This document shows positions 1 to 42,591 of a DNA stretch of 42,591 nt, in pieces; position 1 is the first letter of the stretch; the number at the start of each line of letters is the position of its first letter. The notes under the pieces are model-generated. The model was not told where the DNA came from. It was given only the letters and a program-made list of their open reading frames with translations, and made no database searches. The position numbers were made by a program, and so were the translations under genes. The stretch is from a virus (lineage: Duplodnaviria > Caudoviricetes): positions 1 to 42,591 of the IMG/VR virus record IMGVR_UViG_3300049164_000073; one strand, written 5' to 3'.

Positions 1-777
1 GGTGCCGGCAGTGGGGGCCGGGGGGAGGGACTGCCAGGCGCGCAGGAAGTAGCGGGCGTGGGAGACGTCCTTTTTCGCGGCGGCCTTGACGGCGACGGCG
101 GCGAGCATGTCGGCGCCGGAGCGCTTGACCATGGCGTCGACTTGGAACCATTCGCCGGGGGTCAGGTTCCACTGCGGGTAGACCTGTGCGGCGGTGATCT
201 TGTCGACCAGGGGGCGGGCGAAGTCGGGTACGACGGCGGACGGCGGGCCGTCTTCCCTCACTCCTTCATTCACTCTCTCTTTGGGTGAGTGATGGGGTAG
301 TGATTCCCGACCACAAGCGGTCGGGTTTTCAGACCACAAACCGTCGGACCACTGTTCCTGTAGTGGTCGGGTTTCCGGACCGCTATCGGGGGCGTTTGTG
401 GTCTGGATTTCCGACCGCTGTTCGCTAGTGGTCGGGTTTCCAGACCGCTCCGCAACGGGCGTTTGCGGTCCGGATTCCCGACCGCTATTCGGGGCGTGAC
501 GGGTGTAGTTGACGGCTCCGGGGAGCCGGTAGAGGGCGGGCCGGGAGCCTGCGGCGGGGCGTTCGAGGGCGAGCTCGCCGGACTCGACGGCGCGGGCGAC
601 GGCGGCGAGAGCGGTGGACTTGGGGACGCCTCCGAGTCGGCGCATGAACTCGGCGGCGCCCATGGGGGCGGTGGCTTCGGGGCCGGTGGTGGCGTCGGCG
701 ACGGCGAGCAGGGCGAGGCGTGCGTTCCCGCGGCTGCTGGCGTGTCGCCACACCCAGTCCATTGCGTCGAGGGTCAC
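1..777 (-). CDS. Replication initiator-like protein with N-terminal HTH, 5' part (continues at 42591-42490)
   Basis: Absent from the ORF track because it runs off the edge. GTG at 777 after GGAG; translates MTLDAMDWVWRHASSRGNARLALLAVADA...ARYFLRAWQSLPPAPTAGT with no stop; contains internal iterons. Confidence 0.8.
   Translation of the reverse strand, partial: MTLDAMDWVWRHASSRGNARLALLAVADATTGPEATAPMGAAEFMRRLGGVPKSTALAAVARAVESGELALERPAAGSRPALYRLPGAVNYTRHAPNSGRESGPQTPVAERSGNPTTSEQRSEIQTTNAPDSGPETRPLQEQWSDGLWSENPTACGRESLPHHSPKERVNEGVREDGPPSAVVPDFARPLVDKITAAQVYPQWNLTPGEWFQVDAMVKRSGADMLAAVAVKAAAKKDVSHARYFLRAWQSLPPAPTAGT
316..486. repeat. Five 23-bp quasi-palindromic iterons (putative replication origin)
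   Basis: WGYGGTC-N9-GACCRCW at 316-338, 362-384, 397-419, 427-449 and 464-486, inside the initiator gene as in lambda O/ori. Confidence 0.75.
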
Positions 778-858
778 GGGGGTTGTGCTCCGTTCTGCGG
801 GGGCGTCCGCGGGCGAGGGGATCGGGTCCGGCCTCGCCCGCGGGCCGTGCGAGGGGTG

Positions 859-1455
859 TTACTGCGGGGGGTCGAGGGGGCGGCCGCAGGCGCAGGCGAG
901 GCGGCCTGCGCGGGCGGTCGGGTGCCGCCACCGGTGGAACGGGCAGGGCGTGAACAGGGCCGGGCCGGGCGGGTGCTGCACGATGGCGCAGCGGGACGCG
1001 TACGGGCCGCCCATGGCCCGGATCGGGTGCACGTCGCCGCAGGCGAGGCAGCGGGCTGTCGTGCCGCCGGGCAGCGGCTCGTACAGGGCTGTGCGGCTGC
1101 CGGGGCAGTACTTCGGCGGGGTCATGCCGCGGGGGCCGAACGTCAGCGTGCGGCCGGCGGGCCCGTGCGTCTCTTGCCCGGCGCCGACGGACCGGCCGTC
1201 GCACGTGGCGCACACCAGGTCACCGGCCGGTGTGCTGTCGGCGGTGAGTAGCGGGCCTGCCTTGTGCAGGCCGCCGGCGTGCTGTCCGCACCACAGGCTG
1301 TAGACGGTGCGGCCGTCGGGGAAGCGGACGCCGGAGCGGGGCCGGTGCCACCGGGACATGCCGGTTGTGCGGGCGAACCGCGGGCCTTCGTCGAGCGGTT
1401 CGGCGCCCATGTCGGCGACTCCGTACGACAGCGGCGGGAACAGGGTGACGGTCAC
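859..1455 (-). CDS. Hypothetical Cys/His-rich (possibly zinc-binding) protein
   Basis: 198 aa with CATC, CLAC and CACG motifs; 4-bp overlap with the upstream gene. Confidence 0.7.
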   Translation of the reverse strand: MTVTLFPPLSYGVADMGAEPLDEGPRFARTTGMSRWHRPRSGVRFPDGRTVYSLWCGQHAGGLHKAGPLLTADSTPAGDLVCATCDGRSVGAGQETHGPAGRTLTFGPRGMTPPKYCPGSRTALYEPLPGGTTARCLACGDVHPIRAMGGPYASRCAIVQHPPGPALFTPCPFHRWRHPTARAGRLACACGRPLDPPQ

Positions 1456-1613
1456 GGCTTCGGCTCCTGTCGCTGGTAGTACGGGCGGGTGATGGCGGGT
1501 TGGTGCTTGTCGCAGCGGGGGCCGGAGATGTAGGGGCGGACGGGGACGGCTCCGCAGCGCGGGTTACCGTGCTCGCACACCGGCGGCGGCTTGTCGGCCG
1601 CGGGCGCGGTCAT
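1452..1613 (-). CDS. Small hypothetical protein (53 aa)
   Basis: MTAPAADKPPPVCEHGNPRC...; 4-bp start/stop overlaps at both ends. Confidence 0.6.
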   Translation of the reverse strand: MTAPAADKPPPVCEHGNPRCGAVPVRPYISGPRCDKHQPAITRPYYQRQEPKP

Positions 1614-2815
1614 GCGGGCACCAGCGCCCGGGCGGCCAGTAGTCGAATGGCGGCCTCTGCCTGCTGGGGCACGACCCCGTTGCCGAGGGCCTTCAACTGC
1701 TGGGTGCGGGTCAGGCCGGGCACGTGGGTGACGTGTCCGCCGGGCAGGCCCATGAGCCATTCGACGAAGGCAGGGCTCAGGCGATTGCGATCGTCAGTTG
1801 CCCTGGGGGCTCGTCGTCCGGTGGCGTGCTCCCAGCGGGCGACGGCGGGGGCGAAACGGCCCCAGTCAGCGTCGGGTTGCCCCGGCCGAACGTGGCGCTC
1901 GTCCGCTCCCCGTCGGCCCGTGTCGGCGTCGGCAAGAGCTGCACCACTGCCGAGGACAGCATCAGATCGCCCTTGCTGCCCCGCTGGTTCGGACCACCTT
2001 TCTCCCCGTCCGAGGCGCGCGGCGTCGGCAGGAGTGCGACGGCTGCTTCCAAGCGGTTCTTTGGATTCCCGGCGAGGATTTCCCGCTGCGACGGGCCATT
2101 CATGTTCGCCAACGGCGTGGGTAGCAGGTGTTCCACCTCGTCGGCGAGCGTCGGTCCATGCCCCCCGGCCTTCCGCTTGTCCGGGTGCTGCGAACCGCCG
2201 TTGATCGCCAAGTTTGCCGTCGGCGTCTTGAGCAGTGGCGAGGATGAACAGCCGCTCCCGCCGGTGGGGAGCCCCGACCTCCGACGCGCGTACAAGCGCC
2301 CACTCCGCATCGAACCCGAGCGCGGCAAGGTCGGCGAGGACGGTGTCGAATCCCAGTCGAAGGTGCCCTGCGACGTTCTCAAAGATCGCGACTCGGGGTC
2401 GAAGTATGCGAAGGGCGTCTGCGATGTACGGCCAGATGTGCCGCTCATCTTCGGTTCCTTTCCGGAGGCCAGCTGTGCTGAAGGGCTGGCAGGGGTAGCC
2501 GCCGCAGACGATGTCCACGGGGCCGTACTCGTTGACCACGGCCTGCCAGTCGGTCGTGGTGAGGTCGCCCAGGTTCGGCGTGGTTGGCCAGTGGTGGGCG
2601 AGGATCTTGTTTGCGCCGGGGTCAATGTCGGACACCCAGGTGGTCGTGCCGCCGAACACGCGCTCCACGGCCATGTCGAGGCCGCGGTAGCCGGAGCACC
2701 AGGAGCCGATGCGAGGGCCGGCGGGGACGTCGATGCCGAGTTGTCCGGGCACGGGCGGCGGGGCGGGCTGGTCGAGCTGCTGGCGGGCGGCGTCGAGCCG
2801 CTGGGCCGGCGTCAC
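1610..2815 (-). CDS. DNA (cytosine-5) methyltransferase
   Basis: Motif I variant WCSGYRG, catalytic GGYPCQPFS (IV), FENV (VI), RRERLF (VIII), LSPAFVEWLMGLP (IX), LGNGVVP (X). Confidence 0.93.
   Translation of the reverse strand: MTPAQRLDAARQQLDQPAPPPVPGQLGIDVPAGPRIGSWCSGYRGLDMAVERVFGGTTTWVSDIDPGANKILAHHWPTTPNLGDLTTTDWQAVVNEYGPVDIVCGGYPCQPFSTAGLRKGTEDERHIWPYIADALRILRPRVAIFENVAGHLRLGFDTVLADLAALGFDAEWALVRASEVGAPHRRERLFILATAQDADGKLGDQRRFAAPGQAEGRGAWTDARRRGGTPATHAVGEHEWPVAAGNPRRESKEPLGSSRRTPADAARLGRGERWSEPAGQQGRSDAVLGSGAALADADTGRRGADERHVRPGQPDADWGRFAPAVARWEHATGRRAPRATDDRNRLSPAFVEWLMGLPGGHVTHVPGLTRTQQLKALGNGVVPQQAEAAIRLLAARALVPA
1777..2448 (-). CDS. Nested alternative-frame ORF inside the methyltransferase; putative target-recognition subunit (223 aa)
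   Basis: ATG at 2448 with AAGGA 7 nt upstream; four tandem L(L)xTP modules that the main frame lacks. Confidence 0.7.
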   Translation of the reverse strand: MSGTSGRTSQTPFAYFDPESRSLRTSQGTFDWDSTPSSPTLPRSGSMRSGRLYARRRSGLPTGGSGCSSSPLLKTPTANLAINGGSQHPDKRKAGGHGPTLADEVEHLLPTPLANMNGPSQREILAGNPKNRLEAAVALLPTPRASDGEKGGPNQRGSKGDLMLSSAVVQLLPTPTRADGERTSATFGRGNPTLTGAVSPPPSPAGSTPPDDEPPGQLTIAIA

Positions 2816-3300
2816 GCGGCGGCCTGCTGTTCGGCGGTCGCGCGCTCGGCGGCGCGGGCGATCCGCTGAACGGTCTTCGTCGTGATGTCGTACTCGCGGG
2901 CGAGCGCCGTCGCGCCCTCACCGGCCAGGCGGCGCCGGGCGATGGTCGCGCGCGTCCTGTCGCCGATGAACGTCGGCCGCTTCCGGTCCGACTTCGGCTT
3001 CGGCTTCGGCGGGTCGACGACGACCGGCGGGGCGGGTGCGCGGTGGGCGGCGCGGTCGCGGGCGCGCCGCCAGTACTCGCGGACGCGCTGGGCGGGGGTT
3101 TTGCCGCCACGGATGCCGGCTCGAAAGCTGAGGCCGCGTCCGGCTTCTTCGCGGATGGCGGTTTCGAGGCAGGTGATTTGGACGGGGCAGCCGGTGCAGA
3201 TGCTCTTGGCGTAGGTGATGGCGGGGGTGTCGGTGGGGTCGGGGAAGAACGCGTCGGGGTCCTCGTCGAGGCAGGCGGCGAGGGTGCGCCAGTCGGTCAC
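2812..3300 (-). CDS. WhiB-family Fe-S transcription regulator with C-terminal HTH-like extension
   Basis: WRTLAAC...FFP...AKSICTGCPVQITCL four-Cys pattern and GIRGG turn; C-terminal ALAREYDITTKTVQRI. Confidence 0.88.
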   Translation of the reverse strand: MTDWRTLAACLDEDPDAFFPDPTDTPAITYAKSICTGCPVQITCLETAIREEAGRGLSFRAGIRGGKTPAQRVREYWRRARDRAAHRAPAPPVVVDPPKPKPKSDRKRPTFIGDRTRATIARRRLAGEGATALAREYDITTKTVQRIARAAERATAEQQAAA

Positions 3301-3683
3301 CAGGTCACCGCCGTGGCGGTGTGGAGGGTGCGGGCGGTGCCGAGCTCGTCGGCGTCGAGGGCGCAGCCAGCGTGGGCGAGTGCGTCGAGCAGGTCGGTTG
3401 GGATGGGGTCGTCGCCTGCGTCGTCGGCGGCCACGTGCGCGGCGATGGCGGCGCGGGTCGCGGCGAGCTGCTGCTCGACGTTGAGCAGGCGGCGGATGGT
3501 GGCGAGGGTGCCCACGGCGAGCGAGCGGGAGAACTGCGGCGGGCAGTGGACGGTGCGGGAGTACCGTTCGGCCGTCACCGCGAGGCCGGCGACTTCGGCG
3601 ACCGTAGCGGCGGGTCGCAGGCGGGCGGCGGCGTTCAGGTCGGCGAGGTCGGTCGGGTGGAGCGACGTACGCAGAAGGTCCAT
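3297..3683 (-). CDS. Hypothetical protein
   Basis: MDLLRTSLHPTD... after GGAG; 4-bp overlap with the WhiB gene. Confidence 0.7.
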   Translation of the reverse strand: MDLLRTSLHPTDLADLNAAARLRPAATVAEVAGLAVTAERYSRTVHCPPQFSRSLAVGTLATIRRLLNVEQQLAATRAAIAAHVAADDAGDDPIPTDLLDALAHAGCALDADELGTARTLHTATAVTW

Positions 3684-3733
3684 GGGGGCTCCGTTCGGGG
3701 GCCCGCCCCGGCGGTGCGGGGCGGGCGGTCCGG

Positions 3734-3859
3734 CTACTTGCGGTGGCGTGCGGCGTGGCGGCGGCATTCGGCCGCCCACTGGGCGTCCAGCACGCGGGGA
3801 ATGACCAGAGCGGCAACGGCCATCACAGCGACCGTCGATAAGGCGAGGACGGCGATCAC
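3734..3859 (-). CDS. Small membrane protein (41 aa)
   Basis: Hand-translated MIAVLALSTVAVMAVAALVIPRVLDAQWAAECRRHAARHRK; coupled to the upstream stop; contains a TTA codon. Confidence 0.5.
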   Translation of the reverse strand: MIAVLALSTVAVMAVAALVIPRVLDAQWAAECRRHAARHRK

Positions 3860-4449
3860 TCGGGCTCACCACCCGGCGCCAGGGCGGGCAGCACGTCGGC
3901 GAGCGCGCCCTCGCGGTACGCCTTCGCGACCAGCTCGCGCCCGTTCAACGGCTGCGACTTCGACGCACGCGAGAACGTCAACCGGTTCGTACGGGCCCGG
4001 CTCGGGCGGATCTCCACCCCCGGCACGTCGTGCACGAGACCGGTCTCCGGGTCGGCGTACTGCGCCACACCCGCCGCCGTCGCCTCACCGAGCACCTTCG
4101 TCAGGAACGCGGGCGCGATGTCGAACGCGATCCGCGGCGTCACCTCCGTGGCGTACTCGGAGCGCACCCACGCGGTGAACGCGTCCACGTCGACCACCTG
4201 CGCGGCCGCCTCACCCCCGGCCAGGGACACCGACCCGACCTTGACGCCGTTCGGCAGGGTCGCGTCGAACTTCGTCGAGCCGGTCGCCTTCGCGTGCTGC
4301 TCGATGTGCCACTGAACATCGGTGTTCGCGGTGGCGAGCTCGCCCTTGACGGCGTCGAGCAGCGCGGTGAGCGCGGCCTTACGGCCGATCGCGTCCCGCA
4401 GCGCGGTCGGGTCGAGCGCGGCCGTCTCGGTGGTGGGCTGCTCGCTCAT
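3856..4449 (-). CDS. Hypothetical protein next to the ERF gene
   Basis: MSEQPTTETAALDP...; ATGA overlap with the ERF gene. Confidence 0.75.
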   Translation of the reverse strand: MSEQPTTETAALDPTALRDAIGRKAALTALLDAVKGELATANTDVQWHIEQHAKATGSTKFDATLPNGVKVGSVSLAGGEAAAQVVDVDAFTAWVRSEYATEVTPRIAFDIAPAFLTKVLGEATAAGVAQYADPETGLVHDVPGVEIRPSRARTNRLTFSRASKSQPLNGRELVAKAYREGALADVLPALAPGGEPE

Positions 4450-5552
4450 GCGGCACCCGCGATCTGGCGCAGCGTCGCGGCCTGCTCCCGAAGCTGGGCG
4501 ACCGTTGCGGCGGCCGGCTGGCACTGGAAGTGGGACGTGAACGCCTTGTCGGCCTCGTCGCGGGACTCCATTCCGACGGCGTGGGCGGCGGCGTACATGT
4601 CGGCGAGCGCGGTGGCGTGCTCGGCGGCGGCCTGCCGGGCGGGCTCGCCCTGCCAACTGGCCTCGCCTGCCGCGTCGGTCACTTCGTCGACCCGGTCAGC
4701 CGAGGCACGTTCCGTCGCAGCGGCGGCCGTCGTGCCAGATCCGGCCGTGCTCGCCGTAGGGCCCGGCGCGGCCTGCGCCGCCTTCGCGTCGGCGGCGGCC
4801 TTCCGCTGCTGGGCGATACCGTCGAGTTCGGCCAGGAACTCGGGCGGCGCGCCTGCGGCCTTGGCGGCAGTTCGCACCTTGGCGAATGCCTGCGGCGTTG
4901 GCGCGGCCTTGGCCTCGGCGAGGTAGTCGCGGTTTTGCTGCGCTGCGGCCGGTGCCTGCTCGGCGCGCTGGCCCCGGCGCGGTTTCTGCTGCCGCTGCGC
5001 CTTGGCGGCCTGCTCGGCCCGGTGCTCGGCGGGCGGCTGCGGGTGGTCGCGGTCGCGGTCGCCGTCGTCGATGCTGCGTCCGTCGACAGGCAGCATGAAC
5101 AGGGTGAACAACAGGTACTTGAGAGCGGCTGACTGCGCCTTGTTCGTGGCCTTGTCGGCGAAGTCGGACGCCTCGCCCGGAACCGTGGCCACCAGGCAGT
5201 CACCTGCCGGGCCGTAGACGTGATACCGCATCATGATCACGGTGTGCGTCATCTTCTCGCCGCGGCGCTCCTGCTTGTGGCTTGCGAGCTCCGGGAGGAT
5301 GAACAGGCCGTGCGCCCGCATCGGGCCCGCCATGGCCGACATGACGTCGTCGATGCCGCGGAACTGGTAGTTCTGCTGCGTGTTCCGCTGGTTCTTGCCG
5401 ACGGGCATCGCGTCCCGCATGACGGCGTTGATCGCGGCGAACACGGTGGGGGCGTCGGCAGGAATGCCACCGGGGGCGGGCACGTACTGAACCGCGGACG
5501 GCATCGGCGCGGCGGGGGCGGGCGCGGCGCGCTCCGGCAGGGCGAGGGTCAT
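4446..5552 (-). CDS. ERF-family single-strand annealing protein
   Basis: NYQFRGIDDV...DKATNKAQSAALKYLL signature. Confidence 0.88.
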   Translation of the reverse strand: MTLALPERAAPAPAAPMPSAVQYVPAPGGIPADAPTVFAAINAVMRDAMPVGKNQRNTQQNYQFRGIDDVMSAMAGPMRAHGLFILPELASHKQERRGEKMTHTVIMMRYHVYGPAGDCLVATVPGEASDFADKATNKAQSAALKYLLFTLFMLPVDGRSIDDGDRDRDHPQPPAEHRAEQAAKAQRQQKPRRGQRAEQAPAAAQQNRDYLAEAKAAPTPQAFAKVRTAAKAAGAPPEFLAELDGIAQQRKAAADAKAAQAAPGPTASTAGSGTTAAAATERASADRVDEVTDAAGEASWQGEPARQAAAEHATALADMYAAAHAVGMESRDEADKAFTSHFQCQPAAATVAQLREQAATLRQIAGAA

Positions 5553-5920
5553 CAGCTTGCCTTCTTCGGGGTCGTACGGCGGATGCAGGCCACAAGCCGC
5601 ATCAAGCGCGTGGAGAGGGTGACCGCCTCGTCGGCGGTGATGGTCTGGTCGAGGTCGTCGGCCGCGTTGACCGTGCCGAGCAGCTCCTCAAGCGACGCGT
5701 CCGCCTGCGCGGCGCGCATCGCCCGCTCCCAGTCGGTCGCGTCGTCGGACACCGCGGCGTGGTCGACGGCGAGCACCGACGCCGCGTGCAGGTTCAGCAG
5801 GCGCCCGATCGTGTTCGGGTCGTCGGCGTAGGCCACGGCCAGGGAGTCGAGCAGCGGGGCAACGTAGTCCGACAGCGGCAGCCGTACGGCCTCGCCGGAC
5901 ACGGTGAGCTGCGGCTTCAC
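5552..5920 (-). CDS. Hypothetical protein
   Basis: 122-aa ORF coupled to neighbours. Confidence 0.7.
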   Translation of the reverse strand: MKPQLTVSGEAVRLPLSDYVAPLLDSLAVAYADDPNTIGRLLNLHAASVLAVDHAAVSDDATDWERAMRAAQADASLEELLGTVNAADDLDQTITADEAVTLSTRLMRLVACIRRTTPKKAS

Positions 5921-6234
5921 TCGGCACCGCCGGTGAGCTCGCGCGGACCGGTCGGCGCGGCCAGCGCGGACAGCCGGTCGAGGGCCACGTCATAGGCGTG
6001 CATCCGCGACCAATCCGCACGGGGGTGCGCCGCCCGGATCAGCTCACGCACCGCGCGAGCCTCCGCCACGTCACCCGACTGCAAGCCGGCCGCGTCGTAC
6101 AGGAACACGCGGATCAGCCGGCGACCGACGCCCGTCGCATCGCTGTACACGGGGATCATGCGCACCCGGGCGATGCCCGGCGCAGCGGCCCGCACCTGAT
6201 CGGCGAGGGTCGCGGTACTCTGCTCGGTAGTCAC
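5917..6234 (-). CDS. Hypothetical protein
   Basis: 105-aa ORF with AAGGG upstream; 4-bp overlap downstream. Confidence 0.7.
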   Translation of the reverse strand: MTTEQSTATLADQVRAAAPGIARVRMIPVYSDATGVGRRLIRVFLYDAAGLQSGDVAEARAVRELIRAAHPRADWSRMHAYDVALDRLSALAAPTGPRELTGGAE

Positions 6235-6302
6235 GTCCAGTTCCCTTCTGTGGTGGGCGTGTGGGCCGTTCCGGGTGCGATCCGGGGCGGCCCGAAGTCG
6301 TT

Positions 6303-6479
6303 TCAGGCCGCGAGCGGCACGGCGGGCCGGTACTTCGCGAGCAGCCGCTCATAGGCAGCCGTGCGGTCCGGGTCCAGCCGGCCAGCCGCGTAGTCGGCGG
6401 CCACTTCGGCCATGGCCCGGTCAAGGGCGGCGCGAGCGTTCGCACACGCCTGCTCGTAGGTGACCGTGGGGGCGCTCAC
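6303..6479 (-). CDS. Small hypothetical protein (58 aa)
   Basis: Hand-translated MSAPTVTYEQACANARAALDRAMAEVAADYAAGRLDPDRTAAYERLLAKYRPAVPLAA; GTGA overlap with the cro-like gene. Confidence 0.6.
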   Translation of the reverse strand: MSAPTVTYEQACANARAALDRAMAEVAADYAAGRLDPDRTAAYERLLAKYRPAVPLAA

Positions 6480-6715
6480 GCGACGGCCTTGACGCGGCGC
6501 AGCAGGTCAGAGGCGGTGATTCCGTATGCGGCCTCGACGGCGGCGGCCACCTGTGCGGACGGGGCGTGGGTTCCGTTCCACAAGCGCCAGGCGGTCGCGT
6601 CGGAAACGATCATTCCGGCGGGCGCAACCATCAGGCGGCGGCGTAGGTCAGAGGGTGTGTGGTCGCCGGTCTGCTCGGCGACGGCGCGGAGGACGGTGCG
6701 GTCGTACTGGGACAC
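6476..6715 (-). CDS. Cro-like XRE HTH regulator
   Basis: VSDATAWRLWNGTHAPS...YGITASDLL HTH; divergent from the repressor and first gene of the early operon. Confidence 0.8.
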   Translation of the reverse strand: MSQYDRTVLRAVAEQTGDHTPSDLRRRLMVAPAGMIVSDATAWRLWNGTHAPSAQVAAAVEAAYGITASDLLRRVKAVA

Positions 6716-6745
6716 CAGGTGCCTACCTCTCTCTGGAGAACGCTC

Positions 6746-6996
6746 TCTCTCCTGAGAGAAACGTAGCACCCATCTCTCACACGTGAAAGGTGTGTGTAGG
6801 GGGTGTGCGGACCTTCCCTGAATCTTTACCGTTGACACCACGCGATTGGCCGATAACAATCGGTGCCACGTTCGAACAAGAACAGCAGGTCAAACCCTGC
6901 CTGTTCGAAAGGGAGCTGCCATGCTGCCCACAGGAGTGCGGCCGGAATCCTGCTGTAGTGCCGCGATGCAGGTCGCGCTACCTTTCACTCATGAAA
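6746..6996. promoter_or_regulatory. Genetic switch: divergent promoters and TYTCW-N4-WGARA operators
   Basis: TCTCTCCTGAGAGA 6746-6759, TCTCACACGTGAAA 6775-6788, TTTCACTCATGAAA 6983-6996; -10-like TACGTT (minus, about 6760-6765) and TACCTT (plus, 6979-6984). Confidence 0.65.
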
Positions 6997-7419
6997 AAAA
7001 CGAGCGCGCACCGCAAGATCTTCGCGGCCTGGCTCACCGACCAGCTCCTACGCCGCGGCTACGACGTCGCCGGCCTACGCACCGGTGGCCGCGGCCGCTT
7101 CGCCCGTGACGCCGGCATCAGCCCCGCCACAGTCAGCCGGCTACTCCAAGGCGGCGAAGTCAACGACATCGGAGTACTCGCACGCGTAGCCGACGCCCTC
7201 GACCGACCCCTAGGCGAAATCCTCACCCGCGCCGGCGTCCTCGACGAAGCCGACCTACAGCAACCCCCGCCCGGCACCCGCCGCATCACCCCCGAAGAAG
7301 CCGCAGACGAACTCGGCATCCACGACCCCCAGCAGCGGGCCCTATTCCTGTCCATGACGGAGACCCTGCGCAAAACGCCACCCCCCGGCACCGGCGAGGA
7401 ACACCTCGCGGAGAACTAA
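6991..7419 (+). CDS. Immunity repressor (XRE HTH)
   Basis: FAAWL...FARDAGISPATVSRLLQG HTH; divergent from cro, upstream of the integrase. Confidence 0.85.
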   Translation: MKKTSAHRKIFAAWLTDQLLRRGYDVAGLRTGGRGRFARDAGISPATVSRLLQGGEVNDIGVLARVADALDRPLGEILTRAGVLDEADLQQPPPGTRRITPEEAADELGIHDPQQRALFLSMTETLRKTPPPGTGEEHLAEN

Positions 7420-7438
7420 GAGCACAAACGGAGGCCGA

Positions 7439-7810
7439 ATGTTCACCCGCTACCCGACCGCCATCACAGCCGCGCTGCTCGTGATCGGTCTCGCACTCGG
7501 CACACTCGGCCTGCTCACAGACCACAACACCGCGATACACGGCGGCATCCTCGCCACCCTTGCCGCGCTCCCAACCCTGATCGTCGCCATGCTTCGCGCC
7601 GTCCACCGAGTTGCAGACGAACAACTTGCCGCAGCCCACGCCGACGGGTACCGACTGGGCGTTCAACACTGCGCACGGGGACTCCTGACCCCACGGCCAA
7701 CCGGCCCCGGCAACCGCGCCGGCCACGTCGACCAGGACCACCGGAGCAACGTCGTACCGTTCCGCCGCATCCAGCAGCACGCCAAAGACCATGAACGGAA
7801 GGCTCAGTGA
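7439..7810 (+). CDS. Membrane protein (two TM segments) in the lysogeny operon
   Basis: GGAGG RBS, two hydrophobic stretches, GTGA overlap with the integrase. Confidence 0.75.
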   Translation: MFTRYPTAITAALLVIGLALGTLGLLTDHNTAIHGGILATLAALPTLIVAMLRAVHRVADEQLAAAHADGYRLGVQHCARGLLTPRPTGPGNRAGHVDQDHRSNVVPFRRIQQHAKDHERKAQ

Positions 7811-9417
7811 CAGCAACCGTCCCCGCCACGTTCCAGGGCTCACCCGACGTCGAGGGTGAGCCCTGGCTCGGTTACATCCGAATCAGCACGTGGAAAGAGG
7901 AACAGATCAGTACCGAGCTGCAACAGGCAGCAATCGACGCGTGGGCCAGGCGAACCGGGCATCGCATCGTCGGCTGGATCGAAGACCTCGACATGACCGG
8001 ACGGAACTTCAAACGCAAGGTCATGACCGCCATCGCCGCCGTAGAGCGCGGAGAGGCCCGCGGCATCGCTGTCTGGAAATACAGCCGCTTCGGACGCTCC
8101 CGCGACGGCGTCAGCATCAACCTCAAGCGCGTCGAGGACGCTGGCGGACAACTCCAATCAGCCACCGAAGAAGTCGACGCCCGCACCGCTACCGGCCGAC
8201 TGCAACGCGGCATCCTGTTCGAGCTCGCCGCCTACGAGAGCGACCGCGCCGGCGAACAGTGGAAAGAGACCCACGACCACCGCCGCTACAAACTCCACCT
8301 GCCCGCCACCGGCCGCCCCCGCTTCGGCTACATCTGGCACCCCCGCCGGCTCCCCGACGGGAAGGGCGGCTGGACCGTACAGGAAGAGAAGTACGTTGCC
8401 GACCCGAAAGCCGGTCCCGTCATGGCCGACCGCTACCGTCAGTACATCGACGGAGAGAAGTTCTACGGCCTGGTCGCCGACCTCAACGCCGAAGGCTGGC
8501 GCACCGTCCGCGGCAGCCTCTGGTCCGAACAAACACTCATCCGCTACATGGACTCAGGCTTCCCCGCCGGCCTGCTACGCCTCCACGACCCGAAATGCTT
8601 GTGCAAGCCCGAGACCCGAAGCAACTGCCAGCAGGCGATCTACGTGCCCGGCGCCCAAGAGGAACTGATCGACCTCGACCTGTGGCAGCAGTACCGCGAA
8701 CGCCGCGAGCACGTACGCCAGACACCGCCGCGGGCACGTACCGCGCTCTACATGCTCACCAGCCTCGTGCGCTGCGGCGGCTGCCGCGGCACCACCCCCG
8801 CACACTCCGCCCGACGCATGATCGACGGCGAGCAGCGGAGCATCCTCGGCTACTCGTACCAGTGCGGCCGACGAGGCGTCACCGGCACCCACGGATGCGA
8901 AGGCGTCTGGATCAAACGGCAGCAGGTCGAAGACAAGGTGCGCGCCTGGCTCGCCGACGATCCGGCACCCGGCGTGGACGCCGCCCCCAGCATCCCCGCG
9001 CAGCGGACAGAGCCGCGCGACCAGCGCGCCGCCGCAACCCGCGAACGCGCCCGCCTACAGGCCGAAGCCGACAAGCACGCCGCGGCCCTCACCAACCTCC
9101 GCGTGCAGCGCGCCGCAGACCCGGACGACTTCGGACCTGGCGAGTACGAGGCCGCCCGCGACAAGATCCGTCAGCAGCAGGCAGCCACACAGGCTGCGCT
9201 TGAACGGGTCGCCGTCGTCGAGGTCACCCCCCACCGCGCCGACTACGAACCCCTGATCGTCGACCTTCTCGACGGCTGGAAGGTCCTTACCGACCGGCAG
9301 AAGAACAGCATCCTGCGGCAGCTCTTGCGCCGCGTCGCGATCGTCCGCACCCCTGACGGCATGCAGGTCCAGCCCCACCCCATGTGGGAGCCTGACCCCT
9401 GGACGGACACCGTCTGA
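7807..9417 (+). CDS. int: Large serine recombinase (integrase)
   Basis: GYIRIST catalytic Ser motif, YSRFGR, recombinase domain, CGGC...C zinc ribbon and coiled coil; 536 aa. Confidence 0.95.
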   Translation: MTATVPATFQGSPDVEGEPWLGYIRISTWKEEQISTELQQAAIDAWARRTGHRIVGWIEDLDMTGRNFKRKVMTAIAAVERGEARGIAVWKYSRFGRSRDGVSINLKRVEDAGGQLQSATEEVDARTATGRLQRGILFELAAYESDRAGEQWKETHDHRRYKLHLPATGRPRFGYIWHPRRLPDGKGGWTVQEEKYVADPKAGPVMADRYRQYIDGEKFYGLVADLNAEGWRTVRGSLWSEQTLIRYMDSGFPAGLLRLHDPKCLCKPETRSNCQQAIYVPGAQEELIDLDLWQQYRERREHVRQTPPRARTALYMLTSLVRCGGCRGTTPAHSARRMIDGEQRSILGYSYQCGRRGVTGTHGCEGVWIKRQQVEDKVRAWLADDPAPGVDAAPSIPAQRTEPRDQRAAATRERARLQAEADKHAAALTNLRVQRAADPDDFGPGEYEAARDKIRQQQAATQAALERVAVVEVTPHRADYEPLIVDLLDGWKVLTDRQKNSILRQLLRRVAIVRTPDGMQVQPHPMWEPDPWTDTV

Positions 9418-9448
9418 CCAGCCCACCGCGCACCACTCTTCGGGAGCA

Positions 9449-9488
9449 TGTTTTGTACACCGTGACGAGCAACAGCGTGTGTAAAACA
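9449..9488. other. Candidate attP
   Basis: AT-rich inverted repeat TGTTTTGTACAC-N16-GTGTGTAAAACA (10/12 match) just downstream of the serine integrase. Confidence 0.6.
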
Positions 9489-9541
9489 GTCGCCGCCCGA
9501 CCTGCGGCGCGACAACGCCCGCCGCGCTAGGCTCACATGAA

Positions 9542-9584
9542 AGCGGGCCGGCCCGGAGTCTCTACCTCTCCGGGGCGGCCCGCT
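9542..9584. terminator. Stem-loop between convergent genes
   Basis: AGCGGGCCGGCCCGGAG...CTCCGGGGCGGCCCGCT inverted repeat. Confidence 0.6.
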
Positions 9585-9599
9585 CTCGCACCTACCGCA

Positions 9600-10076
9600 T
9601 CAGCGGCGGCGCACCCCCACCGCGCCGAGCATGACCCGGCCCGTCGGCATGAACCGATCAAGGTACGCCTCGATGGCCTCCTGGCCCGAACCAGCCGCGA
9701 GCGGCTCCAGCCCCACCGCAAGCAGTGCGGCGCCCTGCTGCTCGACCGCCCCGCGCCACACCGACCCCGGTTCGGCAACCCGGAAAACCACACGCGGATG
9801 ACCGTAGTCGAGGGTCGTCAGTCGCGAGCGGAGCGCCAGGCGGTCGCCGACGTACGGCACCCGCTCAGTGCCCGGCCGCATACCGAGCGCGTCGCAGATT
9901 GCCTGTAGCTGCTGCTCGATCTCCGCCCGCTCCTCGGCCGGAAGGTGCACGCCAGAGCGCGCGAGCAGCAGCCACGGAATCCGGCCGCCGCTCTCGATCG
10001 CATCCACCCACGTCGCGTGAAACGTGCCCGCGATGAATCCCGCGCCCGGCACCTGCACCGCCTCCTGATTCACCAT
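9600..10076 (-). CDS. Hypothetical protein coupled to the ATP-binding protein gene
   Basis: MVNQEAVQVPGAG...; overlaps the stop of the upstream gene. Confidence 0.7.
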   Translation of the reverse strand: MVNQEAVQVPGAGFIAGTFHATWVDAIESGGRIPWLLLARSGVHLPAEERAEIEQQLQAICDALGMRPGTERVPYVGDRLALRSRLTTLDYGHPRVVFRVAEPGSVWRGAVEQQGAALLAVGLEPLAAGSGQEAIEAYLDRFMPTGRVMLGAVGVRRR

Positions 10077-10492
10077 GCGACCACGGCCCAAACGGCCTTA
10101 CCGAACGGCCTCTCATCCACGCCCCACTGTGTGGCGAGCGCTTCGACGATGAACAGGCCCCGGCCGCGGCCCCGTTCATCGGACTCGGGCCGCTGGTGCG
10201 GACGCCGGCGTGTCGGGTCGTGCACCTCGACCCGCACCCGGCCCGGTACGGCATCCAGTACGACGAGCACCGAATCGCCCGGCTCTGTGCCGTACCGGAT
10301 TGCGTTCGTCGTCAGCTCCGACACCAGCGTGACCACATCGTCCAGCGGCCCGTCAGGGATGTCCGGAACGAGTGACGACACGAACTCGCGTGCGTACTCG
10401 CGGGCGTGACGTACCGCCTCCGGGTGACTGTCGAGCAGTAGCCGGGGCGGCGTGCCCGCCGGCGGGTGACACTGGGCGGATGTTAACGGCAT
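10070..10492 (-). CDS. ATP-binding protein, HATPase_c/RsbW anti-sigma-like (AbaA-like)
   Basis: LVSELTTNAIRYG (N box), VEVHD, ERGRGRGLFIVEALATQWG...GKAVW; start codon uncertain. Confidence 0.88.
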   Translation of the reverse strand: MPLTSAQCHPPAGTPPRLLLDSHPEAVRHAREYAREFVSSLVPDIPDGPLDDVVTLVSELTTNAIRYGTEPGDSVLVVLDAVPGRVRVEVHDPTRRRPHQRPESDERGRGRGLFIVEALATQWGVDERPFGKAVWAVVAW

Positions 10493-10613
10493 GCGTTGCA
10501 GGATGACCACGGCAAACACCTCTGTCCCTGTGTGCCCATCACGCAGTTTCGTCACACGCTGTAGGGCGACACAATCCGTTTCGTAGTGCCAGAGTGCCCG
10601 TCCGATGCCATGC

Positions 10614-10650
10614 TGTGCAATGGCTGCACACCTGAAATGCAAAATTGCAT
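10614..10650. promoter_or_regulatory. Inverted repeats in the divergent intergenic region (putative XRE operators)
   Basis: TGTGCA-N5-TGCACA 10614-10630 and ATGCAA-AA-TTGCAT 10637-10650. Confidence 0.5.
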
Positions 10651-10753
10651 ATGCCGATGAGAGGTCGTGGCAGCACCGGAGGTGGTCCAGGTGACAGGGC
10701 ATGGGACGGCGCGGCAGACTGGGGCACACCGAACACGCTGGGGAGGGGGATAC

Positions 10754-11620
10754 GTGAGCACACCGACCGTGCGCCGGCGCAGGCTTGGCCACAAACTCCG
10801 CAGCTTGCGGGAAACTCTCGGCCTCACGCTCGACGAAGTCAGCGCCAAGGCAGAGCCGGGCGCGATCACTACCGCGCGCCTCTCCCGGCTCGAAACCGCA
10901 CGCACCGCGGCAAAGCCGGCCGACGTCGAGCTCCTACTCGACCTGTACGGCGTGGACGATCGCGAACTCCGTACGGCGCTCCTCGCCCTCACCCGCGAAG
11001 GCGCCCGGCGCGGCTGGTGGCAGTCCTACCGCGGCGTCCTATCCCCCGTTTACGAGGACCTGATCAGCCTTGAGGCTGAGGCATCGTCCGTACGCACGTG
11101 GCAGATGGGCGTGATACCGGGCCTACTTCAGACGGGCGAGTACGCGCGGGAGATCATCACCGCAACCGCCATGTCCGAAGCCGTCACGGAACGCGTTGAC
11201 GCCCTGGTCGAGGTACGGCTTGCGCGGCAAGCCGTACTCACCCGCGACAACCCCGTGGAACTCTGGGCCATCATCGGCGAAGCCGCCCTTACAGCGCGAT
11301 GTGTCGGCGAAGGAGTCATGCGCGACCAGCTCGGGCGGCTCATTGCCCTCTCGCGACGCCCGAACATCACCATCCAGGTACTTCCTTCAGACGCCCCGCC
11401 GCATGTCGGCCAGATGGGCTCGTACACGATCCTTGGCTTCGAGGATCACCCAGACCTCGACGTCGGCCACGTCGAGAGCCTGACCGCCATCCTCTACATC
11501 GAGGAACGCGACCAGGTCGCCGTCTACCGGAACGCCTTCGAACGGCTGCGCGCAGCAGCGTTGTCCGTCGAAGAGTCCGCGGCTCGCATCGCACAGATAA
11601 GGGATACACATGACCATTGA
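10754..11620 (+). CDS. XRE-family regulator, HTH plus DUF5753 (WhiJ/Scr1-like)
   Basis: PTVRRRRLGHKLRSLRE, RGWWQSY, IPGLLQTGEYAR, RLARQAVL, AIIGEAAL signatures; GGAGG RBS. Confidence 0.93.
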   Translation: MSTPTVRRRRLGHKLRSLRETLGLTLDEVSAKAEPGAITTARLSRLETARTAAKPADVELLLDLYGVDDRELRTALLALTREGARRGWWQSYRGVLSPVYEDLISLEAEASSVRTWQMGVIPGLLQTGEYAREIITATAMSEAVTERVDALVEVRLARQAVLTRDNPVELWAIIGEAALTARCVGEGVMRDQLGRLIALSRRPNITIQVLPSDAPPHVGQMGSYTILGFEDHPDLDVGHVESLTAILYIEERDQVAVYRNAFERLRAAALSVEESAARIAQIRDTHDH

Positions 11621-11813
11621 CGACTCGTCGACTCTCGCCGTGGCATGGCAGAAGTCGTCTTACTCGGGCGCGCAGGGGGATTGCGTCGAGGTTGCCCCCG
11701 TCGGCGCCCGGATCGCCGTACGGGACAGCAAGGCCGTCCACGGGCCGGCGCTGCTCGTCGACCGCGGCACGGTCGGTGCGCTCGTTGACGCCATCAAGGG
11801 CGGCGCACTGTAG
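11610..11813 (+). CDS. DUF397 protein (BldB/Scr2-like)
   Basis: WQKSSYSG...CVEVA...VRDSK...GPAL signature directly after the XRE gene. Confidence 0.93.
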   Translation: MTIDDSSTLAVAWQKSSYSGAQGDCVEVAPVGARIAVRDSKAVHGPALLVDRGTVGALVDAIKGGAL

Positions 11814-11827
11814 CACTGGGGTACGAC

Positions 11828-11871
11828 AAAAGCGCCCCCGCAACAGCCATCATGGCTGGGCGGGGGCGTTT
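11828..11871. terminator. Bidirectional intrinsic terminator
   Basis: AAAAGCGCCCCCGC...GCGGGGGCGTTT between the convergent DUF397 and lysis genes. Confidence 0.7.
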
Positions 11872-11881
11872 CTGCGCGGGG

Positions 11882-12088
11882 TCACCACAGGATGTGCACG
11901 AGGTACCAGACGGCGAACCCAACCCACGCCACGGCGAAAACGACGCGGCCGGGCGGAGTGTGGACACGGAACCACCGGCGGGTGGACTCCGACAGGGTGT
12001 CGTCCGCGCGCCCGTTCCGGAGCGCGACCATTTCGACCACGGCCCCGGCAGCGAGCAGACCACCCCACACCACATCAGCAGTAGACAC
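11882..12088 (-). CDS. Small two-TM membrane protein (lysis module)
   Basis: 68 aa, two hydrophobic segments, last gene of the late operon. Confidence 0.7.
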   Translation of the reverse strand: MSTADVVWGGLLAAGAVVEMVALRNGRADDTLSESTRRWFRVHTPPGRVVFAVAWVGFAVWYLVHILW

Positions 12089-12097
12089 GGCGTTCCC

Positions 12098-12448
12098 CTA
12101 TCGTCCGAGGGCTGCCCACGCGGACAGTCCGAGTCCGCCGACCGCCACCACGCTCGCGATGAGTGGCAGCGGCCAGCGCCGGTTGTACAGCTCGTCCACG
12201 CGTGCGGTCTCGCGCTTCTGGCGGTCGGTCTCGCCCCGCTCGATGGTGTCGATGCGGGTGTCGTGCGCGTCGATGCGCGTCGCGTGGTCGGCAAGGGTTT
12301 CGGCGGTGTGGTCGTAGCGCTGCACCAGCAGGGCCAGCGCCCCGGACTGCCGCTCGAACCCGACCTCAACGACCCGCCGCATGCGCTCCATCGCGAGCGC
12401 TACGGCCGGGTCGGCCGGGGTGGGGATGTCGTCGGTCGTGTCGCTCAC
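12098..12448 (-). CDS. Coiled-coil protein with C-terminal TM segment (lysis module)
   Basis: Heptad-like region followed by a hydrophobic C-terminus. Confidence 0.75.
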   Translation of the reverse strand: MSDTTDDIPTPADPAVALAMERMRRVVEVGFERQSGALALLVQRYDHTAETLADHATRIDAHDTRIDTIERGETDRQKRETARVDELYNRRWPLPLIASVVAVGGLGLSAWAALGR

Positions 12449-12804
12449 TGGCCGCCGCCAGGGCGGATGTTCTTGCGGATGATCTCGTGCAGGTCAGCGC
12501 CGAACGCCTCCGCGTCGAGCCGCACCTGAACCGTGCCGGGCACGTGCTTCTCGTTCGTGTACTCGGGGGAGCGGGCCCAGCCGAGCAACAGGCCCGCGGC
12601 CATGCGGGCGGGCTGCCAGTCGAGCCGGTCGGCGGCCTGTTCGAGCAGGCGCAGGAGGAGGTAGTACGCGGCGGTGAATCCGGCGGTGGCGAGTGCGGCA
12701 GCCTGGCCGCTGTCGACGTTGAAGCCGAGCGCGCCGGTGATGGTGAGCAGGTAGCCGGCGAGGACGGGCACGACGGTGCGGGAGAGTGAGGCGAGCAGGT
12801 TCAT
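12445..12804 (-). CDS. Putative holin
   Basis: SLSRTVVPVLAGYLL...TAAYYLLLRLLE hydrophobic segments; directly after the endolysin. Confidence 0.7.
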   Translation of the reverse strand: MNLLASLSRTVVPVLAGYLLTITGALGFNVDSGQAAALATAGFTAAYYLLLRLLEQAADRLDWQPARMAAGLLLGWARSPEYTNEKHVPGTVQVRLDAEAFGADLHEIIRKNIRPGGGQ

Positions 12805-12835
12805 GGGGCGGTCCGATCTCGTGAGGGGCGGCGGG

Positions 12836-13939
12836 TCAGTCGGTGACGTTGAAGCCGTACTTGGCGCCCAGGCGGCGGAGGGACGTGGCGCCGGGGATGC
12901 CGTCGGCGTCGCGGCCGCGGTAGCCGAGGCGCTGTTGCCAGCGGGCGTACGCGCGCACCGTGGTGGTGCCGTAGTGCCCGTCGGCGTAGCGGCGCGGCAG
13001 GAGTCCTTCGCGGGCGAGCGCGTCCTCGACGATCCGAACGCCGTCGTACGACACGGGCGTACCGCGGCGCGGCGGGTCCGCCTTGGCCGCGGCGCGCAGC
13101 CGGGACAGGTCTACGGTGGGCGGGCTGGCGGGCCGGGTGCCGAGCAGCCGGGCGAGGCTGGCCTCGCCCGGTACTCCGTCGGCGTCGGCGCCGCGGTAGC
13201 CGAGCGACCGCTGATAGGCCGCGTAGGCGGCGGTGTCGGCGTCCGACCACGTCGGGCCGGGGCCGACCCGGTACGCGTCGCCGTGGCCGCAGGCGACCAG
13301 CGCGCGACCCACCTGCGTCACGTGGTCGCCGTGGGCGCCGTACCCGTATTCGAGTCCGCCGATGGTGACCTGGTAGCGGGCCACGCTCGGGACGGTGCCG
13401 GACGTGCCGCCCTGCGGCGCGGTACCCGTCGGCGGCTTGTACCCCTTGGCGGGCATGCCGGCCTGCACCCACGCATACAGAATGCCGCCGGGGCACTGCG
13501 TGGCGATGCCGTCTTGGTGCCCCTTCTGGGCGAGCGTCCGGCCGGTGCGGCGGCATCCCTCGTCGTACAGCCACCGGCACGCGGCGAGGGCCGCCTCCGT
13601 AGGCTGCTGGTCGCCCCCGACGGCGATCTGTACGGCGAGGCCGCTGACGTTGTGGCCGGGGCAGTGCGCGCCCTGCCGGTCCCACCCGCGGCCCTCGTAG
13701 ATGTTGCCGGATTGATCGACGACGAACGAATACCCGATCCCGGCCCAGCCCTTCGCCTGGTGCTGGGCGTCGATCGCGCGCGGGATCGCGTAGCCAGTGC
13801 GGGTGACGTGGCGGGCGCCGTCGTAGTGGACGAAGAACTCGGTACGCGAGCTGAGCGGAACACGGGCGGGGCCTTTGCTGGCCGGGTCGCCGTTCCATGG
13901 TCGGGCGCCCCACATGGCGCGACTGATGATGGTGGGCAT
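12836..13939 (-). CDS. Endolysin: PGRP/amidase_2 catalytic domain plus peptidoglycan-binding repeats
   Basis: IISRAMWGA, VHY, GWAGIGYSF, IYEGRGW, GAHC, GHQD..TQCPG; two LGYRG.DADG.PG repeats. Confidence 0.92.
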   Translation of the reverse strand: MPTIISRAMWGARPWNGDPASKGPARVPLSSRTEFFVHYDGARHVTRTGYAIPRAIDAQHQAKGWAGIGYSFVVDQSGNIYEGRGWDRQGAHCPGHNVSGLAVQIAVGGDQQPTEAALAACRWLYDEGCRRTGRTLAQKGHQDGIATQCPGGILYAWVQAGMPAKGYKPPTGTAPQGGTSGTVPSVARYQVTIGGLEYGYGAHGDHVTQVGRALVACGHGDAYRVGPGPTWSDADTAAYAAYQRSLGYRGADADGVPGEASLARLLGTRPASPPTVDLSRLRAAAKADPPRRGTPVSYDGVRIVEDALAREGLLPRRYADGHYGTTTVRAYARWQQRLGYRGRDADGIPGATSLRRLGAKYGFNVTD

Positions 13940-14007
13940 GGGCGTCTCCAGACATGAGAAAAGCCCCTGACGGGGCGGTAGAGAGAGGGCTGGGAGGGCC
14001 TGGCGGG

Positions 14008-14484
14008 TCAGATCTCCGCGAGGAGGAAAATGCCCAGGCGGGGCGCGATACTGCCGGCCTCCGAGTCCAGGTTCCCGCCGGAGGTCTGGCGCCCGAGGAC
14101 GGTCACGGCATCGCCGGCGGACAGCATCGCGCCGCCAGCCACCGTGATCCGGCCCGCCACCGTGCTCAGATCGTCGATGTCGCGGGAGTCCCAGATGCGG
14201 CCCGCGCCGTTCACCGTGATGACGACCTCTCTGCGACCGTTGGCGTTCCCCGCGAAATTGAGGGACGCCCAGCACATCCACAGGCCTGAGACGGGCACGA
14301 TGATCCTGTTGTTGGCCACGTCGGCCGCGCCGTCGGCTGTGTCGACGTCGACCGTGTCGAAGACGATCTCCGTGATAACGCTGTCTGCCAACGTGGTGGG
14401 CGTCCCTGACGAAAGCTGCGCTCCGTACTCGAATTTCGCGAACCGTGCGGCGGTGAGCTTGGTGCCCGGCGGGAACTGAGGCAT
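14008..14484 (-). CDS. Minor tail / receptor-binding-associated protein
   Basis: Beta-rich 158 aa between the tail protein and lysin. Confidence 0.65.
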   Translation of the reverse strand: MPQFPPGTKLTAARFAKFEYGAQLSSGTPTTLADSVITEIVFDTVDVDTADGAADVANNRIIVPVSGLWMCWASLNFAGNANGRREVVITVNGAGRIWDSRDIDDLSTVAGRITVAGGAMLSAGDAVTVLGRQTSGGNLDSEAGSIAPRLGIFLLAEI

Positions 14485-14494
14485 GGGGGGCTCC

Positions 14495-17400
14495 TTACAG
14501 GGCGACGTAGGACGGGTGGGCGAGCCGGATGTCCGCCCCGGCGGCGTGCGATTTCACGATGCCGTTGACGGACCGGGTGACGGTGAAGGTCTGCGGGTCG
14601 GCGCGCAGATTGTCGAACTCCATCGTGAACGGCATCGCGTTCGTGGTGCTGCCGCCGATGAAGCCACGGACCCCGACGGATTCGGGATCGGTCAGGTCGG
14701 TGTCGGTAGCCGACACCTGCCAGTCGGTGGGCTCCGGGTCGGACCGCAGCCACACTTTCGCCGCCAGGTCGCTGCCCGTCACGGTCAGGCGCACCGTGTA
14801 CCAGGCGCCTGCGGTGAGGGTCATGCCCGTGGCGTAGGAGTCGAGCAGCGTCTCCGATCCGACCCGCTTGCGCAGGTTGAGGAACATTCCCCCGGTGGCC
14901 GTGATCTGCACGCGGGCGAAGTAGAAGTGGGTGCCGTCCGCGTAGCGGATGACCGGGTAGACGTATGCGCTGTCGCCCGTGGGGGCGACGGGGAGCGAGA
15001 AGTCAACGCGCAAGTCCACGTCGGCTGTCGACACGGCGGCCACCTGGGCGAGGAACGTGGCCGCGGGCAGGAGGAGCCGCCCGGTGCCGCCGCTGACGGC
15101 GTAGTCGGATGCGCTGCCGCCGTCCGCCGTCCATGCCTGCCCGGAGTCGGCCGTCCCCCAACCGGAGGCGACGGCATCGTCAAAGGCGTCCTCGACCACG
15201 CCGGTGCACGCGGTCACGGTCATGGCCTCGCCGCCCACAGTGACGTCGAACGGGAAGTCGTCTGGGTACGTGGCACTGTCCACCCATCGCGGGCCCAGCG
15301 TCGTGACCACCGGTACAGCCGTGGTGGCCTCGTCCACGGTGATCACGAGCTGGGAGCCGGTCGTGTCCGCATGCGACTCGTCGACCACCCCAAGGGACGA
15401 CCACGGGCCCGCCGGCGTACAGAAAAGGGTCACCTCCCACGTACGCGGGCCAATGTCCTCCCGGTAGCCCATGACCATCAGGTCGACCGGGCCGGGTGGC
15501 AGGAAAATCGGCAGGTCGGTGATGCGGATCGTGTCGCCGACGTCGAGCGCGAGCACGTCAGCGATCAGCGCCGGGTACTTGTGCAGCAGAATGCGCACCG
15601 ACGGGTACCGGGGCTCATCCCACGTGCCCAGGTACGCGGCCCAGGCGGCGATCTGGAGCGGCTGTGTGTCGTCGTGCATCGACAGGGACACGGACTCGTC
15701 GTAGAGGCCGACAGCGTCCACGGACAGCGGCCCGTCCTCGACAACCACACGGGCCGACGACCCGCCGATACGCTGGCGGGTGACGTCGTTGCGGATCTGC
15801 TGGTCGTCGTCCACTGGAGTCAGCGGCGGCGCCAGTTGTCCGTACGGGATGACCAGCTTCGGCGTTTGGTTGTACAGCGACGCCCGATCCCGGTAGCGAA
15901 GCCCGGTCGATTCCCGATCCTCGTACAGGATGCCGCCGTCGGTCGCCTCGCACTCCTCCAGCAGCTCCAGCAGCGTTGCCGGGCGCTGCGGACCCATGCG
16001 CTGCTGCATGCTCGCCGTGCCCGCAACCCCGATCGGTAGCCCCTCCTCGTCGGCCAGGCGCTCGACACGCTCACCGGCCGTCTCCCCCGTCCAGGCATCA
16101 GCCGCACTGAACAGGGCAAACGGGCCGACACTGCTGCTCGACGTAGGCCACACCGAGACATGGCCCATCGCCATACCGTCGAGCTGCGAGCTGAATCCGC
16201 CGGCTGAACCGCCGACCGTCGAAGGCGCACCCACGGTGCCCGCGAAACTGCCGCTGGTGGCCCCGGCCGCGCTGCCGACCGGCTGCCACCCGACATGCCA
16301 GTCAACATTGCCGCCGTTCTGCGTAGCACTGAAGTCAACCCGCACCCACTGCCGGAACAGCTTCTCGCCGGTAGCGACATCGACCGTGAACACGGTGTTC
16401 CCGTCAGCGTCCAGACCGAACACGCGGGACACGTCGCTACGAATCTGGAGGAACCATTCCCGCACGGTGCCCGTGGACTGCGTCCGCATGATCGTAGCCA
16501 GCGTCGCATTCGGCTCCGGCGCGTGATACATCCACACCACGGCCCACGAATCCAGCGTCGTACCGGGCGCAGGCACTCTGCCCTGCATCAGACATTGGCC
16601 GGTGGACCGGTCAACAGTCGGAAGCGGCTTCGACCCGGCCAGCGTGTCGTCAGACGCGAAGTCAAAGTTCTGGACGAACATCGCCGGTACCCCAGCGATG
16701 GGAGATGCGGCGGTACCGGCGTCGGCCTCGTCTTCCATCGGCCAGTACGCCAGTGGTCCGAACGAGGGGATACGCCGCCGGAGTGTCGAGTCGAGGGCCT
16801 TTTGCCCCTGCCCCAGCCGGCGCAGCGTGCCCGCCGCGGTCAGGTCGGCCGTGACGTTATGCCCGGACACGTGCCACGACGGCGGCCACTCCGGCACCGA
16901 CAGCACGAAACGAGGCCACCGGTCGCTGATGGAAGCTGTGCCGTTCATGCTCCAGGCGCGTCCGGCGGAATCGACGAAGCCGGCCGCGCCTAGGGCCTGT
17001 GCGGTGAAGTCGGGATCGGCTACAGCAGGCCCGTCGATTCCGTTCCTCACCTCGGCCGCGAAGCAGCGGCCCGTGGCGCGGGCGAATGTGATGGGGGACG
17101 CGTCGCCGATACGGAGACGGGTCGGACTGTTGAAAAGGCTGGTCACTCCTGCACCGGTGACCGGGTTGCCGAACTCGATCCACGGACCTGCGATGGTGTC
17201 GGCCGTGTAGAAAGTGACCGTCCAGCCGCCGGAGCCGTTGTCGACGTCGAGGGTCACGCGTACTGCCCTGCGGCCCACGATTCCCGCGAGCATCTCGGTG
17301 GACTTGGCGCCCAAGGTGTTCGCGCCGTCAGCTGACCACTCGATGTACAGAGAGCCGTCCCGGCTTCCCAACAGCCAGGACTTTTCTCCGGCGTTGAAGC

Positions 17401-17827
17401 CCAATTTGGCCATGTATTCGACCGTGCTGAGATTGGCTGTGGCCGACGTCCAGTTGCTCAGGTCGGCGTCAAATCGGATATCGATGTCGCCGGTGATATC
17501 GAGGTCGGGATCATCTTCGGTGTATGCGTAATCCCCTACGGCGCCGTTGAGAGCGACGTGCTTCGGCCCGACCACCGTGCATCGCGCTCGCGTGTTCGGC
17601 CCGAGCTTGCCGAAGTACGGCGAGCGGGGGTTGCGGGTGGAGTAGCGACCCCCCGGCGACGACAGGATGAACGACGCCGCCGCCGGGTCGGTACGCGACG
17701 CGCCCTCGCGCCGACCGCGCGTGTGCGTGATCTGCGTACCCGCGGCCCGCACATCGGCCGTGACGTCCACCCACGCGCCATCGATCTCCAGCTCCATCCG
17801 AGCATCAGGCACCGCCACACCCACCAC
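14495..17827 (-). CDS. Minor tail (tail tip) protein
   Basis: 1110 aa directly after the tape measure; WVDVTADVR...GRYSTRNPRSPYFG N-terminus and PLAYWPME motif. Confidence 0.85.
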   Translation of the reverse strand: MVGVAVPDARMELEIDGAWVDVTADVRAAGTQITHTRGRREGASRTDPAAASFILSSPGGRYSTRNPRSPYFGKLGPNTRARCTVVGPKHVALNGAVGDYAYTEDDPDLDITGDIDIRFDADLSNWTSATANLSTVEYMAKLGFNAGEKSWLLGSRDGSLYIEWSADGANTLGAKSTEMLAGIVGRRAVRVTLDVDNGSGGWTVTFYTADTIAGPWIEFGNPVTGAGVTSLFNSPTRLRIGDASPITFARATGRCFAAEVRNGIDGPAVADPDFTAQALGAAGFVDSAGRAWSMNGTASISDRWPRFVLSVPEWPPSWHVSGHNVTADLTAAGTLRRLGQGQKALDSTLRRRIPSFGPLAYWPMEDEADAGTAASPIAGVPAMFVQNFDFASDDTLAGSKPLPTVDRSTGQCLMQGRVPAPGTTLDSWAVVWMYHAPEPNATLATIMRTQSTGTVREWFLQIRSDVSRVFGLDADGNTVFTVDVATGEKLFRQWVRVDFSATQNGGNVDWHVGWQPVGSAAGATSGSFAGTVGAPSTVGGSAGGFSSQLDGMAMGHVSVWPTSSSSVGPFALFSAADAWTGETAGERVERLADEEGLPIGVAGTASMQQRMGPQRPATLLELLEECEATDGGILYEDRESTGLRYRDRASLYNQTPKLVIPYGQLAPPLTPVDDDQQIRNDVTRQRIGGSSARVVVEDGPLSVDAVGLYDESVSLSMHDDTQPLQIAAWAAYLGTWDEPRYPSVRILLHKYPALIADVLALDVGDTIRITDLPIFLPPGPVDLMVMGYREDIGPRTWEVTLFCTPAGPWSSLGVVDESHADTTGSQLVITVDEATTAVPVVTTLGPRWVDSATYPDDFPFDVTVGGEAMTVTACTGVVEDAFDDAVASGWGTADSGQAWTADGGSASDYAVSGGTGRLLLPAATFLAQVAAVSTADVDLRVDFSLPVAPTGDSAYVYPVIRYADGTHFYFARVQITATGGMFLNLRKRVGSETLLDSYATGMTLTAGAWYTVRLTVTGSDLAAKVWLRSDPEPTDWQVSATDTDLTDPESVGVRGFIGGSTTNAMPFTMEFDNLRADPQTFTVTRSVNGIVKSHAAGADIRLAHPSYVAL

Positions 17828-17830
17828 CCC

Positions 17831-20383
17831 CTACTTTCCGAACGCGGTCTGCACACTGCCGCGGCCATCGGTTTGCACGATCTTGCGAATAAGGCGCGTC
17901 ATCGCCTCCGGGCCATCCACGACGATCCGGACCGTCTGCACGCCGCCGCCTTGCGGCGCTCCACGGAACTGGGCATCCTGCGCCCACGCGGGGACACCAC
18001 CGCCACCCATCGGCACCGGCACCGGCATCGACGCCATTGCGTCATTTGCCGCGCCCAGCAGGCCAGCCGCAGCCGACCGCACCGCGCCACCGCGCGACGC
18101 CAGACCAGCCGCCATCGCGTCACCGATCGACTGGCCGGAGTACAACGTCCAGCCCTTCCCGGAAAACGGGCCCTCCTTCGCAGGCGAGAACGGAAAGAAG
18201 TCCCGCGCCCGCGACACGACGGACGATGCCGCCGAAGCGACCTCGCCCACCTTCGACAGAATGCCGCTAATGAAACCGCTGATCAACGCCCGGCCCGACT
18301 TGAACAATGCGATTCCGGCCCGGCCCAACGCGGACTGCGCCCGGCCCGGAATGCTCTTTACGTGGTCTACGACCATGCCGATACGGCGCCGCATTTCCGC
18401 AACCATGTTGACACCAGCCTCGGTCATCCGGGCTTTCAGCTTGGAGCCGAGATCCTTCAGCGCAGACCATGCCTTGCGCGGCATTTCCCTGAACGTCTGG
18501 GCGACCTTGCCCGCCATGTCCGCGGCCATCTTCTTTGCGCTGTCCAGCGCACCGGAGAAATCACCGGACAGGAGCTTGGTCAGGATCTCCAGCGCCGGAA
18601 TCAGTACGTTCGTGATGTTGGAGCCGAGGACGTAAGCCAGTCCGGCCGCAAGCTTCCCCACCAACTCGATGATTTTCGGCAGGTAAGGGGCCAGCTTTTC
18701 CAGCAGCTTCGCGCTCAGCTTCGCGAACGCCTCAATCACCGGCGCGAGAGCAACCATCAGGTCGGCAAATGCGACCGCCATCTTTTCCAGCGACGGCGCC
18801 AATTCGACCAGCAGATCACCCAGGAATTCGAGCCAGAACACGAGCTGATCGGCAAGCAATTCCGCCAGCGGCTCGATGATCGGTGTCAGCTTTTCGAAGA
18901 TCGGTGTCAGGGTGCGGGACAGGATGTCTGCCACGGTCTTGATCACCGGAGCCAGCGATTCGAACACACGTACGAGCGCGGCGAACAATGGAGTCAGGGC
19001 GGGCAGCAGAGCGGCGATCAGCTCTCCGGCCACCTCAAGCAGGGGTGCCGCCGCCTCGATCAGCTTCCCGAACGCCTCAGCCGCGACCTTCAGCACCGGT
19101 GCCAGGGCCTTGATGACCGGCTGAAGGGCCGCACCCAGCGCCCTGACGAGCGTCTGAATCGGCGGACCCAGCGCCACGAAGACGGGCGCGACGGCTTTCA
19201 TCACCTCGATGAGCAGCGGCGCGACGACCTTGGCAACCTCGGCCATCGTCTCGAAGATCGCGCGCAGTCCGGCTTGGACCTCCGGCGACGCGAACGCATC
19301 CTCCAACGCCTGCGTGATCGTCTTGAGGACGCCGATGAAGCCGCCGCCCGACGCCTCAGCCGCGGAGAAAATGGAACCGATCGTTGAGAACACGTTCCCG
19401 GCGATTTCCGCCAGGTCACCGATCAGGCTGATGGCCTGCTCGATGGCCTTCTGCATGGCGCCGGACTCGAACGCCTTCGTCAGCCGGTCGGAGAGCTTGT
19501 CGAGCGCTCCGCCGGCGGCGCCGGTCAGCCGCTCGAACGACGGCCCCGCAGCGGCCGCGATCTGGCCCAGGCCCTTCACGAGCTGGCCGGGCGCGCGGGT
19601 CAGGTTCGACAGGCCCAGGTTCGCGCTGCTCAGCGCACGCCCGAGCGTGCCGTTCTCCGCCATTTCCTGCGCGGCCGAAGCCACGCCGTGGCCCATGCGG
19701 TTGACGCTGGTCGCGGCACCTTCAAGGCCCTTACGGAGCACCGGCAGAACCGACCTGCCGGCCTCCTTCAACGACTTCGACCAGTCCTTGAACATCTTGT
19801 CCTGGACGGACTGTTGCAGCGCCTTGAACTCCGGCTGCATCGCCTTGACCTGCTTCGCGAACGCCTTCGCTTCGGGCGACAGCTTCTCCAGCGCTTCGGC
19901 GAACGCCTCCGGATTGCTGGGGTCCATGGCGGCCTTGACCGCATCCCCCACACCGACCATGCCAAGCTTGATCGCCTTCGATGCGAGCTGCACCGCCACC
20001 AGAGCGGTGACCGCCACAGCCGCCGCGGGGGCGATACTGCCCACAGCGCCCGCCAAACCGGCTGCCAGCGGCACCGCGACACCGAGCTTGGCCGCGATAC
20101 CGCCGATCGACGCCGCCACACCCAGCAGGCCACGCCCCGCGCCAGCAAGCCGCCCGAGCTGGAACGTGAACCGGCGCCCCTCGTCCGTGCCCTCGCGGAT
20201 CCCCGCGGCCAGCAGCTCACCGGTCGTCGCGAACGTTCCGTCGAGGCGTCGGAGACGCCCCTCCGTGTCGCGCTGGAAGCCTCGCATCCGCAGCTCAGCG
20301 TCGTTCAGGCCGCGCCGCATGCCGCGGTCGTCCGCCCTGATGAAGCCGACCAGCTCGCCGATGTTGAGCGCCACCGCGACCAC
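17831..20383 (-). CDS. Tape measure protein
   Basis: 850 aa, Ala/Leu-rich helical repeats, FFPFSPAKEGPFSG near the C-terminus; follows the chaperones. Confidence 0.9.
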   Translation of the reverse strand: MVAVALNIGELVGFIRADDRGMRRGLNDAELRMRGFQRDTEGRLRRLDGTFATTGELLAAGIREGTDEGRRFTFQLGRLAGAGRGLLGVAASIGGIAAKLGVAVPLAAGLAGAVGSIAPAAAVAVTALVAVQLASKAIKLGMVGVGDAVKAAMDPSNPEAFAEALEKLSPEAKAFAKQVKAMQPEFKALQQSVQDKMFKDWSKSLKEAGRSVLPVLRKGLEGAATSVNRMGHGVASAAQEMAENGTLGRALSSANLGLSNLTRAPGQLVKGLGQIAAAAGPSFERLTGAAGGALDKLSDRLTKAFESGAMQKAIEQAISLIGDLAEIAGNVFSTIGSIFSAAEASGGGFIGVLKTITQALEDAFASPEVQAGLRAIFETMAEVAKVVAPLLIEVMKAVAPVFVALGPPIQTLVRALGAALQPVIKALAPVLKVAAEAFGKLIEAAAPLLEVAGELIAALLPALTPLFAALVRVFESLAPVIKTVADILSRTLTPIFEKLTPIIEPLAELLADQLVFWLEFLGDLLVELAPSLEKMAVAFADLMVALAPVIEAFAKLSAKLLEKLAPYLPKIIELVGKLAAGLAYVLGSNITNVLIPALEILTKLLSGDFSGALDSAKKMAADMAGKVAQTFREMPRKAWSALKDLGSKLKARMTEAGVNMVAEMRRRIGMVVDHVKSIPGRAQSALGRAGIALFKSGRALISGFISGILSKVGEVASAASSVVSRARDFFPFSPAKEGPFSGKGWTLYSGQSIGDAMAAGLASRGGAVRSAAAGLLGAANDAMASMPVPVPMGGGGVPAWAQDAQFRGAPQGGGVQTVRIVVDGPEAMTRLIRKIVQTDGRGSVQTAFGK

Positions 20384-20397
20384 CCCCTATTCGGTTG

Positions 20398-21005
20398 TCA
20401 GCCGCGGAGCGCGGCACGGATCTGGTCGGGGTCGTCGACGATCGCGAGCTCGTCCCCGGCGACCCGCCGGAACGCCGACTCGGGAGACAGGGCGTGCAGC
20501 AGCGCCCAGAACTCGGACCGGCCTATGCGGGCGAGCTCTTGCGTCGTGATGCCGTACTCGCGGCGGAAGTCCGCGCGGACCGCCCACCAGTACCGCCAGA
20601 CGGCTTCTTCGGCGCGGCTCGGCGGCTTGCGCGGTTCTGCCCGGACGGCGCTTTTCCCTCCGCCGCCTCCGCCTCACGCACTGCGGCGAGCGCCTCCATG
20701 AAGGACACGCCCGCTCCGCTTGCGTGCGCCATGCCCCACGCGAGCACGGTCTTGAACTCCAGCAGGCCCATGCCGTTGGTGCGCCACTCGTCGAGGACGT
20801 CGGCGCCGAAAAGCATGGCGACCAGCTCGCGGATGTCCTCCTCGTCCTCGGAGTCTTCGAGGGCGCGCATTCGCTGTTCCATGGCCAGCGGCACATCGGT
20901 GGGGATGCGTACCTCGACGTCGCGGATCGTTTCTGTGCGGGAGCCGAACGCCTGGGTGAGGAATTCCTCGTACGAGCCGGCGGCGGGGGTCTTGCGTGCG
21001 GTCAC
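20398..21005 (-). CDS. Tail assembly chaperone, long (GT) form made by -1 frameshift
   Basis: Slippery G GGA AAA at 20658-20652; the -1 frame reads ...YWWAVRADFRREYGI...FWALLHALSPES...RG, stop at 20398. Confidence 0.85.
20523..21005 (-). CDS. Tail assembly chaperone, short (G) form
   Basis: Lies between the tail tube and tape measure; GTGA overlap with the tail tube gene. Confidence 0.85.
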   Translation of the reverse strand: MTARKTPAAGSYEEFLTQAFGSRTETIRDVEVRIPTDVPLAMEQRMRALEDSEDEEDIRELVAMLFGADVLDEWRTNGMGLLEFKTVLAWGMAHASGAGVSFMEALAAVREAEAAEGKAPSGQNRASRRAAPKKPSGGTGGRSARTSAASTASRRKSSPA

Positions 21006-21460
21006 GCCTTCACCGCCGTGGTGTCGGCACCGGAGCGGGTCACGGTGACGGCCCACGTCACCTTGGCGTTGCTGTCGCCGCCCGTGTCGCCCAGCTGGAA
21101 ACGGGCCTGCGTCCACACCACCCACTCGGTGTCGTCCTTGTGGGCGTAGCGGAAGCCGATCAGGGAGTCGTCACCGAGCCGTTCGGCCTGTGCCTCGACG
21201 AGGGCCTGTCCGGCGTCGAGAGCCCCGGTGGTCTTGTCGCGCAGTCGGAAGCCCTCCAGGGTCATGGACTTGCCGATCTGCATGTTCTGCGACTCCTCCT
21301 GACCCTCGCTTCCGAAGGTGGTGGTGTCGGTGTCCTCGTAGTTCTGGCTCTTGGAGAATGTGTTGATGGCGTCGGGGCCGATCGCCACCCACGTACCGGG
21401 GTTGGCGAAGTCCTCGATCTCGAACTCGATGTCGCGGGCGTTGTACTTGACGGGCGCCAT
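21002..21460 (-). CDS. Major tail (tube) protein
   Basis: 152 aa, DTTTFGSEG and ALDAGQALVE motifs; synteny; GGAGG RBS. Confidence 0.85.
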   Translation of the reverse strand: MAPVKYNARDIEFEIEDFANPGTWVAIGPDAINTFSKSQNYEDTDTTTFGSEGQEESQNMQIGKSMTLEGFRLRDKTTGALDAGQALVEAQAERLGDDSLIGFRYAHKDDTEWVVWTQARFQLGDTGGDSNAKVTWAVTVTRSGADTTAVKA

Positions 21461-21526
21461 GGGGCTACCTCCGGGCATGCGAAAGAGCCCCGGCGCAGTG
21501 CGACGGGGCGGGAAAGGACGAGGGGG

Positions 21527-21961
21527 TTAGCTGCGGTGGGTCGTCCGGTTGACGATCTCCAGTCGGAAGTTGCAGACGTGCGCGTGCCTGCGGTTGTCGT
21601 CGACACCGAGCGACGCGGGGGCGGACTGCAAGCAGACGGACAGGATCAGTTCTGTGCCGTCCGGCAGGGTGACCGGCCCAAGGCCATGCAGCACGTCGCG
21701 GATCTGCTTGCACAGGGTTCGGGACGTGCGCGGATCGGGCCCGCCGCGTACCTTCACCTGCATGCGCGGCTCGTCGTACGGCAGCTTGGAGTCGGGCTCC
21801 GTGCTGTCGTCGTACAAGGTCAGGACAACCGCGGTGTCCGGGGTCGGCGGCATCGACTCGGCGAAGCAGTCACCGGTAACGCCGGTCGGGTCGTAGGTGA
21901 CCAGTCCGAGCCCGTTGAGGTACTGGGCGACGCCGTCAATCAGGTCGGTGTCATCAGCCAC
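21527..21961 (-). CDS. Tail terminator / minor structural protein
   Basis: MPPTPD..VVLTLY...MQVKVRG...LHGL...SLGVDDNRRH; synteny. Confidence 0.75.
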   Translation of the reverse strand: MADDTDLIDGVAQYLNGLGLVTYDPTGVTGDCFAESMPPTPDTAVVLTLYDDSTEPDSKLPYDEPRMQVKVRGGPDPRTSRTLCKQIRDVLHGLGPVTLPDGTELILSVCLQSAPASLGVDDNRRHAHVCNFRLEIVNRTTHRS

Positions 21962-22304
21962 GAAGCCACCTCCGCAGCCCCACGGCCATCAGTTCCAACA
22001 CGACCTGCCGTTCGCTGTTCATCGGCTTTTCGAGGTACTTTGCGGTACGGCCCGGTAGGTGCTTCCAATCCAGCTCCTCGTGCTGCCGGCGGGCATACAC
22101 GGTGTCGAACGTGACCGCCCCCTCAAGCCCGTCTTGGACGACGCGGCCGGACCGTTCGAGGGGCCCCTCGCGCAGGGGCACGATCGCCCGCGCACGCTCA
22201 AGGACATGCTCAAGGCCCTTCCGTAGCCCCTCCTCGGCCAGCCGCCGACCGCGGCCGGTACGGAAATTCACCCGGCCCGGCGTGAAACGCGTGTACTGGG
22301 TCAT
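21954..22304 (-). CDS. Neck / tail completion protein
   Basis: VPLREGPLERSG...FDTVYARRQHE...AKYLEKP. Confidence 0.75.
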   Translation of the reverse strand: MTQYTRFTPGRVNFRTGRGRRLAEEGLRKGLEHVLERARAIVPLREGPLERSGRVVQDGLEGAVTFDTVYARRQHEELDWKHLPGRTAKYLEKPMNSERQVVLELMAVGLRRWLRG

Positions 22305-22612
22305 AGCTGCACCTCCAGGTGATCCGGTGTAGGCAGTCCGCCGCCGTCGTGCCGGAGGGCGTTGATGACGGTTGCCGTGTCACCGTTCGGCAGCGTGATA
22401 CGGGACTCGGGCGGGCAGACGGTAGCCAGCGGGGCGTACAGCGTGCCGTGGCTGACAACCTCCTGCCCTTCCTTGTCGACCACCGTGCGGGTCTTCTGGT
22501 CGAGGAAGCACCGCACGGTGACGGGTGCGGCATAGACGGGCCCGTAGGCGCCGTCGCCCTCGTACGCCTCGACCGTCACCTCATGGCGCCACAGGAAATC
22601 GAGGCTCAGCAC
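22301..22612 (-). CDS. Head closure (stopper) protein
   Basis: HEVTVEAYEGDGAYGPVY...DHLEVQL; synteny. Confidence 0.7.
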   Translation of the reverse strand: MLSLDFLWRHEVTVEAYEGDGAYGPVYAAPVTVRCFLDQKTRTVVDKEGQEVVSHGTLYAPLATVCPPESRITLPNGDTATVINALRHDGGGLPTPDHLEVQL

Positions 22613-23025
22613 TGTGCCACCGCCCCCAGCCGGAACACATCCGGCGTCAGGTCCGGCGACCGGAGCGAATCCCACACCTCCGGGGCAACCTGCCGGCCCG
22701 GCGCATCATCACCGGACACCGACGTCACCGACCGGGCGAGGCGGACGGAGCCGATCTCCACCGAGCCCCAACCGGCCCCGGCCGCGCCGGTCGTGTCGCC
22801 GACGTCCACCCCCCACTGCACCTGCGCGCATGTAGCGTTCGCGAACGCCTCCGCAACCGCCGGGTTCGACGGTAGGCCGGTCTCCTCGACCTCGTACCAG
22901 CACAGCCGGAAAACCCGGCTGTCGAGGAACCGGGACGCCTGCGCCAGGCGGGCGGCGATGTCCACCGGAGCGGCGCCACCGGTGTAGGTCTCGTACTGCT
23001 CGCTGGCCGCGTAGATCCGGGCCAC
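22606..23025 (-). CDS. Head-tail adaptor
   Basis: YAASEQY...LAQASRFLD...ATCAQVQW...SVEIGSVRL; synteny. Confidence 0.75.
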   Translation of the reverse strand: MARIYAASEQYETYTGGAAPVDIAARLAQASRFLDSRVFRLCWYEVEETGLPSNPAVAEAFANATCAQVQWGVDVGDTTGAAGAGWGSVEIGSVRLARSVTSVSGDDAPGRQVAPEVWDSLRSPDLTPDVFRLGAVAQC

Positions 23026-23039
23026 AGCCGCACCCCCTT

Positions 23040-23390
23040 CTACAGGTCGAGGACGGCGACGGTCACGGACGCCGAAGCGCCCGCGTAGTCGACCCACACC
23101 GCCCCGTCAGAGGCACGCCGGAACTCGATGCCGAGTGCGGGCAGCAGCCGGGCGGCGCCCGCCGCGACAGTGAACGTGGCGTCGGCGACGGCCAGCGCCC
23201 CGGCGCCCACGGTGGCAGGGGTCTGCACCGTGACCGTCAGCTCCGTCACGTCGCCGTTGGCGACGTACAGGTGCCGGCCGCGGGCCCACGGGAACGAATT
23301 CCCGTCGGTGAGCTCCGCGGCGGTGTCGACGTCGGCGAGCACTACGCCCGCCGCGCCGACGCCGGTTGGTGTGATTGCGGTGCGGGCCAT
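23040..23390 (-). CDS. Hypothetical virion protein (possible head decoration)
   Basis: Beta-rich 116 aa in the head module. Confidence 0.65.
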   Translation of the reverse strand: MARTAITPTGVGAAGVVLADVDTAAELTDGNSFPWARGRHLYVANGDVTELTVTVQTPATVGAGALAVADATFTVAAGAARLLPALGIEFRRASDGAVWVDYAGASASVTVAVLDL

Positions 23391-23653
23391 CAGGCGCCGC
23401 CCTTCCTGCGCCGCGCGCGCGGCACGGGCTGCTCAGACTCGGCGGCCGGCGTCGGCTGCTCAATCGCGGTCGTCTCAACGGCCGGCTCCGGAGCGGCCAC
23501 GGCACGGATGCCGTACCACTCCGGCAGCGCCGCGAGCGCGTCGGCAACGGCCCTGTCCTCGGTGACGAACCGGCCCCCGCGGAAGCGGCACCGGCCGGCC
23601 ACCGAGCAGAGGTTCAGCTCCGGATATCGGGTATTCGTGAACTGGAACGGCAT
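23390..23653 (-). CDS. Hypothetical protein after the capsid gene
   Basis: GGAGG RBS; 87 aa. Confidence 0.7.
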   Translation of the reverse strand: MPFQFTNTRYPELNLCSVAGRCRFRGGRFVTEDRAVADALAALPEWYGIRAVAAPEPAVETTAIEQPTPAAESEQPVPRARRRKGGA

Positions 23654-23668
23654 CGGGCGTCACCTCCC

Positions 23669-24637
23669 TTACGCGTCGGCCGTGGTCAGGTTGGTGATCT
23701 TGCCGTGCGTGCGCTCGTTGCCGTAGTTCAGGCCGACCTCGCCGTACAGCTGGGTACGGTCCGTCGCACCGGTGCGGGCCAGCGGCTCCGCGAAAAAATG
23801 CCCCTTACCGGGGATCTCCTGGTACACGGGGCTGCACTGTTCCAGCGACACGACCGCGAGCTGCGCGGCCGGCATGTGCCGGTCCAGCATCAGGTTCAGG
23901 GTGCCGAAGTCGGTTTCGATGGTCTGCACACGGACACCGCCGACGGTCCTGCTCTCCTCGCGGTAGTTCTTCTGCGTGATGAAAATGTCCGACAGCTTGC
24001 GCTTCTGGTAGGCGTTCGCCATCAGCGTGGCGGTCCCGGACTCCTGGATGCCGCCGTTCTCCCAGATCGACTGGAGGAGGTCGAGGACCATGTCTTCCGT
24101 CAACGGGCCGGCCGCGCCAGCGCCGGCGTCGACCGCGATCACGTTCGTGGTGATCGCTTCGAGGATGCCCCGCGTCTGCCGCGCGGTCGTGTTGTCGGCC
24201 GGCTTCTGGTACGTGCCCTGGATGAACGAGAACTCGATGTCCCGGACCATCTGCTTGAGCATCTGCTCGATCTGCCAGTCAGCCTCGTTGGTGACCGGGT
24301 TGGACTGGGCGTTGTTGATGCCCGACTTCGCCTGCACGGCGGCAAGTTTCGTGTAGGACACCTCCACCGTCTCGTGGTGGATCTGCACCAGGTTGGAGAC
24401 GTTCGCTCGCACCCGCTCCTGGCCGGTCGGCGCGTCCGCGCCCTCCAGCTTCGCGTTCTGCCCTGCGGCGCGCAGGTCGAAGGTCTGCCACTCGAACTCG
24501 ATCGAGTTGGTCTGTCCGCCGCCGGACAGGCCGCCGATCGCGGAGAAGAACGGGGTGTCGCTGGGCGTGAGCTGGTGGAGCATGCCCGTGTAGTTGGGCA
24601 GGTTGTAGGTCGTGCCGAGCTCGGTGATACCGGCCAT
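23669..24637 (-). CDS. Major capsid protein
   Basis: 322 aa after the scaffold; TTYNLPNYTG...DTPFFSAIGG...EFEWQ...QLYGEVGLNYG...HGKI (recalled as DUF5309/SU10-like). Confidence 0.9.
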   Translation of the reverse strand: MAGITELGTTYNLPNYTGMLHQLTPSDTPFFSAIGGLSGGGQTNSIEFEWQTFDLRAAGQNAKLEGADAPTGQERVRANVSNLVQIHHETVEVSYTKLAAVQAKSGINNAQSNPVTNEADWQIEQMLKQMVRDIEFSFIQGTYQKPADNTTARQTRGILEAITTNVIAVDAGAGAAGPLTEDMVLDLLQSIWENGGIQESGTATLMANAYQKRKLSDIFITQKNYREESRTVGGVRVQTIETDFGTLNLMLDRHMPAAQLAVVSLEQCSPVYQEIPGKGHFFAEPLARTGATDRTQLYGEVGLNYGNERTHGKITNLTTADA

Positions 24638-24690
24638 GGGGCCACTCTCCTAGGTAGGTGCGGGGGCGCGGCCCTGTGCCGGCCGCCGGG

Positions 24691-25293
24691 TTACTGCTGC
24701 GCCTCGGCGGCGAGCAGCTTGCTGTTCTGCAGGCGCATCTCTGTGCGCCAGTCGCCATCGGCCTTGGCCTGGGCGATCTGCTTGTCGAGGCTGGTGGCCG
24801 TGTCGCCGGAGCCTCCGGCCCCGCCCATGTCGCCTCCGGACCGGCCGGCGCCACGGGGGGCGAGCGCGGCAAGCTTGTCGACCGCGGCCGTGATGGCGTC
24901 GCCGTCCACCTCGCCGTCTACGACGAACTTGGTGACGTCGAGCAGGTCGGCGAACGGCGCGAGGTCGACGCCCTTGCGTGCGGCGGCGGCTTCAAGCCGG
25001 GCCTGTGCGAGCTGCGGAGTGACGTCGGCGAGCGCGGCCGTGCGGCCCTGCTCCGTCGCGGCCTGAACGGCCTTCTCCTGCTCACTCATTCGCTCGGCCT
25101 TGAGCGTGGCGAGCTCGTCGGCCGCGGTCTTGTTGGCCTTCGCCCGGTCTTCCCACTTGCGGGCTTCGGCCTTCCAGTCCGTGTCACCCGCGGGGGCGGG
25201 CGGTACGGGCGGAGCCGGGGGCACCGCGGGCGCGGCGGCGGGCGGTGCTGCGGGTGCAGCCGGGACGGCTGCGGGTTCCACGGGGGTAGCCAT
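24691..25293 (-). CDS. Capsid scaffolding protein
   Basis: Pro/Ala-rich N-terminus, DWKAEARKWEDRAKAN coiled coil; precedes the capsid gene. Confidence 0.85.
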   Translation of the reverse strand: MATPVEPAAVPAAPAAPPAAAPAVPPAPPVPPAPAGDTDWKAEARKWEDRAKANKTAADELATLKAERMSEQEKAVQAATEQGRTAALADVTPQLAQARLEAAAARKGVDLAPFADLLDVTKFVVDGEVDGDAITAAVDKLAALAPRGAGRSGGDMGGAGGSGDTATSLDKQIAQAKADGDWRTEMRLQNSKLLAAEAQQ

Positions 25294-25402
25294 GGGTGTT
25301 CTCCCTTTCCGGGTTGCCCGGCGGGCCCGTGCGGGCGGTGCTGGGCGGGCATGCGAAGGGGCCCGCGGCTGCGGACCCCTGGTGTGCTGGTGGTGCTACG
25401 CC

Positions 25403-25561
25403 CTACCCCTCGCGGGGCGGACGGGTCTCGGTGTAGCCGCGAATCCACGCGGGACGCAGCAGCGACGTGCGCGGATACGGGCATACGGTCGGGGGCTGGC
25501 CGGTCCTGCCGGTCTCGCGTCCCTCCTGTATGGCCCGTGCGATGTCCTCACGTGTCCCCAC
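25403..25561 (-). CDS. Small Rmf/CrpP-fold-like protein (52 aa)
   Basis: Hand-translated MGTREDIARAIQEGRETGRTGQPPTVCPYPRTSLLRPAWIRGYTETRPPREG after GGAGGTG; EG..G..G...CPY...W.RGY pattern. Confidence 0.65.
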   Translation of the reverse strand: MGTREDIARAIQEGRETGRTGQPPTVCPYPRTSLLRPAWIRGYTETRPPREG

Positions 25562-25567
25562 CGGGGA

Positions 25568-27754
25568 TCACCTCCGCTGCTGCTGGTCGCTGTTGGCCTT
25601 GCGCGCGGTGGCGGCGCCACGCTGCGTACGGCCGGTGGCCTGCTCAATGAACTCGACCTGCGTCAGTCGGCCGTGTTCCGCCCACCATGCTTTCAGTTCG
25701 TCGGACGCGCGCGCGTACGCGATGTGCGCGGGCCCGCTGAACAGCGACTCAGCGTCGACCCTGGCGGTCTGCGCCTGCTTGGTGAGCAGCACGCCGCGGC
25801 AGTCCTCCTCAGCCTGGAGCCACTGCGTGTACACGTACTCGCGGTAGAGCTCGCGTGCCTGCGCGAGGGTGATGCGCTGCTCGGGTTCGTCTCGCTCGCC
25901 GTCGTCGGTGGGCTGCTCGGTGTCGGCGTACCGCCCCCACTGCTCGGGCGGCGGCGCGGGCGCGAGGCTGTCGTCGACCGCGCGCCGGTTGGCGATCAGG
26001 TCGGCGACCGGGTCGCCCGTCTGTACCGGTGGCGGCAGGGTGACGGCGTCACGGCGGTCCATCTCTGCGGCGATGCGCAGGATTTCGGCCGGCTCGGCGT
26101 ACTGCATGCACCACGCGAGTTCGTCGTCTCCGATGCCGGCCAGGTCGTCGGCGAGCCGGCCTCCGGGGAACAGCCGGGCGAGCAGGTCGCGCCGGTGCGC
26201 TTCGGCGGCCAGGTCGGCGAGTAGCGCCGGGTCGGCCCCACGGGAACGGGCGGCGAGCTGGTCGTCCGACAGGCCCACGAGGTCCGGCCGGACGCCGGGA
26301 AGGCCGGCCGCAAGGTCGCGCCGGTCCATCTCCGTCATGATGCGCAGCCGGTCGCCCTCGTCGGTCGTCTGTCCGAAGATCCGGCCCAGTTCGGTGTCGG
26401 AGAACTGGATCAGATCGGCAACCAGCCGGCCGCCGGGGGCGGCGCGGTTCATCAGGGCGGCGAGGTCGCGCCGGTCGGCCTCCTGCATGATCCGGGCGCG
26501 GTCGCGGGCGTCGAGGTTCCCGAACCGCATGGCCGCGGCGAGCTCCGCATCCGACATCTCCCGCGGGGTGCGGTCGTCGCCGGAGCGGATACGGGCGGCC
26601 TGCATGGCCTCGTCGGGGGTTTGCGGCAGGCGCGGCGGCAGGTTCCCGGCGCCGGGCTGCTCGCGGTCGCGGTAGCGGATCAGGTCCGGGTGCGCTGCGA
26701 GGTGCTCGCGCATGGCCTTCTGCCAGTCGCGAACCTTGGCGTTCGCGCGCTTCTGCGCGGCCGGGTCGACGCTGGCGGCGGCCCGGTTCTTGTACTTGCG
26801 GATGGTGCGCTCGATGGCGCGCTGCCGCTGCGAGGCCTCGTACGCGGCGGGGTCGGGCCGGGCGTCGTGAAACGGGGTGATGCCGGGCGTGTACGCGGAC
26901 ACGGAGTGGCGGCAGTTCGGGTGCTGTAGCCCGGCCAGGCGCGCCTCGTCGAGGCTGCCGGACACGGGGACCTGCACCATGACGCCATCTTGGGTCGCGT
27001 GCTCGACCTCGACGGTGCGACGTCCGGGCGGCCCGGCGATGGACAGGATGTGCCGCTCCCACGGACGGCAGAGCGGGCATTCCAGCGGCGCATCCGAGAC
27101 AATCACGAGGTCGTATCCGGCGGACGCGAGCGACCGCATGTGCCCTTCGACCGCCGCGCGGCCCACGCTCGTACGCACGGCCATCTCCGCGTACGAAGCG
27201 AGCTTCCAGCGGCGCCCCGACTGGTCCACGAACGATGTGATGCCCTGGTCGGCCCACTGCTGCATGGCGTCCTGTGTGGCCTGCTGGCGGGTGCGGCCGA
27301 AGGTGACCAGCGCGGTCACGTTGGCGACCGTGGCCCGGAAGCGGTCGACGATGGTGCGGACGATGGAGCGGTGCCGGCCGGTGACGCGCTGGACGGTGTC
27401 TTCGGCGAGCCGGTCGGCATCGGCGGCGTTCGGGGCGTTGCGCCGGACCATGGCCGCCGTCTGCTCGTCGAGGACACCGAGTTCGGCTACGGCGGCCTGG
27501 TGGCCGACGTTCCACGCGTCGGCGATCACGTTGAAAACTTCGAGGGTGACGGCGCGGCCGGTCTCGTCCAACGTGGCCTGGGCCGCGCGGCGCAGGGCTT
27601 GCACGGCGGAGAGCTTGCGCTCGGCCCACTGCGGGGCGTCCAGCCCGTCGGCGAGCGACCGGGCGATGATGCCCAAGAGCCGCTCCTCGGCTGCGGCGTA
27701 CAGGTCCCGCGTGTGCTCGGCGAGGGGTTCGACCATGCCAGGGTTGATCGGCAC
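25568..27754 (-). CDS. Minor capsid protein (MuF-like) with long C-terminal extension
   Basis: FVDQSGRRW..SYAEMAVRT, ECPLCRPWE, GLQHPNCRH, QRQRAIERTIR; follows the portal gene. Confidence 0.88.
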   Translation of the reverse strand: MPINPGMVEPLAEHTRDLYAAAEERLLGIIARSLADGLDAPQWAERKLSAVQALRRAAQATLDETGRAVTLEVFNVIADAWNVGHQAAVAELGVLDEQTAAMVRRNAPNAADADRLAEDTVQRVTGRHRSIVRTIVDRFRATVANVTALVTFGRTRQQATQDAMQQWADQGITSFVDQSGRRWKLASYAEMAVRTSVGRAAVEGHMRSLASAGYDLVIVSDAPLECPLCRPWERHILSIAGPPGRRTVEVEHATQDGVMVQVPVSGSLDEARLAGLQHPNCRHSVSAYTPGITPFHDARPDPAAYEASQRQRAIERTIRKYKNRAAASVDPAAQKRANAKVRDWQKAMREHLAAHPDLIRYRDREQPGAGNLPPRLPQTPDEAMQAARIRSGDDRTPREMSDAELAAAMRFGNLDARDRARIMQEADRRDLAALMNRAAPGGRLVADLIQFSDTELGRIFGQTTDEGDRLRIMTEMDRRDLAAGLPGVRPDLVGLSDDQLAARSRGADPALLADLAAEAHRRDLLARLFPGGRLADDLAGIGDDELAWCMQYAEPAEILRIAAEMDRRDAVTLPPPVQTGDPVADLIANRRAVDDSLAPAPPPEQWGRYADTEQPTDDGERDEPEQRITLAQARELYREYVYTQWLQAEEDCRGVLLTKQAQTARVDAESLFSGPAHIAYARASDELKAWWAEHGRLTQVEFIEQATGRTQRGAATARKANSDQQQRR

Positions 27755-27778
27755 AGTGTCACCCCCTCACGTCGTCGG

Positions 27779-29317
27779 CTACCGGGGGAACGGTGCAGCC
27801 GGGTCGGGTGCGGCCTCGCCGCGGGTGCTCACGATCGCGGCCACCTCGGCGGCAACCTGGTCGTCGTCCCAATCCGGATGGATCATGCGGACCTTGACCT
27901 CATCCGAGGCCGCCTCGGCCCGGTGCAAGAGTTCGACCGTGGTCGCGAGCTCGGTCGGCGAGTCGCTGATCGAGTCCTGGAACTCAACCTTCGGCGGGGT
28001 CAGGTCCAAACCGACGACGCCGAACCGGAAGCCGGCCTCGACAGCGAGCAGCGCGGCCGTGATGTCCGCGACCGCAGGACCCCAGTACAGGGCCTTACGG
28101 GCGCGGGTGGTCATGCTGCGCCGCTCACGGGCTCGGATCTCCGTAGCGGTCACCGCCGAACCGTCGCCGGACTCCCCGAACGTGCTCGCGGAGTAGCCGG
28201 CCTGCCGTACGGCCTGTTCGGTCAGTGCCCGGCAGGTGTCGGCGTGCTCCTGTACCCGGATCTCGAACTGGACGACCTCGATCAGTTCGGCCCGGTCCAT
28301 GCGCGGCATGACGTTCAGGCCGGTGAAGATGCGGCGTTCCTCGTTGAACGCTGCGCCGTTGCCTGGTCCGAGGCTTTCGAGGGCGGACTGGGCGAGGATG
28401 ACGCGGCCCTTGCCGTTCTGTACGTCCCGCATCCACGACGAATACGTCTCGTCGAGGGCGTCCATCAGACCTTCGATGCCCTGGTAGTCGGACTGTCCCC
28501 AGCGTGCGGCGGTGGGGATGTGGCGCCAGGCGCGGGCGGGGCGGACGTTGGGCACGTAGGCGGCGGTCAGGTGGTCGGGGGCCCCGGTGTCGAGGCCGCC
28601 CTCGCTGTCGACTTCGGCGGCGAGTGGTGCGGTGGCCGGGTGGTCGAGCAGGGGAACGGCCATGCCAAGGTGCGTCTGGCTGCCTTCGTACAGGCCGTGG
28701 TAGATCCGGCCGCGCTCGTGACGCTCCAGGTGCCGGAAGACGCGCCGGTCGGCGGGGTCGGTGTTCTCCAGCACGGTCCAGAACGTGACGGCCCACAGGC
28801 GGTTGTACCGGAACTCGGGCACGGCCCGGTCTGCGGCCACGCTGTCGACCCAAGGCCGGTCGGACACCTCGTCGTCCCACACCACGCGCAGGTAGGCGCC
28901 ACCGAGCGCGGCGCACACCTCCCCGGCTTCGAGGAGCGACGGGTGCAGGCCACCGGAGACGAGTTCGTCGAGCCGCGCCTGTGTGGTCTTGCTGTCGCTG
29001 GTCATGGTGGGCGGTTCGGAGAACAGCAGCTCGGCACTGGTGCGGGCGATGTCCCCCGCCAAGGGCACATGCAGTTTGGAGCGCTTCTCGCCGGCCGGGG
29101 TGGGGTTGCCCCAGAACCAGCGGGCGAGCGCGCCGCGGACGCCGCCCGCGTACTGTGCCGGCCGGTTGGCCTGCTGGTCCGGCCGGTTGCCGTAGCGGGC
29201 TTCGAGCCGGTCTGGGTCGGCAGACCACCAGGCGTCCCAGTCGGCGAGCGTGGACTGTACGGCGGGGTCGATCGGCGGCCACACGGTGTCGCTGGTGGGG
29301 AGGGGCACGGGGCGCAC
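27779..29317 (-). CDS. Portal protein
   Basis: 512 aa after TerL; LHVPLAGDIARTSAELLFSEPP, GQSDY, QFEIRV, TATEI motifs. Confidence 0.9.
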   Translation of the reverse strand: MRPVPLPTSDTVWPPIDPAVQSTLADWDAWWSADPDRLEARYGNRPDQQANRPAQYAGGVRGALARWFWGNPTPAGEKRSKLHVPLAGDIARTSAELLFSEPPTMTSDSKTTQARLDELVSGGLHPSLLEAGEVCAALGGAYLRVVWDDEVSDRPWVDSVAADRAVPEFRYNRLWAVTFWTVLENTDPADRRVFRHLERHERGRIYHGLYEGSQTHLGMAVPLLDHPATAPLAAEVDSEGGLDTGAPDHLTAAYVPNVRPARAWRHIPTAARWGQSDYQGIEGLMDALDETYSSWMRDVQNGKGRVILAQSALESLGPGNGAAFNEERRIFTGLNVMPRMDRAELIEVVQFEIRVQEHADTCRALTEQAVRQAGYSASTFGESGDGSAVTATEIRARERRSMTTRARKALYWGPAVADITAALLAVEAGFRFGVVGLDLTPPKVEFQDSISDSPTELATTVELLHRAEAASDEVKVRMIHPDWDDDQVAAEVAAIVSTRGEAAPDPAAPFPR

Positions 29318-29329
29318 CTCCTCACAGGG

Positions 29330-30574
29330 TCATGCGGCCAGGGTCAGGCCGATCGGAACGTGCGGACGCCACAGGGCCTCCGTCGTGCGCACCGCGTAGC
29401 GCAGTGCGTCAAGGGAGTGGTCGGCGAACTTGACGGGCTTGTCTTCGCCCTTCTCGGCGGCCTTGTCGTCCCACACGTAGGCGGGGAACTCCTCGATCAG
29501 GCCGCGGCAGGATTCGTGGATGAGTAGGCGGCCGGCGGCGAGCAGGCTGGCCACGGTGGCGATGCCGTCGCGGACGCTGTTGTCGGCGCCCGCCGGGGTG
29601 ACGCCGTCGCGGTGCAGTTGCTCGATGAATCCGGCGGCGGATGGGTCGACGACGACCCATTCCGGGCGGATGCCGAGGCGGGCGAGCCAGGCGCGGACCT
29701 CTGTTGAGTACTCGGCATCGGTCATCTGGCGTTGGGCCTTGGCGGAGTCGTGCCGCCACTCGCTCGCGGCGTACAGCCGGCCGTCGGTGCCGAGTCCGAG
29801 GAGCACGGCGGAAAACGGGTTCTTCGTGCCGTGGTCGATGCCGACGGCGAACCATCGAGTGATCGGCGGCAGTTCGGAGACGACGTGCCGTGTCTCGTCC
29901 CACATGTCGTAGATGGCGCCCTCTGCCTGTACCCACAGCCCGAGGACGTTCCGCTTGTAGAACAGGCCGGTGTAGCTGGCCTTGGTGCGGGCCTTGTACG
30001 CGTCGGACAGGCCGGGGTTGTCGTCCATGACGAAGTGCCATGACCGGAGCCGGGTTTCGCGGGGGCGTTGCAGGTAGTCCTTACGGGCCCAGTGCTGCGG
30101 GTTGTCCGGGTTGGTGGTCCCGAAGATCTTCGACCCTTCGACCGAACAGCGGGCGTTCAACTGGTCGTAGAACGACTTCGGCAGGGTGGTGATTTCGTCG
30201 CAGTACGCGCCCGCGCAGGTGAGTCCGCGCACCTTCGGTTCGGCCTGGGCGTCGTTCGCGCCGAGGGCGTGCACGGTGCGCCCGAGGACGTTCGCCGTCG
30301 GGGCCCCGCTGGTGTAGTGGATGTCCTGGGCGAGCGCGCCGAAGATGTTCGGGTCAGTGAGCGGGCCGAACACGTTCCGGGCGAGGCTGTCACGGGTGCG
30401 GCCGACCATGACCAACTCGCCGCCGTCGGGCCGGTTGGCCACGAAGTCGAGCCAGCGCAGTAGCGACGCGATCGTCTTGCCCGACCGGACCGAGCCTTCC
30501 CAGATGTTCTGGAAGGCGCGGGCCTCCATGATGCTGTCGATCTGCTTGGTGGAGAGGGCGAGCTTAGTTTCCAT
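29330..30574 (-). CDS. terL: Terminase large subunit
   Basis: Walker A EGSVRSGKT, Walker B AYCDE, TTNP, nuclease GIDHG...DHSLDALRY. Confidence 0.95.
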   Translation of the reverse strand: METKLALSTKQIDSIMEARAFQNIWEGSVRSGKTIASLLRWLDFVANRPDGGELVMVGRTRDSLARNVFGPLTDPNIFGALAQDIHYTSGAPTANVLGRTVHALGANDAQAEPKVRGLTCAGAYCDEITTLPKSFYDQLNARCSVEGSKIFGTTNPDNPQHWARKDYLQRPRETRLRSWHFVMDDNPGLSDAYKARTKASYTGLFYKRNVLGLWVQAEGAIYDMWDETRHVVSELPPITRWFAVGIDHGTKNPFSAVLLGLGTDGRLYAASEWRHDSAKAQRQMTDAEYSTEVRAWLARLGIRPEWVVVDPSAAGFIEQLHRDGVTPAGADNSVRDGIATVASLLAAGRLLIHESCRGLIEEFPAYVWDDKAAEKGEDKPVKFADHSLDALRYAVRTTEALWRPHVPIGLTLAA

Positions 30575-31118
30575 CGGGCTCGCCCTCGCCCTCCTCGTAC
30601 ACGGGCTCTGCCGGTGGCGTGCCGTGCCGCTCGACGTAGTTCCGGGCGAGGCCGGCCATGAGCTCACCGAGCACGGAGTGCGACTCCTTGGCGGGGTCGT
30701 TGCGCGGCGGTACGAGCTTCAGGGAGCGGTCGAGCGCCGCGCTGGCGGTCGCCATCATGGTCCGCCGGTCGGCCGGCGTCGGCTCGGGCTGCCACTTCTC
30801 GTCGTAGTCGTGGTCCTTGCCGCCCCACTCGAAGTACAGGTGGGGTTGCGTCATCTTGCTGATCTCGCGTTCGGCGACGTCTTGCAGGGTGTCGGCCATG
30901 GCGGTGCGGCGTGCGTCGAGGTCGGCTTTGCGTACGGCGGTGGCGGCGGCGACTTCGGCGGCACGGTCGAACGAGAGGCCCTGCTCGTGCGCGAGCTTGC
31001 TCACGGTCGAGGGGCTGCGCTTGAGCTCGCGGGCGATGTCGTTACGGGACTTGCCTTCGGCGTGCAGGCGGCGCACGGCTGCGCGGTCTTTGTCTGTGAT
31101 GGGTCGCGGCTTGGCCAT
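30564..31118 (-). CDS. terS: Terminase small subunit (HTH)
   Basis: N-terminal HTH GKSRNDIARELKRSPSTVSK; overlaps the terL start. Confidence 0.75.
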   Translation of the reverse strand: MAKPRPITDKDRAAVRRLHAEGKSRNDIARELKRSPSTVSKLAHEQGLSFDRAAEVAAATAVRKADLDARRTAMADTLQDVAEREISKMTQPHLYFEWGGKDHDYDEKWQPEPTPADRRTMMATASAALDRSLKLVPPRNDPAKESHSVLGELMAGLARNYVERHGTPPAEPVYEEGEGEPDGN

Positions 31119-31157
31119 GGGCTCACCTCCTGCACGCCTCAGGCGGTCTGTCGCCTG

Positions 31158-31370
31158 CTACTGCTGGCGGGCGAGTGCCGCGTTCGCCCAGAACATCGCC
31201 TCTTCGAGGGCGGTCAGGGCGAGCGACTTTTCGCGGCCGTCGGGGCAGGTCTCGTTGATGTGGTCGGCGGCGCGGCGGCATGTCTGCCGTACGGACGTGT
31301 GGGCGTCGCGCTTCTCGTCGGTGGTGGCTGCGTGGAACGCGAACCGGTGCTCGATGTCCTCGGGCGACAT
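31158..31370 (-). CDS. Acb2/Tad1-like helical hairpin protein (candidate cyclic-nucleotide sponge)
   Basis: IEHRFAFH...CPDGREKSLALTALEEAMFWANAALAR motif, recognised from memory of the family. Confidence 0.7.
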   Translation of the reverse strand: MSPEDIEHRFAFHAATTDEKRDAHTSVRQTCRRAADHINETCPDGREKSLALTALEEAMFWANAALARQQ

Positions 31371-31406
31371 GGCCGGGGGCCTTCCGTCGGGGGTCTGGGC
31401 ATGCAG

Positions 31407-31440
31407 AAACGCCCCGCGACGTGGTGTCTGCGGGGCGTTC
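31407..31440. terminator. Stem-loop
   Basis: AACGCCCCGC...GCGGGGCGTT inverted repeat. Confidence 0.5.
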
Positions 31441-31523
31441 GTGGCGGCCGTTTCCGGGCACGCCGGGGCCGCTCCCCATGATGCGGGATCTTCCGCGCGT
31501 GCGCAACTACGGGTGTAGTGCGG

Positions 31524-31838
31524 TCACTGCTGGCCCCACGACGTGTGCGGCGGGCGCTGCTGCGGCGGCTGCGGGGGCTGGTTGTACGGGCCCGGCTGCG
31601 GCGCTCCGTACGGTCCGGGCGGCGGCCCGTACTGCTGCGGCGGGTAGGGCTGCGCCGGCGGCTGCGGGTACGCCTGCGGTGGTGGCGGGGCGACCGGCAC
31701 CCGCGTCACGGTCTTCCGCCCCATCGCGGTCGCGATCGGCCATCCCGTGATCGCCCAAATGCCGCACGTGATGAGCGACAGGAACACGTGAAGCCCGTGG
31801 TTCGCCCCACGGCGCTCGACGATGCGCTGACTGGCCAT
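31524..31838 (-). CDS. Membrane protein with Pro/Gln/Tyr-rich tail
   Basis: ANHGLHVFLSLITCGIW hydrophobic motif, then PQPPAQPYPPQQYG repeats; GAGGGG RBS. Confidence 0.75.
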   Translation of the reverse strand: MASQRIVERRGANHGLHVFLSLITCGIWAITGWPIATAMGRKTVTRVPVAPPPPQAYPQPPAQPYPPQQYGPPPGPYGAPQPGPYNQPPQPPQQRPPHTSWGQQ

Positions 31839-31908
31839 GTGGCCCCCCTCTACTGGTGTCCCCGCATCGTGGCACGCCGGGCCGGTGTGGCGGGAGGGGA
31901 ACGCGCGA

Positions 31909-31938
31909 ACGCCCGCCCTCTCGCGAAGGGCGGGCGTC
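31909..31938. terminator. Stem-loop downstream of the HTH gene
   Basis: ACGCCCGCCCT...AGGGCGGGCGT inverted repeat. Confidence 0.5.
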
Positions 31939-32037
31939 ATGCGCGGCGGGATCACCCGCGGCACGCTAGTGGGCCGATCGGACGCTCACTGAGCGCTGCA
32001 CCACCGAGACCAGCGTAGCGCGGGCGTCGGACATGCG

Positions 32038-32472
32038 TCATGCGCGGGCGCGACCCTCGCCCCGTCCGGTCGTGCGCTGCTCTTGCTCGTCGGCGAGGCG
32101 TTGGGCGTTGGCGAGGATGGTGGTGCGGCGTGCGTCGGCGGCGGTGCGGAGCATGGTGCGGAGTGGTGCGGGGAGGGCTCCGGTGTGTGGGTCGCGGAGG
32201 ATGTTCAGGTCTTGGATCAGGTCGGGTTCGAGGTCGCGGAGTAGCCAGGGTGTGCGGGGGGTTTCGCTGGTGGCGGGGGTGGTGCGCTCCGCTGGTGTGG
32301 GTGTGGTGGGTTCTGGTGCGGTGGTGGTGCGGAGGATGCGGCCGACGGTGGTGTGGTGCATGCCGAGTTCGCGGGCGATGGCGCGGTTGGACATGCCGGT
32401 GGCGGCGAGGTGGTGCACGCGGGTGGTGCGTTCGGTGTGGCTGGTGGTGCGGCTAGGCTTGGTGGTGGCCAT
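32038..32472 (-). CDS. HTH DNA-binding protein
   Basis: GMSNRAIARELGMHHTTVGRIL. Confidence 0.8.
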   Translation of the reverse strand: MATTKPSRTTSHTERTTRVHHLAATGMSNRAIARELGMHHTTVGRILRTTTAPEPTTPTPAERTTPATSETPRTPWLLRDLEPDLIQDLNILRDPHTGALPAPLRTMLRTAADARRTTILANAQRLADEQEQRTTGRGEGRARA

Positions 32473-32547
32473 GGCGGGGGTTGCTCCCGTGGTGGTTAGG
32501 GCCCGGTGGACGTGTGGAGACGTCGCCGGGCCCGCGGTGTGTGTGGG

Positions 32548-32994
32548 TCAGTCGGTGGCGGGCAGCCATTCGCGGACTGTGCCGTTGGTGTCGCGTCCTC
32601 GATGCTCGCGGGTGCTGTGGCCGTGGCTCATCTCGCAGCGCGCGGACCACTTGAAGTCAGAGTCGGGGTGGTAGGTCATGCATCGAGTGTCCGGATCGCC
32701 GTCGTCTCCTGCTGCCTGGGCGCGCTGCTGGCGGAGGATGCGGGCGACGTAGCCGGATGCGTGGCTGATCCGCAGCCGTTCGGAGATTTCGCGCGGGTCC
32801 ATGCCCTGATCGGCGGCGGCGCGGATCAGGTCGGGCACTTCGGCTTCGATGTCTTTCCACTGGGCGCGGATGTGGCCGGTGTGGTCGAGGCGGTCGGCGA
32901 GAGTCATGTCTCGGGCGCGTTCGGCGGCGCGCTCGCGCTCGTACTGCTCGATCAGGGCGAGGATCTGCTCTTGGAGGGTGGGGCGCTGCATCAC
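32548..32994 (-). CDS. Protein with central HTH (Aca-like candidate)
   Basis: IRAAADQGMDPREISERLRISHASGYVARIL; C-terminal Cys/His cluster. Confidence 0.7.
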   Translation of the reverse strand: MMQRPTLQEQILALIEQYERERAAERARDMTLADRLDHTGHIRAQWKDIEAEVPDLIRAAADQGMDPREISERLRISHASGYVARILRQQRAQAAGDDGDPDTRCMTYHPDSDFKWSARCEMSHGHSTREHRGRDTNGTVREWLPATD

Positions 32995-33048
32995 GTCGGC
33001 TCCGGTAGGGGTCGGGCCCGGCCGGGCGGGCCGGCCGGGCGGGGTGGG

Positions 33049-33525
33049 TCAGGTGAAGAGGGCGCCCTGTTCGCGGTCGGGCGTGAGCTGGAACAGGGTG
33101 TCGTCGGGCTGGGCGCCGATCCAGTCGGAGCGCCACGTCTGCGCGGCGCCGTCGGTGGCGGTGGTGTCCTCGCGGTGCTGCTCGGCAACGGCGGCAGCCT
33201 CGGCGCGGTCGCGCTGCTTGGCGGCGATGCAGCGGGTGCACAGCTTCCAGCCGGTGACGGTGGCGAAGATGCCGTTGCGGGCGCCGGCGGGGCGTCCGCA
33301 GTAGAGCTGGGTGGTGCCGGGGCGGCGGTAGTGGCCGGTGGTCTTGAGAGCGGAGCCGCGGACGGCGTAGGTGTCCTGGTCGGCGGTGTCGCGCAGGTTG
33401 AGGTGGTCGGCGAGCTGCTGCGCGCCGACGGTGGCCATGCCGGTGCGGACTGCACCGGTGAGGGTGTCGAGGACGTACGCGCCCATGACGCGCTGCGGAC
33501 GGGTGATGTAGCGGGTGGTGGCCAT
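33049..33525 (-). CDS. Hypothetical protein (158 aa), first gene of an operator-controlled operon
   Basis: MATTRYITRP... after GGGAG; H...LYCG...LCTRC possible zinc ligands. Confidence 0.75.
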   Translation of the reverse strand: MATTRYITRPQRVMGAYVLDTLTGAVRTGMATVGAQQLADHLNLRDTADQDTYAVRGSALKTTGHYRRPGTTQLYCGRPAGARNGIFATVTGWKLCTRCIAAKQRDRAEAAAVAEQHREDTTATDGAAQTWRSDWIGAQPDDTLFQLTPDREQGALFT

Positions 33526-33575
33526 GGGGGTTGCTCCCTTGGGTCGGGCCGGGTGGAGCCGGCGTCGTGATGGTG

Positions 33576-33605
33576 ACTGTACTCGGTACTGTACTGAGTA
33601 CGCAA
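33576..33605 (-). promoter_or_regulatory. Promoter with palindromic operator
   Basis: TTGCGT-N18-TACAGT on the minus strand, overlapped by GTACTCGGTAC-T-GTACTGAGTAC (33579-33601, 10/11 inverted repeat). Confidence 0.7.
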
Positions 33606-33622
33606 GAGGTGTGAGGGAACGC

Positions 33623-33649
33623 AAAAACCCCCGCACGGTGGCGGGGGTT
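33623..33649 (-). terminator. Intrinsic terminator closing the repeat RNA
   Basis: AACCCCCGC-CACCGT-GCGGGGGTTTTT hairpin with T tract. Confidence 0.7.
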
Positions 33650-33804
33650 CATCCCCGCAGCAGCGGGGAGCAAGGTCGTACACCCCTGAGACTCGGGGCA
33701 TCCCCGCACAGGCGGGGAAACCTCCGCTCGCGCGGAGAAAGGGACTCATCAGCCGTCACCGGCCGCAAAAACCCTCGGAACACCCCCGCGGTGGCGGGGA
33801 GCAA
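33645..33804 (-). CRISPR. Cas-less degenerate mini-array of four type I-E-like repeats
   Basis: 29-nt units: TTGCTCCCCGCCACCGCGGGGGTGTTCCG (33804-33776), CCTTTCTCCGCGCGAGCGGAGGTTTCCCC (33742-33714), GGTTTCCCCGCCTGTGCGGGGATGCCCCG (33722-33694), TTGCTCCCCGCTGCTGCGGGGATGAACCC (33673-33645). They align to the I-E pattern GTGTTCCCCGC-N4-GCGGGGATAAACCG; spacers are 33 and 20 nt. Confidence 0.8.
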
Positions 33805-33827
33805 GCCCCGTTGCCGGGGCGATGCCC

Positions 33828-33857
33828 ACTGTAGCGGGCCGCACGGGGCCATGTCAG
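33828..33857 (-). promoter_or_regulatory. Promoter for the repeat RNA
   Basis: CTGACA-N18-TACAGT (housekeeping-sigma-like), followed by a GCCCCG-GCAA-CGGGGC hairpin (33820-33805) abutting repeat 1. Confidence 0.65.
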
Positions 33858-33865
33858 GCGTTCGC

Positions 33866-34243
33866 CTACGGCCGCCACTCGTCGCGGTAGTCGGGGTGTT
33901 CGGCGTGCGGCAGGGCAAGGAGGCGCAGTGTGAGGCAGGGGTAGTACGGTCCTTCGCCTCTGAGGTCGCAGGCCATGCACACGTCGCCTTCGACGTACTC
34001 CATCTCTCCGGGCTCGTGCAGCTCCAGCAGTCGCCGCTTCGCCTCGACTTCGGCGAGGACGCGGGCCGGGTCATGGCGGGCGATGTGCTCAGCGCTGTCG
34101 GTGTAGCCGACGACCTCGTCCGTGGGGTGGGTGGCGTACACGCTGCCCCCGTCGGCGTGCCATGGGCCGGGCTTGGCCGCCCGCGCGGTCCACTCGTCGT
34201 CGTCGAGGCGGGCCCGCAGGAACGCCACCAGGTCGTCACTCAT
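33866..34243 (-). CDS. DUF6221-like protein
   Basis: DLVAFLRARLDDDE...HIARHDPARVLAEVEAKRRLL...PC.TLRLLALP.AEHPDYRDEWRP. Confidence 0.85.
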   Translation of the reverse strand: MSDDLVAFLRARLDDDEWTARAAKPGPWHADGGSVYATHPTDEVVGYTDSAEHIARHDPARVLAEVEAKRRLLELHEPGEMEYVEGDVCMACDLRGEGPYYPCLTLRLLALPHAEHPDYRDEWRP

Positions 34244-35091
34244 GCGTCCGATCCTTCCGTCTTGCGCCGGGCGGTGTCGAGGGCCTGCCACAGGCCGGGC
34301 AGGTCGCGGCCCTGCCACAGCCGGTGTCCGGCGGACAGGATGACGGGCGCGGGGCACGGTTCGCCGGTGCCGCAGGTGGCGTATGCGGTCTCAGCGTCGC
34401 CGCTGGTGTGCACCACGAGACTGTGGGCGCCGCACCAGGGGCACGGGTCGTCCAATGTGGTGCGGCGGCCGGCGCGGGCGAGTGCCTGCTCGACGGTGCG
34501 ACGGGCGCGGTGGGCGACGTCGGCGAGCTGGTCGAGCGTGGCGGCGTCGAGGGGGGTGAACATCGGCACGTGGACGGTGTTGCTCGGGCGGGGCGCTGTG
34601 GTGTCCTCTCCGAGGGCGCGGCCTTCGAGCCAGACGGCGCACCAGTGCAACCCGTGCCGTCGGCTGCCGGGGCCCGCGGTGGTGGCGGGGTGCCAGCGGG
34701 CGGGGTCGAGCATGTCGTCAGGGTCGGGGCGCATGACGGTGCGCGGGGGGATGCTGCGGAGCGCGACGGGTGAGTGTCGTACGGGGCGCTGCGTCTGGTG
34801 GGCGATGTGGTCGGCGGTGGTGAACAGGGCGCGCTCGACCTCGACCGCGGCGGACAGGGCGTCGAGGTTGAGCGGGGCCGGGTGTTCGCGAAGGGTGAGG
34901 GGCAGGCGGCCGATCACGGGGCCCTGCTCGGGCTGGGGCTGCTCCCATTCGCGGCATTCGCGCGGGGGCCATTCGGAGTGCGGCTTCTCGTCGATGGCGG
35001 CGAGCAGGTCGCCCCACATGTCGCGGATCGCGGCGAGGTCGATGGCGGCGCGGCGTCCGGCGGGTGCTTCGAGGGCGGCGGGGGTGGTCAT
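34240..35091 (-). CDS. Hypothetical protein with C-terminal zinc-ribbon-like motif
   Basis: 283 aa; PCPWCG...CGTGEPC. Confidence 0.75.
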   Translation of the reverse strand: MTTPAALEAPAGRRAAIDLAAIRDMWGDLLAAIDEKPHSEWPPRECREWEQPQPEQGPVIGRLPLTLREHPAPLNLDALSAAVEVERALFTTADHIAHQTQRPVRHSPVALRSIPPRTVMRPDPDDMLDPARWHPATTAGPGSRRHGLHWCAVWLEGRALGEDTTAPRPSNTVHVPMFTPLDAATLDQLADVAHRARRTVEQALARAGRRTTLDDPCPWCGAHSLVVHTSGDAETAYATCGTGEPCPAPVILSAGHRLWQGRDLPGLWQALDTARRKTEGSDA

Positions 35092-35105
35092 CGGGGCGGC
35101 TCCGA

Positions 35106-35261
35106 TCAGGTGTCGAGGACGGCGAGGGTGGCGATGCCGAGCCACGTCAGGACGGCGCACACGATGCCGACGATGGCGGCGAGCTGTCCGTCTGTGGTGA
35201 ACACATAGGTGCCGAGTCCGGAGAGGGCGCCAAGGGCGATGCCGAGCAGGAACAGGGGCAC
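35106..35261 (-). CDS. Small membrane protein (51 aa)
   Basis: Hand-translated MPLFLLGIALGALSGLGTYVFTTDGQLAAIVGIVCAVLTWLGIATLAVLDT. Confidence 0.6.
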   Translation of the reverse strand: MPLFLLGIALGALSGLGTYVFTTDGQLAAIVGIVCAVLTWLGIATLAVLDT

Positions 35262-35385
35262 GAGGTCACTTCCCTGGGGTGCAGCGGCCGGTGAGGCATA
35301 CGGCCTCGCCGTGGGCGACGTAGTGGACGTGGTGGCCTGCGCGGGCGAGCTTGCGGGCGGCTTCGAGGGCAGGGCAGGGCACGGG

Positions 35386-35604
35386 TCACGGCTCCGGGGT
35401 GGTGTCGGTGGTGGCTTCGTCCCACTGGTGGCCGCAGCGGTAGCACGTACGGTGCAGCCGCTCGTTCCGGGCGAACGTGTGTACCTGCTCGCCGGTCTCG
35501 TGCAGGCATTCGCCGAGGGCGCGGAACTCGGTTGCGGCGCCTTCGTTGCCGCACTTGGGGCAGGTGGGTTCGGGGCCGCTGTACGGCGGCAGGGGGGCGG
35601 TCAT
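35386..35604 (-). CDS. Small zinc-ribbon protein
   Basis: CPKCG...CYRCGHQW. Confidence 0.7.
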   Translation of the reverse strand: MTAPLPPYSGPEPTCPKCGNEGAATEFRALGECLHETGEQVHTFARNERLHRTCYRCGHQWDEATTDTTPEP

Positions 35605-35609
35605 GGCGG

Positions 35610-35711
35610 TCACTTCCCCTTGCGGTTGGTGGCGGCGGCGGCCCAGACGAGGACGCACAGGAGGACGGTCACGCAGACGGCGAGCAGGGCGAGGAGGTCG
35701 AGGAGGGTCAC
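35610..35711 (-). CDS. Small membrane peptide
   Basis: MTLLDLLALLAVCVTVLLCVLVWAAAATNRKGK; 4-bp overlap upstream. Confidence 0.5.
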   Translation of the reverse strand: MTLLDLLALLAVCVTVLLCVLVWAAAATNRKGK

Positions 35712-35956
35712 GGGCGGTGGCCTTTCTGCGGGGGCCCGTACGGCGTCTGCCAGGCGGGCCGGTCGGGGCGGGTGGTGGGCTTGCCGTCCTTGTCGAGCAG
35801 GCCGGCGGACTTGAGCGCGTCGTGAAGCTGCCGGCACGTCTCGGCGACGGCGGGGGCGAGGGTCGCGAGCATGCTTCGGTACGCCTCGGTGACGGCGCGG
35901 AGTTGGCGGGTGACGTGTTCGACCTGCTCGGGCGTGAGCTGCGGTGGGGCGGTCAC
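35708..35956 (-). CDS. Hypothetical protein
   Basis: 82 aa, GGAGG RBS. Confidence 0.7.
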   Translation of the reverse strand: MTAPPQLTPEQVEHVTRQLRAVTEAYRSMLATLAPAVAETCRQLHDALKSAGLLDKDGKPTTRPDRPAWQTPYGPPQKGHRP

Positions 35957-36075
35957 GGGCGGTTCCTCCGGGCGGTGAGGTAGTCGACGGTGGCGAGGCC
36001 GGCCCAGACGGCGAGGCCGGTCAGGGCGCCAGCGGTGATGGTGAGCAGGACGGGGGCGAGCCGGTCGAGGATCAC
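35953..36075 (-). CDS. Small membrane peptide
   Basis: Hand-translated MILDRLAPVLLTITAGALTGLAVWAGLATVDYLTARRNRP; 4-bp overlaps on both sides. Confidence 0.5.
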   Translation of the reverse strand: MILDRLAPVLLTITAGALTGLAVWAGLATVDYLTARRNRP

Positions 36076-37553
36076 GGCGTCTCCGGGTGCTCGCGGGTGC
36101 AGAACTTGTCGTGCAGGTAGCGGAAGTACGGGGTGATCAGGTCAGCGGCTTCCCATGAGGTGAGCGCGCGGCCATCGGTGAGCGCAGCCTTGAGCGCGTG
36201 GACGGGGTGGCCGCGGCCTGCCGGGCCGGCGCCGTTGCAGGTGCCAGGGCTGAGGGTGGGGGGCCGTTCGGCGTTGCGGCGGCGGGCTTCGGCGAGCTGG
36301 TCCTCGGTGGCGCGCAGCAGCTCGCGGCCCTTGATGATCGTCTGCCGCAGGTCGGCGGTCTGGCCGCGGTAGCGCCGGGCGGCCTTCTGCCACGTTTCGC
36401 GGAGGCTGCGCTCGTTGCGGGCACGCTTCCGGGCGCTGCGCCAGGCCGTCTCGTACCGGTCGGCCGTAGCCGCGTAGTCCCATGCTTCGGTCTCGGCTGT
36501 GGCGCGCCCGCGTATGACGCTCTGGACCATGCCGAGCAGCAGCGGCCAGGATGCGGCGGCGGCGCAGCCAAGCATGTTGGCGAGGGCCTGCCGATGCTGC
36601 TCTGGCTCGTCGAGGCGGGAGGCGCGCAGTGTGGCGACGGCGTCCATGTCGGCGTACGCCTTGCGCAGGTCGGCAAGCTGCTGCTCAAGGTCGGCCGCGC
36701 GCTGCTGCTGCTCCTCGGCGATGTGCTCGTACTTCGCCCGCCGGTCGGCTGACTGCCGGATGACGTCGGCCAGATCGGCGTGACTGTACGGGTCGCCCTC
36801 GTCCATGAGTCCGGCGTCGAGCATGGCGCGCTTGATGTCGTCGAGCTGTGCTTCCTTGTCGCGGCGTGCCTGGTGGGCGAGCTGCGTGCGCTTTTCAGCG
36901 TCCGCAAGCTGCTGTTGTACGGGGTCGGCGAACGTGATGGTGGCGCGTTGCGCTACCGATGCGGCGACGGACGCGGCGGCCATGTCGGCGGCGGTGATGC
37001 GCTGACCGGGCAGGGACGGCACGGTCGGGGCCTGCTCGGTGATGTGGCATGGCCCGTCGGTGCGGTGTGTCGTCCCTGCCGCCTCGGGCTCGCCACACAC
37101 GCACTGGTCGCCTGCGAGGGCCTGCTCGATGCGGTTGGCGAAGTGGGCGTGCAGCCCAAACGGGTGCGCTTCGCTGCGGATGATGGCGGCGAGGGTCTGA
37201 ACGCGGTCGAGGCGGCGGGCGTAGTCGTCGTGGAGGGCGCGTGCCTTATCGCGCTCGTTGCGGTACTGGTGGCTGAGCTGCGCGGCCTCGTCGCGCTCCT
37301 GCTCGGCTTCGCGGATGGCGTGTTCGGCGGCTTCGGCGCGGCGCTGCTCGCGCTGCAACGCGATCTGCTGCCCGCCGGCGGATGCGCGGGTCTGGTCGGC
37401 GAGGGCGAACTCGGCTTCGACGATGGCGCGGAGTTGGTCGGCGTCGGGCTTGCTGAGTACGCCTCGCTGCGCGCGGGAGAGGAGGATGTTGGCGGCGTCG
37501 CGTCGGGCGGTGCGTAGGGCGTCGCGTTCGCGGGCGGTCTTGCTGCGGCTCAT
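36072..37553 (-). CDS. Long coiled-coil hypothetical protein (493 aa)
   Basis: MSRSKTARERD... after GAGGAG; ATGA overlap; Ala/Glu/Gln/Arg heptads. Confidence 0.75.
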   Translation of the reverse strand: MSRSKTARERDALRTARRDAANILLSRAQRGVLSKPDADQLRAIVEAEFALADQTRASAGGQQIALQREQRRAEAAEHAIREAEQERDEAAQLSHQYRNERDKARALHDDYARRLDRVQTLAAIIRSEAHPFGLHAHFANRIEQALAGDQCVCGEPEAAGTTHRTDGPCHITEQAPTVPSLPGQRITAADMAAASVAASVAQRATITFADPVQQQLADAEKRTQLAHQARRDKEAQLDDIKRAMLDAGLMDEGDPYSHADLADVIRQSADRRAKYEHIAEEQQQRAADLEQQLADLRKAYADMDAVATLRASRLDEPEQHRQALANMLGCAAAASWPLLLGMVQSVIRGRATAETEAWDYAATADRYETAWRSARKRARNERSLRETWQKAARRYRGQTADLRQTIIKGRELLRATEDQLAEARRRNAERPPTLSPGTCNGAGPAGRGHPVHALKAALTDGRALTSWEAADLITPYFRYLHDKFCTREHPETP

Positions 37554-37924
37554 CGGGTCGGCTCCTCGGTGGTCGCGCTGCGCCGGTCGAGGTCGTACAC
37601 CCATGCGGCGCAGACGGCGGCGACCTGCACCAGCTCGGCGCGAAGACGGGCCGGATCGGACTCGGCGGCGGCTTCCGCGAACTCCTCCAGAGCGATGTCG
37701 AGCCATGAGACGTAGCCGTCTCCCTCGGCAGCAAGCTGCTCGACCGCTTCTCGCGCGGTGGAAGCGACGAAGCTGGCGGGCCCGGTGAAGGACCAAACGC
37801 GGTCGGGTCCGGTCCCGTCGCGGTGGTGCTGGTCGCCGAACTTGGCGAGCTGTGCTTGGCGTTCGGTGTCGAGGGCTTCGGCGAATGCCTTCACGCCGGG
37901 GGTGGTGAACAGGGTCGGGTACAT
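37550..37924 (-). CDS. MazG/NTP-pyrophosphatase-like all-alpha protein
   Basis: ERQAQLAKFG...WLDIALEEFAEA...LRAELVQVAAV acidic helical pattern. Confidence 0.55.
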   Translation of the reverse strand: MYPTLFTTPGVKAFAEALDTERQAQLAKFGDQHHRDGTGPDRVWSFTGPASFVASTAREAVEQLAAEGDGYVSWLDIALEEFAEAAAESDPARLRAELVQVAAVCAAWVYDLDRRSATTEEPTR

Positions 37925-38005
37925 GGGCGGCTGTTCCTCTCGGTGCGTAGGGTGGTGGGCCAGGGCCGCCCCGGTTCGAGCGGGGCGGCCCGTCGTGCGC
38001 GTGGC

Positions 38006-38119
38006 TCAGTGGTCGGGGGTGGGGCATGCGCTGCGGTGGCAGTTGTGCCGGTGGCACCAGTCGGGGGAGCGCTCGTCGGATGCGGTGCGGGTGAGGCGGT
38101 CGAGCAGGCGGCGGAACAT
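38006..38119 (-). CDS. Small Cys/His peptide (37 aa)
   Basis: MFRRLLDRLTRTASDERSPDWCHRHNCHRSACPTPDH after AAGGA. Confidence 0.45.
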   Translation of the reverse strand: MFRRLLDRLTRTASDERSPDWCHRHNCHRSACPTPDH

Positions 38120-38184
38120 GGGCCGGTCCTTCCGGGGTGGTAGGGCGAGGGTGGCGAGGAGCGCGGCGAGCAGCATGAACGCGG

Positions 38185-38430
38185 TCACCGGGTGTGCCAG
38201 AGACGGCGGTTCTTGCGGCTGCCGTGGTGTGTGGAGTGGGCGAACGGTCGGGTGCAGCGGGCGCAGCATGAGGGGCGACGCAGGCTCGGCCGGTACCAGT
38301 GGCGTGGGTCCATCCATTCGCCGACGGACTCGACGTGCTCGGCTTGCGGGCGTCCGCATCCGCTGTAGCCGCATGGGTCGTTGGCGTGGTCGGCGCGGAA
38401 CCAGTGGCCGCGGATGAGTCGGCGGGTCAC
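38185..38430 (-). CDS. Small Cys/His-rich protein
   Basis: Two H-W-x-R...C..C.RP..H-like units; 4-bp overlap upstream. Confidence 0.6.
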   Translation of the reverse strand: MTRRLIRGHWFRADHANDPCGYSGCGRPQAEHVESVGEWMDPRHWYRPSLRRPSCCARCTRPFAHSTHHGSRKNRRLWHTR

Positions 38431-38711
38431 GACTGGTCACCGCTGTCGAGGCGGTCGGCGTAGGCGGTGATCGCGCGTCGGGCGGCGTGCATGCCGGCGC
38501 AGTACGCGACGCGGGACCGGTCGCCGCGGGCCCGCATCTCGCGGTTCTGCTCGCGGGCGAGTTCGTGCGTCTGCTCGGCGAGCTCGCGGGCGTGCTGGGC
38601 GAGGAGTTCGGCGGCGCGTTGACGGGTGGTGCTGTCGCGGTAGCCGGCTTCGCTGTAGAGCGTGGCGAGCTTGTCGAGGGCGGTGGGCTCTGTGGGCTGC
38701 TGGTCGGTCAT
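38427..38711 (-). CDS. Hypothetical protein
   Basis: MTDQQPTEPTALDK...; ATGA overlap. Confidence 0.65.
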   Translation of the reverse strand: MTDQQPTEPTALDKLATLYSEAGYRDSTTRQRAAELLAQHARELAEQTHELAREQNREMRARGDRSRVAYCAGMHAARRAITAYADRLDSGDQS

Positions 38712-39232
38712 CGGCCCTGCTCCTCGGCGGCGAGGCGGCGCAGGACGGCGAGGGCCTGCTCGTCGTCGTCGGTGAACCCGTCGTACGAGGCCATCTCCGC
38801 GGCGGCCTGGTCGAGGGCGAAGCCGAGGAACTGGCGCACGCTGTCCGACAGCACGGGCACAAGAGCGCTCAGCTTGTCGCGCTCCTCGATGAGGTCGTTC
38901 GTCCGGGCTTCGGCCGCGTTGTACATGGTGCGGAGGTTGGCGGCGTCGGCGCGGGCGTCTTCGAGCTCGACGGCGGTACGGGCGTACAGGGAGACGGCGT
39001 GGGCGTTGCGGTCGGCCATGGTGAGCGGCGCGGCGTCGGGCACGATGGTGCAGCCGCCGCACATGCCGCCGATGCGCGGCGCGTCCGGGTGCTGCTCGCA
39101 CGGCTTGATGGCGGCCTGGTAGGCGGCCATGAACGCGGGCGCCTTCTCCGGCTCGACCAGACCAACGACGCGGGCGTACTCGATGATCTCAGCGTCAGTC
39201 GGGTCGGGCGTGGTGTCGGGTGTGGTGCTCAT
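38708..39232 (-). CDS. Hypothetical protein
   Basis: MSTTPDTTPDP... after AGGAG; coiled-coil segment. Confidence 0.7.
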   Translation of the reverse strand: MSTTPDTTPDPTDAEIIEYARVVGLVEPEKAPAFMAAYQAAIKPCEQHPDAPRIGGMCGGCTIVPDAAPLTMADRNAHAVSLYARTAVELEDARADAANLRTMYNAAEARTNDLIEERDKLSALVPVLSDSVRQFLGFALDQAAAEMASYDGFTDDDEQALAVLRRLAAEEQGR

Positions 39233-39273
39233 CAGGGGTTGCTCCTGTCTCGTGTGGAGTCGAGAGGGGTAGG

Positions 39274-39540
39274 TCAGACCGGGCCGACGTAGCGGGCGTA
39301 CACGCGCCGCTCGCCATCGACCGTCCGCGACTTCGCCTCGAACGAGCCCGCCGGGGCATACGCCGCCAGCCGGCCCGAGTTGATCTGCTGCGCGCACGAC
39401 GCCGCAGACCCCGGCGTCGTGTACGTGTTGATGTGCGCCCACTCGCCCGGCCGGTCCCGCAGCTTGGCGGCGATGGCCGTGTTGATCCCGTGGCGGGTAG
39501 CGCCGTCGGGCAGGGGCTCGAAGGTGACGGTGTGGTTCAT
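39274..39540 (-). CDS. Hypothetical protein (88 aa)
   Basis: MNHTVTFE...LRDRPGEWA...AYAPAGSFEA...VYARYVG; GGGAG RBS. Confidence 0.75.
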   Translation of the reverse strand: MNHTVTFEPLPDGATRHGINTAIAAKLRDRPGEWAHINTYTTPGSAASCAQQINSGRLAAYAPAGSFEAKSRTVDGERRVYARYVGPV

Positions 39541-39578
39541 GGGGTTGCTCCCTGGTTTGGTGGTGTGGAGAGGGATGG

Positions 39579-39899
39579 TCAGGACACGTCGGCGATCAGC
39601 AGCCACGCGGGCTGCTCCGCCGGGGTCACGCCGACCGCCTTGACGGCCGCGGCGAGCTGCGTGTTCCACGCCTCGCACTACGCGGGGTCGACCGCGGCCG
39701 GCTCGATACGCTGCGGCCTGCCGAGTCCGGCGTTCGTGCATGTGTCGTCGGCTACAAGGAAGGTGGCGTCCCGGTCGTACGCGCCGGCATGCAGGTGGCT
39801 AACGCCCTGCGTGCCGCGGAGTGCGGCATCGAGGGTGTCCTCGTCGGTGTCGGGGATGCGGACGCCGTACGCGAGGTAGGCGCTGCTGTACATGCCCAT
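39579..39899 (-). pseudogene. Hypothetical gene interrupted by an in-frame TAG
   Basis: TAG at 39680-39678; the same frame continues CEAWNTQLAAAVKAVGVTPAEQPAWLLIADVS to TGA at 39579. Confidence 0.55.
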
Positions 39900-39971
39900 G
39901 GGGTTGCTCCAAGGGGTCGAGGTGGTCCCGCGCGCGGCACGGCCAGCGTCCGGACGTGCGCGCCGCGGGGA

Positions 39972-40445
39972 TCAGAAGGGGGGTTCGTCGCTGTAGCCGG
40001 TCTGCTGTTGGTTGGTGGCCCAGGGGTCGGCGGCGGGCTGCTGCTGGCTGTAGCCGCCCTGCGCGGGCTGGGGGCCGGGGCTGCCGTTCTTCGTGACGGT
40101 CGCGGTGGCGGACTTGAGCGACACGGCAACTTCGGCGTCGGCGATCTCGTATGAGCTGCGCTTCGTGCCGTCCTTGGCGTCGTACTGGCGCTGGGTGAGG
40201 TTGCCGACCACGATCACGCGGGTGCCGCGCTTGATGGTCTCGGCCACGTTCTCGGCCTGCTGGCGCCACACGGAGACACCGAGGAACAGCGGCTCAGCGT
40301 CAACCCATTCGTTCTTCTGCTTGTCGAACTTGCGGGGCGTGGACGCCATCCGAAAGTTGGCGACGGCTGCGCCGCCGGGGGTGAATCGAATCTCAGCGTC
40401 AGCAACGGCGTTGCCGATCATGGTTATTTGGGTCTCGCCAGACAT
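39972..40445 (-). CDS. ssb: Single-stranded DNA-binding protein
   Basis: [12 protein letters not shown]...[12 protein letters not shown]...[11 protein letters not shown]...DEPPF acidic tail. Confidence 0.95.
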
Positions 40446-41011
40446 CAGGCGGCCTCTCGGTAGGTGTCGGGGTTCTGCTTGGCGGCCGCGCGCTTACGGG
40501 TCTGGTAGTTGCGGCTGTACATGCGAGCGCACGTCAGGCACTTACGGGCGCCGTTCGGGTGCGACGGCGGGTAGACCACGCGGACGTTTTCGGGGTCGGT
40601 GAGGTCGTGGCCGTTGCTGCACTGCGTCTTGGTGGCGTTGCGGGCTTGGAGGCTGCGGCCTCGCAGGACGTTGGTTCTGTCGTCCACGGCTTCGAGGTGT
40701 GCGGGGTTGACGCAGTTGCGGCGGCGGCACCGGTGGTCGATGACGGTGCGGACTTCGGTTCCGTCGGGGCGGATGGTCGGTTGGACGGGGCCGTATGCCT
40801 GCTCGTAGGCGAACTTGTGGGGGATGACGTTGCGGGCGCCGATCTTGAACTGTCCGTAGGACTCGCCGAACTGGCCAAGGTTCCCGACGTTTCGGGGGCT
40901 GCCGGTCCACAGGTGGCAGGGGCCGGGGGCACCGCGGTAGAGGCTGATGGGGCCGGCGGTGTTGACACGCTCGGCGAAGCGCTCGGTAACGGGGCGGGGC
41001 TTGCGGGCCAC
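40445..41011 (-). CDS. HNH endonuclease
   Basis: CHLWTG...YGQF...H...[19 protein letters not shown]...N; GGAGG RBS before GTG 41011. Confidence 0.88.
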
Positions 41012-41057
41012 GGGATGCACCTCCGGCGGGATGTTCGGTCTTTCGGGAGAGGTTGCT

Positions 41058-41078
41058 ATCTCTCTGGACAGAAAGGTA
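41058..41078. promoter_or_regulatory. Distal repressor-type operator overlapping a -10 element
   Basis: ATCTCTCTGGACAGAAAGGT matches ATCTCTCACACGTGAAAGGT at 6772-6791; minus-strand TACCTT at 41078-41073. Confidence 0.6.
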
Positions 41079-41128
41079 CACGGCGTGGGGGTGCGCTTGC
41101 TACGTCTGCGCACCCCCGGTTCGGCGGG

Positions 41129-41308
41129 TTAGGCGTGTGGGTCGTTGGTGGTGGCGGTGGGGTGGCGGATGAGGCGCCATCCGTCGCGGGTGAGTGCGTC
41201 GATGACGGCTTGTGCGTCGTCTTCGGCGGTGTGGGGGCCGCGGGTGTGGTATGCGTCGACCAGGGCGGCGCGGAGCGCGGCGAGGGCGGCCGGCGCGCAG
41301 CCGGTCAT
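41129..41308 (-). CDS. Small hypothetical protein (59 aa)
   Basis: MTGCAPAALAALRAALVDAY...DGWRL; ATGA overlap. Confidence 0.6.
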   Translation of the reverse strand: MTGCAPAALAALRAALVDAYHTRGPHTAEDDAQAVIDALTRDGWRLIRHPTATTNDPHA

Positions 41309-41778
41309 CGGGGGCCGCCGGCGGTGTGGCGGGCGCGGGTGGCGTCGCGGGGCGTGGGGGGTGTGGCCATGACGTGGGCAAGGTGGTCGAGTACGGCCTC
41401 GCGGCGCTGTGCGCGCTTCTCGCGGGCTTCGGCGTCTTGGGCGGCCTGGCGGGCGGCGGCGCGTTCTTGGGCCGCTTGGCGGGCGTGCCAGGCGGCTTCT
41501 TCGCGGCGTTCGGCGGCGAGCGCGGGACCGTTGTATTCGGCGATGGTGCGCCAGTGGAAACCGTCGCGCTGCTGGAGGATGACGTAGGCGCCTTGGTCGA
41601 CGCGCTGTTGGGCGAGGCGGCGGGCGGCCTTCTTGTCGGGGGTGACCTTGACGACGGTGCGGTCGGGCTGGTCGTTCCAGGACGCTTCGATGCGGTAGGC
41701 GGTGCGGTTGCGGGTGGTGTCGCCGTTGGTGGGCTTGCGGCGGTGTGGGGGCCGGTCGGGGTGCTTGCTGCGGTTCAC
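41305..41778 (-). CDS. Hypothetical protein
   Basis: MNRSKHPDR...AYRIEASW; GTGA overlap. Confidence 0.7.
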   Translation of the reverse strand: MNRSKHPDRPPHRRKPTNGDTTRNRTAYRIEASWNDQPDRTVVKVTPDKKAARRLAQQRVDQGAYVILQQRDGFHWRTIAEYNGPALAAERREEAAWHARQAAQERAAARQAAQDAEAREKRAQRREAVLDHLAHVMATPPTPRDATRARHTAGGPR

Positions 41779-42488
41779 TGCGCGGCTCCGTTCCGGGCGG
41801 CGTGGTGGAGGGTGGCGGCGTCGAGGCGGGAGGGGTGGGCGTTGGCGAGCGGCCGGCGGGCGTCTCCGCGGCCCTGGTAGGTGCAGGGGCGGCCGGCGGC
41901 CGCGCGGCAGGTGCCGACGGGGCAGGGGACGTCGAGCGGGTCGGGGCGGCCGGCGGCGGCGAGGCGTTCGCGTTCGGCGCGGTGGGGCCGGTAGCCGGCG
42001 AGTTCGGCGGCGACGGCGCGTGGTACGTAGGTGCCGAGTTCGCGGAGGCGCTTGGCGGCGGACTGGTCGCGTTGTTCGCGGGTGCCGGTTTCGCCGGGTA
42101 GCAGGGCGCGGGGGGTGGCGACGGTGGCGCCGGTTTCGATGGCGTGGCGGTGGCCGGCGATGGCGGCGCGGTAGGCGGCTGCGTTGTCGGGGTCGACGTT
42201 GGGGACGGGGTCGACGTGGCGGCGTAGGACGTCGCTGCGGAAGGCGTGCCAGGGCCGCGACACGTCGGACGGCTTGATCGGGTACGGCGAGGTGGCGATG
42301 TGGCGTCGGACGGCGTCGGACGCGTCCCAGTGGCGGCCTTCGGGGTGTGGCGCGGTCGGGGGGACGTCGTGCAGCAGGTCGTGCCACTGGGTGAGGCGTT
42401 CGGCGGCGGCGGCCTGGTCGGTGACGGCGCGGGCGGGGTCGAGGCGGTCGGCGTAGGCGATGAGGGCGGCGACTTCGCGGCGGTCCAT
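41775..42488 (-). CDS. Replication-associated protein (helicase loader/inhibitor-like N-terminus, C-terminal zinc finger)
   Basis: MDRREVAALIAY...WHDLL...AVRRH...PSDV and VPCP..CRA..GRPC...HPSR; directly follows the initiator; GAGGAG RBS. Confidence 0.7.
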   Translation of the reverse strand: MDRREVAALIAYADRLDPARAVTDQAAAAERLTQWHDLLHDVPPTAPHPEGRHWDASDAVRRHIATSPYPIKPSDVSRPWHAFRSDVLRRHVDPVPNVDPDNAAAYRAAIAGHRHAIETGATVATPRALLPGETGTREQRDQSAAKRLRELGTYVPRAVAAELAGYRPHRAERERLAAAGRPDPLDVPCPVGTCRAAAGRPCTYQGRGDARRPLANAHPSRLDAATLHHAARNGAAQ

Positions 42489-42489
42489 G

Positions 42490-42591
42490 TCAGTGCTCCT
42501 CGGCGGCGAGTTCGGCGTACCACTGGGCGGCTTGTGCGGCACGGCCCAGGCGGCGGGGGGTGGTGGGGTCGAACGGAACGACGTTCGATGC
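42490..42591 (-). CDS. 3' end of the replication initiator (continued from position 1)
   Basis: In-frame ASNVVPFDPTTPRRLGRAAQAAQWYAELAAEEH, TGA at 42492-42490. Confidence 0.75.
   Translation of the reverse strand, partial: ASNVVPFDPTTPRRLGRAAQAAQWYAELAAEEH

Follow-up and report, generated by a model that had tools for sequence, protein, structure and literature searches.

A probable cas-less type I-E guide-mimic array in a temperate phage and its likely target, a small gene embedded in Streptomyces CRISPR-cas operons

Introduction

What is a set of type I-E CRISPR repeats doing in a phage with no recognisable cas gene? The question is raised by a virus record of 42,591 bases (about 70% G+C, rated 100% complete), the whole of which is the window analysed here. 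A preliminary description, made from the letters alone, offered two answers: a multi-repeat RNA anti-CRISPR acting as a decoy, or a cassette of guides that hijack the host's Cascade. What it overlooked is the likely target, which lies within the cas operon: a gene for a small membrane protein.

Phage-borne, multi-spacer I-E guide mimics have been described as Cracr arrays in a preprint (bioRxiv 10.1101/2024.10.29.618823, Liu et al.), so the novelty implied by the preliminary description was overstated. As presented there, 20 I-E arrays were identified and one was tested, against the casA promoter, while silencing of toxins was shown for type I-F with RNA toxins. In the model of those authors, the guides act in two ways: as competitors for Cas proteins, and as silencers of the gene that would punish this competition. 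By its sequence features the present cassette is best read as a Cracr array that would work like one. Specifically, we propose, with a probability of about 0.7, that it is a cas-less array of two I-E guide mimics, the 20-nt one of which likely directs host Cascade to repress a probable toxin gene. This reading draws on the anatomy of the cassette, the likeness of its short spacer to host spacers, an AAC-flanked target, co-variation of host spacer and target, and purifying selection on the targeted gene. As far as the preprint text goes, the principle is known, namely that crRNA mimics encoded by phages silence the promoters of cas or toxin genes; the setting of the target is the new part.

Results

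Genome setting and anatomy of the cassette

The record encodes a serine-type integrase, a repressor and a terminase, and the phage is temperate. Profiles for Cas6e, Cas7 and Cas1 found no match in it, which bears out the earlier statement that no cas gene is recognisable; like Cracr arrays, the cassette is carried by a mobile element outside any CRISPR-cas locus. Genes related to the one downstream of the cassette encode Streptomyces or Streptomyces-phage proteins wherever the source names an organism, and we therefore take the host to be a streptomycete. The cassette occupies the gap between a DUF6221 gene and a 158-aa gene without assigned function, and the stretch was assembled letter for letter in six of six soil runs (any of which may be the source of the record). 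Four viral loci with relatives of the downstream gene hold no I-E hairpin, which marks the cassette as a variable insert.

Two neighbouring regions were also recorded. A 70-aa Acb2/Tad1 hairpin-domain protein (PF24729, E = 3.8e-21) is encoded at 31158..31370 (minus strand), 2.3 kb downstream of the cassette; we take it to be a candidate signal sponge against CBASS or Thoeris, and its gene is by sequence a candidate second counter-defence gene of the phage. A promoter-like TTGCGT-N18-TACAGT at 33576..33605 (minus strand), overlapped by a 6-bp inverted repeat (seen by eye; not in the list of the promoter scan), precedes a stretch at 32548..33525 (minus strand) with the 158-aa gene (47 matches including itself) and a weak HTH gene. 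This layout presumably resembles an acr-aca operon; no sign of an Acr was seen.

The promoter, the 5' hairpin with its GCAA loop, R1, the 33-nt S1, R2/R3, the 20-nt S2 and R4 are all present on the minus strand as first described (Table 1). Two other statements of the preliminary description held in part. The hairpin-T5 terminator is seen in the fold at 33650-33623, where the stem is paired into the T run, but the pattern scan for terminators did not list it and gave instead a weak 5-pair site at the R1 end, followed by T5 inside S1. The 29-nt I-E geometry ascribed to every unit applies to R1 and R4; R2 is without the 8-nt handle and R3 without the 5-nt leader.

Table 1. Positions of the cassette features in the 42,591-base window, in order of predicted transcription
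Feature	Position	Strand	Basis or detail
Promoter CTGACA-N18-TACAGT, predicted housekeeping type	33828..33857	-	CTGACA 33857-33852, TACAGT 33833-33828
5' hairpin, 6-bp stem, GCAA loop	33805..33820	-	fold
R1, full 29-nt I-E unit	33776..33804	-	23/24 non-loop positions as in a Streptomyces repeat
Spacer S1, 33 nt	33743..33775	-	positions 11-26 fold as a 6-bp hairpin
Half-repeat R2: leader and CTCCGC/GCGGAG-type hairpin, no handle	33722..33742	-	hairpin scan, repeat comparison
4-nt linker and half-repeat R3: hairpin and 8-nt handle	33694..33721	-	hairpin scan, repeat comparison
Spacer S2, 20 nt, putative mimic of a host CreA-like guide	33674..33693	-	spacer/target comparison
R4, full unit, handle overlaps terminator	33645..33673	-	23/24 non-loop positions; lines up with the repeats of host mini-arrays
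Predicted intrinsic terminator, GC hairpin and T5	33623..33650	-	fold; absent from pattern-scan list

The four I-E-type hairpins fall within 150 bp and are the only ones in the genome. Their starts are 62, 20 and 49 nt apart and all repeats differ, which is not the arrangement of a canonical CRISPR array (identical repeats, 61-nt period, spacers of about 32 nt). The cassette reads as two modules back to back, R1-S1-R2 and R3-S2-R4, joined at half-repeats whose hairpins are separated by 4 nt. The handles of R1 and R3 are intact, and the units thus have the hairpin and 5' handle of Cracr repeats: R1 would supply the 8-nt 5' handle of guide 1, R2 would close that guide and R3 would open guide 2.

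Could these be generic GC hairpins, the outcome that the preliminary description had named as counting against it? A total of 42 hairpin readings were scored against the repeats of 66 Streptomyces arrays, 49 of them distinct. Matches at non-loop positions were 23/24 for R1 and R4, 19/24 for R3 and 18/24 for R2, whereas the best perfect 6-bp/4-nt hairpin outside the cassette reached 15/24; on this measure they are not. The 205-nt minus strand folds with z = -5.6, and none of 200 shuffles folds as well. Between 33000 and 34500 there is no sigma-70-type site other than this promoter, and shuffled sequence would give 0.1.

No Rfam family matched the cassette at gathering score, and no RNA holder was listed for it. 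The combination of 5' hairpin and R1 had no match in viral contigs, and no close relative of the whole cassette was found there. A blastn search against phages, the check that the preliminary description had proposed for repeat conservation with spacer turnover, matched only at the upstream gene. An 11-nt stretch is shared by S1 positions 2-12 (33764..33774) and the terminator tail (33620..33630), both on the minus strand, by duplication or chance.

The 20-nt spacer and its host target

A paired-hairpin scan of viral contigs (99 stretches) revealed S2-like spacers in other phages. The S2 handle-plus-seed pattern gave nine matches in 185,579 genomes, four in Streptomyces mini-arrays and five without a repeat hairpin; two of the matches adjoin phage-like lysis genes (by inspection), and two are one-spacer mini-arrays between cas3 and cse1. 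Locus L117, the host that matches best, was retrieved with this pattern. The likeness of S2 to the L117 host spacer (15 of 20 positions identical, the same at 1-5, 7-11 and 13-15) is by construction, because the pattern was built from S2 and its relatives; the match to the target lies outside that pattern.

That target is a site flanked by AAC (L107/L117), equal to the phage S2 at positions 1-5, 7-11 and 13-14, with mismatches after position 14. Positions 6, 12 and 18 are unpaired in the Cascade R-loop, and the 12 pairing positions scored here are positions 1-14 without 6 and 12. By this count S2 fits the site of L117 at 12/12 and those of L144 and L157 at 11/12. A single one of 85,154 phage positions, the start of S2, gives 12/12 with PAM in the L117 junction. 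AAC is reported as a tested PAM of the S. mobaraensis I-E system (PMC13572051), and position 6 is stated to be unpaired for I-F1 (bioRxiv 10.1101/2023.03.03.530964).

As in Cracr arrays, the match is partial, PAM-flanked and in the promoter region of a cas locus (AAC and 12/12). Cracr spacers agree with a host CreA or CreR at no fewer than 9 PAM-proximal positions, which S2 reaches if the unpaired position 6 is ignored; its strict contiguous identity is 5. No perfect 10/10 seed match of S2 was found in 148 sampled cse1 loci. The L117 host's own array repeat has the same type of hairpin and handle as R3 and R4. The S2 site, about 260-330 nt upstream of the cse1 match, overlies the ribosome-binding site of an ORF of about 72 aa, with two predicted helices, between cas3 and cse1. 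Streptomyces I-E loci thus hold both a counterpart of S2 and a PAM-flanked target for it, which supports the Cascade-hijacking branch of the preliminary description.

A host module of embedded ORF and mini-array

In all eight ORF-bearing loci examined (L116, L117, L144, L157, L158, L276, L277 and L288) the ORF stands between cas3 and cse1 on the strand opposite to the cas genes. The order is the same throughout: -10 box, AAC, site, ORF and one-spacer mini-array. In each copy the -10 box points into the ORF, and the site follows it by 16-23 nt and covers the ribosome-binding site. The host spacer agrees with its own AAC-flanked site upstream of the ORF at 11-12 of 12 positions in all eight, and spacer and site co-vary across loci, their first five bases reading AGTCT, AGTTT, AGCCT, AACCT, GGTCT or ACCCA. 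The host spacers are 20-21 nt long in six loci. Each locus shares with CreTA a crRNA-like mini-array in a cas locus with a PAM-flanked partial match at the promoter of a neighbouring gene.

Six of these copies were found without the seed pattern: three in a survey of cse1 loci, two by a protein profile and one, on plasmid L288, by blastn of the cassette. The survey took the upstream DNA of 150 of 217 cse1 matches, limited to 1.5 kb in 30 cases, and two very short pieces were then left aside. In this sample, drawn without regard to spacer, the module was rare, with 3 of 148 loci (L144, L157 and L158). The ORF profile gave two strong matches (L276 and L277) and seven weak ones at E of at least 3.9e-6 in 400 further genomes.

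A second copy of the final ~70 nt of cas3 stands ahead of cse1 in L107 and L111. The repeats bracket the ORF and guide, which fits insertion into a coupled cas3-cse1 junction and is insertion-scar-like. The cas3-cse1 gap is 665-791 nt in the five module-bearing loci measured versus about 19-61 nt in many others. Many module-less loci have an upstream gene that ends within ~60 nt of the cse1 match, which suggests that cse1 is co-transcribed with cas3.

The ORF is under purifying selection, with pN<pS in 28 of 28 pairs (median 0.21 versus 0.67; the pairs are not independent), and has two hydrophobic segments. Neither Pfam nor PADLOC matched it at threshold, and leads for the family from the ESM Atlas all stayed under 0.9. 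Its 17 homologues have no informative name; 6 clusters were obtained at E<=1e-10. It was absent from the one annotation table inspected. A tblastn search of plasmids returned nothing although plasmid L288 carries the ORF, so that blank marks a limit of sensitivity. By analogy the ORF is a probable toxin, on the grounds of its layout, the precedent of a translated toxin in I-E CreTA and the occurrence of CRISPR-supervised membrane effectors.

The S2 site may touch a divergent cse1 promoter, so S2 could instead be a CreR-type mimic that represses the cse1-cas operon from there, the small ORF being a bystander or co-target. A distance of 259-327 nt to the cse1 match would suit this, the I-E Cracr and CreR guides known from the sources consulted target casA promoters, and one archaeal CreA is described as repressing both creT and cas8 (bioRxiv 10.1101/2023.03.10.532045). 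We nevertheless consider it unlikely: all eight sites follow a -10 box directed at the ORF and cover the ribosome-binding site, the ~60-nt gaps of module-less loci suggest that cse1 is transcribed with cas3, and selection maintains the ORF.

A second type of host mini-array module was seen about 100-1150 nt upstream of cse1 in L224, L226 and L227. It has an AAC-flanked self-target at the start of an opposite-strand ORF of ~290 aa (match in L224 and L227, not in L226), and its spacer is copied by spacers in phages L113, L114 and L115. The ~290-aa ORF is a candidate CRISPR-supervised defence gene.

Related cassettes in other phages

The S2 seed family recurs in 11 other phage or prophage cassettes, nine among 59 parsed loci (54 plus 5 earlier) together with L114 and L115; several may not be independent, as the numbers of their source metagenomes are similar. 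The nine carry a 20-21-nt spacer with an AGGGG block at positions 7-11, as in S2 (by eye). Positions 1-5 of the family vary, and the L306 version equals the L144 and L157 sites exactly. The phage contigs L114 and L115 have the block R2-R3-S2-R4-terminator too, but preceded by different first spacers and beside other genes.

Among 98 distinct viral spacers, four had a PAM and a 10/10 seed match within 450 nt of cse1 in the 148 loci, against 0.25 expected from shuffles (0 of 5000 reached four) and 0.88 from random phage words (P = 0.012). The contrast was weaker in a 1,300-nt window, with five against 0.56 (shuffles) and 2.5 (random phage words). The set includes S1 and S2, neither of which is among the matches of this test; L297, L301 and L339, loci under 62% G+C and mis-parsed joints were dropped.

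These counts bear on whether the cassette is only a decoy, a multi-repeat Racr that soaks up Cas6e and Cas7 and whose spacers are leftovers of captured host mini-arrays. The four hairpins, the spacer-less R2/R3 joint and an S1 for which no target was found would agree with that, a solitary-repeat RNA could arise by termination at the weak terminator-like site that follows R1, and competition for Cas proteins is, as the preprint describes it, also part of Cracr action. A Racr in the strict sense is a solitary repeat without a targeting spacer, and here there are four hairpins and S2 has a target. The pure decoy branch of the preliminary description does not explain that target match. Across phages the S2 seed is conserved and follows the variants of the host target, as the L306 spacer does those of L144 and L157, and the four matches near cse1 exceed both expectations. 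A decoy alone is thus quite improbable.

Several further cassettes are of interest in themselves. A cassette spacer of L106, in a prophage-like region of genome G001, is near-identical over its first 19 nt to the mini-array spacer of that genome's own I-E locus (L266) and differs from it at position 12; by sequence, one cell may thus hold a resident mimic together with the system that it targets. A Streptomyces anulatus plasmid (L287; NZ_CP108572.1, ~98,200-98,560) carries a multi-spacer, short-spacer I-E cassette with different seeds and no cas gene among the features within 1.5 kb. The cassettes L110, L113, L114 and L115 share a TGTC-type motif upstream instead of the window's promoter; we assume that it resembles an actinobacterial DNA-damage promoter.

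The 33-nt spacer

Cracr arrays hold at least two different spacers, aimed at variants of one subtype. The cassette holds two; no target of S1 was found in the 152 cse1-upstream regions (0 matches), two overlapping samples of 401 genomes, metagenomes or viral contigs. Its handle-plus-seed pattern matched 0 viral contigs, 6 of 401 genomes against 3 control matches (none in a mini-array) and two metagenome sequences, one coding DNA and one an ordinary array spacer. Its PAM-plus-seed pattern matched 13 of 401 genomes against 19 control matches, and none adjoins a cas gene (by inspection). We tentatively regard S1 as a probable guide. A general tendency of long viral spacers to fold their distal half was unsupported (22 viral versus 902 host spacers, P = 0.57; the viral spacers have lower G+C).

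As an alternative, the cassette could be a mini-array through which the phage turns host Cascade-Cas3 against its competitors. The 33 nt of S1 are near the canonical length, and virus-borne mini-arrays are reported to be used in inter-virus conflict (PMC6858448). Such a role is very improbable: S1 had no full-length match in 50,697 phage records (best 51% cover, E = 7), its distal half folds on itself, and S2, at 20 nt, matches a host locus.

A variant of the cassette

A variant contig of low depth (4.7 and 2) was seen in two runs. Its listed changes affect the -10 box (TACACT for TACAGT), S1 positions 6 and 18, a single base of a handle, a pair that becomes a wobble, and otherwise only loops; differences near the contig ends (1/11 and 4/12) are not listed. 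The change in the 5' hairpin keeps pairing as a U-G wobble, and the listed changes spare all stems. Both S1 changes are at non-pairing positions (chance about 0.02 by our own arithmetic, for one variant). Position 18 is also in the loop of the S1 11-26 hairpin, so its change has two readings.

The least credible alternative is that the cassette derives from captured host DNA and is now a functionless relic in decay, which its absence as a variable insert from four related loci would allow. Against it stand an intact promoter, stems and terminator, a variant whose listed changes spare every stem, and an R2-R3-S2-R4-terminator block common to phages with other neighbouring genes.

Discussion

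We favour the two-guide mimic array, which could work as follows. A transcript of ~200 nt would be made from the cassette and cut by host Cas6e at the base of each hairpin, to yield a 62-nt guide 1 (33783-33722) and a 49-nt guide 2 (33701-33653). Each Cas7 subunit covers 6 nt of spacer, and in type I-F the number of backbone subunits is set by spacer length. Guide 2 would load a Cascade about two Cas7 subunits shorter, pair over 14 nt only and bind without calling Cas3. Sitting just after the -10 box and over the ribosome-binding site, the bound Cascade would block transcription of the ORF. The ORF would be a CreT-type safeguard toxin that the host's CreA-like guide normally keeps silent and that titration or inhibition of Cascade sets free. 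In this way the phage could soak up Cascade without tripping the safeguard, and guide 1, framed by another type of I-E repeat, would likely do the same at a second locus.

The closest parallel is the CracrIE array of the Salmonella Se29 prophage, which in the preprint's account is likewise phage-borne and cas-less, with degenerate I-E repeats and two different spacers, one of which resembles a host crRNA-like regulator and has a partial PAM-proximal match inside a CRISPR-cas locus. The targets differ: that of the tested I-E array is the Salmonella casA promoter, whereas here the predicted target is the start of an embedded protein gene in Streptomyces. The present cassette also differs from the Se29 array as described in joining two modules of different repeat types at half-repeats. 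Streptomyces has no mention in the main text of the Cracr preprint, whose supplementary tables include Actinomycetota and may list the S2 spacer family. The CracrIF1/2 arrays of Pseudomonas type I-F match our reading of S2 in that, as reported, a viral mimic of a CreA antitoxin keeps a safeguard toxin off with a spacer of 17-21 nt. They involve an RNA toxin and a linked AcrIF24, whereas the cassette is I-E, with a candidate membrane-protein toxin and no identified Acr. Unlike the hosts reported for CracrIF1/2, the hosts here mostly have spacers as short as the phage's (20-21 nt in 6/8).

The host module has its nearest relative in the I-E CreTA of Citrobacter rodentium (PMC12055562), in which, as reported, the gap between cas3 and casA holds a small toxin that is translated, together with a crRNA-like antitoxin whose target is partial and PAM-flanked. 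That ORF is 96 bp long with the antitoxin on the opposite strand, and the portion of the article drawn on mentions no phage mimic. The Streptomyces module differs from CreTA, compared by layout, in its ~72-aa two-helix protein and a mini-array downstream on the same strand. CRISIS systems such as the 2TM Longwang (bioRxiv 10.1101/2024.12.27.630466) are described as sharing a cas-embedded gene and crRNA-like repression, and membrane effectors occur among them; Longwang has an extra long helix and a four-helix part, and the preprint text consulted does not mention I-E or Streptomyces. Racr RNAs (PMC10651486), as outlined there, also mimic CRISPR repeats and would occupy Cas subunits, but they are solitary repeats, unlike the present four hairpins with a spacer for which a target was found. 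A literature search on Streptomyces CRISPR with crlRNA found nothing, and of the titles returned for CreTA with Streptomyces none concerned the module.

A broader claim stands at about even odds: that Streptomyces I-E loci hold an undescribed Cascade-guarded suicide module, a ~72-aa two-helix membrane toxin with an RNA antitoxin, inserted between cas3 and cse1, that a guild of actinophages carries counterfeit antitoxin guides against it, and that the two sides are in an arms race over the seed. On this view guide positions 7-11 would be nearly fixed because the target spans the ribosome-binding site, while positions 1-5 would turn over in step in hosts and phages.

What the analysis adds is a concrete target in a setting that is new: the I-E operons of Streptomyces, where a protein gene lies hidden. 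If the ORF is a toxin, antitoxin mimicry, described for the RNA toxins of type I-F, would extend to protein toxins in type I-E, and phage guides could be used as pointers to hidden defence genes. For editing with the native Streptomyces Cascade, titration may release a toxin in about 2% of loci (3/148 sampled).
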